Positions 1 through 64,000 of a DNA stretch of 64,000 nt are shown here, one piece after another. The DNA comes from Escherichia phage EcWhh-1. A program made the translations under genes and the position numbers. The stretch lies in the sequence record MH791409.1. One strand, given 5' to 3'. Under the pieces are notes generated by a model. That model saw nothing but the letters and a program-made list of their open reading frames with translations. It was not told the DNA's origin and made no database searches. Within the stretch, counting starts at the first letter, position 1, and each line of letters begins with the position of its first letter.

Positions 1-8
1 GCCCTTAA

Positions 9-170
9 TTAGTTGCTTGAATCGACTCTATAAACTTGACCACGGGTTTGGTAAACTTCGCCGTCCCATGTTTCAACTGTGATAGTAACGTACTCGGCAA
101 AAAGAGGACGTGTATCTGTCCAGAGATAACCATATTCACCTGTGACGAGCGTAACCCAGTACTTTCTCAT
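9..170 (-). CDS. small hypothetical protein (about 53 aa), not in ORF track
   Basis: ATG at 168-170 preceded by AAGGAG Shine-Dalgarno; lies immediately downstream of gene 39 on the same strand; conflicts with plus-strand track ORF 36..218, which lacks an RBS. Confidence 0.4.
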   Translation of the reverse strand: MRKYWVTLVTGEYGYLWTDTRPLFAEYVTITVETWDGEVYQTRGQVYRVDSSN

Positions 171-212
171 AAAGTCTCCTTTTATACGGTACTCATGTAC
201 CGTACGTATTTA

Positions 213-2033
213 TTATGACATCCAAGCCTTACGCAGCTGTGGGTCGTTTCCAAGGAGCATTTCGAACTGGTCTTTCCAATCTTCAGGTAATTGAACTACA
301 TCGAATTTAGGGTCTTGAATCATTCGACGGTATTCAGCCTTCTCAAGAGAACCGAGTCCTTTAATATAACGAATAGAATGCTTAGGTAGAGAGTCCTTAG
401 CTTTGGTATAACTAGGTACATCATAGAACCATTCCTGTTCTTTACCAACCTGAGCAATGATTACAGGAGTCTTACAGAAACGAATTCGTCCCTGTTCAAA
501 CAATTCCGGCCACTGACTAAAGAAAGCTAATAACGAAGGATAAATCGAACCAGTACCATCCACATCGGCGTCAGTCATGATAGCGATATTACGATAGTTG
601 GTTTTATCTGCAGGTTCACCAATAACCAGTCCAGTGATTGCACAGATATCAAACAATTCTTTGTTCTTCATGATATCGGCAGCAGTCATACCCCAGGTAT
701 TCATAACCTTTCCGCGTAACGGATAACCACCTTGGAGGTCTTTATTACGAACTTCAATGAAAGGACCCATTGCAGAATCACCTTCCGTAAGGAATAAAGT
801 CGTATCAGCATCTTTGCCATACATATTGGCTTTAATATGCTTATGGACCTTGGCTTTCAAAGCTTTCTTAGCAGCTTTTGTTTCGGCAGCCTTTTCAGCA
901 GCGAGCTTACGTGCTAATGCAGCCTCAATAATAGGCATCAACACAGCTTCATTAGCTAATATGGATTTAGCTAGTTTTTTAGAATCTAACTGAATATGCG
1001 AACGAATTTCACCATACGGCGATGTTAGACGTTCTTTAGTCTGGGAATCGAATCGCATATTTTTCATGCTTCGCACAAACATCAGCATCGTTAAACATTC
1101 TTTAATACGGGCTTTGGTTACTTCAATTTTAAACTTACGCTTAATTTGTGGGATAAGCTCGTCACAAATATCATCCATAACACATTCAACGTGGTGACCA
1201 CCGTTTTTAGTATGAATATTGTTCACGTACGTTAATTGTCGGAATCCATCAGGAGAGCGTCCTATAGATATCGAACAATTGTCCTGTTCTTGGATAATGC
1301 ACTCTTCGTCGAACTGTTTGGCGTATTTTTTAAACGACCCTTGGATTTTCTTACCATTAAATTTAAATTCAATATCAGGATAAATGACTGCTAAGGTTTG
1401 AAGTCGGTCAATGGTAATATCTTGATAAATTTTTTCAAATTGGTTCATTTCAAAGTGGCTAAAATCAGGTACAAATTCTACTTTGGTTCCATTAGTTTTA
1501 GATGGCTTTGATTTCCAAGAAACGTTTTCAGCGTTATTAGAGCAGTTAACAATAAGTTCAGATTTACCATCAGAAGTTGTGCCTGTAAACATCACAGAGA
1601 ATATATTTGTTAAACTGGAACCGACACCGTTTTGACCACCGGTAACACGTTCAGAGTCATCACCAAAGTTACCGCCTGCCTTGGTTTTTGTCCAAGCCGC
1701 GACGGGTCCTGGGATTTCTTCACCTTCAGGAGTAACCACTAGAGCTTGAGGAATACCACGGCCATTATCTTCTACAGTAACCTTATTAGAACTTAAATCA
1801 ATGCTTACTGAAATTTTGTTGGCAAACTTAAAATTAGTACGAATAGCTTCATCAACTGAGTTATCGATGATTTCATCAACTAATTTAAGAACACCCGCTA
1901 CATACCGTACTTTGGTAAACTCGCCGAAAAGAAATCGTTCATGGTCTTCAAATGATACACTTCCGATGTACATTCCAGGACGCTTAAGAACGTGTTCCTT
2001 ATCTGAAAGCATTTCAATTTTATTATCAATCAT
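213..2033 (-). CDS. 39: DNA topoisomerase II large (ATPase) subunit, un-split gene 39 form including the T4 gp60-equivalent C-terminus
   Basis: 606 aa; N-terminus MIDNKIEMLSDKEHVLKRPGMYIGS matches remembered T4 gp39; GyrB-like ATPase motifs; C-terminal IMTDADVDGTGSIYPSLL...WPELFEQGRIRF...IRYIKGLGSLE matches remembered T4 gp60; ATG start verified. Confidence 0.9.
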   Translation of the reverse strand: MIDNKIEMLSDKEHVLKRPGMYIGSVSFEDHERFLFGEFTKVRYVAGVLKLVDEIIDNSVDEAIRTNFKFANKISVSIDLSSNKVTVEDNGRGIPQALVVTPEGEEIPGPVAAWTKTKAGGNFGDDSERVTGGQNGVGSSLTNIFSVMFTGTTSDGKSELIVNCSNNAENVSWKSKPSKTNGTKVEFVPDFSHFEMNQFEKIYQDITIDRLQTLAVIYPDIEFKFNGKKIQGSFKKYAKQFDEECIIQEQDNCSISIGRSPDGFRQLTYVNNIHTKNGGHHVECVMDDICDELIPQIKRKFKIEVTKARIKECLTMLMFVRSMKNMRFDSQTKERLTSPYGEIRSHIQLDSKKLAKSILANEAVLMPIIEAALARKLAAEKAAETKAAKKALKAKVHKHIKANMYGKDADTTLFLTEGDSAMGPFIEVRNKDLQGGYPLRGKVMNTWGMTAADIMKNKELFDICAITGLVIGEPADKTNYRNIAIMTDADVDGTGSIYPSLLAFFSQWPELFEQGRIRFCKTPVIIAQVGKEQEWFYDVPSYTKAKDSLPKHSIRYIKGLGSLEKAEYRRMIQDPKFDVVQLPEDWKDQFEMLLGNDPQLRKAWMS

Positions 2034-2703
2034 TATGTTTTCTCTCGAATTGTTTTAAAATATTTTTATAGGACCCTTCAGGAAATCCACGTTTAATACT
2101 TTCTTTCATGAATTTAGCCAGTTTAGGTTTATCTAATTCTAACCATAAATCTTCTAAAGCGGATTCATATTCCCAAACAGGGCTTTTACGATTTTTAAGA
2201 CCGCATTTGATTAAGGCCTCGTCTGTATGTTTCTTACCAAAGAAAGGGTTGTTTTCTTTAGCCATTGCTTTGGAATGTTCAGGGCGTTTAATCCCATACA
2301 TAGGGTTAAGTTCACCTAATTTAAGGCCTGATTGGATTTTTATAGTTTCATGAGAATGATGTTTGTTAAAGAAAGGATTGTTTTCTTTACTAACGTCGGA
2401 GCCGAAAAATCCTTTAGGTGCTGCAGTTGCTCTATTAAAAAATAAATCAGATTTAGCCGCATTATTAAGGACTTGATACTTATACTCCGCTTTAGTAGCT
2501 TCTTCTCTTGTCTCGAATTCTTCAACTATCAAACTATCGAAAAGCTCAGGATGGGCAGCCAATTCAGACTTGTAAATCTCTTGGTACTTTTTAGATTTTA
2601 CGGAGCCGTGGTATCCGTTTAAATGTTTTTCTAGGCTAGTCGAACCTATATAAAATGGAGGTAATTTGTCTCCGGAATAAATCGTCAAGTAAACTATAAA
2701 CAT
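2026..2703 (-). CDS. GIY-YIG homing endonuclease, Seg-like, with NUMOD3-type repeats
   Basis: N-terminal IVYLTIYSG...FYIGST (GIY...YIG spacing); two repeats ENNPFF(N/G)KKH(S/T)...; ATG with AGGAGGA Shine-Dalgarno. Confidence 0.6.
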   Translation of the reverse strand: MFIVYLTIYSGDKLPPFYIGSTSLEKHLNGYHGSVKSKKYQEIYKSELAAHPELFDSLIVEEFETREEATKAEYKYQVLNNAAKSDLFFNRATAAPKGFFGSDVSKENNPFFNKHHSHETIKIQSGLKLGELNPMYGIKRPEHSKAMAKENNPFFGKKHTDEALIKCGLKNRKSPVWEYESALEDLWLELDKPKLAKFMKESIKRGFPEGSYKNILKQFERKHND

Positions 2704-2726
2704 ACATCCTCCTTTAATTTATGAAG

Positions 2727-2756
2727 ATTATATCATGGCTTTATTGGAGCGTAAAC
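2727..2756 (-). promoter_or_regulatory. early-type sigma70 promoter (GTTTAC, 18 nt, TG-n-TATAAT) upstream of the Seg-like gene
   Basis: minus strand reads GTTTAC at 2751-2756 and TATAAT at 2727-2732 with extended TG; overlaps the upstream terminator. Confidence 0.4.
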
Positions 2757-2775
2757 AAAAAAAGGGCCGAAGCCC
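2754..2775 (-). terminator. rho-independent terminator
   Basis: minus strand GGGCTTCGGCCC stem-loop (GC stem, TTCG loop) followed by T7 run, directly after the stop of the lipoprotein gene. Confidence 0.55.
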
Positions 2776-3036
2776 TTATTCGAATCGAATAGTAGAGTTT
2801 TTAAACAGTAATCCTGAGCACACGGTACCCTTAACAGTTTTACCTGTAGGACCTACAGCAATGAATCCTGTACGTTGGAAGTCATCTTCAGAACATCCAA
2901 ACAAGCTATAACCTGTGATTTGGACCTGATCGAACCCGTTTGCATTCAAAACTTTAACAGCATTATCAGCATCAGTACAACCAACCAACGAAACTGCTAG
3001 TACAAGAGCCGCAATAGAACGATTAACATATTTCAT
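2776..3036 (-). CDS. small lipoprotein (signal peptide with lipobox LVGC)
   Basis: MKYVNRSIAALVLAVSLVGCTD...: basic n-region, hydrophobic core, lipobox Cys; ATG start verified. Confidence 0.5.
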   Translation of the reverse strand: MKYVNRSIAALVLAVSLVGCTDADNAVKVLNANGFDQVQITGYSLFGCSEDDFQRTGFIAVGPTGKTVKGTVCSGLLFKNSTIRFE

Positions 3037-3042
3037 AATTTC

Positions 3043-3219
3043 TCACTTAGTTAGCAGGTCATAGAACCCGCCGTTAACATGTTTAGGAGCTGAAACTAGC
3101 CGAACAGCCGGCCGATGGCAATCAGGGCAAACATCATTATCTCTTTCAGAGATTTTCTTGATTTTTTCGTATTCTTTTGCACAGTCTTCGGATTGGCATT
3201 TGTAATCATAAAGTGGCAT
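3043..3219 (-). CDS. FmdB-like zinc-ribbon small protein (58 aa), not in ORF track
   Basis: translation MPLYDYKCQSEDCAKEYEKIKKISERDNDVCPDCHRPAVRLVSAPKH...; two CxxC pairs in FmdB-family arrangement; ATG with AAGGAA Shine-Dalgarno. Confidence 0.5.
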   Translation of the reverse strand: MPLYDYKCQSEDCAKEYEKIKKISERDNDVCPDCHRPAVRLVSAPKHVNGGFYDLLTK

Positions 3220-3220
3220 A

Positions 3221-3658
3221 TTATTCCTTAAAGTGCGCTTTCAGCATCTGGTAAACAGTCCAGGCTTCAGAATTATTAGAGATAGTGATTTTAGTCAAAG
3301 GGAAATCACTCGGTTCAGATGGGGCTGCATCTTCAGACTGGTCTTCGTCTTCAGAAAAACCATCTTCGGCCCATTCGTCTTCACTGTCAACTACAACCAT
3401 TTCCGTAAAGAATTTACGCTCGCTTGGATATAAAACCATATCAATGTTATCACCATAAGCCAAGTCCACGTTCATCACATAACCTGCCGCTAATCTAACA
3501 GGGCAAAACCCTTCAGCATTGACAATAATATCGGCTAAGCTAGAATTATCAGGATTCCTAATATTATGGGCATTCAGCTTACGGAATTCAGCTTCTGCAG
3601 CGTCATCTTTAAAATAGTACCATTTACCTTTTTCAAATTCGAGTTCTTGATTAAGCAT
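3221..3658 (-). CDS. hypothetical acidic protein
   Basis: track ORF 3221..3751 trimmed to internal ATG (MLNQELEFEKGKWYYF...) that abuts the stop of the upstream ORF; acidic C-terminal half. Confidence 0.45.
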   Translation of the reverse strand: MLNQELEFEKGKWYYFKDDAAEAEFRKLNAHNIRNPDNSSLADIIVNAEGFCPVRLAAGYVMNVDLAYGDNIDMVLYPSERKFFTEMVVVDSEDEWAEDGFSEDEDQSEDAAPSEPSDFPLTKITISNNSEAWTVYQMLKAHFKE

Positions 3659-3869
3659 TGTAAGTTTCCTTCCAGAAGTCGGTGCCTTCAGCAGTGATTT
3701 CACGGAACACTGCATAGATAGGGTTTTTATCACCTTGATTTTCGTATACATAAACCGACGATAAATGAGAAAACGTATCAGAATGTTCCTTTTGAACCAC
3801 GATTAAATCAGGGTTGAACAGAACATCTTCAAATTCTTCACGAGTCGAGTTCACAGTAACTTTAGCCAT
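3651..3869 (-). CDS. hypothetical protein
   Basis: track ORF; GAGGAA Shine-Dalgarno before ATG; early-type promoter just upstream. Confidence 0.45.
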   Translation of the reverse strand: MAKVTVNSTREEFEDVLFNPDLIVVQKEHSDTFSHLSSVYVYENQGDKNPIYAVFREITAEGTDFWKETYNA

Positions 3870-3900
3870 TTTATTTTCCTCTCATTTGTTGATAGGGTAA

Positions 3901-3930
3901 ATAGTATCACTACCCTACCGTATTGTATAC
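3901..3930 (-). promoter_or_regulatory. early-type promoter variant (GTATAC / TACTAT)
   Basis: minus strand GTATAC, 17 nt, TACTAT, followed by CTATCAAC-like leader shared with other cassettes. Confidence 0.3.
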
Positions 3931-3943
3931 TATTTTTTAAACT

Positions 3944-4510
3944 TTATGCACGGTGAATGTTAGCATATTCAACAATAAAGCTTTCAGGAACAACCTTAAA
4001 GGTTCCAAGGAACACGATGTTATAGAGCTTAACGCCACCTTCAACCCACTGGTCTGTGATGTAACCAGACATGCTACTGGTTTCGTAAGTACCAAAAGGT
4101 TCGTCAACATATTTGAACGGTTTAGGAGTATTAAAACACACTCCTCGACCTAATTTCCATTTGAAATCAACGCCAACATGGGACTGGTCGATAGTTTCAA
4201 CGTCTTGAGCTACTACGCCACGGATATCATTGCTTTCACATACATACCCATCATGGGATTCAACTTCTTCAACTACAGGAGCGATGTACCCGGTAAATTC
4301 AGTCGATTCCAAGAATTTAGCACGCACATAACCGAATTGAGTTTCAGTCTGGCGATTTTTAGGAATGATACGAACTTTTACTTCATAATTTTCTTCACTG
4401 ACACCTTCTTTAAGTTGGATGCTAACAACTTCAACTAAACTGCCCGCAGCTTTTGAACGAGACTTTTTGGATACACGAACGATACTGCCGATATCGGAAA
4501 TAGTAATCAT
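3944..4510 (-). CDS. hypothetical protein, paralog of 4584..5132
   Basis: C-terminal region GYITDQWVEGGVKLYNIVFLGTFKVVPESFIV resembles GWVTDQWIEDGVELLNVVHAGDFSIVPRSAVV in the neighbouring ORF. Confidence 0.5.
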   Translation of the reverse strand: MITISDIGSIVRVSKKSRSKAAGSLVEVVSIQLKEGVSEENYEVKVRIIPKNRQTETQFGYVRAKFLESTEFTGYIAPVVEEVESHDGYVCESNDIRGVVAQDVETIDQSHVGVDFKWKLGRGVCFNTPKPFKYVDEPFGTYETSSMSGYITDQWVEGGVKLYNIVFLGTFKVVPESFIVEYANIHRA

Positions 4511-4552
4511 AATTTTTCTCTCTTGGTTAAAGGTTTATAATCCATGAGAGCC

Positions 4553-4581
4553 ATTATAACATGGCTCTCGATAAAGTAAAC
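4553..4581 (-). promoter_or_regulatory. early-type promoter (GTTTAC, 17 nt, TATAAT) with -10 box inside a 9-bp inverted repeat
   Basis: minus strand GTTTAC ... CGAGAGCCATGTTATAATGGCTCTCATGG. Confidence 0.45.
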
Positions 4582-4583
4582 TA

Positions 4584-5132
4584 TTAATTCAATACGTTAA
4601 CCACTGCACTACGAGGTACTATGCTAAAATCACCAGCATGTACAACGTTCAGGAGTTCAACACCATCTTCAATCCACTGGTCTGTTACCCAACCACAGAT
4701 AGGATTATCAAAAGGACGACGGATAGCCACAGCAGCACACAACAGGTCGGTAGGGCCTTGTTCTTCAACTTCTTGGAACAGGATGAACTCATCTTCATAA
4801 ACCAGGTTTTTCTCTATTTTGTTATTATCTAACCGGCGACCGTGGATGACGTAAGATTTGTCAAACCACTCACTTTTGGCGAATTCTTCAACAATAAATT
4901 CGCCTTCGCCAAAAACATCAGTCAGAGTTTTATAACCAGAAATCAAGGCCTTAGTTTTAATTTCAGGTTCAACCAGTTTGTAGGTTTTGCCGATTTCGAT
5001 AGTCTGAGTAGTCATAGTGGTTTCCTTAATTTCCAGTGGTTTAACAGGGCATACATAAGTGCTTAAAACATCAAAATCAATCAGTTTAGCTGCCGGATTC
5101 GGGGTGTATTTAGGGTTGTAATTAAATTTCAT
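4584..5132 (-). CDS. hypothetical protein, paralog of 3944..4510
   Basis: shared C-terminal motif with adjacent ORF (see 3944..4510). Confidence 0.5.
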   Translation of the reverse strand: MKFNYNPKYTPNPAAKLIDFDVLSTYVCPVKPLEIKETTMTTQTIEIGKTYKLVEPEIKTKALISGYKTLTDVFGEGEFIVEEFAKSEWFDKSYVIHGRRLDNNKIEKNLVYEDEFILFQEVEEQGPTDLLCAAVAIRRPFDNPICGWVTDQWIEDGVELLNVVHAGDFSIVPRSAVVNVLN

Positions 5133-5638
5133 ATTGTTCTCAATTCAATAAAATCTACGAGTTCGGCATAGGATTTGCGGAACATTACTTGGCGGCCACC
5201 AATGACAACCTCATCTTCAGGTATTTCGTAAACAGCAAGATAGAATCCTTTAGAAGATAATTCTTTACGCTCTTCACGAGTGAACCAGCGCATCATATCA
5301 TACTCACTGGCAAAAGCAAAATGGTAGAGGTTAACAAACCAGCCTGGAATATAATCGTCGCAGCCTTCATAATCAGGTCGTTTCCACTTAGTTCTAATGG
5401 TTTTATTAGAATTTTCTACCAGCAACTTATCTTGACTTGGTAGTGGGATATTTTTATTAATGCTATGATGATGTCTAAAAATAGGTCTGTCTAAACCTAC
5501 TTCTAATAACCAGCCTTCACTCCATGAGTCTGTTGTACTTCTATACGGGGTCATTTGGGTACAGAGGTCTCGTCGTATTGTGATAGCGTTTCCATCATCT
5601 AAGATACTGAACGATGACTCAACTCGATAAATTTTCAT
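5129..5638 (-). CDS. hypothetical protein
   Basis: track ORF 169 aa; preceded by promoter cassette and GAGGAG Shine-Dalgarno. Confidence 0.45.
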   Translation of the reverse strand: MKIYRVESSFSILDDGNAITIRRDLCTQMTPYRSTTDSWSEGWLLEVGLDRPIFRHHHSINKNIPLPSQDKLLVENSNKTIRTKWKRPDYEGCDDYIPGWFVNLYHFAFASEYDMMRWFTREERKELSSKGFYLAVYEIPEDEVVIGGRQVMFRKSYAELVDFIELRTI

Positions 5639-5665
5639 TTTGTTCTCCTCATGTTGATAGGGTAG

Positions 5666-5694
5666 ATAATATCATGTCATGAGGAGAAGTAAAC
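5666..5694 (-). promoter_or_regulatory. early-type promoter (GTTTAC, 17 nt, TG-n-TATTAT)
   Basis: minus strand GTTTACTTCTCCTCATGACATGATATTATCTACCCTATCAACATGAGGAG; inverted repeat CTCCTCATG/CATGAGGAG brackets the -10 and the Shine-Dalgarno. Confidence 0.5.
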
Positions 5695-5698
5695 ACTT

Positions 5699-6373
5699 TT
5701 ATCGATTTTTTACACTTAATGGGTCTGGATTCTCAGGAACATCTTCCAGGTTTAAAGCATATCGTTGGGCATATTTCAGCATCAAGATATCCTTAGCACA
5801 GTCATGGATAGAGTCATGGGCTACAAAGCCATTCAATGTTCCGTTAGGCAGAGGGCACATGCTTAATCCACGCGTCAGTGAATAGGCTTCAATGGCCGTG
5901 CGGATATCACGTTGGTTCCAGAATTTAACCGGTTCCAACTTAGTGGTATCGATTTCGTTCTCAGGAACACCTTCAGAACGATAAGCATCGCGAATAAGGT
6001 CCACTAAGATTGGAAAGTCAAAGGACATTCCGCGGCACCACATCTGCGATTTCCATTGGTCCACTTCGTTTTTACGGCAGTATTCCAGGAAATTACCAAT
6101 GCCGATAGAAGTACTCACATCAATTTCGGACGGAGCCAGGTTTTTACGTGCTTCGGGTCCTTGTTCTTTCCACCACTGCAATGTGCTTTTAGAGAACAGA
6201 CGTTTATCGCGTTGAGAAGCCAAATCGAATTTAATACGAAGGCCACGTTGAGTAAGCTCTTCAAACGATTCTACTACCTCTGGATTAGGGTCATAAGCAA
6301 TTACGGCGAGGTCGATAACTGCTGCATTTTGGGTAGTGGCAAAGGTTTCGAAGTCAATAATTATATCTTTCAT
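5699..6373 (-). CDS. dexA: exonuclease A (DnaQ-like 3'-5' exonuclease)
   Basis: 224 aa; MKDIIIDFET...AVIDLAVIAYDPNPEVVE...GMSFDFPILVDLIRD...HDSIHDCAKDILM closely matches remembered T4 DexA. Confidence 0.85.
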   Translation of the reverse strand: MKDIIIDFETFATTQNAAVIDLAVIAYDPNPEVVESFEELTQRGLRIKFDLASQRDKRLFSKSTLQWWKEQGPEARKNLAPSEIDVSTSIGIGNFLEYCRKNEVDQWKSQMWCRGMSFDFPILVDLIRDAYRSEGVPENEIDTTKLEPVKFWNQRDIRTAIEAYSLTRGLSMCPLPNGTLNGFVAHDSIHDCAKDILMLKYAQRYALNLEDVPENPDPLSVKNR

Positions 6374-6660
6374 TTAACGTACCTCATAAGGTCTCGGATT
6401 TGGCCAACAGTATAGTCTTCAATATAAACCGAAGAGATATTGTCGTCCATCAGTTTTTGCACTGCAATAAAATCACTTTCAATCTCTTTAAGTGAATGCA
6501 AGACCTTATGAGCCTTGCCACGGATATTTGTATCGTCTGGGTTGACCTTAATAATATATTCCGTCTCGAATTTCAACTTATAAAATTGGTCTTTAGTTAC
6601 TTTAATCATATTTTCCTCAAACATAATAGGCATCAGTACGAGCACGGGTAATACTAACAT
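6370..6660 (-). CDS. hypothetical protein (dexA.1 position)
   Basis: track ORF, overlaps dexA start by 4 nt; true start may be internal. Confidence 0.4.
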   Translation of the reverse strand: MLVLPVLVLMPIMFEENMIKVTKDQFYKLKFETEYIIKVNPDDTNIRGKAHKVLHSLKEIESDFIAVQKLMDDNISSVYIEDYTVGQIRDLMRYVK

Positions 6661-7948
6661 AAGCCAGCTGTGAAGCTAAATTGGCATCTGCCATGTGCAT
6701 GCACGGAGTATAGATGAAACTGTTTTGGACAGTAAGACCCTGTGATTTATGAACAGTGCTCACCGGAAGAGCTCGAACCTTAGTGAACATTCGCTTAGCT
6801 TTCCAGAAATCAGCCCACTTAGGTTTCTTACCAGTTCCACGCATAGCCTTGTACTCAGTAGCCACCTTAGCCAAGAAATAATGGAACTTCTCAACTGAAG
6901 CCTCATCAATAACTTTCAAGTGTTCTACATAGTACTCGTCATCCTCATCAACAGATTCAACCTGGAGGTCCCAGTAATTAATCATCTGGCGAGTGCCTAC
7001 ATCCTTGGCAGACAAGAACAATGAGGTGTGGTTCACATCTAAAATACGAACCATCTGGCCGTTATTAAAAATGGTTTCAGAGAATTTCTTACCGTCGTAT
7101 TCAAGTTCCTTAATAAAAGGCTCTTGCATCACGAGGATTTCGCCCTTGATATAAGGCGCATCGGTTTCATAAAGCTTTTTACGAATAATACTATTCAGTT
7201 TTTCAACTGATTTATTTGTATAAGCAAACATCCTATTCTCAAACAAGGCATCGGCATCTTTTACGATGGAAAAATAATTCATCATAAAATCTTTTAAAGC
7301 CGTTTGAGATTTAAAACCATGGACACCGTGACCTTCGAATATACAATCTCGGAACCATCCACCATTACGGATTTCAGTAGCAACCTCAATGATGGGAGCA
7401 TTACTACGCATTACTTCAGTAAGGTGCAGCTGTTTAATTTTAGGATGAGTAAAGAATGGAGACAACTGAGGGCTTCCATCACTTCCTGGTTCTACAGGTT
7501 GTAACTGTGCTCGGTCGCCAATCCCTAGTACAGTGCACCATGGTGGAACCGAAGCTTCGATAATCTTAAACAGCTTGCCGTCAATCATTGAGCCTTCGTC
7601 GACCACAAGAACATTACATTTGCTCAAGTCAGGAGCTTCACGTTGTTCAAAAATATCCTGGTCTTCGTATGTAGTCGGGTTAATCTTTAAGATTCGGTGG
7701 ATTGTCGATGCTTCTTGGCCTGCGAGTTTCGACAATACCTTCTTGGCCGCGTGTGTAGGTGCGGTCAAAATAACTCCGAGTTCGCCATTCTTGACTAAGT
7801 GGTCAAGGATAAATTTAGTAAGGGTCGTTTTACCTGTACCCGCAGGACCATTCAATGTAATCCATTCGCCCTTACGTCGTTTAATAGCTTCAATGATTTC
7901 TTTAAAGGCCGTCCGTTGCCCAATATTCAAGTCTTCAAATGTAATCAT
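6617..7948 (-). CDS. dda: Dda DNA helicase (SF1B)
   Basis: 443 aa; Walker A GPAGTGKTT, APTHAAKK, later helicase motifs; near full-length similarity to remembered T4 Dda. Confidence 0.9.
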   Translation of the reverse strand: MITFEDLNIGQRTAFKEIIEAIKRRKGEWITLNGPAGTGKTTLTKFILDHLVKNGELGVILTAPTHAAKKVLSKLAGQEASTIHRILKINPTTYEDQDIFEQREAPDLSKCNVLVVDEGSMIDGKLFKIIEASVPPWCTVLGIGDRAQLQPVEPGSDGSPQLSPFFTHPKIKQLHLTEVMRSNAPIIEVATEIRNGGWFRDCIFEGHGVHGFKSQTALKDFMMNYFSIVKDADALFENRMFAYTNKSVEKLNSIIRKKLYETDAPYIKGEILVMQEPFIKELEYDGKKFSETIFNNGQMVRILDVNHTSLFLSAKDVGTRQMINYWDLQVESVDEDDEYYVEHLKVIDEASVEKFHYFLAKVATEYKAMRGTGKKPKWADFWKAKRMFTKVRALPVSTVHKSQGLTVQNSFIYTPCMHMADANLASQLAYVSITRARTDAYYV

Positions 7949-8244
7949 GCCAATTTTACTCGCTTAACATATAAAGTATCTAAAATCAATTTTAATTCTC
8001 GGGCCCGTTCTTTGGTAGGAAAAACTGTTTTAGTTTCCCACTTATCAAACCACCACTTTCTTGGCGTGCACACTGTTTCAAGGCGTCCAAGCCGAAGATA
8101 TCTTTTTGTTGAGATTTCATAAGCCTCTAAAGCAGTGTCAGCCCCAATCTTTGTCGAATACAAAGTCACTTCACCGGCATCTTCTAACGGAATTTCATAC
8201 CCGTCTTTGTCCTTGTGAACCAATACGTATGCATAGTACATCAC
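7945..8244 (-). CDS. hypothetical protein (dda.1 position)
   Basis: track ORF 99 aa, ATGA-coupled to dda. Confidence 0.45.
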   Translation of the reverse strand: MMYYAYVLVHKDKDGYEIPLEDAGEVTLYSTKIGADTALEAYEISTKRYLRLGRLETVCTPRKWWFDKWETKTVFPTKERARELKLILDTLYVKRVKLA

Positions 8245-8245
8245 G

Positions 8246-8995
8246 TTAACCTCTAATCAGTGAAAAAATTGAAGCATTCAGCGGAAGACCTTTTTTCAAC
8301 TTCAATTTGTCAATAAAAGAAAGGTGTTCTAAACGCTCCAGACCTTGAATAATTTTATCATACATATCGTAACGCGTTTCTGCTTCAGACAATTTAAACT
8401 TGACACGCCAGTCAGGTCCACCAATTAAAGATTTAAGACCTTTTTCCATAGTACCGATTGAAGCATTAGAACCGTGGATACGGGCCTTAACTGCGATAAC
8501 AGAAGGAGTCTTATCAGTAGCTCCTGATTTAATAAGGTCTTTAAGACGTTTTTCACGTTTTTTAAGACCTCTTTGGGTATCTTTTATATTTTTAACGATT
8601 TTACGGATTTTATAATAATTATCAGGGGTAACTTTAAAACTATTAGGCATTTTAGAACTACCTGAAATACGAACTGCTAAACGAGTCTGAGCACGTTTCA
8701 GTTCATCAAGGGACAAATCGGCACGTAAGCTGTTATACTTAACTTTAACTGGGATTACATTACCCTCAATATAGCCGATATCGTTGTTAAAACGTTCAAA
8801 TGAAATCTTATCATTAACTGAATTTTCATCAAAGTACTCGCCTGAATAAGCGCACACTTTTTGTTCGAGAAGTCTACGAACATATTTACTAGACAGATTG
8901 AAGTCCTTACCACGTTTATAAGCAGAAGCTTTGGTGTGTTTGCGGCGGTTGTAAACCTTTAACTCAAATTCATCGTTAGTTTTAATAGTAGGCAT
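8246..8995 (-). CDS. hypothetical basic protein; possible degenerate HNH-type endonuclease motif; occupies the T4 srd position
   Basis: 249 aa, K/R-rich; segment CAYSGEYFDEN...SFERFNNDIGYIEGNV resembles the C-x-YCG ... S-x-DRID-x-x-GY-x-x-NV pattern of some HNH families; assignment uncertain. Confidence 0.35.
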   Translation of the reverse strand: MPTIKTNDEFELKVYNRRKHTKASAYKRGKDFNLSSKYVRRLLEQKVCAYSGEYFDENSVNDKISFERFNNDIGYIEGNVIPVKVKYNSLRADLSLDELKRAQTRLAVRISGSSKMPNSFKVTPDNYYKIRKIVKNIKDTQRGLKKREKRLKDLIKSGATDKTPSVIAVKARIHGSNASIGTMEKGLKSLIGGPDWRVKFKLSEAETRYDMYDKIIQGLERLEHLSFIDKLKLKKGLPLNASIFSLIRG

Positions 8996-9035
8996 GATAT
9001 TTTTCTCATCTTACGGACGATTAGTTGATAGGTCT

Positions 9036-9064
9036 ATAGTATCATGTTGCTTGATAAAGTAAAC
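9036..9064 (-). promoter_or_regulatory. early-type promoter cassette (GTTTAC, 17 nt, TG-n-TACTAT, CTATCAAC leader)
   Basis: minus strand GTTTACTTTATCAAGCAACATGATACTATAGACCTATCAAC. Confidence 0.5.
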
Positions 9065-9133
9065 ACTTTTTTGCTTTAAATTTTCAACGGTATAATGAAT
9101 CAAGGACTTTGCCTTTCAATTAAACCGGGTGGT

Positions 9134-9748
9134 TCAGTAAGAAAGAACGGAAAGATTCCAAATGGTGTAATTATTCCATTTAGGATTTCTCTCAATAGAG
9201 TCTACGCGCAGCGTAGTTCCCGCAGGGAACATCATCTCATCTTCATCATTAATTAATTGTAAGTTTGCTACACGTGTAGATTCAGGAAATGCGCCTGGGA
9301 ACTCTTCAGGGGGCGCAGCACATAACATTTTAAAGATTTCTTCCTGATAATTGTACACAAATGGCGCATCATTAATACAAAAGATATTAAATGTGCCGTA
9401 GAAGTTATAAGATGCGAAATTCCTTGCTACGTTGAAGTCTTTAGAGAAGCTCATCACACGGTCGAATTCAATTACCGCACCCACACACATTGTGGACTCT
9501 AGATACTTCAGGGTCTTTTTAGATATACCGCGATAGAGCTTATCAGGCACTACAGAAGTCAGGTTCTTACGAATAATTTTGTTCAGAGTTTCCTGGATAG
9601 AATCAGGTTTATTTTCCATACACTGCCAGAGCGTGCTCTGTTCTAAATCAGAATACACCTCATCAATTTCTATCTGAGTATTCTCACGGAAATCATCGCA
9701 TTTGGCATTGTTGATAAATTCTGCTAATTTATGGCTTGGATATAACAT
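9134..9748 (-). CDS. ADP-ribosyltransferase (ModA/ModB-like)
   Basis: 204 aa; R-S-E triad candidates: LYRGIS, SFSKDF, NDEDEMMF; tandem with a second paralog as in T4 modA/modB. Confidence 0.55.
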   Translation of the reverse strand: MLYPSHKLAEFINNAKCDDFRENTQIEIDEVYSDLEQSTLWQCMENKPDSIQETLNKIIRKNLTSVVPDKLYRGISKKTLKYLESTMCVGAVIEFDRVMSFSKDFNVARNFASYNFYGTFNIFCINDAPFVYNYQEEIFKMLCAAPPEEFPGAFPESTRVANLQLINDEDEMMFPAGTTLRVDSIERNPKWNNYTIWNLSVLSY

Positions 9749-9773
9749 ATTATTCTCCTCAGTTGATAGAAAG

Positions 9774-9803
9774 ATAGTAACATAAGCATCCTTGCCTGTA
9801 AAC
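9774..9803 (-). promoter_or_regulatory. early-type promoter (GTTTAC, 18 nt, TACTAT)
   Basis: minus strand GTTTACAGGCAAGGATGCTTATGTTACTATCTTTCTATCAAC. Confidence 0.4.
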
Positions 9804-10372
9804 TAAAAATCTAACATTTTTAAATGAATTGTTTTATACTCGATTTCGTATGGATCCCTTTTGACGGTTTCGATTGCAACAATCTCAAATCGCGATAGAC
9901 TAGAGACCATGAACTCACATTCAGTTTCAACCATATCATAGAGGTCGATACGAGATTCATCTATTTCAAGCTCATCCACATTCCCTGCAAGAACAAGGTC
10001 GATAGCATGATTGTAGTAGTCGAAAATGAACGGTGCATTCCTGAGACTTAAAATGGTTTTGGTTCCATACTCCCATGCCCCTGCGAACTGACGAGCCTGA
10101 GAGTATTGTGTACTAAAAGAAGTAACTCGACCAGGAGACCATTGACACCCTACTGAAAGGAGCTCTAATTGCTCAAGTTCTCTGGTGGTAATCCCACGAT
10201 ACAACTCTACTGGAACCGCTGAAGTAACATGCTTGCGAACCAGTTTGTCGAGGTCGTAATGGAAGTTAGGGTCTTTTTTGGCGTCCAGACATTTCTCTAA
10301 CAACGCTTGTTCAGATTTTGAAAATTTAGAATTGATTCGGTCTTGATAAAGACATTTTTGTTCGATGTTCAT
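9803..10372 (-). CDS. ADP-ribosyltransferase (ModA/ModB-like)
   Basis: 189 aa; LYRGITTRE (Arg), SFSTQYSQAR (S-T-S), ECEFMVSS (E-x-E). Confidence 0.55.
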   Translation of the reverse strand: MNIEQKCLYQDRINSKFSKSEQALLEKCLDAKKDPNFHYDLDKLVRKHVTSAVPVELYRGITTRELEQLELLSVGCQWSPGRVTSFSTQYSQARQFAGAWEYGTKTILSLRNAPFIFDYYNHAIDLVLAGNVDELEIDESRIDLYDMVETECEFMVSSLSRFEIVAIETVKRDPYEIEYKTIHLKMLDF

Positions 10373-10396
10373 ATGACCTCCAGTGATTTAGAGGTC

Positions 10397-10425
10397 ATTA
10401 TAACATGAAGGGAGGGGGTGTAAAC
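10397..10425 (-). promoter_or_regulatory. early-type promoter (GTTTAC, 17 nt, TG-n-TATAAT)
   Basis: minus strand GTTTACACCCCCTCCCTTCATGTTATAATGACCTC. Confidence 0.45.
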
Positions 10426-10679
10426 TACTTAAACACACCAAGTGGGACGCCAAACACTGCAATGTCGGCAGCCATGCCTAATGAGGATTGGGTATATGAA
10501 GTATAGGAGCTTTTTGATTCATAAGAGCTTTTTGTTTCTGGCTTCTCAGCTTCAATCTTAGGAGCTTTTGCCTGAATATTTTTTTGCTCGGTTTCCTTAC
10601 GAGCTTGTTTACGGTCGATATCCAACGCCGATGTAGGTATATTAGTTAGCCAATTCATTATTTTACCCAAGGGGCCCAA
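10425..10679 (-). CDS. hypothetical protein
   Basis: track ORF 84 aa; start uncertain. Confidence 0.3.
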   Translation of the reverse strand: MGPLGKIMNWLTNIPTSALDIDRKQARKETEQKNIQAKAPKIEAEKPETKSSYESKSSYTSYTQSSLGMAADIAVFGVPLGVFK

Positions 10680-10846
10680 GGTGGAGGGTCTTGATAGTAA
10701 GAAGCTAGGTCACTAAGGACCTCTTTAGGCAACTTAAAACCGTGCTTCTGTATAATCATATCAAGTTCGTTGACAAGGTCAACAGGCGGCTCCTGAGTTG
10801 TTTCAGGCTCAGGGTCCGGAATGACAAACATATCAAATAAGTCCAT
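10658..10846 (-). CDS. hypothetical small acidic protein
   Basis: track ORF 62 aa. Confidence 0.3.
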   Translation of the reverse strand: MDLFDMFVIPDPEPETTQEPPVDLVNELDMIIQKHGFKLPKEVLSDLASYYQDPPPWAPWVK

Positions 10847-11337
10847 TAGTAACCACCGATAGGACCATAACCATACATACGAGCTCGTAACTTAGCATCA
10901 CGAATAGCTTCTTCGGTCGGGGTAAAACGCAAACCAATATCAAAGTGTTTCCAAATCTGACATTCTACCTCCGTCAGGTCTTCGACGGTAGAAATCAGAT
11001 AAGTACGACCTTTAAGACGTTCAGTAGCCATTCTATCTCTATCTTTATAGAAAATATCCATTGTTCCATCGGCATACGGGTCTGCCGGGTAACGATAGCC
11101 TTTGATATGCAAGGCTTGAGCCACACTAAAAGGGCACCCCTCAGCGACATCAACATTTTTGTTATGGTAAGCCTTCATCAGAATATTTTCTGGCAGCTTA
11201 ATATCTTTTAATCTTGTTTCTAACTGGGTTATAGAATTCATACCATTGTCGACAAAGATAAGACACGCCGTAGCATCATAAGGACGCGTTTGGCCTGATG
11301 AATCACGTACATGGAATTCGAGTTCATAGACTTTCAT
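10846..11337 (-). CDS. hypothetical protein
   Basis: track ORF 163 aa. Confidence 0.45.
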
Positions 11338-11487
11338 TATGTTTTCCTCTTTTTAGTTTACCTACTAAAGGACCATCCGGAATTTTATTTTCCTGGATGT
11401 ATTTCTCGTTTTCTTCCATCATTTTACTACCAATTTTAAGAAGCAAATCCATTGCCTCTTTAGTACGTGCTTCAGCTTCTTCAATAG

Positions 11488-11688
11488 TCATGATTTATCC
11501 CCATAGATATCACGCATAATCCTAAGGGCCTCGCGTTCTAATTTCTTTTCGCGTTCGTCACGGATGCCTTTAAGAATCCATTCCTCTGATTCACGTTTCA
11601 TTTCTGCATTAGCTTGGTCTAACCAACCGTCATCAAGATAATCACCGGGACGGTCTAGCCAATCTTTAAGCCATGATAAAGGTTTCAT
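11488..11688 (-). CDS. hypothetical protein
   Basis: track ORF 66 aa, coupled to upstream ORF. Confidence 0.4.
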
Positions 11689-12023
11689 TAATCACACGAG
11701 CCGGACGATGAGTCACAGCTTCCTGAGTCAGAATAAGACGAATCGCCGGTCCAAGAACTAACGGCAGCCGCTACTACAATAGGAGTGGTATCAATATAAT
11801 TTTGCCTTTGCGCTCGCTCGTCTTTTAATTTTTCTAAACGGGCTTTTAATTCGTCGGCATTTAAGCTCGAAGCGTGAGACCCAACATTGCCTGCTTTTTC
11901 AGGCTGACGGATAACTTCTTCCATCATACCGTCGCCTACATAAACATATTCCTTCGGGCCTGAGATAGGAACTACACCTTCGCCAGGAGTGGTCTTGAAA
12001 AAATTCTTAAGCCACTGAATCAT
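11688..12023 (-). CDS. hypothetical protein with Ser/Cys-rich C-terminal tail
   Basis: 111 aa ending ...SSWTGDSSYSDSGSCDSSSGSCD. Confidence 0.45.
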   Translation of the reverse strand: MIQWLKNFFKTTPGEGVVPISGPKEYVYVGDGMMEEVIRQPEKAGNVGSHASSLNADELKARLEKLKDERAQRQNYIDTTPIVVAAAVSSWTGDSSYSDSGSCDSSSGSCD

Positions 12024-12253
12024 AGGAAACCTCGTTTAAATTCAACTTTATCAATATCATCAGTCTCGTGACGGATTTCGGCGTTAAATTCGATAGAACC
12101 GTCTTCATGCATCATAAATGAATGGACAATAACTTCGGTATACCAAGGAGTATAGAAATACTTTTTCAATACGTGATTAGCGATAATTTCATCCAAAGTT
12201 TTATTTGGTTTAATCCAACGATTTAACATAGTGTTCTCCTCTATAAGATACAT
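12020..12253 (-). CDS. hypothetical protein
   Basis: track ORF 77 aa. Confidence 0.45.
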   Translation of the reverse strand: MYLIEENTMLNRWIKPNKTLDEIIANHVLKKYFYTPWYTEVIVHSFMMHEDGSIEFNAEIRHETDDIDKVEFKRGFL

Positions 12254-12255
12254 CT

Positions 12256-12285
12256 ATCTTAACATGGCCTACTCGTAAAGTAAAC
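12256..12285 (-). promoter_or_regulatory. early-type promoter (GTTTAC, 18 nt, TAAGAT)
   Basis: minus strand GTTTACTTTACGAGTAGGCCATGTTAAGATAGATG. Confidence 0.35.
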
Positions 12286-12289
12286 TACT

Positions 12290-12318
12290 AAAACGAAAAA
12301 AGGAACCCGAAGGTTCCT
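12290..12318 (-). terminator. rho-independent terminator after soc
   Basis: minus strand GGAACCTTCGGGTTCC hairpin followed by T-run. Confidence 0.5.
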
Positions 12319-12323
12319 TATAA

Positions 12324-12557
12324 TTAAACAATATCGGTAGGCGTAAACATCGCCGCGTTCTTAGTTCGCCAATCGGCTGCATCAGTCACTACAGTAGTAT
12401 AGGCTGCAACGGCCGAAGGGAAAGTCTGATAATGAGCATTAGCAATACGATGCTCATTTGAATAGATTTCAAACGGAACTGAAACCTCAGTACCTTTAAC
12501 TTCTTTACCTTCACCAGCTGGATGCGTAAAGGTTTTGATATTAACGAAACCACCCAT
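12324..12557 (-). CDS. soc: small outer capsid protein Soc
   Basis: 77 aa; GFVNIKTF...GKEV.GTEVSVPFEIYSNEHRIANAHYQTFPSAVAAYTTV matches remembered T4 Soc; AAGGAG Shine-Dalgarno. Confidence 0.7.
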   Translation of the reverse strand: MGGFVNIKTFTHPAGEGKEVKGTEVSVPFEIYSNEHRIANAHYQTFPSAVAAYTTVVTDAADWRTKNAAMFTPTDIV

Positions 12558-12588
12558 AATTAACTCCTTTGTTGTTTAATTACAGGTG

Positions 12589-12596
12589 TATTTATA
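12589..12596 (-). promoter_or_regulatory. late promoter TATAAATA upstream of soc
   Basis: exact T4 late-promoter octamer on minus strand about 30 nt upstream of soc ATG; soc is a late (capsid) gene. Confidence 0.4.
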
Positions 12597-12598
12597 AC

Positions 12599-13120
12599 TT
12601 AATAACCTCGGTCTTGACGAGCAAAGTTCTCGGCATTTTTCAGGTAATACAGTTTAAAGATTTCTTCAGCGGTCAGTCCAAGACCCTGGAACATATTCAG
12701 AACAAAGTGCAGAATATCAATCATTTCGAATTTAATTTCGAGCTGGTCTTCAGGAGACAAATCGTTAATCAGGGTTTCACGACGTTCAGCATGTTGAGCT
12801 TTCCAAGGCTTCCATACTGCAGATGCATCTTTTTCACCATTGCTCATACCACCAAGAGAAGTCAGAAGTTCACGGAATTCGTCATCAATATAATCTTTCT
12901 GGTTGCGAAGCCAATCGACAACTTCACCCGCAGTGGCCAAATCATCAGGATGACGATTATATTCAGGCTTATCTTTAGCTAAACGAACCTGCAAAGATTT
13001 CTGCATATCAAGCATAACCTGCAGAGGGTCTTTATCTTCGTGAATCAGAGCATTAAAATAAGCTTCTTCAGCTTTATCGGCACCGGCAATCAGTTGAGAA
13101 CATTCATTAAAATGAGCCAT
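12599..13120 (-). CDS. 56: dCTPase / dCTP pyrophosphatase (MazG-like)
   Basis: start moved to MAHFNEC (ATG verified); DPLQVMLDMQ...EFRELLTSLG...EIFKLYYLKNAENFARQDRGY closely matches remembered T4 gp56. Confidence 0.85.
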   Translation of the reverse strand: MAHFNECSQLIAGADKAEEAYFNALIHEDKDPLQVMLDMQKSLQVRLAKDKPEYNRHPDDLATAGEVVDWLRNQKDYIDDEFRELLTSLGGMSNGEKDASAVWKPWKAQHAERRETLINDLSPEDQLEIKFEMIDILHFVLNMFQGLGLTAEEIFKLYYLKNAENFARQDRGY

Positions 13121-13214
13121 TATATTTTTCCTTATCAATTCATTTGTTAGTAAGTTAGATAATTATAAACTGCTAGATTAAAGCGAATAAATATTAATTT
13201 AACAGGAGGATAAC

Positions 13215-13415
13215 ATGGGTAGTATTTTTTACCAAATCTGGAAATTGGCTGAAAAGAAAGACAAGAAAATGATGTTAGGTTTTCTTGCGCTAGACGTATT
13301 CCTTTGGAATCTTTTAGTAGTTCCTGTAGCCGCTAGCCAAGGGGTAATTTTACCAGCGGTTACAATGGAACACGTATTAAGCATAATTGGATTCTTTAGC
13401 GGAGTTCCTGTCTAA
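13215..13415 (+). CDS. small hydrophobic membrane protein, plus strand
   Basis: 66 aa; AGGAGG Shine-Dalgarno 6 nt before ATG; hydrophobic stretches; convergent with gene 61; the only plus-strand ORF with a strong RBS that does not lie inside a minus-strand gene. Confidence 0.45.
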   Translation: MGSIFYQIWKLAEKKDKKMMLGFLALDVFLWNLLVVPVAASQGVILPAVTMEHVLSIIGFFSGVPV

Positions 13416-14440
13416 ATTTTAGAATATTTTGAAAGCCTCATTTTTGCCATTAACCCTTGGGCTATATTAGCTTTCATATACGCCAATATATCATTTATAT
13501 CAGCTTTATCTTTCATAACCATATCATTTATATCTTTAGAAGGCCATGGAGCCTTGTCCCAGAATAGGACCCTTTCGCCGGCATCAACTAATCGTTGCAT
13601 ACGCTTAATTGTGTCAGGATGACGGGGTTCATTGTCCATTACCCAAGCACGAGTTTCTTTACATGGAACCATAGCCAAGTCCAACGACCCACCAGTAATT
13701 GCTATTGCATTAGGTACGAATAATGAATCAATAGGACCTTCCATTACCCACACCAATTGACGTTCGTCAACTGTATCCATTCCATATATTTTTGTAGCTT
13801 GGTCATGAGCTTTTATTGTAATATATTTTTGTGGAGCATCTTTACGCAAGGCTCGGCCCTGAAAACTTTCAATTTGTTTATTCTTATTGAAAATTGGAAT
13901 AACCAAACGTGGTTCAGGCATTTCTTTGGAATAGGTCCCCGGATTAACAGAATTCACCAATGCAGGCCATTCTTTAGTAAACCATAACCGATTCCATTTA
14001 TTTTCAGGAATGCACCGCAGAGTTACATACTTAATAATAGGATGGTCCTTAGGCATTCTATCTAATCGTTCACAGAAATTAAGCTTTTCGATGACAGGCA
14101 TCTTAGCTTTAATTTTTTCAGATATCTCCACCTTAGGTGCAGCTTGTCTCCCAAACGATTGCTCTTTATGTTTCTCAAGAATATATTCGCGATATAAATC
14201 AGGCTCATATTCGTATAGGTACTTCTTAATTCCTGCCGAATAATCACAGTTAAAACAGTGTAGCATTACAGAGCCGTCATTGGCCGGATAGGCCCAGAAT
14301 CGAGCTTTGTTCTCATCCTTTTGGGAGTCGCCACATACACGACAACGACAGTTTAATTTAAAATCACTACCAGTTACTTGTCTGAATTTAGGTTGGTAAT
14401 TCAAGGCACGTACAGCAAATTCTCTATCGACATATGACAT
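13412..14440 (-). CDS. 61: DNA primase
   Basis: 342 aa, same length as T4 gp61; N-terminal Cys-rich zinc finger (CRCRVCGDS...HCFNCDYS) plus TOPRIM region. Confidence 0.9.
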   Translation of the reverse strand: MSYVDREFAVRALNYQPKFRQVTGSDFKLNCRCRVCGDSQKDENKARFWAYPANDGSVMLHCFNCDYSAGIKKYLYEYEPDLYREYILEKHKEQSFGRQAAPKVEISEKIKAKMPVIEKLNFCERLDRMPKDHPIIKYVTLRCIPENKWNRLWFTKEWPALVNSVNPGTYSKEMPEPRLVIPIFNKNKQIESFQGRALRKDAPQKYITIKAHDQATKIYGMDTVDERQLVWVMEGPIDSLFVPNAIAITGGSLDLAMVPCKETRAWVMDNEPRHPDTIKRMQRLVDAGERVLFWDKAPWPSKDINDMVMKDKADINDILAYMKANIAQGLMAKMRLSKYSKI

Positions 14441-14478
14441 TATTTTTCCTTGGGCTCTAAATTAATAGAGCCATTATA

Positions 14479-14640
14479 TCATTCGTTTTCGGATTTTTCT
14501 TTACGCTTTTTGGATGGGATTTGTTCAGGCCCTTTGTTGACGACTGCACCTGAGGTAGTTCCGGAGGCAATATTAGATGGGTTTCCACCTGCATCGCCTG
14601 CGACCATATCTTCGTTCATAACTTCTTTAAAAGATTTCAT
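14479..14640 (-). CDS. small hypothetical protein (53 aa), not in ORF track
   Basis: MKSFKEVMNEDMVAGDAGGNPSNIASGTTSGAVVNKGPEQIPSKKRKEKSENE; AGGAG Shine-Dalgarno; TATAAATA octamer at 14656-14663 just upstream. Confidence 0.35.
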   Translation of the reverse strand: MKSFKEVMNEDMVAGDAGGNPSNIASGTTSGAVVNKGPEQIPSKKRKEKSENE

Positions 14641-14656
14641 AGGCTCCTGGCCTTAT

Positions 14657-14848
14657 TTATATTACGAAAATAGCTTTGTCACCGTTGGCGTCAGTGACTT
14701 CGTACGTATCTTCGTGGTAAAGTGGGATAATCCAGGTCACACCATCATCAGCAATAACATGGATAGCTTCTTGGTCTTTTGATACGATTTCATATTCTTC
14801 GAACAACTCGAATACAGAAATCTTAGAGCCCGTACACATTGCACTCAT
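14657..14848 (-). CDS. hypothetical protein
   Basis: track ORF 63 aa. Confidence 0.4.
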   Translation of the reverse strand: MSAMCTGSKISVFELFEEYEIVSKDQEAIHVIADDGVTWIIPLYHEDTYEVTDANGDKAIFVI

Positions 14849-15044
14849 ATTGTTCCCTTCTTTTAATCAGTTGACGATGGGCCTTTTTAAGTTTACGAAG
14901 CTGGCGCTTAGTTGGCCGTGCAACATAAGCTTGAGTAGTTACTCGTCCAAAAACACCATACTTAGGTGAAGGAGAATCAATAAAGACTTCCCACTGGCAG
15001 GAGTAACCATATACCGCTTTAGAGAATTGAGTTAAAACAAACAT
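14823..15044 (-). CDS. small basic protein, RPTKRQ-motif family
   Basis: 73 aa with ARPTKRQLRKLKKAHRQL; paralogous to 15866..16129 and 40002..40187. Confidence 0.45.
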   Translation of the reverse strand: MFVLTQFSKAVYGYSCQWEVFIDSPSPKYGVFGRVTTQAYVARPTKRQLRKLKKAHRQLIKRREQYECNVYGL

Positions 15045-15045
15045 A

Positions 15046-15486
15046 TCAACCTCGATTCATAAAGGCATTAAAAATCTGGTCGTCAATTGAATAAACCGGA
15101 GCTTCCAGAATTTTCAACAGGCTATTTTTGATATACTTGCTAGGGATATCCATATTAACGCAGTCGTTCAATTCATTGTCCGGGAGGATATCTTTAAATT
15201 CGAATCCTTCAAATTCAACCTTGTCAGGAAAACCATCAGCGAAAAAATAAACCAATTGGTGTATTGTATTGCGCGAAAATAATTTAGACTTAACAGCAAT
15301 AAGTTCTTGCCAGTGGTTTAATTCTCTATTAAGAAGTTTATGGGCAAATACAATCCTATCATCGCTATCAACAATAAAATAACCCAGGTATTGATGGTCG
15401 TCGCTCCAATACATTCTGTATGCCTGGGCATTTGGATTTTTACAACGAAGTTTTTTGATAACCAAATTTCTGTTAATCTTATTCAC
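15046..15486 (-). CDS. hypothetical protein
   Basis: track ORF 146 aa. Confidence 0.45.
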   Translation of the reverse strand: MNKINRNLVIKKLRCKNPNAQAYRMYWSDDHQYLGYFIVDSDDRIVFAHKLLNRELNHWQELIAVKSKLFSRNTIHQLVYFFADGFPDKVEFEGFEFKDILPDNELNDCVNMDIPSKYIKNSLLKILEAPVYSIDDQIFNAFMNRG

Positions 15487-15772
15487 CTGTCACCTCTTTA
15501 ACGATATTTTTGTTATCGAAATTAGCATCACAGTACAGAACATAGTTATACTGCATAACACCGCTAGAAGCCAATTGGTCAGATACTTCTTTAACCATAT
15601 CAGGACGGTCACGTTTAGTGATGTTCATGATATCGGCATAAATCTGATGCTCAACTGCTTCTTGATCGGCAGTCATAGACCACTCACAAAGGTCTGCGTC
15701 ATAACCGGCCGTTACCGGAGCCGTGCCACATGATGCTACTGTAAGGATTGCTGCGATTAATAACTTTTTCAT
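15479..15772 (-). CDS. lipoprotein / periplasmic protein (possible Spackle-position protein)
   Basis: start moved to MKKLLIAAILTVASCG (signal peptide with lipobox); lies in the 61.x block where T4 encodes periplasmic Sp. Confidence 0.4.
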   Translation of the reverse strand: MKKLLIAAILTVASCGTAPVTAGYDADLCEWSMTADQEAVEHQIYADIMNITKRDRPDMVKEVSDQLASSGVMQYNYVLYCDANFDNKNIVKEVTGE

Positions 15773-15800
15773 TTTTAACTCCTCGTTAGTTGATAGGTCC

Positions 15801-15830
15801 ATAGTATCATTACCATAGACCATTGTAAAC
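15801..15830 (-). promoter_or_regulatory. early-type promoter cassette
   Basis: minus strand GTTTACAATGGTCTATGGTAATGATACTATGGACCTATCAAC. Confidence 0.45.
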
Positions 15831-15865
15831 ACTTATTTTACTTTAGCGTAATCTAAAGTTACTAA

Positions 15866-16129
15866 CTATGATTCCATTATCAGACGACGTTGACGACGGA
15901 GAACCTCACCGCCGACATAAGCACGAAAAGCTTTTTTGCACTGACGAATCTGGCGCTTAGTAGGACGAACAGTAAATTCGTAGAACTCTACAAAATCCAT
16001 TTCACCTTTAGTTTCCTGAGAAAGGACAAGTTCCCAGCGACTGTTAATACGATCTGCATAAATCTTATGCTTACCGAAAGACCGGTCCCAAAAGCCACTT
16101 TTAACAGGCTTCATAATTTGGATATTCAT
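15866..16129 (-). CDS. small basic protein, RPTKRQ-motif family
   Basis: start moved to MNIQIM (ATG with GAGGAA Shine-Dalgarno); contains VRPTKRQIRQCKKAFRAYV. Confidence 0.45.
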   Translation of the reverse strand: MNIQIMKPVKSGFWDRSFGKHKIYADRINSRWELVLSQETKGEMDFVEFYEFTVRPTKRQIRQCKKAFRAYVGGEVLRRQRRLIMES

Positions 16130-16130
16130 T

Positions 16131-16271
16131 TTATTCCTCGTCTTCATGTTTATGAGCAATTTCTTCGAATTCACTGTCACAGTCTAAACAGGTTGCGTTG
16201 TCCCAAGCATCAAATACCGCTTGCTCTTCACAAACTGAACAGCCGCACACTACACATTCTACTTCTTCCAT
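16131..16271 (-). CDS. small Cys-rich (CxxC...CxxC) acidic protein, not in ORF track
   Basis: MEEVECVVCGCSVCEEQAVFDAWDNATCLDCDSEFEEIAHKHEDEE; ATG start. Confidence 0.35.
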   Translation of the reverse strand: MEEVECVVCGCSVCEEQAVFDAWDNATCLDCDSEFEEIAHKHEDEE

Positions 16272-16538
16272 TTAGATTTCCTCAATGCGGGCATCATATT
16301 CAAAAACTTTATTGTCATTAACAAAGGCTTTCACCAGCGCATTATTCACTTCTGCATACTGCACCGTAACCCATTCAATCATATTTTGGTCACTAACATC
16401 CAGCGCAGTTTCTTTGGTAAACATATTACCATTTTCAAACCAACCAATAAACACTACGATCTCTTCTAATTTACGCATTTTAGATTTCCTCACAGAAGGC
16501 CCATTCAGCATGATAAACCGTGGCGCCTTTAGTATCAT
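16272..16538 (-). CDS. hypothetical protein
   Basis: track ORF 88 aa. Confidence 0.4.
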   Translation of the reverse strand: MILKAPRFIMLNGPSVRKSKMRKLEEIVVFIGWFENGNMFTKETALDVSDQNMIEWVTVQYAEVNNALVKAFVNDNKVFEYDARIEEI

Positions 16539-16809
16539 TTAAACAAACCACATCTACCGGAGCAATTACACGATAAAGACGAGGTTCTCCTCCCACTGAA
16601 CGAGCAGCTCGTCCAGCATAAATCTTAGCCAAACCGATATCTTCAGTAAAGAATACACGATTCAGGTTTTTCTTACGACCAGTTTCAGACAGAACTCCTG
16701 TTTCCTCAGGAGGACAAAGCATATTACCAATATTAGCCACACTACAACTTCCGTGATAATACACTTTATATTCTGCTTTACAGTCGATGGTTTTCATTTT
16801 GTTCTCCAA
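16480..16809 (-). CDS. hypothetical protein
   Basis: track ORF 109 aa; start may be internal. Confidence 0.4.
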   Translation of the reverse strand: MENKMKTIDCKAEYKVYYHGSCSVANIGNMLCPPEETGVLSETGRKKNLNRVFFTEDIGLAKIYAGRAARSVGGEPRLYRVIAPVDVVCLNDTKGATVYHAEWAFCEEI

Positions 16810-16821
16810 GTTGATAGGTCT

Positions 16822-16850
16822 ATAGTATCATGCCTATAGGAGATGTAAAC
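16822..16850 (-). promoter_or_regulatory. early-type promoter cassette
   Basis: minus strand GTTTACATCTCCTATAGGCATGATACTATAGACCTATCAAC. Confidence 0.5.
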
Positions 16851-16854
16851 CCTT

Positions 16855-16879
16855 AAAACAAAAAAGGAGCCGAAGCTCC
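16855..16879 (-). terminator. rho-independent terminator after gene 41
   Basis: minus strand GGAGCTTCGGCTCC hairpin followed by T-run, directly 3' of the gene 41 stop. Confidence 0.5.
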
Positions 16880-18319
16880 TTAAAATTTGATAGATGCTGC
16901 TAAATCGTCTAAATCACTTCTATTAACACGCGACTGGCGATTGACCTCTGCTTGGCGGTTCATTTCACCTGTAGCCTCACGAACAGTGTTCACTGGACCT
17001 GGGTTAAAATCGTCTTCAACTTCATACCAACGCTGGTTTCCTTTCTTAACACCAATCTTAAATTTGTTGTAGTAGCTCTTATCACCATAACGAGATTTAA
17101 GCTGCTTAACCATCTGCATACCCATCTGAGCAAACTCTTCTGTCTCGACCACACCTAACATGAAGTCTGCAGTATGTGCAATACCAAAGGATTCAGCGAT
17201 ATCAGCCATATCGATTTCGGCGGCAACGTTCGCACCACGAGTAGTCTGGGCTGCAGTCCACAACAATAATTTCTTCTCTACTGCAAGTCCACGTAGTTCT
17301 TCGGCAACCATCTTAATCAATCCATAACTGTTTTCAGAGAAAACTTTCGTACGGGATGAAGCACAGATAGCCAAGTAGTCGACGATAACGACCTGTGGGA
17401 CAAAGTTTTGTTTGAGCTTGTATTCGTTTAATAATGCACGGAATGTATCGGCATTAGCACCACCAGTAGGGTACTGTTTAATCTTTAAACGACCTAAAGT
17501 AGCAGTTGAACGCCACTTATCCATCTTAGCTTTATATTCAGGCCATGAGACGTGACCATCATCGATATCATCCAGTGATACATCCAGAAGGTTAGCATCG
17601 ATACGCTTAGCACATACTTCCTCTGCCATCTCCATAGAGATATAAAGAACATCATAACCGGATTGAAGGTAATCAGCAGCCAATGAACACAGTCCAAGAG
17701 ACTTACCTACGTTTGTTCCTGCCAACAATACGTTTTCAGTACCAAACTCTGCTCCACCCTTAGTAATCTTGTTCAGAATATTAAGACGGAATGGAACCTT
17801 ACGTGCTTTATCGGAATAACTTTTGAATCGTTCTTCATAGTCATCCATCCAGTCATGACCTAATTCGGAATCGAAACAAATCGATAATGCATCACGCATG
17901 ATATCTGGAATAGCACCAATACCTGGAAGTTTTCTATTTTGTTGCTCAACCGGAAGGTCGGCATTAGTTTGGATTTCAATGATTTTTGAAGTTGCATTAT
18001 ACATCGCTGCTTTCTGAACGTATTTCTCCGTTTCTTTAACCAACCATTCTTGGTCTTCGGGTCCAGCATTCAGTGAGCTTAAAAGCTCTTTAGCTCCTTG
18101 ATGTTCAACTTCTGAAAGCGTACTGTTATCTAATGCAATGCTCAATGCGTTCTTAGAAGGCACTGCATTATATTCATTGACGTGTTTTTTAATTTCTTTG
18201 AAAAGGGTCTTTGCAGGACCCTGGTCAAAATATGAATCATTCATATAAGGCCAGACCTTAGTGAAATAATCACTATTGCCTAGCAGTTGAGCCAAAATAG
18301 TTTCTACCACTTCCACCAC
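16880..18319 (-). CDS. 41: replicative DNA helicase (DnaB-like)
   Basis: 479 aa; near full-length similarity to remembered T4 gp41 (Walker A GTNVGKSLG, ...LYISMEMAEEVCAKRIDANLLDVSLDDIDDGH...); annotated start codon appears to be GTG. Confidence 0.9.
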   Translation of the reverse strand: MVEVVETILAQLLGNSDYFTKVWPYMNDSYFDQGPAKTLFKEIKKHVNEYNAVPSKNALSIALDNSTLSEVEHQGAKELLSSLNAGPEDQEWLVKETEKYVQKAAMYNATSKIIEIQTNADLPVEQQNRKLPGIGAIPDIMRDALSICFDSELGHDWMDDYEERFKSYSDKARKVPFRLNILNKITKGGAEFGTENVLLAGTNVGKSLGLCSLAADYLQSGYDVLYISMEMAEEVCAKRIDANLLDVSLDDIDDGHVSWPEYKAKMDKWRSTATLGRLKIKQYPTGGANADTFRALLNEYKLKQNFVPQVVIVDYLAICASSRTKVFSENSYGLIKMVAEELRGLAVEKKLLLWTAAQTTRGANVAAEIDMADIAESFGIAHTADFMLGVVETEEFAQMGMQMVKQLKSRYGDKSYYNKFKIGVKKGNQRWYEVEDDFNPGPVNTVREATGEMNRQAEVNRQSRVNRSDLDDLAASIKF

Positions 18320-18633
18320 CTCTTAGATTTAATTTTATCCAGTTCTTCTTGTATTTGCATTGTAACACATTTTTCTACATGAAGCGCTAGCTCTTCTTTT
18401 CGGTCTTCGGAAGGTGTTCCGAAATCAACCGACACTTTTCCATCTTTCTCAATAACAATATTCATCACATAAACGATGTGAGCAGTGCCATCGGGTAAAG
18501 TAAGCATAATTTCCTGCTTAACAGAACCCATTGACTTACGGATTATATCTAATGATTTCTCATAATAACGAGGGTCACTAGGACCCTCTTCGGTATCTTT
18601 AACAAAATTATCTAAATCAGATAAATCAGTCAT
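18304..18633 (-). CDS. hypothetical protein at the T4 gene 40 position
   Basis: 109 aa between uvsX and 41, ATGA-coupled to uvsX; positional assignment only. Confidence 0.45.
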   Translation of the reverse strand: MTDLSDLDNFVKDTEEGPSDPRYYEKSLDIIRKSMGSVKQEIMLTLPDGTAHIVYVMNIVIEKDGKVSVDFGTPSEDRKEELALHVEKCVTMQIQEELDKIKSKRWWKW

Positions 18634-19807
18634 GGTCGCTCACAAAATTCATGTTTTCTAAATCGCTTTCGATGTCAGCAGCGCTTTGGGTATTTCCACC
18701 TAATTTAACAGAAACGTTCTTAGAGACACGAGAGTTAATAAGGTCGTTCACTGCATCGTCAACTTCTTTAATAGAATTAATTGCACCGAGCTTATACTTA
18801 TTCTCGATTGCTTCACGGAACGGAGCATGTTTAAACAGTGGTCCCCAGAACTCAACACAATCGGTAGCTTTAGCACGCCATGCTTTTTCTTCTTGAACCA
18901 TTTCACCTGTGGTTTCGTCAAGGAATGCACGATTATACCACCCAGCTTTAGGTTTCACGACAAAGCCGATATCAGTAGCCATTTCAAGCAATCCACTGAA
19001 TGGGTCGATACCGCCTTCAAAGTTAACGGTGATAGGGAACGTTGACTTCTCTTTAACCGTACGAGATTTCTCAGCCTTAAGTGTGAAGTCATAACCAGTG
19101 AGCTCAGTACCATCTTTAACCTGGCGTTTAGAGATAAAGAACACGGTAGAAGCAGAGTACAGAATACCAGTACCACCACCCATAATCTCTTTAGGATACA
19201 TTCCACCAATTTCCATAGCCGTGTGGTTAATTGCTACACAAGGGATATCCTTGATGGTCAGATAAGGTGTTACGATACGGAACAGAGATTTCAGTGACTT
19301 AGCACGAGTCATATCACCTACAACTTTCTCGTTCAAAGCATCTTCGGTTTCTTTCTTAGAAGCAGTGTTACCAATGGAGTCGATAAAGATAATAACCTTT
19401 TCGCCACGAGTAATTTCTTCTAACTGGTTGGTCATATCAACTTTAAGCTGTTCGACTGACTGGATTGGTGTATGAACCACACGTTCCAAATCAACACCCA
19501 TCGAACGGAAATAAGATTCTGAAGCACCGAACTCAGAGTCATAGAACAAGCAAATTGCGTCTGGATATTTCTTCATATATGCCGCAACCATAGTTAATCC
19601 AAACAACGTTTTAAAGTGTTTAGACGGTGCAGCAAAGATTGTCAAACCTGATTGTAAGCCTGCATTCAACGCACCACCCAATGCAATATTAAGCATAGGA
19701 ATACGAGTAGGAACTTCGTCACGACCATTAAACAATTTAGATTTGGTCAGGTCGGCAGTCATTTTAGAAGTAGAAGCTTTAATCAAACGGGATTTTAAAT
19801 CAGACAT
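18626..19807 (-). CDS. uvsX: UvsX recombinase (RecA-like)
   Basis: 393 aa; MSDLKSRLIKASTSK... and RecA-fold motifs nearly identical to remembered T4 UvsX. Confidence 0.92.
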   Translation of the reverse strand: MSDLKSRLIKASTSKMTADLTKSKLFNGRDEVPTRIPMLNIALGGALNAGLQSGLTIFAAPSKHFKTLFGLTMVAAYMKKYPDAICLFYDSEFGASESYFRSMGVDLERVVHTPIQSVEQLKVDMTNQLEEITRGEKVIIFIDSIGNTASKKETEDALNEKVVGDMTRAKSLKSLFRIVTPYLTIKDIPCVAINHTAMEIGGMYPKEIMGGGTGILYSASTVFFISKRQVKDGTELTGYDFTLKAEKSRTVKEKSTFPITVNFEGGIDPFSGLLEMATDIGFVVKPKAGWYNRAFLDETTGEMVQEEKAWRAKATDCVEFWGPLFKHAPFREAIENKYKLGAINSIKEVDDAVNDLINSRVSKNVSVKLGGNTQSAADIESDLENMNFVSDHD

Positions 19808-20009
19808 TATATTTTTCCATAGGCATCATTATATTTTTCTCACGTTTTAAGATAGGGTAATTATATCACTTCACAGCTACAGCATTACTTAATTCCTCGG
19901 TTGATAGCCTTATCGACTATCTTCCGAACTTCTCGTTTCTCGAGCCACACTAATAATAGCAAGCCTCCGAAAGAGAATAATAACAAACCTATAAAAAGCA
20001 ATAGAGGAC

Positions 20010-20903
20010 CTAGCATACTACGTCCTCATAACGTGGCATTTCGTATTCAGAATGAATATTGGCACCGAAATAAATGAATTCAGCCAGACCAGGATGGAAT
20101 ACTAAACCTGGGTTCTCATGATAAATGATATGTGGTCTTGATTTCAGAATTTGATAATATTCAACCTTACTCGGTTTGAATTTAATAATCTCTACATCAG
20201 GACGATAGTCTTCGCGCTTAAATGAATCATTAGGGTCGGTGATATAAAGACGAGCACCTTCAGCGGCAGCTTGGTCTACAACTCTTTCGAATTGATAACA
20301 CTTATCCGAAATACGGAATGGATGGAAAATACCATCAATTTTAATAGGCGCTAGACCTTCAGAGTAACGCTCAATTACTGCAGGATTAATTACCTTTTGG
20401 TCTACAAAAATCTTATCAGAGGATGCACCTCGTGACATCAGGACGTCTTTCTGGCATTGATTCAAGACTGTAGTATAAAGTGAACGTTCAACTGAAGCCA
20501 CATCAATATCAATGAACTCGTCGATATAATAACGAGGAACTTCAGGGTCCATTGTGATATTAAAGTTGAATTGTACAGTATGAGCACCATCATAACCGGT
20601 GATATCGGTCACCAGTCCTGAGCAATCATAGTATTCGATTAGTGAATCGACTACAAACTCATTTTCAGACCAGAAATGTTTACGGGTTTCATAAGCATTT
20701 TCTTTATACCAAAGTGGTACGAAATTCAGTTCTGGGAATAATTCAATGCATTCTTTGATATCGCTCGAATTTCTAGGATAAGCCAGATAATCACCTGGAC
20801 GAGCACGATTTAAATGGAGTTGAAAATTACCGTCCTTAAGGACGGCATATTCACCTGTTTCGTAACTACGCATACTGAAAATAGGAACGATAAACAAACT
20901 CAT
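20010..20903 (-). CDS. unrecognised protein in the beta-glucosyltransferase slot; candidate hmC-modifying transferase
   Basis: 297 aa, no motif I can recognise; last gene of the coupled operon (ATGA overlap with the hydroxymethylase stop); occupies the uvsX-42 interval where T4 has beta-gt. Confidence 0.4.
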   Translation of the reverse strand: MSLFIVPIFSMRSYETGEYAVLKDGNFQLHLNRARPGDYLAYPRNSSDIKECIELFPELNFVPLWYKENAYETRKHFWSENEFVVDSLIEYYDCSGLVTDITGYDGAHTVQFNFNITMDPEVPRYYIDEFIDIDVASVERSLYTTVLNQCQKDVLMSRGASSDKIFVDQKVINPAVIERYSEGLAPIKIDGIFHPFRISDKCYQFERVVDQAAAEGARLYITDPNDSFKREDYRPDVEIIKFKPSKVEYYQILKSRPHIIYHENPGLVFHPGLAEFIYFGANIHSEYEMPRYEDVVC

Positions 20904-21598
20904 TTCAGGAAACCTCGGACGTAGTCAAAATCACGTTCAAACACGTGTGCACTTACCATGGTGTGGGAATATGTACCTAAACCGACACCACACTGTTCAG
21001 CAATAAATGCCATCAGTTTACCCTGCAGATAGAAATCCAGCTGCATAACAACGGCGCAGTTTTGTGAACGCATATGAGTGTGTGCATACAGACGTCCATC
21101 ACGAATATAATATGTTACCGAATCGGTACACGGATATTCTAGGGATTCGTCAGAATCAAGGAGGGCTTGGTCTTGTTCTTGGAGAATTTGGAACACAACT
21201 CGTCTCGAGTTAGGCTTTTCTTTAAGCTCTTTAAGTAGGGCTGGGAGTTGGGCCACAATTCGAGGGCCATAGAAAGTGTTGAAGTTTGCAGGCAATACGT
21301 CACTTTTCGGCTTATCAATGAACTTAGCAACATTAGGGTATTCCTTAAATGCTTCGGCAGCGTCAGTACCACCAGAAATCATAAATTTCCAAAAGGATTC
21401 GGCATATTCATAACTAATACGATTGATACGTGGGTCGGTGAATTTATAGGTGCTTGCATCCAGTACTTCTACCGAAGCAGAACCAATTTCATAACAACGT
21501 CCGATACGAGAATCAACTGCAAACTGTGGAGCTTCCAGGATTTCTTCGTTCATTTGTTTAAATGCATTTTCAAAACTAACAGCGGTAATGTGTTTCAT
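20900..21598 (-). CDS. 42: dCMP hydroxymethylase (thymidylate-synthase fold)
   Basis: 232 aa; PCTDSVTYYIRDGRLY...MRSQN......QLDFY aligns with thymidylate synthase PCHAFFQFYVADGKLS...YQRSCD......LPFNIAS; catalytic Cys conserved and Asp at the TS Asn177-equivalent position, the cytosine-specificity signature. Confidence 0.8.
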   Translation of the reverse strand: MKHITAVSFENAFKQMNEEILEAPQFAVDSRIGRCYEIGSASVEVLDASTYKFTDPRINRISYEYAESFWKFMISGGTDAAEAFKEYPNVAKFIDKPKSDVLPANFNTFYGPRIVAQLPALLKELKEKPNSRRVVFQILQEQDQALLDSDESLEYPCTDSVTYYIRDGRLYAHTHMRSQNCAVVMQLDFYLQGKLMAFIAEQCGVGLGTYSHTMVSAHVFERDFDYVRGFLK

Positions 21599-22131
21599 TT
21601 ATTCACCTTATTTTCAATATATTCGTTCAGACGTTTTAATTCTACCATATCAACATTAAGCAAATTATTATGGCCGTCATGATTTAAGATTTTAAACACG
21701 TTTTCAAAACATGTTTCGTATTGCCGGATAGTTAGGTTGAACTCATCTTTGGTTAATTTAATAAGGTCGTCTTCGAAGTCTTCGTCTAATGGATTGCGAG
21801 TTAAAATAACCTCGATAACGTTAAATTCGGATTTAAACCCTTTCCAATCTTCCAGTTCTACATAAGGGTCCATTTCACCACGAAGGAATCCTGAGTAAAC
21901 AATATTACTTGGATAACCACGGTCAAGGATATAAACGAAATTAGGGTCTAAAAACTTATACAGAGTTTCAACTAAAGCCTTATCGTTATCAGTTCCTAAT
22001 GAAATACACTTGCCATTAATCTTTTTAGGAAAATCAATAAGGCGGTATTTCTTATTGGATAACAGATTTTTAATTAAAGTGGACTTCCCGGAATTATCCG
22101 GGCCGTCTATAACAATGATTTTTGGATTCAT
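21595..22131 (-). CDS. P-loop nucleoside-monophosphate-kinase-like protein
   Basis: 178 aa; IVIDGPDNSGKSTL Walker A resembling thymidylate/dNMP kinases; ATGA-coupled on both sides within the operon. Confidence 0.55.
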   Translation of the reverse strand: MNPKIIVIDGPDNSGKSTLIKNLLSNKKYRLIDFPKKINGKCISLGTDNDKALVETLYKFLDPNFVYILDRGYPSNIVYSGFLRGEMDPYVELEDWKGFKSEFNVIEVILTRNPLDEDFEDDLIKLTKDEFNLTIRQYETCFENVFKILNHDGHNNLLNVDMVELKRLNEYIENKVNK

Positions 22132-22526
22132 GGATGATAGGCCTTATAACTATCAAGAGTTCCTTCACGAACCATTTCTTTAAAGTGGTCAGGACGGATT
22201 GCTCGGTCATCGATGATAAAAGTATAACTCGGCTTATGCGTAAGCAGATTATGATATTTCAATCCAATCTTTTCAAGGTTCTTAACCAATGCAGGAACTA
22301 CTTCAACCAAGATTCGACCTGGGCCACATGAAGTCATGCCACGGGCAGTGAATAATGTAATCTCGTACCCTTCATCATAAAGCTTATTAATCATGGACAC
22401 CATTTCGGTGTCCGGTTTAAAGTTCTCATAATCACGGTCATGGTTCCAAATCGTGATTGTGTTATCGATATCAAAACATAAATGTGGCTTATTTTCTACT
22501 CGATGCGACATTAAATTTTCTTCCAT
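22128..22526 (-). CDS. HAD-superfamily phosphatase-like protein
   Basis: 132 aa; CFDIDNTIT (DxDxT motif I), LFTAR (motif II Thr); start may be the second ATG at 22511, which overlaps the upstream stop as TAATG. Confidence 0.5.
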   Translation of the reverse strand: MEENLMSHRVENKPHLCFDIDNTITIWNHDRDYENFKPDTEMVSMINKLYDEGYEITLFTARGMTSCGPGRILVEVVPALVKNLEKIGLKYHNLLTHKPSYTFIIDDRAIRPDHFKEMVREGTLDSYKAYHP

Positions 22527-24184
22527 TGTTTGTGGAGTTCAGTAGAACCTGTAGGTTTATATTTTACACCAGTTTCCTGGTCAAGCAAAACCCACTTATC
22601 AGGACAACGAGTAATAATTTGAGCCGTGATAGGGTCACGAACTTCATCGACAAATTCACCAGTAATAAGCTTACGCTTATGAGGATGCCGCTTCAGCAGC
22701 ACACTCAGTTGATACAAACCGTTATAATAAGCACCCAGAGCTTTCAGAGGGTTATTCTTAAAGTAACCTGCCAGCGCCATCCAAATAACAGCAATCCAGA
22801 GCTTGTGCTTAAATGTGCACATAGGAATATCGTCTAAAGGCATAACCTTTTCGATATCAACGAATACACGAGTTCCGTTACGAGTTAATCCACCCCATAG
22901 AGGGTCTGAGTTAAATTTGTCATAGCCATCGATAGAATAAAGCACCTTAGCTTCATCATAAATCGCAGGGCCTTTAGAACTATTACCGAAATAACCACGT
23001 GGGTCGATGATTTTAATATCACCTTCGTCCGACAGCATAATATTACTGTAGTGCGGGTCGCCATGAATAAGTTGGTACGGTTCTTTATGTTCAGACAGAA
23101 TTTCTAGTGCATGGCGGAGAAGTTTTTCGGGGTCGCCTACTTTGAAATCGTTAACATAGGTAATGCCCTGTGGAGCAAAGCCTTCAATCAATCCGGCAAT
23201 AGAAGCATTACGAATAAGGACCTTGTCCAACACTTCTTTCTTAACATCGGAATACCATTGCTCATCGGACGGGTTATCGATAGTTCCACCGAATGAACGT
23301 AATGCACTAATGACCTTATAAACCATGAGGACTTTAGTTTCTTTGGACATAAACCGGTAGGCATCTGCCATGGTACGACCAAAGATACGTTCCATTTTAA
23401 TGAATTCGCCTGGAGAAAAGTCTACAATGCTAGGAACGAATTCAGAATCAATAGAATTATACCAATTGATTTCTTTAGATTGAATTTCTTTACCTAATTC
23501 GTTAGTTGGTACTTTAATAGCCAGATTCTCGGTGAACTCTAATTTATTAAATTCACGGTTAATTTCAGAATCTTCATGGGCCTTGGCAAGTTTCAATTTG
23601 TCACCGACATCAACTACAAAATCCAGTTTACGTTCAGTCAAATAGACCATTGAATCCAGGTTATCAGCAAGGTCTTCGCCATAATTAGAACGGTCGAAAC
23701 CTGTCCAATTGGCTACCTGATACAAACCAACTACACCGCCACCGGTACCAATTTCACGTAAGTACGGTTCTTCAAATGTAAAGCGACAGTCAGTTCCATA
23801 GGTATAACAATAGTCGTTACCCCATTCAACTTTATGACCGATAGGAATGATGTCACACCAGTTAAACAGGACATTATGGCCAATGATATCTTCGGCAATG
23901 CAATCGATAGCATGAGCTGAACCATTAGCAACATCAACGTTACGAATAGTGAATTTAGGCTTATCACCAGTAATCATGTTAATGGATTTAATATAGCCTT
24001 TAACGAGGTCGTTAAATTTGCTGTGAATAACCAGAATAATTTCATCTGATTGGTTACTATACAAATCATACAAATGTTTTAATACCGTATGTTGTTTGTA
24101 GTTAACCAATACCTTTGGGATTTCGTTAGTAATTGGATACAACCGTGAGCCAAGACCTGCGCCTAAAATAACAACCTTTTTCAT
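22511..24184 (-). CDS. bifunctional sugar-1-phosphate nucleotidyltransferase (N-terminal) / APH-ChoK-type sugar kinase (C-terminal)
   Basis: start moved to MKKVVILGAGLGSRLYPIT... (GxGxR nucleotidyltransferase signature); C-terminal HGDPHYSNIML...IKIIDPRGYFG (Brenner HGDxxxxN plus DxxG kinase motifs); ATG with GAGGAA Shine-Dalgarno. Confidence 0.6.
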   Translation of the reverse strand: MKKVVILGAGLGSRLYPITNEIPKVLVNYKQHTVLKHLYDLYSNQSDEIILVIHSKFNDLVKGYIKSINMITGDKPKFTIRNVDVANGSAHAIDCIAEDIIGHNVLFNWCDIIPIGHKVEWGNDYCYTYGTDCRFTFEEPYLREIGTGGGVVGLYQVANWTGFDRSNYGEDLADNLDSMVYLTERKLDFVVDVGDKLKLAKAHEDSEINREFNKLEFTENLAIKVPTNELGKEIQSKEINWYNSIDSEFVPSIVDFSPGEFIKMERIFGRTMADAYRFMSKETKVLMVYKVISALRSFGGTIDNPSDEQWYSDVKKEVLDKVLIRNASIAGLIEGFAPQGITYVNDFKVGDPEKLLRHALEILSEHKEPYQLIHGDPHYSNIMLSDEGDIKIIDPRGYFGNSSKGPAIYDEAKVLYSIDGYDKFNSDPLWGGLTRNGTRVFVDIEKVMPLDDIPMCTFKHKLWIAVIWMALAGYFKNNPLKALGAYYNGLYQLSVLLKRHPHKRKLITGEFVDEVRDPITAQIITRCPDKWVLLDQETGVKYKPTGSTELHKQWKKI

Positions 24185-24244
24185 TATCTGTTCCTCAAGT
24201 GAATGTAGGTACATTATACACTATTTTTAATAAATTTCTATTGC

Positions 24245-24745
24245 TTAAATCTTATCTTTACCGTATTCCATGCACTGTTCTACTGCAGCAGGCACTTTGG
24301 TCTTAAGCTTGTTGATTTGTTTCTTATAATCACGAGCCTTATCGAAGCTCTCGGTTTCGAGCATTTCGTAATAACGAGCCTCGTGGACAGAAATCTGTAG
24401 ATTGATATGGTTTACACACATGGCATACAGTTTCTGCTTTTTGTACAAATCATCTTGGCGCTTCATTTCTGCCTGGTGTTTGGCTAGTACCGCTTCACGC
24501 TTAGACTCTTGTTCACGTTGGAATTCGATTTCCCTTTGAGCATATTTTGCACAGTTATTACCACATTGATTATTAGCTCGGGTGTACACAAGTCCAGAAC
24601 CGGCACGGAATTTCATTTCGCCGTCGAATTGTTTCTGTTCAGCTGCGATACGAGCTTTACCAACTTCATCAGCAGAAACTGCATCACCGTATTGGACTGC
24701 GCAACCTGATAGGAGCATACTCATTGCGATAATTAACTTTTTCAT
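24245..24745 (-). CDS. lipoprotein with coiled-coil region
   Basis: MKKLIIAMSMLLSGCAVQ (lipobox LSGC); K/E/Q-rich heptads. Confidence 0.5.
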   Translation of the reverse strand: MKKLIIAMSMLLSGCAVQYGDAVSADEVGKARIAAEQKQFDGEMKFRAGSGLVYTRANNQCGNNCAKYAQREIEFQREQESKREAVLAKHQAEMKRQDDLYKKQKLYAMCVNHINLQISVHEARYYEMLETESFDKARDYKKQINKLKTKVPAAVEQCMEYGKDKI

Positions 24746-24886
24746 AATATCCTCAATTAAAACAGTTATACTTAATTTGTGCTATAAGAATAATCCATCC
24801 CATGATTAATGTTGGAATCATTGGAGGAATTGCCACTGCCCAATAAACGGTAAAGGCAGCCATTATAAGAAATAAAATAATTATCT

Positions 24887-25123
24887 TCATTGTTTAACGA
24901 TAATGATTTGTGCGTTTGATTTATGTTCAGCGACTATAGCCCAGATTAAAGCCACTACCCAACCAATCATCGTCCACCCTAACAGGAGATTAAGGAAGAA
25001 GATTCCGACATTGCTACGAGTGCCTCGCAGAAGGGCCAGAATCCATGGTAAAAAGTAACCAATGAACATAATAACCAGAGAACCGAATCCTAAAACACCA
25101 GCACTAACGATTAAAGCTTCCAT
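24887..25123 (-). CDS. imm: superinfection immunity protein Imm-like membrane protein
   Basis: start moved to MEALIVSAGVLG (ATG with GAGGAA Shine-Dalgarno); two TM helices with FLPWILALL...GWTMIGWVVALIWA; sits between 42 and 43 as in T4. Confidence 0.5.
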   Translation of the reverse strand: MEALIVSAGVLGFGSLVIMFIGYFLPWILALLRGTRSNVGIFFLNLLLGWTMIGWVVALIWAIVAEHKSNAQIIIVKQ

Positions 25124-25154
25124 TGTAATTTCCTCTAAGTAGTTGATAGGAAGG

Positions 25155-25184
25155 ATACTACCACGTTCCTTGTGGTATGTAAAC
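25155..25184 (-). promoter_or_regulatory. early-type promoter (GTTTAC, 18 nt, TAGTAT)
   Basis: minus strand GTTTACATACCACAAGGAACGTGGTAGTATCCTTCCTATCAAC. Confidence 0.4.
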
Positions 25185-25186
25185 AC

Positions 25187-35147: not shown

Positions 35148-35442
35148 TGATAATTTCCCAAATCTGTTTACGCGTAGTTTCCCACATAACTCTAACGATT
35201 TCGTCAGTAGTCGGTTGACGGTAAATACCACGTAATTTAATTATAGCATATTTGTAAGCTTCGAAATTGTTTTCGAGAACAGCGCCCTGAGCATGTGTAT
35301 TAAGACGCTTAATTTCACGGGCATTCTTTTTAAGAATTTTGGCAGCTTGAGAAGCGGCTTCTTTAGCATTATTCTCTTCTAAACGCTTCTGGGCTTCTTC
35401 AATTTGCTCTTCGGTCAATTGAGAAATGTCGGTGCTTTGCAT
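35131..35442 (-). CDS. hypothetical helical protein
   Basis: track ORF 103 aa. Confidence 0.45.
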   Translation of the reverse strand: MQSTDISQLTEEQIEEAQKRLEENNAKEAASQAAKILKKNAREIKRLNTHAQGAVLENNFEAYKYAIIKLRGIYRQPTTDEIVRVMWETTRKQIWEIINGASK

Positions 35443-35443
35443 A

Positions 35444-35671
35444 TTAATCCTTGTAATTCAGTTTTATATAAAAATCTTCGTCGGTAACGTGATAGTTATA
35501 AGTTAATGTTCCTTTTTCAGCTTTAATTTCTACCGAATCAGGGTGTTTTGGGTCTATTACAATAGGAAGCTTGGCAATATCCTTAAGATACATTTTAAGA
35601 ACATAAGGAATTGCCGAATACTCTCCATCTACTTCTTCTAAAAGGCCTACCAGGTTAATCTTGAGTTCCAT
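35444..35671 (-). CDS. hypothetical protein
   Basis: track ORF trimmed to ATG at 35671. Confidence 0.4.
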
Positions 35672-36212
35672 ATAAAAAATCCAGCTCACCAACTTTAGAT
35701 TCGGCGCTCTTATCAGACCCTGGCGCTTTAACTAAAGAGGTTTCATACTGAGTCATTTTGTCGTAAATATCCTGGATAAAAGTTTCATCTGCGATACCTA
35801 CCATGTCGTCGTCATTGGCGTCATAAACGTTATGGACGAAGTAGCTGTATTTCTTTGCCATTTCTTTACGTTCTTTCTTGATACGCTGAACAAAGGCATT
35901 AAAACAAGCCATAGTGATATATGCATGCGGGTTGTCGTATTTTGTTTCGTCGAAGTTATGAAGACCTTTAATAGAGGCTTCGATTCCATCAGCAATCATT
36001 TCTTGCTTCCAAGATTGGGTATATCCGGAGAAGTTGAAACGCTTAGAAAGGCCTTCAGCAATGAGCATAATAGCCAAGCCGATAACGTCGTTCTGACGAA
36101 CTATTTTATTAGGGTCGGTATTTTCTCGGAGTTCTGTTTTCCACTGGGTAATGGCTTTCAGAAGCTCCTTATTATTTACATAGTTATTTTTAGTCAGTTT
36201 AATTTCGGTCAT
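35655..36212 (-). CDS. 55: late-transcription sigma factor
   Basis: 185 aa, same length as T4 gp55; [16 protein letters not shown]...[59 protein letters not shown] nearly identical to remembered T4 gp55. Confidence 0.92.
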
Positions 36213-36251
36213 TGTTACCTCAGATAACTCAAATCATAGGTCTATTATATC

Positions 36252-36280
36252 ATAGTATTTGGAGACCCGTTTAAAGCATC
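36252..36280 (-). promoter_or_regulatory. candidate middle promoter (MotA-box-like TGCTTTAA plus TACTAT) upstream of gene 55
   Basis: minus strand GATGCTTTAAACGGGTCTCCAAATACTATGATATAATAGACC. Confidence 0.3.
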
Positions 36281-36542
36281 AACGGAGTAAGCAATAAGCC
36301 TGAAATACTGTTTCAAGGATTTGTATGAACTCGGGATAAGAAATTGTATCAGTACATCCATGTTCGGACATATATCCGCAAAATTCTTTAAAAAGTTCCG
36401 GATAATCCCGATGGTTGTATTTGGAAATATGAGACTTCCATACTAAAGAAGTCTCACCACAAACAAACTCAACATCCATACAGTTATCTATTAAGAAAAA
36501 TCCGAGACCTTCATAAGCGAGGGTGGTGGATATGGGTTTCAT
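36279..36542 (-). CDS. hypothetical protein
   Basis: track ORF 87 aa. Confidence 0.4.
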   Translation of the reverse strand: MKPISTTLAYEGLGFFLIDNCMDVEFVCGETSLVWKSHISKYNHRDYPELFKEFCGYMSEHGCTDTISYPEFIQILETVFQAYCLLR

Positions 36543-36805
36543 TGTAGGAATCGAGCTCCTTCTAATGCATCATCAAGATTATCAAACTCATCGACGTAAT
36601 CAATACCGCCAACTTCATCTTTAGCGTATAGCCAGTACCGTTTAAATTCATATTCGATAATAAAGTGGTCACCTTCAATCTGGAGAGCCCCATCACCATT
36701 AAATTGGACTGCATAACCTGTAAAGCGGACATCATTCAGGAGTTCTTCTTTCATAGCAATCATTTCCAAGTTTTTATCGTAATTAGAGAGTTTTATTTTA
36801 ATCAT
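36539..36805 (-). CDS. hypothetical protein
   Basis: track ORF 88 aa, ATGA-coupled. Confidence 0.4.
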   Translation of the reverse strand: MIKIKLSNYDKNLEMIAMKEELLNDVRFTGYAVQFNGDGALQIEGDHFIIEYEFKRYWLYAKDEVGGIDYVDEFDNLDDALEGARFLQ

Positions 36806-37046
36806 TTAAATAATCCTCAAATTCATTTAATGTCATGCCTTCGTCCCAAGCTATTTTAGGATCGGGCATTTTCATATAAGTGGTCTTAGAGCTTATAGGA
36901 AATATCCTGAAATCGCGATGACTTCCACTTAGCATATTAGCCGCTTTTATAATGGTTTCACTATTATTCATCATAGGGGTACGTTGGAAACCGGCTAAAG
37001 CTTTAAGGACTATTATAACCGATACATCTTCAGGCAAATTACTCAT
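36798..37046 (-). CDS. hypothetical protein
   Basis: track ORF 82 aa. Confidence 0.4.
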   Translation of the reverse strand: MSNLPEDVSVIIVLKALAGFQRTPMMNNSETIIKAANMLSGSHRDFRIFPISSKTTYMKMPDPKIAWDEGMTLNEFEDYLND

Positions 37047-37372
37047 TTAGCTGCCTTAACAATTTTCAGGTCAACGAATTTTTTCTTACGTTGATTCTTC
37101 ATACGACGGATGGTTTTGTCTGTGATTTCACCTGGCTGCCAAGCTTTAGATTCGACACCAAAGGCGGCCACATCAAACTCGTCGAGAATATATTGAACCA
37201 GGATTTCACGAATACCGTTCTTACCAATTTTTTGGTCTTTAGAGTGCATGATTGGTAACAGTTCAGCAACCCATTGGTCAAGAACCTGAGGAGTTACAAA
37301 GCCAGTTTTCATCAGTTCATTAACTTTATCGAAAGCGAAAGAGTTCAGTACGTTTTTAATAGCTTGTGACAT
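37043..37372 (-). CDS. hypothetical protein (N-terminus MSQAI..., shared with 44090..44938)
   Basis: track ORF 109 aa. Confidence 0.4.
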   Translation of the reverse strand: MSQAIKNVLNSFAFDKVNELMKTGFVTPQVLDQWVAELLPIMHSKDQKIGKNGIREILVQYILDEFDVAAFGVESKAWQPGEITDKTIRRMKNQRKKKFVDLKIVKAAK

Positions 37373-37441
37373 AATAATTTCCTCAGTTTAAAAATTTATA
37401 ATCCGTAGGACCATTATACTCTGGTCCCAAGAGTTTGTAAA

Positions 37442-37642
37442 CTATTTTTGTGCTAATGCACCTTTCCAACCTTCATACATCATTGCGGCTGATATTAATA
37501 TTGCTCCTGCGCATTTTGAATATTTGTTATTCCAAAACCAGTTTAGAAAAACTTCGTCATCAATACCTTGAGCTATCATATTTTCAAAGAACTGACGACG
37601 GGCTTCAGCAATTCGTTGTGATAATTTAGATTCAGGATTCAT
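37442..37642 (-). CDS. hypothetical protein
   Basis: track ORF 66 aa. Confidence 0.4.
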   Translation of the reverse strand: MNPESKLSQRIAEARRQFFENMIAQGIDDEVFLNWFWNNKYSKCAGAILISAAMMYEGWKGALAQK

Positions 37643-37774
37643 TTAAATTTTCCAGTTGCCGTTTTCATCAATAAATTTAATCCAGTCATTTACTGACCAC
37701 TTAGTCGTATCGCCTTTTGGAGTAACATTTAAAGTGTATAATCCTTGTTTAAAAAGCATACGTTTGATATTCAT
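37643..37774 (-). CDS. hypothetical small protein
   Basis: track ORF 37643..37867 trimmed to the in-frame ATG with GAGGAA Shine-Dalgarno that follows the upstream stop. Confidence 0.35.
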   Translation of the reverse strand: MNIKRMLFKQGLYTLNVTPKGDTTKWSVNDWIKFIDENGNWKI

Positions 37775-37781
37775 ATTTTCC

Positions 37782-38075
37782 TCAGCTGTAACGATAGCAT
37801 TCGTTTGATTTACGTTTTGCAACTCGATGAGAAGTATTGTAATCAGGTTCATCGTCGCTGTAAACATCTTTTTTCAGTTTTCTCACTTCTTTACGAAGTT
37901 GGCGGTTCATTTCATTCTTAACTTCAGAATCAACGCCGCTAAAGCGTTTCCATTTATCTGACCGGAAGATATTTTCATTCAAAGTTTCTTCCGATACGCC
38001 ATCAGGTGCTTTACGTCTAGCAATGCAATTAAAATCTCTAGATGGCAATTCTTTACGACGGATAGTTTTACCCAT
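37782..38075 (-). CDS. hypothetical basic protein
   Basis: track ORF 97 aa, K/R-rich. Confidence 0.4.
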   Translation of the reverse strand: MGKTIRRKELPSRDFNCIARRKAPDGVSEETLNENIFRSDKWKRFSGVDSEVKNEMNRQLRKEVRKLKKDVYSDDEPDYNTSHRVAKRKSNECYRYS

Positions 38076-38077
38076 AG

Positions 38078-38332
38078 TTACCTCAACAGTTTGTATCCAA
38101 TAAGGTTTTTAATGTACTGGATGTCTTTGATATCCAAATCCAACTTAAGGTCTTTCAGACGGTCGGCCAGGGTCAAAAAGGTTACATGCTTCCAATTCTT
38201 AACAGGACAGCAATAAGTCTTAGGACCATTTGCAATTTCAATATTCTTATCAGTGACGGTGAGAAAAATTAGGCGCTCATCATCCAGATTAAGGGTGATG
38301 ACATTTTTCATTGAATGCAATTTCAGGCTCAT
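38078..38332 (-). CDS. hypothetical protein
   Basis: track ORF 84 aa. Confidence 0.4.
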   Translation of the reverse strand: MSLKLHSMKNVITLNLDDERLIFLTVTDKNIEIANGPKTYCCPVKNWKHVTFLTLADRLKDLKLDLDIKDIQYIKNLIGYKLLR

Positions 38333-38505
38333 AATTTAATTTCCTTAGCTATCGAACAAAATACACCACGGTCACAAATCATTTTAATATTAAGGTCAAT
38401 TATGGTATACCACACGTCTAGGCTAGATATTTCAGTTACTAGAACAGCTTTGCCGTTGATTGAATAATACTGGTTGACTTTAATTTCTTTATCTTGGATA
38501 GTCAT
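38329..38505 (-). CDS. small hypothetical protein (58 aa), not in ORF track
   Basis: MTIQDKEIKVNQYYSINGKAVLVTEISSLDVWYTIIDLNIKMICDRGVFCSIAKEIKL; GAGGAG Shine-Dalgarno; stop overlaps downstream ATG. Confidence 0.4.
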   Translation of the reverse strand: MTIQDKEIKVNQYYSINGKAVLVTEISSLDVWYTIIDLNIKMICDRGVFCSIAKEIKL

Positions 38506-38534
38506 AATGTTCTCCTCATGTGTTGATAGGATAG

Positions 38535-38563
38535 ACTATAACACGTGAGGAGAGGAAGTAAAC
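38535..38563 (-). promoter_or_regulatory. early-type promoter cassette (GTTTAC, 17 nt, TATAGT)
   Basis: minus strand GTTTACTTCCTCTCCTCACGTGTTATAGTCTATCCTATCAACACATGAGGAG with inverted repeat CTCCTCACGTG/CACATGAGGAG. Confidence 0.5.
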
Positions 38564-38564
38564 A

Positions 38565-38882
38565 CTAATCTTCAATTAAATCTCGGTCATAACCAAGTTC
38601 AATCAAAAGTGACTTAAAGGCAGGAATATTTTCTATTTTCTTATTATCGACAAATATGACAGGATAGCGTATCGCTAAGCTCTTGAAGCCGGCACGTTTG
38701 GCCAATGATACTATAAGAGGCTTGTCATATACCGCGCCTGACGGCGTCTGGTTAATCACAGGATAGAAAGTATGTGGGATAGAAAGGGAATTTAGGAGCG
38801 ATAGAACTGCAATGCACCCTGGACAGCGCATGACTGTCTCAGGGATACCGTAAATCTCAATTTTAGTTAACTTTTGGTCCAC
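38565..38882 (-). CDS. glutaredoxin/NrdH-like redoxin with probable GTG start
   Basis: CPGC active-site motif 15 residues after a GTG that is preceded by AAGGAG at 7-nt spacing; the longer track ORF would overlap the upstream gene by about 160 nt. Confidence 0.5.
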   Translation of the reverse strand: MDQKLTKIEIYGIPETVMRCPGCIAVLSLLNSLSIPHTFYPVINQTPSGAVYDKPLIVSLAKRAGFKSLAIRYPVIFVDNKKIENIPAFKSLLIELGYDRDLIED

Positions 38883-39159
38883 AGGAAATAACTCCTTGGT
38901 AGTCCCAAGTTTTGATAACTTCTTCGTCATTAGTGTTGTACGGAACGTAAACCTGTACAAGAAAACCTGTGTCATCGAAAGAGAAATAAACGGTTGGTTT
39001 GATTCCGTGAATCTCTGATAGAGCATAGATATCTTTAAGGTCTTCTTCCTTATCTTTAAAGAATTCGGGGTTCAGGTCACAGTCATGGAAGTACCAATCA
39101 TCACCGAACTTGTCCCATGCGGTCCAATTGGTAGCTACATATTCTTCAAAACGTTTCAT
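38863..39159 (-). CDS. hypothetical protein
   Basis: track ORF 98 aa. Confidence 0.4.
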   Translation of the reverse strand: MKRFEEYVATNWTAWDKFGDDWYFHDCDLNPEFFKDKEEDLKDIYALSEIHGIKPTVYFSFDDTGFLVQVYVPYNTNDEEVIKTWDYQGVISCGPKVN

Positions 39160-39383
39160 TCTTTCACCTTCATCATTTTAGAAATAACACCATGAACAGA
39201 CTGGATTCGTTTTTCGAACTCAGACCCTTCAAGACCTTTTTCAGTACTCAGGGCACCGATAATAACAAACAGTAATCCAAACGGGATGACCAGGATTAAA
39301 AGGCACACGATAAACAAGGCAAATGTAATATTGGCCAGGATATCGGAAACAGCATTACGAAATTTGTTCATTAAAGAACCCAC
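39156..39383 (-). CDS. small membrane protein
   Basis: 75 aa with a central 35-residue hydrophobic segment. Confidence 0.4.
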   Translation of the reverse strand: MGSLMNKFRNAVSDILANITFALFIVCLLILVIPFGLLFVIIGALSTEKGLEGSEFEKRIQSVHGVISKMMKVKE

Positions 39384-39492
39384 ATGTTAGTTACAACAAA
39401 TAACCATTGAGCAGGATACTCAACACCCATAATACGCACCGCATCGTTCAGAGATTCGGCTAAAGCATAAAATGTGTAGCCATAAAAATTAA

Positions 39493-39966
39493 TCATTTAA
39501 GCGATTTCCTCAGTTGTTTTTTAAACGAATCGACCATTTGTTTCTTAGTGGCAGATTCATTATAAGTCATTCCATGTGAAAGCATTTCAGCAATCATTTC
39601 TTCCTTACCCAACCTGCTGAACTCTTTGGTTTTATCAGGAACGAAATTAGGATGAATATTATTTTCAGTATAATCAGCTTTCAGATAGACCAGCAAATTC
39701 TCTAACCATTCGAGGTAGTCAACGTTTTGACCTTTAAGACCAGAACGGTTGAACTTATGCTTCATTTGTCCTTCTGCAGCATTGCACAGGTTACATAGTA
39801 AACCACGAACCTTACCGGCTTTTGGCCCGTTTAACTCGTGGTCGTGGTCAAGGTGGTTACTTTGAACATCAGGGTTTAATTCACGTTTACAAATCAAACA
39901 CTTACCACATTGTGCATCATAAAGTTTTTGTTTTTCTTCTTTGTATAATTTGCCGGTCAACAACAT
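39493..39966 (-). CDS. 49: endonuclease VII (Holliday-junction resolvase)
   Basis: 157 aa; MLLTGKLYKEEKQKLYDAQCGKCLICKRELNPDVQSNHLDHDHELNGPKAGKVRGLLCNLCNAAEG... about 90 percent identical to remembered T4 gp49. Confidence 0.93.
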   Translation of the reverse strand: MLLTGKLYKEEKQKLYDAQCGKCLICKRELNPDVQSNHLDHDHELNGPKAGKVRGLLCNLCNAAEGQMKHKFNRSGLKGQNVDYLEWLENLLVYLKADYTENNIHPNFVPDKTKEFSRLGKEEMIAEMLSHGMTYNESATKKQMVDSFKKQLRKSLK

Positions 39967-40001
39967 AATAAACCCTTACCATTATTAGATAAGGGTATTT
40001 A

Positions 40002-40187
40002 TTATTTTTCAAATGTACTATAGAACGAACGATGCAACCGTTTAAATTGACGAATCATCTTTTTGGTAGGGCGAGTATACAATCCTACACAGGTGGCCAT
40101 AAACTGGTCGGTAGGACTTCCTTTGATAAGAAGTTTCCAGACCTTACTGCCATCCAACTTTTCGGTATAGACTAATTTAGTTTTCAT
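40002..40187 (-). CDS. small basic protein, RPTKRQ-motif family
   Basis: 61 aa with TRPTKKMIRQFKRLHRSFY. Confidence 0.45.
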   Translation of the reverse strand: MKTKLVYTEKLDGSKVWKLLIKGSPTDQFMATCVGLYTRPTKKMIRQFKRLHRSFYSTFEK

Positions 40188-40476
40188 CAGAACGCCTTAT
40201 CAGCAAAGCGAAGTTGAGCTTCAAGCCAATGGATATAGTCGGCTGCAGCTTTAATCAAATCGGATTCTAGGTCAGGTAAAGAACCCGAATCCGACAACTC
40301 GTAAAGCGAATGTTCAATCAGACGGCCTTTGTGACGGCCAATTTCAATTTTGGTACTCATATCCAAACTCCATATCGATTAAATCATTGTTTGAAGGTTC
40401 ATTATACTCTATTTCGGAATCGTTGTAAACCGGTTCCTCTGGCTCGGTAGTTTCCCACCGAGCGACATACCATGGC

Positions 40477-40785
40477 TTAACGGTCACACCACCAACTCGA
40501 TACTTCAAAATCGGGTTCACCATCTTCCCAGTACCAAGGGCCGACCGGGTGCCAATCGCCGTGTTCATCTTCTTCAAATTCTTCGGATTCAAGCCCAACG
40601 TATTGCCATTGGACCTCATAAGCGGTGCCACCAATTACAACAGTGTTCTCGCCATACGGGTGAGCTACAGCAAAGTCTATACCTTCTGCTTTAGCCAGCC
40701 AAACCATATATTCGTATAGTTTATATTCCAGGTCATCTTCGGTGCCATCACCTAGAAAAATGGTTTGTTCGTTTAATTCAATCAT
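40477..40785 (-). CDS. hypothetical acidic, Trp-rich protein
   Basis: 102 aa; the downstream overlapping frame continues with a similar acidic sequence. Confidence 0.4.
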   Translation of the reverse strand: MIELNEQTIFLGDGTEDDLEYKLYEYMVWLAKAEGIDFAVAHPYGENTVVIGGTAYEVQWQYVGLESEEFEEDEHGDWHPVGPWYWEDGEPDFEVSSWWCDR

Positions 40786-41039
40786 AATTCCACCATAAAT
40801 TCAAATAGCTGGTCACGTACACAAGTATCAGTCCAACCCCATTTGGTGGCTTCTTCTTTTAACCAATCCGGGAGATTTGCCAATACGGTTTCTTTACTAG
40901 GCGCAGGAGTATCAAACTCACTTGCAAACTCTCTTGCGCAGGTTCCATAAGCTATATCAAATTCGGTCATTTGAAGTTCCAGAATGAAGCACCAACCAGA
41001 AATAAAGGCCAACAAATCATAGACGTCAGCCACCAACAA
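40782..41039 (-). CDS. hypothetical protein
   Basis: track ORF 85 aa. Confidence 0.4.
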   Translation of the reverse strand: MLVADVYDLLAFISGWCFILELQMTEFDIAYGTCAREFASEFDTPAPSKETVLANLPDWLKEEATKWGWTDTCVRDQLFEFMVEL

Positions 41040-41130
41040 AAGTCACCTGCACCGAAATCATCTAATTTAGCTAGGGTCTTAGCATAACCAATACCGATGA
41101 TAAGATACAAAATACCCAACAATAATTCAA

Positions 41131-41394
41131 TCATTTGAAATACGCTCGCAGTTGGTCAAAGCCACCAATAGAAGTTCCATCGGGAGCAAATACCTGTGGC
41201 ATAGTCAAACCTACCTGAGATTCACGTCCAAGAGCAGCCAGGAGTTCGGCAATCTTCTCATCATCAAATACACCTTTTTCCGGCATCACGTTAATGAATT
41301 CGTAAGGTTGTTTCTTAACATCAAGCAGACGTTTGGCATTATCACAGAAAACACAACGGTGAATATTTGAATCGTAACCATAAACTTTAAACAT
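41131..41394 (-). CDS. nrdC: thioredoxin/glutaredoxin NrdC
   Basis: 87 aa; MFKVYGYDSNIHRCVFCDNAKRLLDVKKQPYEFINVMPEKGVFDDEKIAELL... nearly identical to remembered T4 NrdC (CxxC active site). Confidence 0.9.
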   Translation of the reverse strand: MFKVYGYDSNIHRCVFCDNAKRLLDVKKQPYEFINVMPEKGVFDDEKIAELLAALGRESQVGLTMPQVFAPDGTSIGGFDQLRAYFK

Positions 41395-41395
41395 T

Positions 41396-41632
41396 TTAAA
41401 TTCCTAATATTTGTTTGAATGCTTCAGAACGGTCGAGTTCTGTTCCATATTTTTCCGTGTGCTCATTTTTTAAATCATACACATCAGATAGTATATTATT
41501 ATACGAACGAGTTAAAGCAGATTTTAAAACTGAATAACTGTCCGGAAATTTACCGTGCTCTTTATAATAAGCTAGAGTAAGTTCGCGGACTGCCTTATCG
41601 GCAGCCTCTACATATTCTTTACGCTTTGCCAT
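41396..41632 (-). CDS. hypothetical protein
   Basis: track ORF trimmed to internal ATG ([15 protein letters not shown]...) to resolve overlap with the upstream ORF. Confidence 0.35.
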
Positions 41633-41930
41633 TTTCGTCTCGCTCAAATCGGTGTTTGCAATGGCGGCATTTATATCGAAGATTACTGGTTTGCCAATGG
41701 ACCAATTGAACCTGTTCTGTGCCACACTTAGGACAGTTAGGAACATTCTTAGAAGCTTGTTCTCGTCGTGCGACCATAGCCATTACAGCATCCCAATTAA
41801 CGGCATCACCATAATCATCACAACCATGAATTTTACCGACCAATTCAACTTCAACATCCTCGGCTTTAATAAATTTCAATAAACCGGTATTAGATGCTGA
41901 AGCAATATCTTCAGCTAAACGTTGTTTCAT
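41619..41930 (-). CDS. zinc-ribbon protein
   Basis: 103 aa; CPKCG...(14)...CRHCKHRF. Confidence 0.45.
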
Positions 41931-42937
41931 TTCAGCAGCTCCAGAGCCTGTTCAAGACGGTCTAAACGATTGGTAGACTCTTCCCAAAGTTTCTTGGCAG
42001 CGGTATATTGCCCGGTCAGTTTTTTGTTAATAGCCAAGGCATCTTTATACGCTTTTTCTAAGGCAACGATTTCCGGTAACTTGGATTTAGTAATTGGTGT
42101 ATGGGCCATGATAGGGCTGTTCAAGTCGTTAATCAAGTCTTCTAATGTAGCAGGCTCTTTATCAGTATTCACAATTTCCTCACATTTTTCTTGGTAAATT
42201 TCAGCGTCAGTTTTTGGAACGGTACATTTGATTTCGCGAACTGTTACTAAGACCTCATATCCTTTCCAGCCTAAGCGGTGTTTAACTTCTTGGGTCTCAT
42301 ATTTCTCTACTGTATCCATCAAAGCTAGGGCTTGTTCGATAGTATTCAAGGTATCGTAAGCAATATCTTGATACTTTACAACTTCCGCATCATCTTTAGG
42401 TTTCCTATTAGGTGACCAAATAACAGAAATAATAGCTTTTCCTTTATAACTATTTGTTTTAATCATGCAATTAGCCATCGGGTGAATAGTACGACAATCA
42501 CCGGAAACTATAGTTTTAGAGGCCGCTTTGAGAATTAATGCAGAGTTAGCCTTGAATTCGCTAACCCAACGTTGCGGAAATAAACTACTAGGGTCCATAC
42601 CTTTAATTTTGATATAACCTTTTATGGTATCACCAAACCATTTGTAGCTAACAACGTGGCTAGAACCCGGATATTTCTCTTTACCGAACTCAGAAAGGAT
42701 GTCCTTATTGACCAGTCGAGAAAGCAGTCGAGAACCTTTAAATGTATCTACGATATCAGGAATAAACAAACGACCCGCTATCTTTTCGATTTCAGCTTTG
42801 AAACAGCGCGATAATGCATCATCAATTTGGTCGACCCATTTATTGATATTAGAAACTATTACCACATATGGGGTTAATGGAGGGGTGTTGGCAGTGATAT
42901 ACGTAGTAAAGGCATTGATGTATTCAGTACGAGTCAT
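41927..42937 (-). CDS. hypothetical protein with C-terminal coiled coil
   Basis: 336 aa; ends ...[20 protein letters not shown]. Confidence 0.5.
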   Translation of the reverse strand: MTRTEYINAFTTYITANTPPLTPYVVIVSNINKWVDQIDDALSRCFKAEIEKIAGRLFIPDIVDTFKGSRLLSRLVNKDILSEFGKEKYPGSSHVVSYKWFGDTIKGYIKIKGMDPSSLFPQRWVSEFKANSALILKAASKTIVSGDCRTIHPMANCMIKTNSYKGKAIISVIWSPNRKPKDDAEVVKYQDIAYDTLNTIEQALALMDTVEKYETQEVKHRLGWKGYEVLVTVREIKCTVPKTDAEIYQEKCEEIVNTDKEPATLEDLINDLNSPIMAHTPITKSKLPEIVALEKAYKDALAINKKLTGQYTAAKKLWEESTNRLDRLEQALELLK

Positions 42938-42963
42938 GATATTCTCCTCAAGTTGATAGAAAG

Positions 42964-42993
42964 ATTATACTCCATCCATCCTTGGATGTAAAC
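42964..42993 (-). promoter_or_regulatory. early-type promoter (GTTTAC, 18 nt, TATAAT)
   Basis: minus strand GTTTACATCCAAGGATGGATGGAGTATAATCTTTCTATCAAC. Confidence 0.45.
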
Positions 42994-42994
42994 A

Positions 42995-43906
42995 TTATTT
43001 TAGAGCTAATACTGCAGCGCGGAGCTTGTCACGCTGGAGTTCCATGTTCTTGATGCGAATCAATACGTCTTGGATACTCTTTTTCTCATCTTCGATCTGG
43101 CCGTTTAAACGGTGGATTGATTCCTGGAGATGGTCCTCATGATACTTCTCGATAGGTTTCATCGTAGGGTTAGTAACCACCATAGAATTATCAGGTGTAA
43201 TTTTCCAATGATACGGTTTGGAATTGAATGGACTCGGTACAGCCGTGGTTTTGAATTTGTCATAGGCTGCATACTGGCCTACACTGTCACATGATACTGC
43301 AGAGGTAGAGATACGTCGTTCCATTTGTGGGTCCTTTTGTTGGGATTGGTAAGGGGCATAAGACAAAAGATATTCGCGAGTTAGTTTAATTCTGATGTAT
43401 ACTGCATCAGCCAGCCCGGAACATTCTGCGTACTCGTCAGTAGTAACCTTATATGATTCTACAGCCTTAATACGAGCCATTGCTTCTCTGAATAAGGTTT
43501 CAAATGCTTCACGAAGGGCCTTATTACCTTTTGAGGTAGGACGGAAACGAACTTGAACACCATCATCCAAAATATTAATGACCAGGTTACGAGCTGTAAA
43601 ATTAATATTTTTGATATTGACAGGAACCGTAGAAATACGCCCTGCAGTAGCCAATAGGTCTTTGATATTAGCTCGTAATGTTGCACCAAACAGATGGGCC
43701 GGGCTACGGCAATAATCATTCAAAGAGCTGATGTAAGTTCCTTTACGGCCTACACCATAAGTATAATTACCATTACAAATATGACCAAAGTCAGCTAGGC
43801 GGTCAATAGCGATACGACGAGTCGTGTCATGGTCATAGATGGAATATTCTTTACGTGTTTTAATGTTCATATTAAAGTCCAAATAATTTTTCATAGAGTT
43901 TAGCAA
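42995..43906 (-). CDS. hypothetical protein with C-terminal coiled coil
   Basis: 303 aa; ends ...RIKNMELQRDKLRAAVLALK. Confidence 0.5.
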   Translation of the reverse strand: MLNSMKNYLDFNMNIKTRKEYSIYDHDTTRRIAIDRLADFGHICNGNYTYGVGRKGTYISSLNDYCRSPAHLFGATLRANIKDLLATAGRISTVPVNIKNINFTARNLVINILDDGVQVRFRPTSKGNKALREAFETLFREAMARIKAVESYKVTTDEYAECSGLADAVYIRIKLTREYLLSYAPYQSQQKDPQMERRISTSAVSCDSVGQYAAYDKFKTTAVPSPFNSKPYHWKITPDNSMVVTNPTMKPIEKYHEDHLQESIHRLNGQIEDEKKSIQDVLIRIKNMELQRDKLRAAVLALK

Positions 43907-44087
43907 TAGGCCATAGAACTAGCATACATAGCCAGGCAAAGCAAAATACCGGCCATACGAATGTAATGAATACTGCATCATAGCTTGATTCAATTTCAAC
44001 CGGGTTCCATGCACCGGACTTATGAACAAATAATGCAGTAATAAATCCTATCACAAGATATCCAATAATAAAACTGATAATTTCCAT
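43872..44087 (-). CDS. small membrane protein
   Basis: 71 aa with two hydrophobic helices. Confidence 0.4.
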   Translation of the reverse strand: MEIISFIIGYLVIGFITALFVHKSGAWNPVEIESSYDAVFITFVWPVFCFAWLCMLVLWPIAKLYEKLFGL

Positions 44088-44089
44088 AA

Positions 44090-44938
44090 TTAATCCTTAA
44101 GAAGATTTAGGATATCGATATATTTTTGACGTTCAGCCTTAGCTTTAGCATTCAGACCAGAGAGTCGGAAAATCTCATCATCTTGTTGTTGGATTGTAAC
44201 ATTCAAGCAAGTAAGCAAATTGCTAAAATACTCAATCTGGGCTTGATGCTTCTCATTGCTGCGCACTGGCACAGGTTCCGGTTTAGGAGCTTGTTCTGAA
44301 GGCTCTTCAGTCAGGTCTTTAATTTGGTACAGTTTAATACGCTGACCCGCTCCAGTTTCGGCATCACCAAAACTAAGAACACCATGCCGTTCTAATTCAG
44401 ACAGGGCTAAGCGCAGGTGGAACTTCCAGTTGTCATATTGACAACCACTATAAGTGGAAACAATATACCCACCATGTTCAGGTATTTGACTTTTAATAAT
44501 ATTAAAGACAATCCAATCGCCTGAACCATTGGTCTTAAAGGTCATTTGTTTATCAAGACCTTTTGCAAGGCGAGCGCCAAGAGCCAGTAGACGCCGTTGG
44601 TTGGCATGAAGGTCTTGAACAACTTCGTCAAATGACATCGCCGGGATTAAACGACCATAAAGGTCGTAGCCTTTGTTATAATTTTTAAGAATAATTTTGG
44701 CATTAGCACGAGACAACATACCTGTTTTACGAAGAGTTTTCATGACTCGGTCTTCTAACGTAAACGAACCTTTAGTCTTGTCAAAGATTTTAGTGAAGTC
44801 ATCTTTAACAGTACAAACATTGAACTTGTCCCACATCATATATAGAACCCTTTCAACCACTTCATTAGAACTCGGAATAAAACCAAAATTAATAACTTTT
44901 TTAACTTCAGAACGAATTTGATTAATTGCCTGTGACAT
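44090..44938 (-). CDS. hypothetical protein with C-terminal coiled coil
   Basis: 282 aa; ends ...ERQKYIDILNLLKD. Confidence 0.5.
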   Translation of the reverse strand: MSQAINQIRSEVKKVINFGFIPSSNEVVERVLYMMWDKFNVCTVKDDFTKIFDKTKGSFTLEDRVMKTLRKTGMLSRANAKIILKNYNKGYDLYGRLIPAMSFDEVVQDLHANQRRLLALGARLAKGLDKQMTFKTNGSGDWIVFNIIKSQIPEHGGYIVSTYSGCQYDNWKFHLRLALSELERHGVLSFGDAETGAGQRIKLYQIKDLTEEPSEQAPKPEPVPVRSNEKHQAQIEYFSNLLTCLNVTIQQQDDEIFRLSGLNAKAKAERQKYIDILNLLKD

Positions 44939-45001
44939 AATAATTTCCTCAGTAAGTAATTAAGAACCTAGAACCATTATACCATCCTTGGTATAAAGCG
45001 T

Positions 45002-45526
45002 TTATGCGAGAACCGTCTTTAAACGCTCTTCAAATTTCTGAAGCAGAGCTTGGCGTTCAGCTCGTTGTGATTTGTACTGCTCGATACGACCTGAAGTGAG
45101 GGCGTACTGTTCGTTTACTGATTCCCGCATGAATTCAGGAATCTCTTTACACGCTTTGATTTCGTCAAACTTATCAATAACCGCTTGTTCCTCGGCAATC
45201 AGATTATCGAAATAAGCGATATCAGATTTAACATTTGCCAGGTCGGATTCAGTAGGCATTAAACGTTTGTTACGTTCAGCTTGATAAGCTTGATTGTTTT
45301 CACGGCTCCAGTAAAGAATACGTTTTTTGTTAGTGTTTTTATAGAGCTCTACAATACCAACTGAATCGATGATAGCAATCCAGTTCCAACGGCTTTTGTA
45401 AATCTCTCCTCCAGATACGGTAATCTCATTACCACAAGCAACGTCGTTAAAGAACTTGCTTTGTTTTTCAGATTTGAAATTACCATTATTAAAATTAATC
45501 AGTGAAAAAATATCTTTAGCGTTCAT
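45002..45526 (-). CDS. hypothetical protein
   Basis: track ORF 174 aa. Confidence 0.45.
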   Translation of the reverse strand: MNAKDIFSLINFNNGNFKSEKQSKFFNDVACGNEITVSGGEIYKSRWNWIAIIDSVGIVELYKNTNKKRILYWSRENNQAYQAERNKRLMPTESDLANVKSDIAYFDNLIAEEQAVIDKFDEIKACKEIPEFMRESVNEQYALTSGRIEQYKSQRAERQALLQKFEERLKTVLA

Positions 45527-45552
45527 GATAACCTCCAGTAGTTGATAGGTCT

Positions 45553-45581
45553 ATAGTATCATTTCTACTGGAGATGTAAAC
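45553..45581 (-). promoter_or_regulatory. early-type promoter cassette
   Basis: minus strand GTTTACATCTCCAGTAGAAATGATACTATAGACCTATCAACTACTGGAGG with inverted repeat CTCCAGTAG/CTACTGGAG. Confidence 0.5.
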
Positions 45582-45583
45582 AA

Positions 45584-45925
45584 CTAATAGAAACTTTTTT
45601 CACCGGATTGACCACTAAACCAAGCGGATTGGGTGTTCTCTTTCCGTTGGTGTTTAATACGAATAAGGTATTCATTCCTGATGGCGCAGAGTTCACCTCG
45701 GAAGTCGCCTGCCAACTTTACCTGCTTACGGTCTAGATTTATTAAGGCCTGAGTCTTAGCGGCCAAGGCCAGTCTCTTGTAGTCTCCTTCTTCACAATCG
45801 GTTTTATAAACCTTTTCGGCGAATTTGTATTTAAATTCATTATCATAGTCCTCGACGGACTGTTTCATGGCATTAGAGTACTTCAACTCTGCTTTTATAA
45901 GGTCGTAACTAAATTGTTCGAACAT
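45584..45925 (-). CDS. hypothetical protein
   Basis: track ORF 113 aa. Confidence 0.4.
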   Translation of the reverse strand: MFEQFSYDLIKAELKYSNAMKQSVEDYDNEFKYKFAEKVYKTDCEEGDYKRLALAAKTQALINLDRKQVKLAGDFRGELCAIRNEYLIRIKHQRKENTQSAWFSGQSGEKSFY

Positions 45926-45935
45926 AATTTCACCT

Positions 45936-46931
45936 TTATTTCAGAAGTGTAACTTCAGCGATTTCGTTCCAGTCATTTTTATCAGTGGCAATGAAGTCCG
46001 CCAGATAAAGAGCTGTACGTAATGATACGTTACGAAGACGAGATACATTAGCCTTCATCCATGCTAAAGCTTGATAAGTCTCAGCATCAGTCAGACCTCG
46101 ATTTTGCATCATATCAGTGGACAGGATAACGTCTTCAACACGAACCATAATCTCTTCGTTCGAGTGAACTCCGAGGTCTAAGTAAACTGAACGAGATACT
46201 AAAGCCTGGAGGTGTGGAGCAAGTTTAGTTCCACGCTCTAATTCACGGTCAATATCAACGTTGGTGATGAACACGATGGTGCCTTCGTATTCGAATTCTT
46301 TATCGATATTTTTATCATCGAGGTAAGAACTTGAAGTGCTCCAGCACACTTTACGTTTTTCACCAGTATCCAATGCTGCTTTTAACAGGTTCAGGATATC
46401 CATATCAGAGAATACATCAACATCATCGATAAGAAGAACACTATTAGGGCCGCGGTTATTCCAAAGCTGCTCGTAAAGACCGATTCCACTAATCTTTCCG
46501 TTGATTGATTTATATTCGATAGTTTCATTTTCGTGGGCATTTTGTAATGCTTTATCCAAAGAATACGTTTTACCAATACCTGCGGCACCAGAGATGATAA
46601 GGGAACGAATTTTACCATCGATGATTCCGTTGGTCATCATGTTCATTACTTTAAAACGTTTGTTGATGCGATGTTTCATTTCTTCAGCGGATTCAGTAAT
46701 CACTACAGGAGCTTCAGTACCTTCCATTTCAACGTCACATTTGAACACCCATACACCACGTTCAACACCATCAATCTGTACGAATACCTTGCCATCACCG
46801 AGGTGAGCTTCGGATTCATGAATTTTATTTGGGAACCAGGTTTTACCTGAACTCATGAACGTACCAGAGATTTCATTACCGCGATAGATACCTTTGTTGA
46901 TTTTGATAGTTAACATTTTATTCTCCTTCAC
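45936..46931 (-). CDS. P-loop (AAA-like) ATPase
   Basis: 331 aa; Walker A ISGAAGIGKTYS, Walker B VLLIDDVDVF, sensor-like FITN. Confidence 0.55.
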   Translation of the reverse strand: MKENKMLTIKINKGIYRGNEISGTFMSSGKTWFPNKIHESEAHLGDGKVFVQIDGVERGVWVFKCDVEMEGTEAPVVITESAEEMKHRINKRFKVMNMMTNGIIDGKIRSLIISGAAGIGKTYSLDKALQNAHENETIEYKSINGKISGIGLYEQLWNNRGPNSVLLIDDVDVFSDMDILNLLKAALDTGEKRKVCWSTSSSYLDDKNIDKEFEYEGTIVFITNVDIDRELERGTKLAPHLQALVSRSVYLDLGVHSNEEIMVRVEDVILSTDMMQNRGLTDAETYQALAWMKANVSRLRNVSLRTALYLADFIATDKNDWNEIAEVTLLK

Positions 46932-46951
46932 TCAGTAGATTTGATAGGTCT

Positions 46952-46980
46952 ATAATAACATGTTTGAAATGGATGTACAC
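46952..46980 (-). promoter_or_regulatory. early-type promoter variant (GTGTAC / TG-n-TATTAT)
   Basis: minus strand GTGTACATCCATTTCAAACATGTTATTATAGACCTATCAAATC. Confidence 0.4.
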
Positions 46981-46982
46981 AC

Positions 46983-47213
46983 TTATTTTGCAATAATTTC
47001 ACAGAAGCCATCTTTATAGCGGGCCCATGTTTCACCATTTACTGTATAAAGAGCAGCTTTACGACCATTAGGCATAACAACTTGTTTACCTTTGTTTTTA
47101 GTTACAGCTTCAATAATTTCGTATTCTTCGGCACGATCAGCTTTAAATGTATCTTCCAGAGCGATCAAGTTAGTAGTGTAAGAACCGTATTTGTAATTTT
47201 TGATAGCGTACAT
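46983..47213 (-). CDS. hypothetical protein
   Basis: track ORF 76 aa. Confidence 0.4.
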   Translation of the reverse strand: MYAIKNYKYGSYTTNLIALEDTFKADRAEEYEIIEAVTKNKGKQVVMPNGRKAALYTVNGETWARYKDGFCEIIAK

Positions 47214-47263
47214 TTTTATATCTCCGTTTGGTTTAAGTTTTCAGCTCTTTAGCTGATAGGTCT

Positions 47264-47291
47264 ATAATAACATGTTTAAAGCAGATGTACA
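47264..47291 (-). promoter_or_regulatory. early-type promoter variant (GTGTAC / TATTAT)
   Basis: near-duplicate of the 46952..46980 cassette: GTGTACATCTGCTTTAAACATGTTATTATAGACCTATCAGC. Confidence 0.4.
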
Positions 47292-47311
47292 CTACTTTTT
47301 TGCACTAAACC

Positions 47312-47333
47312 CAAAAAAGGCCCGAAGGCCTTT
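47312..47333 (-). terminator. rho-independent terminator (symmetric A-run / T-run)
   Basis: AAAAAAGGCCCGAAGGCCTTTT immediately 3' of the stop of 47336..48346. Confidence 0.5.
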
Positions 47334-47335
47334 TA

Positions 47336-48346
47336 TCATTTATAATACGAGTTATGGTTTTCTAGGTAAACCTGCTCAACGAACTTGTCCCAGAACTTCA
47401 TATCTACCTTATCAGGCATACCGTTCTTAGCTGCCCAGATGGCATTGGTTTCGACTTCATCAACTATAGCTTCGAGCTCAGCCTGTACATCTTTAAAAGC
47501 ATGTAGCCCCTGTTTGATTTCAAGGATAAATGGTGCTGTTCGTAAAGGATATTGAAGGTCACCGGTCATATAGATTTCCTTCAACTGATATCCAGCACGA
47601 TAAGCATGGCTCAGAGCTTTCCAGTCAATACCTTCATTAGCTTCAGCCTTACGAGCACGTTCGCCATATTCTGCATCAAGTTTATTCAGAGATTGCTTAA
47701 GCTCGACCAATGACAGAGTAGTTTGGTACTTACGTCCGAGGACAGTATAGAACGTTTGAGGACCTGTTTTCTCGTGGTTATGAAATACCCATTCACAGAA
47801 CTCGTTTTCAGGGAGCCGGTGCTTAATATCTTCTACCTTAGTACGTCGTTGCTTAGTAGAACCATCTTCTTGATAATCAACCCACTGTTCAGGAATCTGG
47901 TTAACGATAGCCAGTACACCACGCAGAGCAGCCAGACGAGAACCCTTAACACCATATTTAGAAGCTTGCTTACGAACGTACCCTAAATAGGCTTTCATGT
48001 TGGTTGTATAGAACCGAGAACGATTGTCTTGGATAAATTTCCATACATCAGGTAAATCAGATTTAACCACCAGTTCAGGTGGAGTATGAATCATGTCCAG
48101 AGCAACTGTTTCGCCATCAGCCGCTAGTTTAAAGAAATATTTCAGGCTGTAAAGCTCGTGGTCGACATCATCTTTAGTGTTTTTGGAAGCAGTGTTATTC
48201 GTGTTCAGGTTGGTATGGTTCATAGCCGTACCTAACAGAATATCACGCGGATGCGGAACAAAGATTTCTTTAAAATCGACATCAGATTCCGGAGTACTTG
48301 TTCCATAAAGGTGGCTACCGAAGTAGCCTTTCATAACTGTTCTCAT
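47336..48346 (-). CDS. Pol-beta-superfamily nucleotidyltransferase-fold protein
   Basis: 336 aa; N-terminal GSHLYGTSTPESDVDFKEIFVP fits the GS-x(9-13)-D-x-D nucleotidyltransferase signature; helical C-terminal half. Confidence 0.5.
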   Translation of the reverse strand: MRTVMKGYFGSHLYGTSTPESDVDFKEIFVPHPRDILLGTAMNHTNLNTNNTASKNTKDDVDHELYSLKYFFKLAADGETVALDMIHTPPELVVKSDLPDVWKFIQDNRSRFYTTNMKAYLGYVRKQASKYGVKGSRLAALRGVLAIVNQIPEQWVDYQEDGSTKQRRTKVEDIKHRLPENEFCEWVFHNHEKTGPQTFYTVLGRKYQTTLSLVELKQSLNKLDAEYGERARKAEANEGIDWKALSHAYRAGYQLKEIYMTGDLQYPLRTAPFILEIKQGLHAFKDVQAELEAIVDEVETNAIWAAKNGMPDKVDMKFWDKFVEQVYLENHNSYYK

Positions 48347-48795
48347 TCTTTATTCTCGAAGTGGATTACAGGGCAGACCTTAGATTTACGAGCTTTGATA
48401 TATTGGATGACAACGTTTTCTTTAGTTTCTCGGCCTTCACGCTCAGCTTGAATACGTTGCCATTCCTTTTCTTCTCTACGGGCATCATACCATGAGTGTA
48501 AATTCATCGCACCGAATGCCAAACCAATGGATAGCGCAATAATAAGAGATATTGCAACCAACCCTAAAACAAACCCGAGACTCAACAGAACAGGGGTACT
48601 TAATACAAAGAAATGCTCTAATACACCAGCACCTGCAACAGTTAATCCAAAAAGCGTACTACCTGCAACAACAGCACAAGCAAAACAAGCCCAAACCATT
48701 TTCCAGAAGTAAGCACACAAAGAGTGTGGTCGAGAATGGCGGTCATAAAAACGGTCGTGTAATTTAACGTGCCAAGAGTTTGTATTGATAATCAT
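48343..48795 (-). CDS. integral membrane protein
   Basis: 150 aa with at least three hydrophobic helices. Confidence 0.45.
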   Translation of the reverse strand: MIINTNSWHVKLHDRFYDRHSRPHSLCAYFWKMVWACFACAVVAGSTLFGLTVAGAGVLEHFFVLSTPVLLSLGFVLGLVAISLIIALSIGLAFGAMNLHSWYDARREEKEWQRIQAEREGRETKENVVIQYIKARKSKVCPVIHFENKE

Positions 48796-48804
48796 AATAT
48801 TTCC

Positions 48805-49365
48805 TTAAGAGTTCATAGTTGGGATAACAGAGTTCAGATAAGAGACTAAAGCTTTGAGCTCGTCCTTAGTAAATACCACTTCATTTTCACCGTCGTGTCT
48901 TTGGGTCAAGGATAGCAAATCACGACCCTGATGTTGATACACAGACAATTCGGTGTCATAATCCATTTCTTCTTCATCACCTTCAAAGGTTTCACTAGAA
49001 CGAATTACCGCATCTTGGCCAGGGACTTTCCATTCAACTTCTGGATGGCATTCTTCCTGGAACAGTTTAAAAATATATTTAAAGAAATTAGCAGAATCAC
49101 TAATGCTTAGACATTCCCCATCCGTTTCCAAATTAAACCCGTTGTCATGGTTATAAATCTGGGCCCACATATCATCGTTAATATTAAATACACCTCTAAA
49201 ACTACCATTAAGATATTGGTGTTTGTCCAAAACCTTTAAATCGTAAAGTGGTTTGATATCTTGGATAGTCAGTACGATTTTATCGTCTTCTTGTGAAAGC
49301 ACAATTGCATTATCAACTACTTCAGCGGTCAGGTCACCAAACAACCCAGATGTTTCAATAATCAT
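48805..49365 (-). CDS. hypothetical acidic protein
   Basis: track ORF 186 aa. Confidence 0.45.
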   Translation of the reverse strand: MIIETSGLFGDLTAEVVDNAIVLSQEDDKIVLTIQDIKPLYDLKVLDKHQYLNGSFRGVFNINDDMWAQIYNHDNGFNLETDGECLSISDSANFFKYIFKLFQEECHPEVEWKVPGQDAVIRSSETFEGDEEEMDYDTELSVYQHQGRDLLSLTQRHDGENEVVFTKDELKALVSYLNSVIPTMNS

Positions 49366-49375
49366 TTTCCGTTCC

Positions 49376-49558
49376 TCATTTCACATTTTGTTTAATAAAA
49401 TTTAACAACTCTTTAAGAGCTTCATCTTCTTCTTTAGAAAGCCTGCTACATTCACTAGCTGGGTAATCATTGCAAAACGCAGTTTCAAATCTGGCCACTG
49501 CTCCAGCATATGACTCGATAAGCTCTTCAAGTTTTAAATGCTTTTCTTCGGTTTTCAT
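49376..49558 (-). CDS. hypothetical small protein
   Basis: track ORF 60 aa. Confidence 0.35.
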   Translation of the reverse strand: MKTEEKHLKLEELIESYAGAVARFETAFCNDYPASECSRLSKEEDEALKELLNFIKQNVK

Positions 49559-49561
49559 AAA

Positions 49562-49834
49562 TCACCGGTTGTGTTTTAAAATACTATAAAGCTCTTCGAC
49601 CTGGCTTGCGTTCAGACAAATCATATCATTTTCTTGTTGGAGCGTAATTCCACCTTTTTCTTCCCAATCTTTAACAAAGATGTCATCGTCAGACTCTTCA
49701 ACATCGGCCAAAAGGACGATAATACCGTCTTCAGAATTACCACTCGGATCGTATAACATTACAGTTTCCTCGCTAACCATGAAAAGAATAAACCAATTAA
49801 AACAGGCCCTACAGCCATTGTTAGCCAAGCCCAA
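49562..49834 (-). CDS. hypothetical protein
   Basis: track ORF 90 aa. Confidence 0.35.
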   Translation of the reverse strand: MGLANNGCRACFNWFILFMVSEETVMLYDPSGNSEDGIIVLLADVEESDDDIFVKDWEEKGGITLQQENDMICLNASQVEELYSILKHNR

Positions 49835-49878
49835 GGTTCAAGATAGTAAATCATCTCATGCTCCTGTGCCATCAGCCA

Positions 49879-50061
49879 TTATGCTTTCAATTCTTCTAAA
49901 TAATCAACCAAAGCCTGTTTTGATTTAGCCAAATCTCGTTTACACCGTTCTATTCCAGAATATGAATAACCTTCACACATCTCAACCGCAAGGTCGTTAG
50001 AATCTCTTTCAATTTCAATAGCCAATTTAAGAATTTTTGCACACTGTTCAGTAGTTAACAT
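49879..50061 (-). CDS. hypothetical small protein
   Basis: track ORF 60 aa. Confidence 0.35.
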   Translation of the reverse strand: MLTTEQCAKILKLAIEIERDSNDLAVEMCEGYSYSGIERCKRDLAKSKQALVDYLEELKA

Positions 50062-50065
50062 AATA

Positions 50066-50302
50066 TCACCAGTATTTGTTGATAGTAGAAATTAATTCTT
50101 GGGCTTGGGCTGTATTCAGTTTACACCCACAACCCTTTAATGTGTCTTTAAGGAGCCACGGTTCCTTGAGCTCGTCCTTTTCCAGACGAATTCTGTATCC
50201 TCGATAATCGGCAAAGATACTTCGGTCGTCGAATATCTTAATCTCAAGGATACGACCATTGATTTCATATTCTAATGAAACCGTAGTACTTGTAAGTTTC
50301 AT
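50066..50302 (-). CDS. hypothetical protein
   Basis: track ORF 78 aa. Confidence 0.4.
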   Translation of the reverse strand: MKLTSTTVSLEYEINGRILEIKIFDDRSIFADYRGYRIRLEKDELKEPWLLKDTLKGCGCKLNTAQAQELISTINKYW

Positions 50303-50315
50303 ACTGTTTTCCTCA

Positions 50316-50546
50316 TTAAATTTTTTCGAATAATGCTAAAGCTTTTTCGATAGCTACAGATTTAGTACCAATAACCATTTTAGGCTGGTATTGGAACTTA
50401 GTAGCTTCGTAAACTTCTAAACCGGTTACTTTACCATTTTGTTCGATAATAGCAAAGGTGGCGTTTTCAAAATCTTCAGCTTTAACTTTAAGTGCTTTAG
50501 AAGCTTTAGCGATATCGATAACTTTCAGGTTGGTGATGGTTTTCAT
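50316..50546 (-). CDS. hypothetical protein
   Basis: track ORF 76 aa, directly downstream of a promoter cassette. Confidence 0.4.
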   Translation of the reverse strand: MKTITNLKVIDIAKASKALKVKAEDFENATFAIIEQNGKVTGLEVYEATKFQYQPKMVIGTKSVAIEKALALFEKI

Positions 50547-50574
50547 TTTGTTCTCCTCATTAGTTGGTAGGTCT

Positions 50575-50603
50575 ATAGTATCATGTTCCTAGAGGATGTA
50601 AAC
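50575..50603 (-). promoter_or_regulatory. early-type promoter cassette
   Basis: minus strand GTTTACATCCTCTAGGAACATGATACTATAGACCTACCAACTAATGAGGAG. Confidence 0.5.
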
Positions 50604-50612
50604 ACCTAAACG

Positions 50613-50642
50613 AAAAAAGGTCCCACCGAAGTGAGACCTTTG
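50613..50642 (-). terminator. rho-independent terminator
   Basis: minus strand AAAGGTCTCACTTCGGTGGGACCTTTTTTCG hairpin plus T-run, directly after the stop of 50644..51027. Confidence 0.45.
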
Positions 50643-50643
50643 A

Positions 50644-51027
50644 TTATTCTAACGTCAGCAAATACTTAGTCTGGTAAAAGACGCCAGTGATATCGTCCAA
50701 AGTCGACTGGATGGCCTTGGGAAGGGTGTCATAGATTTTATCAGTTGCTTTAAGAAGCTCATCAAGGAAATCTACAGGGTCCTTAGGCAAGTCTGAAGCA
50801 GACGGTAATGATGCTTTATATTCTTTGCCACTGAATCCAAGATATTGCTCACTAAATTGGTCCAGAGGTCCTTGAACTTCTACATAATAGAAGTCATACG
50901 CTTTGTGTCTTGCATAGCTTTTGGTTTCTAAATGGGCTGACTTAAAATAGGCTAAAGAAACCAGTAGCCAACCAATATAAGAATCCACTTCAGACCCTCG
51001 ACCGGGTACGAAATCATTGAATTTCAT
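50644..51027 (-). CDS. hypothetical protein (rI.-1 position)
   Basis: track ORF 127 aa. Confidence 0.4.
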   Translation of the reverse strand: MKFNDFVPGRGSEVDSYIGWLLVSLAYFKSAHLETKSYARHKAYDFYYVEVQGPLDQFSEQYLGFSGKEYKASLPSASDLPKDPVDFLDELLKATDKIYDTLPKAIQSTLDDITGVFYQTKYLLTLE

Positions 51028-51307
51028 CTTCTACCTTCATTAGTTTTGCATAACGCTCTCCGATGGCACGACCTTCAATTGAGCATGCTTCTATAGTCCG
51101 ACAACTTGAATTCTTCCAGGAAGCCGTAACATAGGCCCAATAGTCTTCGGAGGCCTTTACGCTTGGTCTACTCATTTGCGCATAAACAGGCATCGCACTA
51201 CTAGCAAACGCGTCCATCAATTTATCATTGGTATCATTTGCTAGTGAAACTGAAGGGCCTAAACATCCCGCCATAAGGATACAAGCCGCTGTACGGAAAA
51301 TATCCAT
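51014..51307 (-). CDS. rI: lysis-inhibition regulator RI-like (periplasmic antiholin)
   Basis: 97 aa, same length as T4 RI; N-terminal hydrophobic signal-anchor and C-terminal CRTIEACSIEGRAIGERYAKLM resembling T4 RI CSSDFECIERGAEMAQSYARIM. Confidence 0.55.
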   Translation of the reverse strand: MDIFRTAACILMAGCLGPSVSLANDTNDKLMDAFASSAMPVYAQMSRPSVKASEDYWAYVTASWKNSSCRTIEACSIEGRAIGERYAKLMKVEDEIQ

Positions 51308-51399
51308 ACAAATGTCCTTTGTTGTTTTATACTATTTGCCTTTCGGCCTTAACCGATAGCGATTACCAAAAGCTAAAGCTCTACGGTTAGTATTATTAT

Positions 51400-51678
51400 T
51401 TATAGCTTTTTAAGCTTACGACAATAAGAATAGAACACGTCGTTAAAATTATATTCAACCCAATTCCTCTGTATAGGCGAGGTAATGGAAAGCATATAAT
51501 GCGCTTTAATTAAATCCATCCCATTTTTATTAGGACACTCTTTATTATTAGCATTATACGTCGCTGCTACAACCTCTATCTCTCTTTTGTAAGCCACATC
51601 ATCCATGATAGGCGAAAGAACAATATAAGAAATAGCCACAGCGAACGCTAGAATTAAAATCTTTGAATTTAGGTCCAT
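51400..51678 (-). CDS. membrane-anchored hypothetical protein
   Basis: 92 aa with N-terminal hydrophobic helix. Confidence 0.4.
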   Translation of the reverse strand: MDLNSKILILAFAVAISYIVLSPIMDDVAYKREIEVVAATYNANNKECPNKNGMDLIKAHYMLSITSPIQRNWVEYNFNDVFYSYCRKLKKL

Positions 51679-51685
51679 AGTACCC

Positions 51686-52258
51686 TCAACTCGTTATTTC
51701 TATCCAGTGCTTCCTGCACAATGACACGTAAGAATCGTTGCCACCTATAGAAACTTGGGCTCCGTCCTTAATTGCGATACCATCTTGGATACGAGCCGTC
51801 ATAGTAGCTTTACGGCCGCAATGGCACACACCTTTGTACTCAACGAGTTTATCTGCCGTAGCGAGTAATTCAGCAGAGCCAGGAAACAGTTTACCCTGAA
51901 AATCAGTTCTTAGTCCATAGCACATAACTGGAACATTATAATTGTCTACTATCTTTGCCAGTTGTTTTATCTGTACAGGTTCTAAGAATTGTGCTTCATC
52001 CACAAACACACAGTGGATATCTTTTTGAGATTCAGCCCAACGATAGAACTCGTATAGGTCCATATCCGGAGTCACTGCATTAGCCTCTTGGCTAATCCCT
52101 ATACGAGATGAAATGCTATGGCTTGATTCTCTATTGTCTATCGCAGGCTTTAAAAGGAGTACGCCCATACCACGTTCTTTGTAGTTATGAGCGGCTGTTA
52201 GCAATGAAGCGGTCTTCCCGGAATTCATTGCTGCGTAGTGAAAATAAAGTTGGGCCAT
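51686..52258 (-). CDS. tk: thymidine kinase
   Basis: 190 aa; MAQLYFHYAAMNSGKTASLL (P-loop), VDEAQF, CYGLRTDFQG, zinc ribbon C.CGRKA...VSLCRKH; matches the TK family. Confidence 0.9.
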   Translation of the reverse strand: MAQLYFHYAAMNSGKTASLLTAAHNYKERGMGVLLLKPAIDNRESSHSISSRIGISQEANAVTPDMDLYEFYRWAESQKDIHCVFVDEAQFLEPVQIKQLAKIVDNYNVPVMCYGLRTDFQGKLFPGSAELLATADKLVEYKGVCHCGRKATMTARIQDGIAIKDGAQVSIGGNDSYVSLCRKHWIEITS

Positions 52259-52267
52259 ATTACCTTC

Positions 52268-52474
52268 TTAAAGACTATTTACATAAGCTATTAATTCATT
52301 TTCTTTCTCATCAAATCGATTGGCAAATTCTTCCTGGTGTTCGGCATCTATAGGGCCATATTCATCATAAAAAGAATTTGCTTCTGCATGCTCATCCAAA
52401 AGCTCATGGATAAGCTCAAATAATTTATCTTTCTGTTCTTTACTCAGACTCATAACCATTGCACCTTTAAGCAA
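52268..52474 (-). CDS. hypothetical small acidic protein
   Basis: track ORF 68 aa. Confidence 0.35.
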   Translation of the reverse strand: MLKGAMVMSLSKEQKDKLFELIHELLDEHAEANSFYDEYGPIDAEHQEEFANRFDEKENELIAYVNSL

Positions 52475-52662
52475 TATTCTTCTACATGATGTTTACGTTT
52501 ATTTTTATCTATAAAAGTATATTCAACGTATTCACCGATATACCATTTATCGGTGTTGTGTTGACTTTTTATAGGGCATTTAGTTACTCGGGTTTCAGTC
52601 CAACGTCGAATAATTTCCGCTTTGTTTTTAGGGTCAAACGGATGTGGGTAATGGGCTTTCAT
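52450..52662 (-). CDS. hypothetical small protein
   Basis: track ORF 70 aa. Confidence 0.35.
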   Translation of the reverse strand: MKAHYPHPFDPKNKAEIIRRWTETRVTKCPIKSQHNTDKWYIGEYVEYTFIDKNKRKHHVEEYCLKVQWL

Positions 52663-53101
52663 AATCTACCACCACTAAATTAATATCAGGAGTAAACAAA
52701 TTAATCAATTGATAAACCTTGTCCCAATCACCACCAGCAATACCACAACCGATACGAGGGATATAAATTCTTGGTTTAAACAAAAGACCCTTTGCGGTAC
52801 GGTTTAATTCTATCATACAGTTTACTAAAGCACCGTAATCAAGATTAGGACCTGGTTCGTATTGGGTGTATAAATTATAGCAAATTTGGCCCTTATTACC
52901 TGTGGCTTGAGTAAACGTGCCAAGTTTTTCCAAATGGCCTAAATAAGTGGTTTTATCGATAGCGAGAATAGGCGGATAAGCCTTAGCCAATTGTCCGGCT
53001 ACACCTGAACCCATTGTGTGGAAACAGTTGCACCCGTGCGCAACATTATTGCCTTGAAGAAACAGGGCGACGATATCGCCCTTAATATAATCAATAATCA
53101 T
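52634..53101 (-). CDS. macro-domain-like protein (ADP-ribose binding/processing fold)
   Basis: 155 aa; GDIVALFLQGNNVAHGCNCFHTMGSGVAGQL aligns with the macro motif GDIT...VNAAN..L.GGGGV.GAI, and IPRIGCGIAGG with the second glycine-rich macro motif. Confidence 0.5.
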   Translation of the reverse strand: MIIDYIKGDIVALFLQGNNVAHGCNCFHTMGSGVAGQLAKAYPPILAIDKTTYLGHLEKLGTFTQATGNKGQICYNLYTQYEPGPNLDYGALVNCMIELNRTAKGLLFKPRIYIPRIGCGIAGGDWDKVYQLINLFTPDINLVVVDYESPLPTSV

Positions 53102-53454
53102 TTAGAGTTTAATCCTCGATTGTAAGAATCGACGAGTCTGTCTACCATAGACGCGCACATTTCTTTGTACTTTTTATCAGATGGAATACATTCAGTAACG
53201 TTTAGACGTTGCTCGTATCTTTTAGAAAGAGTTTTCTCTTTCATTCGGCGATGCTCTACGTCGTTCTGGCCATCTTTAAAAGCAGCTGTGATTTTTGAAC
53301 TGAATTCGATAACGCATTCAGTATTACTTGGATGACAATAATCTTTTGCTGTACGGGTAGCATACTCGACAATTGAATTATTGCTATCATCAACTTGTGA
53401 CGCTAATACTCCCGGAGCTATCAACATAAGCGCTATAGTCATCTGCTTAATCAT
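53098..53454 (-). CDS. secreted/periplasmic hypothetical protein
   Basis: 118 aa; signal peptide MIKQMTIALMLIAPGVLASQ. Confidence 0.45.
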   Translation of the reverse strand: MIKQMTIALMLIAPGVLASQVDDSNNSIVEYATRTAKDYCHPSNTECVIEFSSKITAAFKDGQNDVEHRRMKEKTLSKRYEQRLNVTECIPSDKKYKEMCASMVDRLVDSYNRGLNSK

Positions 53455-53994
53455 TTAATATACCGCCTCAAACATCTTTTTAGATTTTAGGTAATTGGCC
53501 TTTTCTAGAACTTCAGAAGCATATTTACTGCCTGCTTTGACGTTCCAGCCCGCATTATAAGAAGCAATCGCTTTTCTCAGGTCACCTTTGTGAACATCAA
53601 TCCAATAAGACAGTTCAATGTAGGCCCAAGAGGCACTGTTCTGTCGTTTTTGGACCATACGAATTATTTCTTTGTCTGACATCTTCCAACCTACCTGTTG
53701 AACACGACTTCTTAACGTAGGCAAGTAATTTTGGAACATGCCATAAGCATGGTGCTTATCTTTATTTAAACCTTGATTAATTCCGGCTGATGATTCCTGC
53801 CATAGTAATCCGGCCATGATATATCCTAATCCTTTTTGATTAGGGTTTTCTTTGAACTTTCCCGACTTTTGGTATTGTTCACCGAAAGCATACGCATAAT
53901 GTAAATTATCGAGTTGTTCATTACTGAAAGTAGGCTCTACGCTATAGGCAGACATACTAACTGTCAATAGTAAAGTGGCTAATACTTTTTTCAT
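53455..53994 (-). CDS. periplasmic lytic transglycosylase (SLT domain)
   Basis: 179 aa; signal peptide MKKVLATLLLTVSMSAYS; SLT motifs in order: catalytic E-S (LLWQESSAG), GLMQ-type (AYGMFQ), AYNAG-type (ASYNAGWN). Confidence 0.6.
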   Translation of the reverse strand: MKKVLATLLLTVSMSAYSVEPTFSNEQLDNLHYAYAFGEQYQKSGKFKENPNQKGLGYIMAGLLWQESSAGINQGLNKDKHHAYGMFQNYLPTLRSRVQQVGWKMSDKEIIRMVQKRQNSASWAYIELSYWIDVHKGDLRKAIASYNAGWNVKAGSKYASEVLEKANYLKSKKMFEAVY

Positions 53995-54006
53995 GAGACC
54001 TCATTA

Positions 54007-54465
54007 TTAAAGATAGATTACTTTCGTGCTGGTTTTACCTTCTAAACGTTTAGAGTTAACAAATGCCATACGACATTTTAATGAATATCCTTTATCAGGA
54101 TGTTTACGATCTACGGTCATACCCAACCATAAGGTTTTATCGGTAATCTCGAGACGCAGCGGACGATACACCTTACCTGGGACAATTTCGGATTCTACAT
54201 CAGGCAGAGGTTCCTGGATTAAGAATTCATGGATTTCTTTAACATGGTTATGGAGTTGCTTGAATAAAGCAAAAACGTATTTTTCGTCGATTTCACGTTG
54301 GATAGCACGGTCCAACAAATGATTGGAGTACTTAATAAAGAAGGCTGGGACTCCGCTCTTAATGGCGGCTTTTTTGATGGACGCATTCAGTTCACGGAAT
54401 TCGGTTTCAAACTGACGACGTAATTTGTTGCGGCGGATGAATACTTCTGAATTAATTTCTGACAT
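54007..54465 (-). CDS. regB: site-specific endoribonuclease RegB
   Basis: 152 aa; EVFIRRNKLRR.FE.EFR..N..I......G...F..KYS.HLLDRAIQREIDE.YVF.LF...YRP.RLEITD..LWLG closely matches remembered T4 RegB. Confidence 0.9.
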   Translation of the reverse strand: MSEINSEVFIRRNKLRRQFETEFRELNASIKKAAIKSGVPAFFIKYSNHLLDRAIQREIDEKYVFALFKQLHNHVKEIHEFLIQEPLPDVESEIVPGKVYRPLRLEITDKTLWLGMTVDRKHPDKGYSLKCRMAFVNSKRLEGKTSTKVIYL

Positions 54466-54493
54466 TTTGTAATCTCCTGTAGTTGATAGGTTT

Positions 54494-54522
54494 ATAGTAT
54501 CATGTCTACAGGAGATGTAAAC
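54494..54522 (-). promoter_or_regulatory. early-type promoter cassette upstream of regB
   Basis: minus strand GTTTACATCTCCTGTAGACATGATACTATAAACCTATCAACTACAGGAG with inverted repeat CTCCTGTAG/CTACAGGAG. Confidence 0.5.
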
Positions 54523-54526
54523 TGCT

Positions 54527-54778
54527 TTATTCTTGGAATGGGGTAAGTTTTCCAGCAGCTGAACAAATTTCTACCAGTACAGGGTAAAACTCTTTCACTT
54601 GTTCAAGGCGTTGGGCTGCATACTGTACTTCGCCTTCTTCGAGACAAGCCATTTGGTCGTCAAGCAAGTATTTGTGGTAACCAGTACAGGCTTCACCGAT
54701 GATACGTTGGAAATCTTGCAAACTTTCAATTTTCATCAGTATTTTTCCTCGGGTTGGAAAACGGAACGACATGCCCAC
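54527..54778 (-). CDS. hypothetical small protein (vs.x block)
   Basis: track ORF 83 aa. Confidence 0.35.
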   Translation of the reverse strand: MGMSFRFPTRGKILMKIESLQDFQRIIGEACTGYHKYLLDDQMACLEEGEVQYAAQRLEQVKEFYPVLVEICSAAGKLTPFQE

Positions 54779-55014
54779 ATGCTTGCTTCTTTCAAGCGTT
54801 CGATTGCTGTACGAATCTGGGCTAGGCGTTCATGGGTGAGGTTGAATTCTTCATCACTCATTTTATCAACACCCGAGCATGTAAAGGCTTCAACATATTC
54901 TTCTTCCAAGGCTTTAAAGATTAACCCTAATCGAACTTCAGCATCTTTAATCGCGTTCACTTTACCGATTTTATCGTCGGTATGCGGCTTATAACCCTTA
55001 ATATCTTCAATCAT
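54736..55014 (-). CDS. hypothetical small protein (vs.x block)
   Basis: track ORF 92 aa. Confidence 0.35.
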   Translation of the reverse strand: MIEDIKGYKPHTDDKIGKVNAIKDAEVRLGLIFKALEEEYVEAFTCSGVDKMSDEEFNLTHERLAQIRTAIERLKEASMWACRSVFQPEEKY

Positions 55015-55229
55015 TTCGCTTCCTCATCAGATGCAATATCGTATTCAACTAAATGAATCCCATCATATCCACCACGAACAGAGATATATGTGCTAGGATA
55101 AACGGTTTCTTTACCGTTCCATTGTCCACCATTCCAACATTCCAAAAAGCCTTGTTCGCCCTGTTCGTGGAACCAGTCAACAAACATCTTCAGAGCTTCA
55201 TCAGAGCCTTCAATTGTCAATTTAGACAT
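55011..55229 (-). CDS. hypothetical small acidic protein (vs.x block)
   Basis: track ORF 72 aa. Confidence 0.35.
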   Translation of the reverse strand: MSKLTIEGSDEALKMFVDWFHEQGEQGFLECWNGGQWNGKETVYPSTYISVRGGYDGIHLVEYDIASDEEAK

Positions 55230-55566
55230 ATTTCTTCCAGTCAGAAATCATATAAATCTCTTGGTCATATGTCAAGAGACTACGAGTTATAATACCCTTA
55301 CAAGGCCCTGAGATGAACTCGAGGGTGAAGTAAGGAACCTGTTTCATTAATCGGATGCTCGGGGCATGACATCTAAAACGAGAGCCCTTAAAGGGCCCTG
55401 TCATGAATACATATTCTAATGGATAGAAATAAGCATACTCGAAATTTTTAGTAAGGTCCTCTCTTCGAACCTTACGTGAGAAATAACAGAACTCAAAAAG
55501 TTCTTCATCAGTCATCATTGCATTCCTATCACAAAGAACAGAGGCAAAGGCTTGTCGCCTTGACAC
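55222..55566 (-). CDS. hypothetical protein (vs.x block)
   Basis: track ORF 114 aa. Confidence 0.35.
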   Translation of the reverse strand: MSRRQAFASVLCDRNAMMTDEELFEFCYFSRKVRREDLTKNFEYAYFYPLEYVFMTGPFKGSRFRCHAPSIRLMKQVPYFTLEFISGPCKGIITRSLLTYDQEIYMISDWKKYV

Positions 55567-56042
55567 ATAAATTTATTAATCATTACCTGGTAAGCTTCAT
55601 AGAACTTATCCATCGCCGGAAGGCGCATCGGCTCTTCGATAATAATCAATAATCGAGTAACAGATAGTCCACGATACTTATGGAAATTGTCTTCATCAAG
55701 GAAACTGCGCACAGTATCATAGACAACAAAACCAGGACCTTCGACTTGGAGATGTGGTTGTGCCTTAGAAACCTGTTTTATTACATTACAAATTTCCCGC
55801 GAGCGATGCGAAGAACTTGACATAACAATCACATCATTACCTTTGGAAACCCAATCAGCTGCGAACTGAGCAAGGGCACTTGTTTTACCTGTTTGGCGTC
55901 CGCCGTCAAGTCGAAGAGTACCAAACTCTTGCATTCTTGAAGCTGGTTCATACCAGGTGTATTGGTCTGAGTCTAAACGTTCAATGGCGCGTTCAGCGAA
56001 GGCGTGCATTAAGGTTAGATAAATGGGAGTTAAAAATTTCAT
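55515..56042 (-). CDS. small P-loop NTPase-like protein
   Basis: 175 aa; Walker A GGRQTGKTS; hydrophobic stretch LLIIIEE as a possible Walker B. Confidence 0.4.
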   Translation of the reverse strand: MKFLTPIYLTLMHAFAERAIERLDSDQYTWYEPASRMQEFGTLRLDGGRQTGKTSALAQFAADWVSKGNDVIVMSSSSHRSREICNVIKQVSKAQPHLQVEGPGFVVYDTVRSFLDEDNFHKYRGLSVTRLLIIIEEPMRLPAMDKFYEAYQVMINKFMCQGDKPLPLFFVIGMQ

Positions 56043-56203
56043 AGTAGTCTCTTAGCGGTGGGGCCGTTCCTTGGCACATTAAGTCGTCCATGTATCCGTA
56101 TGTAAACCCTTTACCGCACTTGGGCTCGACCTTATTACAGGTAGGGAAAGGCCCATCACTCAGAGGACGCAACGTTCATGAGGAGAGGGTCGGCTTGCCT
56201 TTA

Positions 56204-56503
56204 TTAGAAAGAACCAGAACCTTTAATTGTGTTCTGACGACCTTTATTTTCTAATTCAGAGTGGTCGATTTCATATGCTTGTGCTACGCCAAAGGCCTTT
56301 TTAACTTTAGCTAAAGAACCTTTAGATGTAACAATATTAAAAGTATTACCTTTGGTAAAATCAACCAAATCGACTTGTACACCCTGTTTACCAAGGCTTG
56401 CTACAATAGCGTCAACATATTCTTGGTCTAAAGTGCCTTGGACTCCAATTTGAAATGCTTTAGGGGCTTTGGCTTCTGTAATAAATTCTTGATAAGTTTT
56501 CAT
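56204..56503 (-). CDS. capsid internal protein (IPII-like) with N-terminal capsid-targeting sequence
   Basis: 99 aa beginning MKTYQEFITEA, the conserved T4 internal-protein targeting/propeptide sequence. Confidence 0.6.
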   Translation of the reverse strand: MKTYQEFITEAKAPKAFQIGVQGTLDQEYVDAIVASLGKQGVQVDLVDFTKGNTFNIVTSKGSLAKVKKAFGVAQAYEIDHSELENKGRQNTIKGSGSF

Positions 56504-56524
56504 ATTATTCCTTAAGTTGATAGA

Positions 56525-56554
56525 AGTATTCTATCACGGATTTAATTAAGCGTA
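56525..56554 (-). promoter_or_regulatory. early-type promoter variant (ATTTAC / TAGAAT)
   Basis: minus strand ATTTACGCTTAATTAAATCCGTGATAGAATACTTCTATCAAC; overlaps the 3' end of denV. Confidence 0.3.
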
Positions 56555-56962
56555 AATAGCCTTACCATAATGTTTGTACCAGGTAGGGCGCTGTGCAATT
56601 TTTTCGTCTAAACGGGCTTGTGAAATAGCGATAGAAGCTTCGTGAGGAACATAATCACCACGGAATTCCTGAGGAATATCACTAATGTCCTGGACCGTAG
56701 TATCCTTGATATTAAAACCACGTTTTAAACATTCGGCTATAAGCTCAATTTGTCGCTTACGTAAAAATTCAAGCTTATCGTAAAAGAATGTAACATGGCC
56801 TGTGCCAAGGATAAAAGTAGGACTGATTTTAAAATCACGAACACGTTTACCGTTAGCAACATGCTTACGAACTGCACCGAAAACACGTGGTAATTCACGA
56901 TATTCAGCCATTAAGTGTTGGTCAGCCAATTCAGATACTAAGGTAAGGTTGATACGAGTCAT
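56546..56962 (-). CDS. denV: endonuclease V (pyrimidine-dimer DNA glycosylase/AP lyase)
   Basis: 138 aa; [53 protein letters not shown]... essentially identical to remembered T4 DenV. Confidence 0.95.
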
Positions 56963-56990
56963 TTTTTAATCTCCTGTAGTTGATAGGTCT

Positions 56991-57019
56991 ATAGTATCAT
57001 GCCTACAGGAGAAGTAAAC
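56991..57019 (-). promoter_or_regulatory. early-type promoter cassette upstream of denV
   Basis: minus strand GTTTACTTCTCCTGTAGGCATGATACTATAGACCTATCAACTACAGGAGATTAAAAAATG; 9-bp inverted repeat CTCCTGTAG/CTACAGGAG places the Shine-Dalgarno in a hairpin only in read-through transcripts. Confidence 0.55.
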
Positions 57020-57418
57020 TTATTTGTAAGTTTTCATCCAATTCTTAAACAAAGCTGCGACGTCTTTCTCTTTAACGTTCAATTTAACGTCCAGCATTTT
57101 GCCACCAGCGGCACGTGTCTGACGAATCTTAGCCGTACCGGTTTCGCCATTCCACTCAACATAATACTGTCCGGTGTTCATAGCGATACCATCGCCATAG
57201 TCTTCGTTCTTAGAAGTAGTGAATGCTAACTTCATGGTCTTAGAGACACGGGCCTGCATGCCTGTCTGCAGAGCGTTACGAACGCGAATAACCTGAGGAG
57301 TGGCCTGGGTAAGGTTCTCATTCAGTTCTTCAGTGAACTCTTCGGATTCAAACATCGCCAAAAGTTCTTTAGATGCAGGAATTACATTCTCTGCGATAAA
57401 TTCATTATAAGTTTTCAT
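57020..57418 (-). CDS. capsid internal protein (IPIII-like) with N-terminal capsid-targeting sequence
   Basis: 132 aa beginning [10 protein letters not shown]. Confidence 0.6.
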
Positions 57419-57899
57419 ATGCTTTCCAAGTACCTGTTTTAAATGTAGAAATCACGCGCTTAGCACGATTAGGAGTTTGTCTATACCAACGAGATTGAGC
57501 CAGGTTAACTGCCGCATCGTCCCAACGTTTCTGTTGGAGCATACGTAAAGAGTTAGTGAACCCTGCTACGCCTGCTTCACCCATTTGGAAGACCATGTTA
57601 ATTAAAGCACAACGACGAACTTCGTCCAGTACATCATAAACAGGTTTCAATTTAGGATTACGCAGAATAGCTCTACGAGCATTTTCAACCGATCGGTTAA
57701 AGAGTTGCTCAGCTTCAGCCATAGTAATACGACCGTTGCAAACTCGACCCATAAGCTTATCAAGTTCAGCGCGAGCAACATCTTTAGATGGGTTCTTGGT
57801 AATCAACTGGCCAATGCCAATAGTCCAATAACCTTCGGTGTCTTTATAAAGATTTAAATCAAGACCTTCGTCTTGACGTAACATATCAAAAATATCCAT
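57405..57899 (-). CDS. e: endolysin (T4 lysozyme)
   Basis: 164 aa, same length as T4 lysozyme; [22 protein letters not shown]...A..ELDK..GR.CNG.IT..EAE.LFN......[68 protein letters not shown]. Confidence 0.95.
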
Positions 57900-57903
57900 A
57901 ATA

Positions 57904-57921
57904 CCTCCTGAGTATAGGAGG
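57904..57921 (-). promoter_or_regulatory. RBS-sequestering hairpin in the gene e leader
   Basis: minus strand CCTCCTATACTCAGGAGG: 6-bp stem whose 3' arm is the AGGAGG Shine-Dalgarno of e. Confidence 0.45.
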
Positions 57922-57929
57922 TATTTATA
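57922..57929 (-). promoter_or_regulatory. late promoter TATAAATA for gene e
   Basis: exact late-promoter octamer immediately 5' of the hairpin; a late transcript would start at the hairpin 5' arm and leave the Shine-Dalgarno free. Confidence 0.5.
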
Positions 57930-58379
57930 TCAAAAGAGCGAATCTAAAACCTTAAACATCGACGGACCCATGACATATTCCCATTGAGGACGTTTAATCA
58001 AGGCGAACGCATCGAATTCAGGAACCGTGCGACCATCAGGGAACGTATGGTAAGCGGTACATTTGCAATCCTTGAACTGCTCGTGTTCCACAGGCACAGT
58101 ATATAAGAACAGATGTAGATTCTTATTGCTTGAATATTTGAACTCACCTAGGTCTTTCAGGAACGCAGGATCGTATGCTGTGAATCCGATCTCTTCTTCG
58201 GTTTCACGCATTGCCGCTTGAATAGGCTCTTCGCCCGGTTCGACATGGCCTTTAGGAATGTCCCATTTATGACGCATGTTCTCTGGATTACGAGAGCCTG
58301 TTACACGACCCATAACTAGTTCTTTATCAACGGTCATGAATAAAATACCGGCAGATAATTCTTTCGCTTTCTTACTCAT
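57930..58379 (-). CDS. nudE: Nudix hydrolase
   Basis: start moved to MSKKAKELSAGILF (ATG verified); Nudix box GHVEPGEEPIQAAMRETEEEIGF; sits immediately after e as in T4. Confidence 0.75.
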   Translation of the reverse strand: MSKKAKELSAGILFMTVDKELVMGRVTGSRNPENMRHKWDIPKGHVEPGEEPIQAAMRETEEEIGFTAYDPAFLKDLGEFKYSSNKNLHLFLYTVPVEHEQFKDCKCTAYHTFPDGRTVPEFDAFALIKRPQWEYVMGPSMFKVLDSLF

Positions 58380-58608
58380 CGTCTCGTTCCCATGATTGTT
58401 TAAAGATATCTCGTATAATAATTTCAACACATGTTTCTGTTGACGGACTTTCACTATCAGATATTTGGACCATATAATCAGAAATAGGTCGGAACATATC
58501 CAAGTCGCTTTCTAAATCTTCTTTGATTTTCTCTTCTGATGTTCCGGTGTCATAGGAATACAGATAAGAATCACATGACTCGGATTTAATATAAATTGCA
58601 ATACTCAT
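58372..58608 (-). CDS. hypothetical small acidic protein
   Basis: track ORF 78 aa. Confidence 0.35.
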   Translation of the reverse strand: MSIAIYIKSESCDSYLYSYDTGTSEEKIKEDLESDLDMFRPISDYMVQISDSESPSTETCVEIIIRDIFKQSWERDDE

Positions 58609-59192
58609 TTACGGCATTCCTCAATAAAGGAGTTCAATGTATTTTTCTTGGTGTTATCATCATATACCTTTTTAACTTTAGAAATACGAAAAGGTACTTC
58701 GATAACCGAGGTCCATAAAAATGACGCAATAAGACCTGAGATAGCCGCAGACATCGCTGAAGCAAATACACAAATAGGCAGGTCATTATCTGTTTTCAGG
58801 AAAAACCAAAGGAGTGGAAAAAATAATATTCCCATCCAAACATAGAACCTAGAACTCACTAATTTGTCATATTCGTCACTCCATGCACGAAAGCCGTATT
58901 TTTTGCTATAACAAATCAATGGGTCGGGTGTCTGTTCTTTGAGTGGTTCTGGTTGCCAACCGTTTACGATATAGCCCATTTTATATTCCTCAATTAAAAG
59001 CCGTTTCATTTCAGCAGTACAACCGGACCAATCTATCGTACTAGCTGGAATTCCTTCATCGCCATCATCAATATTTCGCCAAGACTTTTTAATAACCATA
59101 TTCTCACCACTTGGGATAATAATTCCAGCATTTTCCGACCGACGGATGAAGTTTGCATCAATACCCATACACCCAGGTTCATAAAGGGCCAT
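58605..59192 (-). CDS. membrane protein
   Basis: 195 aa with two C-terminal hydrophobic helices. Confidence 0.4.
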   Translation of the reverse strand: MALYEPGCMGIDANFIRRSENAGIIIPSGENMVIKKSWRNIDDGDEGIPASTIDWSGCTAEMKRLLIEEYKMGYIVNGWQPEPLKEQTPDPLICYSKKYGFRAWSDEYDKLVSSRFYVWMGILFFPLLWFFLKTDNDLPICVFASAMSAAISGLIASFLWTSVIEVPFRISKVKKVYDDNTKKNTLNSFIEECRK

Positions 59193-59878
59193 TACCAGCC
59201 CTCCATAGGAAATTCCAGATAAACTTGAGCATTAACACGGATTTCATTAGTAATCTTTTTAACACGGTCGGTATTACGAGAGACACGACCAAACCAGCGC
59301 CAACCGTTACTTACTGCACGAGAACCTGTATGCCATGTCTGCCAATCAAACTGGAGTAACGTGCGGTCAGGGGCATCCCACTTGGTTAATTCATTAGACT
59401 CAATTTTTTCCAGAACTTCTTTATGCCACTGGCGATAGATAAGTTCGCCTTCAGGAATCTGGCTAAATTGTGCAGTTCCGGTTGCAAAATAAGTAGGACA
59501 CACATCAGCGTTAACAAGACCGAGAATATGTTCAGAATGGTAACGAGGATTATCATAATCAGGTTGCCCTGCGGTAATAAAGTGCTGGCCAACCGGAATA
59601 TCCGGACGCGGTACATCATCATGATGATAACCTGGGATAGCAGGGTACCAACCAGGCATCAGCATATGAACACGAGAATCAAATACAACCTGGTCGGTGT
59701 TCCAATCATCTGGTAGGTTCATGATGAAGCTGCGGGTAATAGGTCCGCCATTATCAAAAGCGAAGGCTAACGAGCTGTTGAAGAACATAGGTTCGTTTTT
59801 GATTTTATCATTAGAAATTTTACCAGCGAAACCGCCTACTGCACGAGCTTTAGAATTAAAAGTTTTTGGACCGTTCAT
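59192..59878 (-). CDS. hypothetical protein
   Basis: track ORF 228 aa. Confidence 0.45.
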   Translation of the reverse strand: MNGPKTFNSKARAVGGFAGKISNDKIKNEPMFFNSSLAFAFDNGGPITRSFIMNLPDDWNTDQVVFDSRVHMLMPGWYPAIPGYHHDDVPRPDIPVGQHFITAGQPDYDNPRYHSEHILGLVNADVCPTYFATGTAQFSQIPEGELIYRQWHKEVLEKIESNELTKWDAPDRTLLQFDWQTWHTGSRAVSNGWRWFGRVSRNTDRVKKITNEIRVNAQVYLEFPMEGW

Positions 59879-59892
59879 AATATTTTCCTCAC

Positions 59893-60105
59893 TTACTTTT
59901 TGTTGAAAAAGTACATTTTACCTTTAGGGGACAAGGATACACGAAGTGCATTACCAATACCAACTGAACATTTAACCAGGTCAGCAGATTTCAATTCACC
60001 AAATGCTTGACGAAGGTCTCCATCACGAGTGTTAACCATCAGGCATTTAGCACCAGCTGCACGAACTTCGTTTAACATGTTGATTGCTTGATTAGAAAGT
60101 TTCAT
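59893..60105 (-). CDS. hypothetical protein
   Basis: track ORF trimmed to ATG with GGAGAA Shine-Dalgarno (MKLSNQAINMLNEV...); the longer track start would overlap the promoter cassette. Confidence 0.4.
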   Translation of the reverse strand: MKLSNQAINMLNEVRAAGAKCLMVNTRDGDLRQAFGELKSADLVKCSVGIGNALRVSLSPKGKMYFFNKK

Positions 60106-60142
60106 TTTATTCTCCATTTCACTCTGTTGTTTTGATAGGTCT

Positions 60143-60171
60143 ATAGTATCACACCTATAGACCTTGTAAAC
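60143..60171 (-). promoter_or_regulatory. early-type promoter cassette
   Basis: minus strand GTTTACAAGGTCTATAGGTGTGATACTATAGACCTATCAAAAC. Confidence 0.5.
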
Positions 60172-60183
60172 AATTTTATGCAA

Positions 60184-61143
60184 TTATTTTTCGAAAGGAC
60201 GAATTAAATGATGGTTATCTTGGAATCGTTTGATGTAGTCACTTTCACCTAAAGTCTTGTACATATTAACCACAGCTTGGTAGTTTTCCCATGCATAAGT
60301 GCGGAACCAACCTGAAGTGATTGAGGTACACACTTTCTCAAGAGCCATATAGAAACTTAATGATGGTGAAATATTGAAGTCATTAGGAACCTGTGAACGT
60401 TCTAGTGCCAGGACACAAGTTTCTTCATATACACCAGCCAGTTTAATAGCTTCAGGCAAAGCCTCGAACTTCTCACGAGAGGTCATGACTTCAGAACCTT
60501 CCTTCATATAAAAGGTATATGCAGGGCGCCCTGCCAATGCCACTGCTTCATGGATAGAGTCGTGGTCTAGCGTATAAATGGTATCGTTAAAGAACGATGA
60601 TTTGTTTACATCCAATTTAGGGTGCTTGTAGCTCAACGTTTCTTTTTGACGTTGCAGCATAATTTCCTGGAGTTCTTCGTTCAGGGTGATACCTTTATTA
60701 CGAAGGTATTTGATGTGGGACATAGTTTTCAGGAAGAAAGGATTATTCTTCAGGAAACGATGAGAGGTTTTGATAGCCAGACAGATATCAGGCGTGGCCC
60801 AATAAAAGCCTGTCATACGGTCCTTTTTAATATGATTTTCAGCATATTTTAGGAGACGATAACTTGAGGTGAAATCTTCGTCTTGAAGCTCACCGGTGAT
60901 TTCTCGTACGTTAGTCAGAGCACGAACGATATATGCTTCAAAATAGGTTTCTTTACCGTTGTACATGCATTTAAAAGCCTGGACATCAGGGTTATCCACA
61001 GGAACATGGGCGCCGAACATCCGAGCTTTAAAGTGGTTCCATGAGCCTTGGTCGGCAATGAAATCCCAATCAGAATTTTCGATATACTTACTTTCAATCA
61101 GACCAGCGTGGTGCAGTGCACGAGAACCAATAACTAACATCAT
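60184..61143 (-). CDS. hypothetical protein
   Basis: track ORF 319 aa; ATG with GAGGAA Shine-Dalgarno. Confidence 0.45.
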   Translation of the reverse strand: MMLVIGSRALHHAGLIESKYIENSDWDFIADQGSWNHFKARMFGAHVPVDNPDVQAFKCMYNGKETYFEAYIVRALTNVREITGELQDEDFTSSYRLLKYAENHIKKDRMTGFYWATPDICLAIKTSHRFLKNNPFFLKTMSHIKYLRNKGITLNEELQEIMLQRQKETLSYKHPKLDVNKSSFFNDTIYTLDHDSIHEAVALAGRPAYTFYMKEGSEVMTSREKFEALPEAIKLAGVYEETCVLALERSQVPNDFNISPSLSFYMALEKVCTSITSGWFRTYAWENYQAVVNMYKTLGESDYIKRFQDNHHLIRPFEK

Positions 61144-61156
61144 AATATTTTCCTCA

Positions 61157-61324
61157 TTAGTAGAGACGAGTTACTTCATATTTACCTAGTTCAGATTTTT
61201 TTGCTTCAACACGCGTGGCAGCGAGATTAGCGGCCTCTAGTGAAGAAAATTGAAGCACTTGTGAAGTATTCTGCCTTACGCCACCTTGTGGGTGAGTAAC
61301 AAAAACAATAAGAACATTATACAT
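61157..61324 (-). CDS. small hypothetical protein (55 aa), not in ORF track
   Basis: MYNVLIVFVTHPQGGVRQNTSQVLQFSSLEAANLAATRVEAKKSELGKYEVTRLY; GAGGAA Shine-Dalgarno. Confidence 0.35.
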   Translation of the reverse strand: MYNVLIVFVTHPQGGVRQNTSQVLQFSSLEAANLAATRVEAKKSELGKYEVTRLY

Positions 61325-61345
61325 AATATTTTCCTCAGAGTAAAC

Positions 61346-61585
61346 TTAAATTTCGGCAACGTAAGTATTATGCAATTCCCACATATCATCGGAATTACTC
61401 TCAACGATAGGAATTATCTCATTAGAAATTTCTTCTGCATAAGGGTCATTGATACAGTGGGCATCTTCAAAACGAACACCGTAATCAGACTTCTTATAGG
61501 CAAAGCCATAAATCTTTTTAAACTTGGCACGAGTAATGCGTACCGGTTCATTAGACTTATCGGACATCGGAGCGTAATACCACAT
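61346..61585 (-). CDS. hypothetical protein
   Basis: track ORF 79 aa. Confidence 0.4.
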   Translation of the reverse strand: MWYYAPMSDKSNEPVRITRAKFKKIYGFAYKKSDYGVRFEDAHCINDPYAEEISNEIIPIVESNSDDMWELHNTYVAEI

Positions 61586-61611
61586 ATGTTCTCCTCATGT
61601 TTGTGTAGGGT

Positions 61612-61641
61612 AATAGTAACACGTATTTTTAGAGTTGTACA
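61612..61641 (-). promoter_or_regulatory. early-type promoter variant (TGTACA / TACTAT)
   Basis: minus strand GTGATGTACAACTCTAAAAATACGTGTTACTATTACCCTACACAAAC. Confidence 0.3.
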
Positions 61642-61979
61642 TCACTTCTGCAATATTCTAAAAATAATTTATCGTTGTCTACCGTATCCCAACGACGCCA
61701 AGATGGATTCCAGACCAGAGCGTTGTCACCACAATCATTGAGCTTAAAATGGTCGTAGTACATAGCTATACGTCTAGTTTCGTCACCAGAGAACCCCAGT
61801 ATAGGCTCACCATGGGTGTGATACATATGATGGTGCATTGAGAGGTCGCATTTGTAAAACATCTCACGTTTACCACGAACGAACAAGAAGGCTTGCCCAT
61901 TCATATAGAATTCTTTGTCTGTTTTCAAAAGATATTTGAATACCGAATCTTTATGCATAAATCCTCCTACCACATCCAT
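61629..61979 (-). CDS. hypothetical His-rich protein
   Basis: track ORF 116 aa; start probably internal. Confidence 0.35.
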   Translation of the reverse strand: MDVVGGFMHKDSVFKYLLKTDKEFYMNGQAFLFVRGKREMFYKCDLSMHHHMYHTHGEPILGFSGDETRRIAMYYDHFKLNDCGDNALVWNPSWRRWDTVDNDKLFLEYCRSDVQL

Positions 61980-61988
61980 GTGGTTAAA

Positions 61989-62216
61989 TTATTTTCCTAA
62001 CGAAACACGAGTAGGTTTTTTACCAAAATAGTCTTCGTAAGAACCATCTAAACGACCTGCTTTAGACCGACAATACGAATCATACTTTTTGTAATAAGTC
62101 ATCTCAGTATTATAACGTGGGTGTCTATCGGCCATAATAATACTTAGTGGCCAACCTTTGGCATAATCGCGAAGACCGTTTATTTTACGAATGTATCGTT
62201 TTTTCAATTTTAGCAT
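61989..62216 (-). CDS. hypothetical basic protein
   Basis: track ORF 75 aa. Confidence 0.4.
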   Translation of the reverse strand: MLKLKKRYIRKINGLRDYAKGWPLSIIMADRHPRYNTEMTYYKKYDSYCRSKAGRLDGSYEDYFGKKPTRVSLGK

Positions 62217-62434
62217 GAGCTTGGGTACCAGATTTCACCATCGGCACGAGCAACGAAGGTGCGACCAGCTTCTTCACCATAACAAGAGCTATTCAGCCAA
62301 TCTTCGAGACGAACTTCACCGTCATAATCGTCGAGCTCAACACCAAAATCCTGAGCAGAAGCCATATCTTTTACTTTCTTATACAGTGCAGCCAGTTCAA
62401 GTGCCGCTTTTTCTAATTCATTAATAGTAGTCAT
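62210..62434 (-). CDS. Cys-tail small protein family, member 5
   Basis: start moved to MTTINELEKAALELAALYKK (ATG with AAGGTGA Shine-Dalgarno); ends ...GEIWYPSSC; also has internal DWLNSSC. Confidence 0.5.
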   Translation of the reverse strand: MTTINELEKAALELAALYKKVKDMASAQDFGVELDDYDGEVRLEDWLNSSCYGEEAGRTFVARADGEIWYPSSC

Positions 62435-62444
62435 TTTTATCACC

Positions 62445-62654
62445 TTAGCAAGACATAGAGGAGCTAAACCAGAAACCTTCACCTTCAGGAATACCGTAAT
62501 CATCACGGACCCATTCGTAATCATCATATTCCGGACTAGAAGCTGGAATATATTCTTCGCCACCAGCGTGGAAGTGCTGACCTGTTTCGTCAGCCACGGA
62601 CTGGCCTTTACGTACTAATTCACGGATTTGTTTTTCAATTTCATCAATAGTCAT
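62445..62654 (-). CDS. Cys-tail small protein family, member 4
   Basis: 69 aa; ends ...GEGFWFSSSMSC. Confidence 0.5.
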   Translation of the reverse strand: MTIDEIEKQIRELVRKGQSVADETGQHFHAGGEEYIPASSPEYDDYEWVRDDYGIPEGEGFWFSSSMSC

Positions 62655-62663
62655 TTTATTTCC

Positions 62664-62861
62664 TTAGCATTCGTAAGAGGAGGACACCCAGGAGCCACCT
62701 GTAATTGTAATACAGCCATTGTAAATCGTGATATGACGGTCCAGATGGTTTTCACCATCGATATAGATATCAGCTTCTTCGCGTTCTTCTTTACAAATCT
62801 GGATAACGTTTTCAATAGCTGCGGCTGCAGTACGGATTGCACAATCTAGTTCACGAGACAT
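62664..62861 (-). CDS. Cys-tail small protein family, member 3
   Basis: 65 aa; ends ...TGGSWVSSSYEC. Confidence 0.5.
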   Translation of the reverse strand: MSRELDCAIRTAAAAIENVIQICKEEREEADIYIDGENHLDRHITIYNGCITITGGSWVSSSYEC

Positions 62862-62870
62862 AATAATTCC

Positions 62871-63152
62871 TTAACATTCAGAAGAAGAGGACACCCAACC
62901 ACCATTTTCTAGGCTGGTAGTGTAATCATGTTGGTTTACAATAGCGTACTGAGCTTCACCGTATTCTTCCCAGTGGGCAAGGTCGGCTTTCAGGGCGCCA
63001 GGAGAATAATAGTCACCGCCCATACCGCGAGCAGGGTATATATTAAAATGAGTCTCATATTTGTTAGCAATTTCCTCAGCACGTCGAATAGCTTTATGGA
63101 TATCATTTACTGCTTTGGCCAGCTCTTTATTTTTACGGTAATCATTCATCAT
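62871..63152 (-). CDS. Cys-tail small protein family, member 2
   Basis: 93 aa; ends ...ENGGWVSSSSEC. Confidence 0.5.
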   Translation of the reverse strand: MMNDYRKNKELAKAVNDIHKAIRRAEEIANKYETHFNIYPARGMGGDYYSPGALKADLAHWEEYGEAQYAIVNQHDYTTSLENGGWVSSSSEC

Positions 63153-63161
63153 AGTGTTTCC

Positions 63162-63452
63162 TTAGCACATTGCTGAAGAGGAGACCCAAGCACCAACTGT
63201 AACGACACCATTTTCAACTTCACCGCCGTTGTTTTCAATTTCATCTTTAAACCACTGGGAGCATTCATAACCGACAGGATAATATGTACGGCCTGAACCA
63301 TAATCACCGGTGCCGAATTGGATACCATACTTATCGGCAATAGCTTCGCATTCATGTTCGATGGCATCTACTTTATTCAGAAGAGCATAGATAGCCTTTT
63401 CTGCAGATTTCTCGTCATTGTGTTCTGGGATTTCAATTTCAATTTTATTCAT
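63162..63452 (-). CDS. Cys-tail small protein family, member 1
   Basis: 96 aa; ends ...TVGAWVSSSAMC. Confidence 0.5.
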   Translation of the reverse strand: MNKIEIEIPEHNDEKSAEKAIYALLNKVDAIEHECEAIADKYGIQFGTGDYGSGRTYYPVGYECSQWFKDEIENNGGEVENGVVTVGAWVSSSAMC

Positions 63453-63838
63453 GATTTACATTCCTTAATAAAGGTTTCAAGGTCATTACGTTTAGTTTGT
63501 TTTACATACTCATTATAATTAGCCATCTCTAAAGCATATCTCTTACGGATGGGAGCATTCAAAGCATTTGTATGGCAAATATCATACACGAGAGGGATAA
63601 AATAGGCCACAACTGCTGGAGCGATTATCATATAGAAACCCATCTCAATAGGTGTGACTCCTTCGATTACAGCCATAACCACGGTCATTACCAGGCCAAT
63701 TAGGCCACCAAGCATGGCTGTAACAATCCCTAATAATAAATTGGCACCAATATCATATTCAGCCAATTGATAAACATGCGATGAAAGACTAGGCCGTTCC
63801 ATTTTGAACCTCTTTAGCGTATTCACGGCATTCAGCAA
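63449..63838 (-). CDS. integral membrane protein
   Basis: 129 aa with two long hydrophobic helices. Confidence 0.45.
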   Translation of the reverse strand: MLNAVNTLKRFKMERPSLSSHVYQLAEYDIGANLLLGIVTAMLGGLIGLVMTVVMAVIEGVTPIEMGFYMIIAPAVVAYFIPLVYDICHTNALNAPIRKRYALEMANYNEYVKQTKRNDLETFIKECKS

Positions 63839-63989
63839 TAAAGCGATTAAGCTTCCGTTGTTGTTTACGACTTTCTAATGTGTACTCAGCAGTTAAGATA
63901 CCAAGCTCGGCTTTATCATAATTTTTAATATCAGTGTAAGATGGTCGACGGTCGACCATTCCAAATACATCACCATTTTCTAAAGCCAC
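63789..63989 (-). CDS. hypothetical small protein
   Basis: track ORF 66 aa near the window edge. Confidence 0.3.
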   Translation of the reverse strand: MALENGDVFGMVDRRPSYTDIKNYDKAELGILTAEYTLESRKQQRKLNRFIAECREYAKEVQNGTA

Positions 63990-64000
63990 ATAGCATACTA

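Follow-up and report, generated by a model that had tools for sequence, protein, structure and literature searches.

This locus raises the question of what a run of five small genes with near-identical C-terminal tails is for, and whether anything in its neighbourhood could act on those tails. The window (the whole stretch of DNA analysed) comprises 64,000 nt of Escherichia phage EcWhh-1 (MH791409.1). The original prediction described five tandem small ORFs on the minus strand, separated by about 10 nt and each preceded by its own Shine-Dalgarno sequence. The ORF coordinates agree with this description: a separate start codon and Shine-Dalgarno are present for every ORF, and the intergenic gaps are 9, 9, 9 and 10 nt. 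The stop codon of each preceding gene is TAA, directly followed by GG(A/T), and the resulting TAAGGA or TAAGGT is therefore the Shine-Dalgarno of the next gene. In gene order, the array consists of the following.

63162..63452, minus strand: paralogue 1, 96 aa, pI 4.35, ending in TVGAWVSSSAMC (GAWVSSSAMC; tail codons 63188..63165); phrog_899 E 9.2e-24, family HMM E 1.5e-20.
62871..63152, minus strand: paralogue 2, 93 aa, ending in ENGGWVSSSSEC (GGWVSSSSEC; tail codons 62897..62874); phrog_899 E 3.4e-20, family HMM E 7.9e-24.
62664..62861, minus strand: paralogue 3, 65 aa, ending in TGGSWVSSSYEC (GSWVSSSYEC; tail codons 62690..62667); phrog_4882 E 1.9e-36, phrog_899 E 0.038, family HMM E 2.6e-3.
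62445..62654, minus strand: paralogue 4, 69 aa, ending in GEGFWFSSSMSC (GFWFSSSMSC; tail codons 62471..62448); phrog_899 E 2.2e-13, family HMM E 3.4e-16.
62210..62434, minus strand: paralogue 5, 74 aa from the ATG at 62434, with the short tail EIWYPSSC (codons 62230..62213); phrog_899 E 7.9e-10, family HMM E 2.9e-3.
62282..62299, minus strand: a second, internal copy of the motif (DWLNSSC) within paralogue 5, recognised from the sequence and the alignment.

All five proteins end in a tail of the W-x-(S)SS-x-x-C type. The near-identity claimed for these tails holds, in that the tryptophan, two serines and the terminal cysteine are invariant in the alignment of the five, and the pattern is not due to chance; the bodies of the other paralogues share just 19-29% identity with paralogue 1. 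The proteins are uniformly acidic (pI 4.2-5.5, net charge -4 to -11). Orthologues of paralogue 1 occur in other T4-like phages at 52-95% identity, and the W-x-P-S-S-C type of tail carried by paralogue 5, whose stop codon overlaps the start of the following gene, was also found in other phages. The body of paralogue 3 is the most divergent of the five and lacks the GxG hairpin motif. A scan for promoters and terminators gave no signal exceeding shuffled controls.

The alignment and HMM search that had been suggested together with the original prediction led to a family that is confined to phages and comprises no fewer than 317 clusters (at 50% identity); its members are free-standing proteins of 65-136 aa. 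Two PHROGs entries, phrog_899 and phrog_4882, correspond to it, both annotated as function unknown. Pfam has no model for the family, and scans of the five proteins and 150 family members against Pfam, NCBIfam and PADLOC returned chance-level matches only, the most frequent being DUF4279 (8/150). We define the family as small, acidic proteins with an N-terminal helix, a hairpin of the form F.F..(A)YG.GG.Y and a C-terminal W-x-[SAP]-S-S-(x-x)-C, positioned at the very end or one residue off. The helix and the tail are present in all five paralogues and the hairpin motif in paralogues 1, 2 and 4, the bodies of paralogues 3 and 5 being divergent from this definition. Over the 64-kb window the family HMM matched the five array proteins and nothing else.

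The consensus at the C-terminus of 186 family proteins is G-W-x-S-S-S-x-x-C, with tryptophan in 175/184, Ser(-4) in 178/184, Ser(-3) in 173/184 and cysteine in 184/186, and the tail is conserved despite the bodies dropping to about 20% identity. Besides the tail, one stretch of the body is conserved (A..IADE.G..F.F..AYGMGGTYYP). The original picture of a variable leader followed by a conserved core is thus only loosely right: it holds for the tail, but the body is also partly conserved. The mean net charge of the family is -7.9. Additional W-x-S-S-(x)-C units are common in the acidic linker, and 40 of the 186 proteins contain at least two W.[SNTDP]S units. A single cysteine is present in 103/186 proteins and two to four in 82/186, often as repeated ...SS(G)C units. 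Among 112 distinct tails, Ser(-4) and Ser(-3) are encoded by all six serine codons (TCN and AGY) and the cysteine by both TGC and TGT; the use of all six codons at fixed serine positions indicates that selection acts on the amino acid. The sequence conservation supports the view that the tail is a functional element of the family. The array itself is best explained as a single lineage-specific expansion of this family, whose members are small, acidic alpha/beta proteins confined to phages.

The family had been described as unfamiliar from T4, and it is indeed absent from the T4 e.2-e.4 region, which is syntenic to the array; T4 e.2 and e.3 were considered as members and rejected, as they lack the motif and are unmatched by the family HMM. 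A separate protein of the window with a Ser/Cys-rich tail had also been pointed out, at 11688..12023. The ending is present (SGSCDSSSGSCD), but the protein is a member of another family, DUF7206 in Pfam (E 2.4e-32; phrog_2031), and is unmatched by the tail-family HMM.

An AlphaFold2 model of paralogue 2 (93 aa, pLDDT 90.4) predicts a compact alpha/beta fold composed of a helix (residues 9-32), a hairpin (35-49), a second helix (51-64) and a strand (84-88, GGWVS). The first of these matches the helical N-terminal region read from the sequence. Confidence is lower in the block starting at residue 91 (mean pLDDT 52). The tail tryptophan lies in the predicted strand, and consequently only about five residues could reach an active site.

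The original prediction saw no modifying enzyme nearby. This does not hold, since a candidate is encoded about 1 kb downstream of the array.

60184..61143, minus strand: partner gene, 319 aa, with DUF7277 (residues 2-101) and DUF7275 (residues 120-305).

The partner gene starts 1,067 nt downstream of the last stop codon of the array, on the same strand, and four unrelated small ORFs lie in between. Its product is predicted (pLDDT 92) to be a Pol-beta-type nucleotidyltransferase (NTase), closest in structure to the MenT1 toxin and ANT(2''). It shows the features of Pol-beta enzymes (hG[GS], [DE]h[DE]h, a third carboxylate and the NTase fold), with putative catalytic motifs G6-S7, D25-x-D27 and E69. 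G6, D25 and D27 are invariant in 119 enzyme sequences, and S7 and E69 nearly so; with these motifs intact, the predicted enzyme looks active. DUF7277 and DUF7275 were the only Pfam families matched at E <= 0.1, which places the protein outside DUF1814. PADLOC and NCBIfam gave no match, and a sequence search of the PDB with the enzyme profile gave nothing at E <= 10. By tBLASTN the enzyme was detected in 733 of 50,697 phage records, including T4-like phages of Escherichia, Klebsiella, Enterobacter, Acinetobacter and Aeromonas, as well as Phapecoctavirus, Pseudomonas phages and jumbo phages. We found no literature on DUF7275, DUF7277, PF23940, PF23942 or the PHROG families and no described function for the enzyme or the small proteins; the wider literature on phage NTases, AMPylation and C-terminal cysteines yielded nothing relevant.

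Other NTases of the Pol-beta type deserve mention here. The enzyme shares just 7-9% identity with ANT(2'')/AadB and LnuA, and differs from them in its DUF7275 domain and in the small-protein gene that is its obligate neighbour; nothing suggests that an enzyme of a lytic phage would have an antibiotic as its substrate. RlaP (PF10127) is likewise a Pol-beta NTase of phages that is characterised by the conserved genes around it, and a distant homologue of our enzyme (gp209 of Streptomyces phage TunaTartare) adjoins an RNA ligase. Identity with RlaP was rejected, as there is no PF10127 match and no ligase conserved among the neighbours; the conserved neighbour here is the small-protein array, not an RNA ligase.

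The pairing of the two components was examined across phages from both sides. Starting from the NTase, about 75 of 80 viral loci have between one and six tail proteins encoded upstream in the same orientation. One or more family members were detected at E <= 1e-3 in 69 of the 80; in all of these they lie on the strand of the enzyme, and in all but one within about 3 kb upstream. Another six of the 80 carry tail-bearing ORFs that the family HMM missed. Starting from the small protein, the enzyme was found downstream in 26 of 27 loci. These comprise 21 of 22 viral loci (query: a 16-sequence subset of the family with AYGMGGT), the exception being a contig that breaks off 200 nt past the gene, and five of five loci from database look-ups; apart from that contig no case of tail proteins without the enzyme was found. 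When 82 loci were grouped into 20 NTase clades (at 60% identity), the tail family was present in 19 of them, the next most widespread neighbour in 5, and no third gene was conserved in the neighbourhoods. The synteny is thus near-obligate and directional, and the small-protein family and the MenT/ANT-like predicted NTase are best explained as a two-component gene module. The converse situation, an intact enzyme without tail proteins, was observed in CC31 and in one other clade (the L062 clade). As the small proteins occurred only together with the enzyme and the enzyme also occurs by itself, the dependence runs from the small protein to the enzyme; in the phages that have the enzyme alone, it must have another substrate or function.

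A small-protein array beside an NTase is not peculiar to this module. Actinophages and Vibrio phage nt-1 encode shorter NTases from these Pfam families, and next to them lie tandem arrays of another, unrelated small-protein family with an invariant G-aromatic-x-x-Ser element. Comparison of the long and short forms revealed that Cys272 (motif KVCTSITSGW), His174 and three arginines are invariant only in the enzyme subfamily paired with Cys-tailed proteins. The position of Cys272 is occupied by isoleucine in four of four short forms, a covariation that rests on one phylogenetic split.

Since the family lies nearly always just upstream of one predicted enzyme, its tail is probably recognised or modified by that enzyme, and of the functions originally suggested for the tail this one, a tag that an enzyme of the phage recognises or a site of modification, has become the favoured reading. 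In its specific form, in which the tail engages the active site of the enzyme, most likely as the acceptor for nucleotidylylation of serine, we hold it tentatively and at somewhat less than even confidence. From here on we infer that the tail touches the enzyme and that a nucleotidyl group passes to serine, and likewise what the biological targets may be. Early in infection the array and the enzyme would be expressed together, and each small protein would dock on the enzyme via its conserved fold. The short exposed tail beyond the tryptophan strand (S-S-S-x-x-C, with its free carboxylate end) might then enter the catalytic cleft, where a nucleotidyl group would be transferred to the invariant serine three residues past the tryptophan (O-NMPylation, possibly with more than one nucleotide). 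The terminal cysteine and carboxylate may be anchored by the subfamily-only residues Cys272, His174 and Arg129/165/281. The old paralogues could represent distinct small effectors, all switched by one enzyme.

Enzymes of the Pol-beta fold do nucleotidylylate proteins, as exemplified by MntA-HepT, GlnE and GlnD. HepT-MntA (a type VII toxin-antitoxin system) and GlnE/GlnD resemble the proposed principle, in which an NMP is transferred to a hydroxyl group of a genetically linked protein; they modify tyrosine on a HEPN RNase, on glutamine synthetase or on PII. In contrast, the candidate acceptor here is a serine within the C-terminal tail of a small acidic protein that has no HEPN motif. To our knowledge, the acceptors in proteins modified by such enzymes are tyrosines, not serines, which weakens the reading of serine as the acceptor. 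Furthermore, the solved structures nearest to the predicted enzyme have tRNA 3' ends or antibiotics, rather than proteins, as substrates, and MntA and GlnE were not among its top structural matches. The short reach of the tail beyond its tryptophan strand, the intact enzyme of phages devoid of tail proteins and the four unrelated ORFs between array and enzyme in this window likewise speak against the reading. Very little likelihood is given to an extension of it in which nucleotidylylation of serine would initiate a novel chemistry of protein maturation. By one route, the O-nucleotidyl group would leave with formation of dehydroalanine, which the terminal cysteine would attack to give a C-terminal lanthionine-type ring without any Lan enzyme; by the other, Ser-NMP would prime template-independent extension and thus produce protein-linked oligonucleotide decoys against host immunity.

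It is also possible, if rather unlikely, that the small acidic proteins are antitoxin-like inhibitors, which restrain a MenT-like NTase that extends tRNA 3' ends until it is needed. They would bind the electropositive cleft and mimic nucleic acid, with the tail as a pseudo-substrate plug. The close known system is MenAT1 of Mycobacterium tuberculosis (DUF1814/AbiEii more broadly), composed of the MenT1 NTase and the 68-aa MenA1. The gene order agrees with it, in that the small gene precedes the enzyme gene in the same orientation, in many cases directly, as with MenA1; the strong acidity of the small proteins would suit an inhibitor, and MenT-family toxins have unrelated antitoxin families, just as two partner families were found here. 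However, up to six divergent paralogues have long been kept per enzyme gene, which is needless for a stoichiometric inhibitor, and retention of the intact enzyme without small proteins in CC31 and the L062 clade would be unexpected for a toxin that nothing neutralises. The components themselves also differ. MenA1 consists of a long and a short helix in a V shape and is unrelated in sequence or fold to the phage partner, an alpha/beta protein with an invariant Cys tail and one to six paralogues. The enzyme has a canonical DxD motif, as opposed to the S/T-x-D of MenT1 and MenT3, lies outside Pfam DUF1814, and is about 120 residues longer than MenT, with a large conserved C-terminal domain. Finally, MenAT1 is chromosomal, whereas the module described here is phage-borne.

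The asymmetric dependence of the two components, with several old, non-redundant paralogues accompanying each enzyme, would also suit adaptors or specificity subunits. According to this explanation, which we regard as unlikely, docking on the NTase is the task of the tail and the fold, the variable acidic linkers each bind a different target of the host or phage (proteins or RNAs), and one enzyme is thereby directed to several substrates. The contrast between an invariant tail and a variable linker is in keeping with such a role, as is the association of the short enzyme variants with arrays of a second, unrelated small-protein family. On the other hand, the variable regions are short, low-complexity acidic linkers and not recognisable binding domains, and two invariant serines plus a terminal cysteine exceed the apparent needs of a docking peptide.

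We consider it quite improbable that the tail works independently of the enzyme, the terminal cysteine binding a metal or forming intermolecular disulfides in homo- or hetero-oligomers, with the linkage to the NTase reflecting co-regulation only. The essentially invariant cysteine, the repeated ...SS(G)C units of the proteins with two to four cysteines, and the possibility of hetero-oligomers of several paralogues speak for this explanation, but most members (103/186) have one cysteine, and the equal invariance of W and S-S is left unexplained. Same-strand adjacency that is conserved in 19 of 20 clades and shared by no further neighbour is hard to attribute to co-regulation alone. In addition, stable disulfides are unlikely because the small proteins are cytoplasmic and lack a signal peptide.

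The analogy with lanthipeptides and other RiPP precursors, which had been drawn from the tails, has lost nearly all of its plausibility. It requires dedicated RiPP enzymes that dehydrate the serine and close a thioether ring with the cysteine, followed by release of the peptide. The spacing from Ser(-3) to Cys(0) is i/i+3, which occurs in small lanthionine or AviCys rings, and several precursors per enzyme are RiPP-like; arrays such as the prochlorosins with ProcM likewise combine divergent small products per enzyme with a shared Ser/Cys element. Matches to the Nif11 domain were found in 3 of 150 members, albeit weak and at chance level (best E 0.044). However, no LanB/C/M/KC/L, LanD, radical-SAM, protease or transporter gene is a conserved neighbour across the 82 loci, nor was any found among the window neighbours tested against Pfam, and the Pfam and NCBIfam precursor families were not matched above chance. 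In place of a leader and a core with a boundary or cleavage motif, the family has predicted folded domains (pLDDT 90) with conserved bodies and an element at the extreme C-terminus. The spacing of Ser and Cys varies as well (SSSxxC in four paralogues, SSC in paralogue 5).

That the tail is not a protein feature at all is almost certainly wrong: the TAA and GGA/GGT at each stop form the next gene's Shine-Dalgarno and could pair with UCC/UCU runs, and the serine codons of the window are mostly UCN, but an RNA or translational-coupling origin of the Ser run is rejected by the codon usage given above (six codons for Ser, two for Cys, with the amino acids fixed) and by retention of the tail in single-copy members directly followed by the NTase gene, while the free-standing homologues in 317 clusters reject fragments of one larger, frameshifted gene, the outcome that the original prediction had named as counting against it.

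Taken together, small "hypothetical" ORFs and a DUF7277/DUF7275 protein, i.e. about six anonymous genes per genome, become one testable module with a defined motif for mutation. If the tail is nucleotidylylated, the module would represent a phage-specific modification of serine on a C-terminal tag, in which a whole family of small effectors depends on one enzyme. If the small proteins instead restrain a MenT-like, tRNA-modifying enzyme, phages would carry a relative of an abortive-infection toxin and employ it in host takeover. Either outcome bears on the manipulation of host translation or immunity by large lytic phages, many of which are therapeutic candidates.

The five small genes with Ser/Cys-rich ends announced by the original prediction are present, with precisely the C-termini described (AWVSSSAMC, GWVSSSSEC, SWVSSSYEC, FWFSSSMSC and IWYPSSC), and we consider it very probable that they belong, as one module, with a nearby predicted nucleotidyltransferase (DUF7277+DUF7275). 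The genes concerned are as follows.

62210..63452, minus strand: five consecutive tail-family genes (96, 93, 65, 69 and 74 codons)
61157-62216, minus strand: four small ORFs that separate the array from the enzyme gene (75, 116, 79 and 55 aa)
60184..61143, minus strand, as the array: DUF7277+DUF7275 gene, 319 aa (Pfam E-values 1.1e-26 and 5.8e-77)

The window derives from a JS98-like T4-type coliphage (Dhakavirus; segment identity 96% to SHP1, 95% to IME281 and AnYang, and 92% to JS98). The array is located in the early region, between e.2-like and e.4-like genes, and no tail-family genes were found in the corresponding region of T4. Its genes are spaced by 9-10 nt, with TAAGGA or TAAGGT in front of each, where the stop codon of one gene merges into the Shine-Dalgarno of its successor; judging from the sequence, the entire block looks translationally coupled. 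All of the genes terminate in TG(C/T) TAA, and GG(A/T), the Shine-Dalgarno of the next gene, directly follows four of the five stops (62210-63460). The ATG of the first gene forms an ATGA overlap with the stop codon of the e.4-like membrane-protein gene that precedes it, and the stop of the last overlaps the following ATG. In an alignment of the five acidic proteins (pI 4.2-5.5), no residue is common to all except the initiator Met, the Trp, two Ser and the Cys at the C-terminus; their bodies share 19-29% identity with paralogue 1. In paralogue 5 the motif also occurs internally, as DWLNSSC (62299..62282).

The tail family is uncharacterised: no model in Pfam, NCBIfam or PADLOC matches the array proteins, and the PHROGs to which they belong (phrog_899 for four, phrog_4882 for paralogue 3) are of unknown function. 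Alignment and profile searching of 1.84 billion representative proteins revealed a phage family of 317 clusters (E <= 1e-3) with a conserved tail. These clusters are all of 65-136 aa and nearly all align with the profile up to their own final residue, which excludes the possibility that the genes are frameshifted fragments of one larger protein. The 186 collected sequences (mean net charge -7.9) give the consensus [E/G]-G-W-x-[S/A/P]-S-S-x-x-C, with W in 175/184, the first central Ser in 178/184, the second in 173/184, and Cys in 184/186; five of the proteins carry one additional residue past the Cys. The tail is preceded by a conserved body composed of a helix (A..IADE.G), a hairpin (F.F..AYGMGGTYYP) and an acidic linker, often with additional W-x-S-S-(x)-C units. 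Among 112 distinct tails, all six Ser codons occur at both invariant Ser positions and both codons are used for Cys; selection therefore acts on the protein and not on an RNA signal, and an RNA-level artefact is excluded. For paralogue 2 (93 aa), AlphaFold2 (53-sequence alignment) predicted a confident compact fold (pLDDT 90.4) of helix 9-32, hairpin 35-49, helix 51-64 and a strand at 84-88 containing GGWVS, with low confidence at the last few residues.

Some members of 155-173 aa (L055:7203-7721, L064:6595-7062 and L073:7146-7667, all related loci) carry an extra conserved N-terminal domain, without a Pfam match, before the usual helix, and end in W-x-SS-x-C; this domain probably explains the 221-position length of the phrog_899 profile. 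The separate 111-aa protein (11688..12023, minus strand) does have the Ser/Cys-rich end noticed originally, SGSCDSSSGSCD, and is a member of DUF7206 / phrog_2031 rather than of the tail family.

The original prediction saw no modifying enzyme nearby; the candidate nucleotidyltransferase gene lies approximately 1 kb downstream of the array, with no terminator predicted between them. The same arrangement was found in distant members of the family: a 310-kb jumbo-phage contig with a six-member tandem array and a 143-kb T4-like contig with three both have a DUF7277+DUF7275 gene (~300 aa) immediately downstream. Of 80 viral loci located through the enzyme, 69 encode one or more tail-family members (E <= 1e-3), always on the enzyme strand and, with one exception, within ~3 kb upstream; tail-bearing ORFs missed by the HMM, some with the extra N-terminal domain, were present in six further loci. 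Starting from the small protein, the enzyme is downstream in 21/22 viral loci (the exception being a contig that ends early), as well as in 5/5 database look-ups. When all same-strand ORFs of 50 aa or more, up to 5 kb away, were clustered (82 loci, 20 enzyme clades), the tail family was found in 19 clades and the next most frequent neighbour in five, which indicates a module of exactly two components. The intervening ORFs (phrog_7065, 9796, 3723 and 20278, all of unknown function and unrelated to the tail family) are not among the neighbour families shared by at least three clades.

Tail-family copies number 0-6 per locus, most commonly two. Paralogue types of the window array recur across genera, so the duplications are old and the copies not redundant. 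The enzyme is intact without a tail protein in phage CC31 and one other clade; among the loci surveyed, no tail protein was seen without the enzyme. Loci lacking a detectable upstream tail protein are L028 (Enterobacter phage CC31), L062, L063, L082 and L066, the last with an enzyme gene broken into 55-aa and 209-aa ORFs. The enzyme occurs in 733 of 50,697 phage records (tBLASTN). In 100,044 prokaryotic species (one genome each) it was confined to five contigs, every one from a metagenome-assembled genome, and three of them with tail proteins upstream; the module is therefore essentially phage-restricted. The 310-kb contig (L003:13214-18770) also encodes an HD_4 (RelA/SpoT-type) protein and PrkA, DUF444 and SpoVR, a trio that normally forms a bacterial stress operon.

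The enzyme model (AlphaFold2, 119-sequence alignment; pLDDT 92.3, pTM 0.86) has a predicted Pol-beta nucleotidyltransferase core as its N-terminal domain, with G6-S7 where a strand meets a helix, D25-x-D27 on the strand that follows and E69 on one further along. G6, D25 and D27 are invariant in this alignment, and S7 and E69 at least 90% conserved. The enzyme has no sequence match in the PDB, and no sequence-level membership of DUF1814 or RlaP; MenT1, the best structural match, was likewise top-ranked by Foldseek.

Comparison of the enzyme with solved structures (score)
MenT1 toxin: 10.2
ANT(2''): 8.9
TglT/MenT3: 8.7
MenT4: 7.9
JHP933: 7.8
LnuA: 7.4
Megavirus poly(A) polymerase: 7.0

MenT toxins extend tRNA 3' ends with nucleotides, and MenA1, the 68-aa product of a short upstream ORF, blocks MenT1 (PMC7450476, PMC10435456). 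We found no paper mentioning DUF7275, DUF7277 or the PHROG numbers. In distant loci the enzyme gene adjoins an RNA ligase gene (TunaTartare gp208; L088:3162-3821), in Smoothie it is close to a tRNA gene cluster (L087:5850-8066), and in T4-like phages the distance between the module and the tRNA cluster is a few kb (L001:11560-11793). Such proximity hints at an RNA or tRNA connection of the enzyme.

Short DUF7277+DUF7275 enzymes (252-266 aa) occur, without the tail family, in Gordonia, Streptomyces and Mycobacterium phages and in Vibrio phage nt-1.

L087:4600-5800: Gordonia phage Smoothie
L088:4633-5311: Streptomyces phage TunaTartare
L089:4609-5704: Mycobacterium prophage prophi86-1
L090:3705-4001: Vibrio phage nt-1

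Their flanking genes encode another small-protein family (..RYFRRNGWY.SYDGG.YDG.TEEV.P..KTITVY), arranged in tandem arrays of two or three paralogues, absent from Pfam and unrelated to the tail family in profile comparison; an invariant G-aromatic-x-x-Ser element is common to both. One nucleotidyltransferase with an array of small paralogues thus recurs with an unrelated partner family. Comparison of 23 long enzymes (one mismatch allowed) with the four short ones revealed 25 identical positions, including GS, DxD, K125, S127-H128, K139, H194-D195..H198, E240-E241 and E248-R249. For a further 16, among them R129, R165, H174, P175, C272, S277 and R281, invariance is confined to the long forms, the enzymes with Cys-tailed partners. 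All four short enzymes have Ile in place of Cys272 (signature KVCTSITSGW). The pattern may reflect a link, Cys-Cys or through a metal, to the Cys that ends the partner protein; it is a lead rather than a test, because the contrast represents a single evolutionary split.

As to how the components work together, we tentatively favour a quite possible reading in which the tail would enter the catalytic cleft and a tail Ser would accept a nucleotidyl group. We infer this because NMP transfer to hydroxyl groups is common to all relatives of the enzyme, the invariant residues lie in and just after a strand leading into a short low-confidence terminal tail, a single protein can contain the motif more than once, the presence of several old paralogues for each enzyme suits “one enzyme, many substrates”, and the small proteins never occur without an enzyme that can be alone. 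Moreover, Pol-beta enzymes such as MntA-HepT, GlnE and GlnD nucleotidylylate partner proteins. Against it, the nearest relatives of solved structure have tRNA or antibiotics as substrates, the protein acceptors known so far are Tyr and not Ser, and the enzyme evidently functions without tail proteins. Inhibition of the enzyme by the small proteins, as with MenA1, seems unlikely: it fits the fold match, gene order and acidity, but accounts poorly for multiple paralogues and for enzymes surviving without them. An adaptor role, rather improbable in our view, would explain the asymmetry and paralogy but not the strict Ser-Ser...Cys invariance, while an independent metal or redox role of the tail, which leaves the synteny unexplained, is very improbable. 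The lanthipeptide-like precursors originally proposed can scarcely be upheld, since the enzyme is a predicted nucleotidyltransferase and not a lanthipeptide synthetase, no RiPP enzyme is conserved among the neighbours in the 82 loci, and neither architecture nor family matches fit. The broader idea of a tail for recognition or modification was thus probably right in kind, and wrong in its detail.

To conclude, an anonymous tandem gene array now appears, from gene order and structural modelling, to be tied to an enzyme with a clear predicted catalytic site, a pairing which gives sharp experimental predictions. This module of a nucleotidyltransferase and small partners is widespread in large lytic phages.
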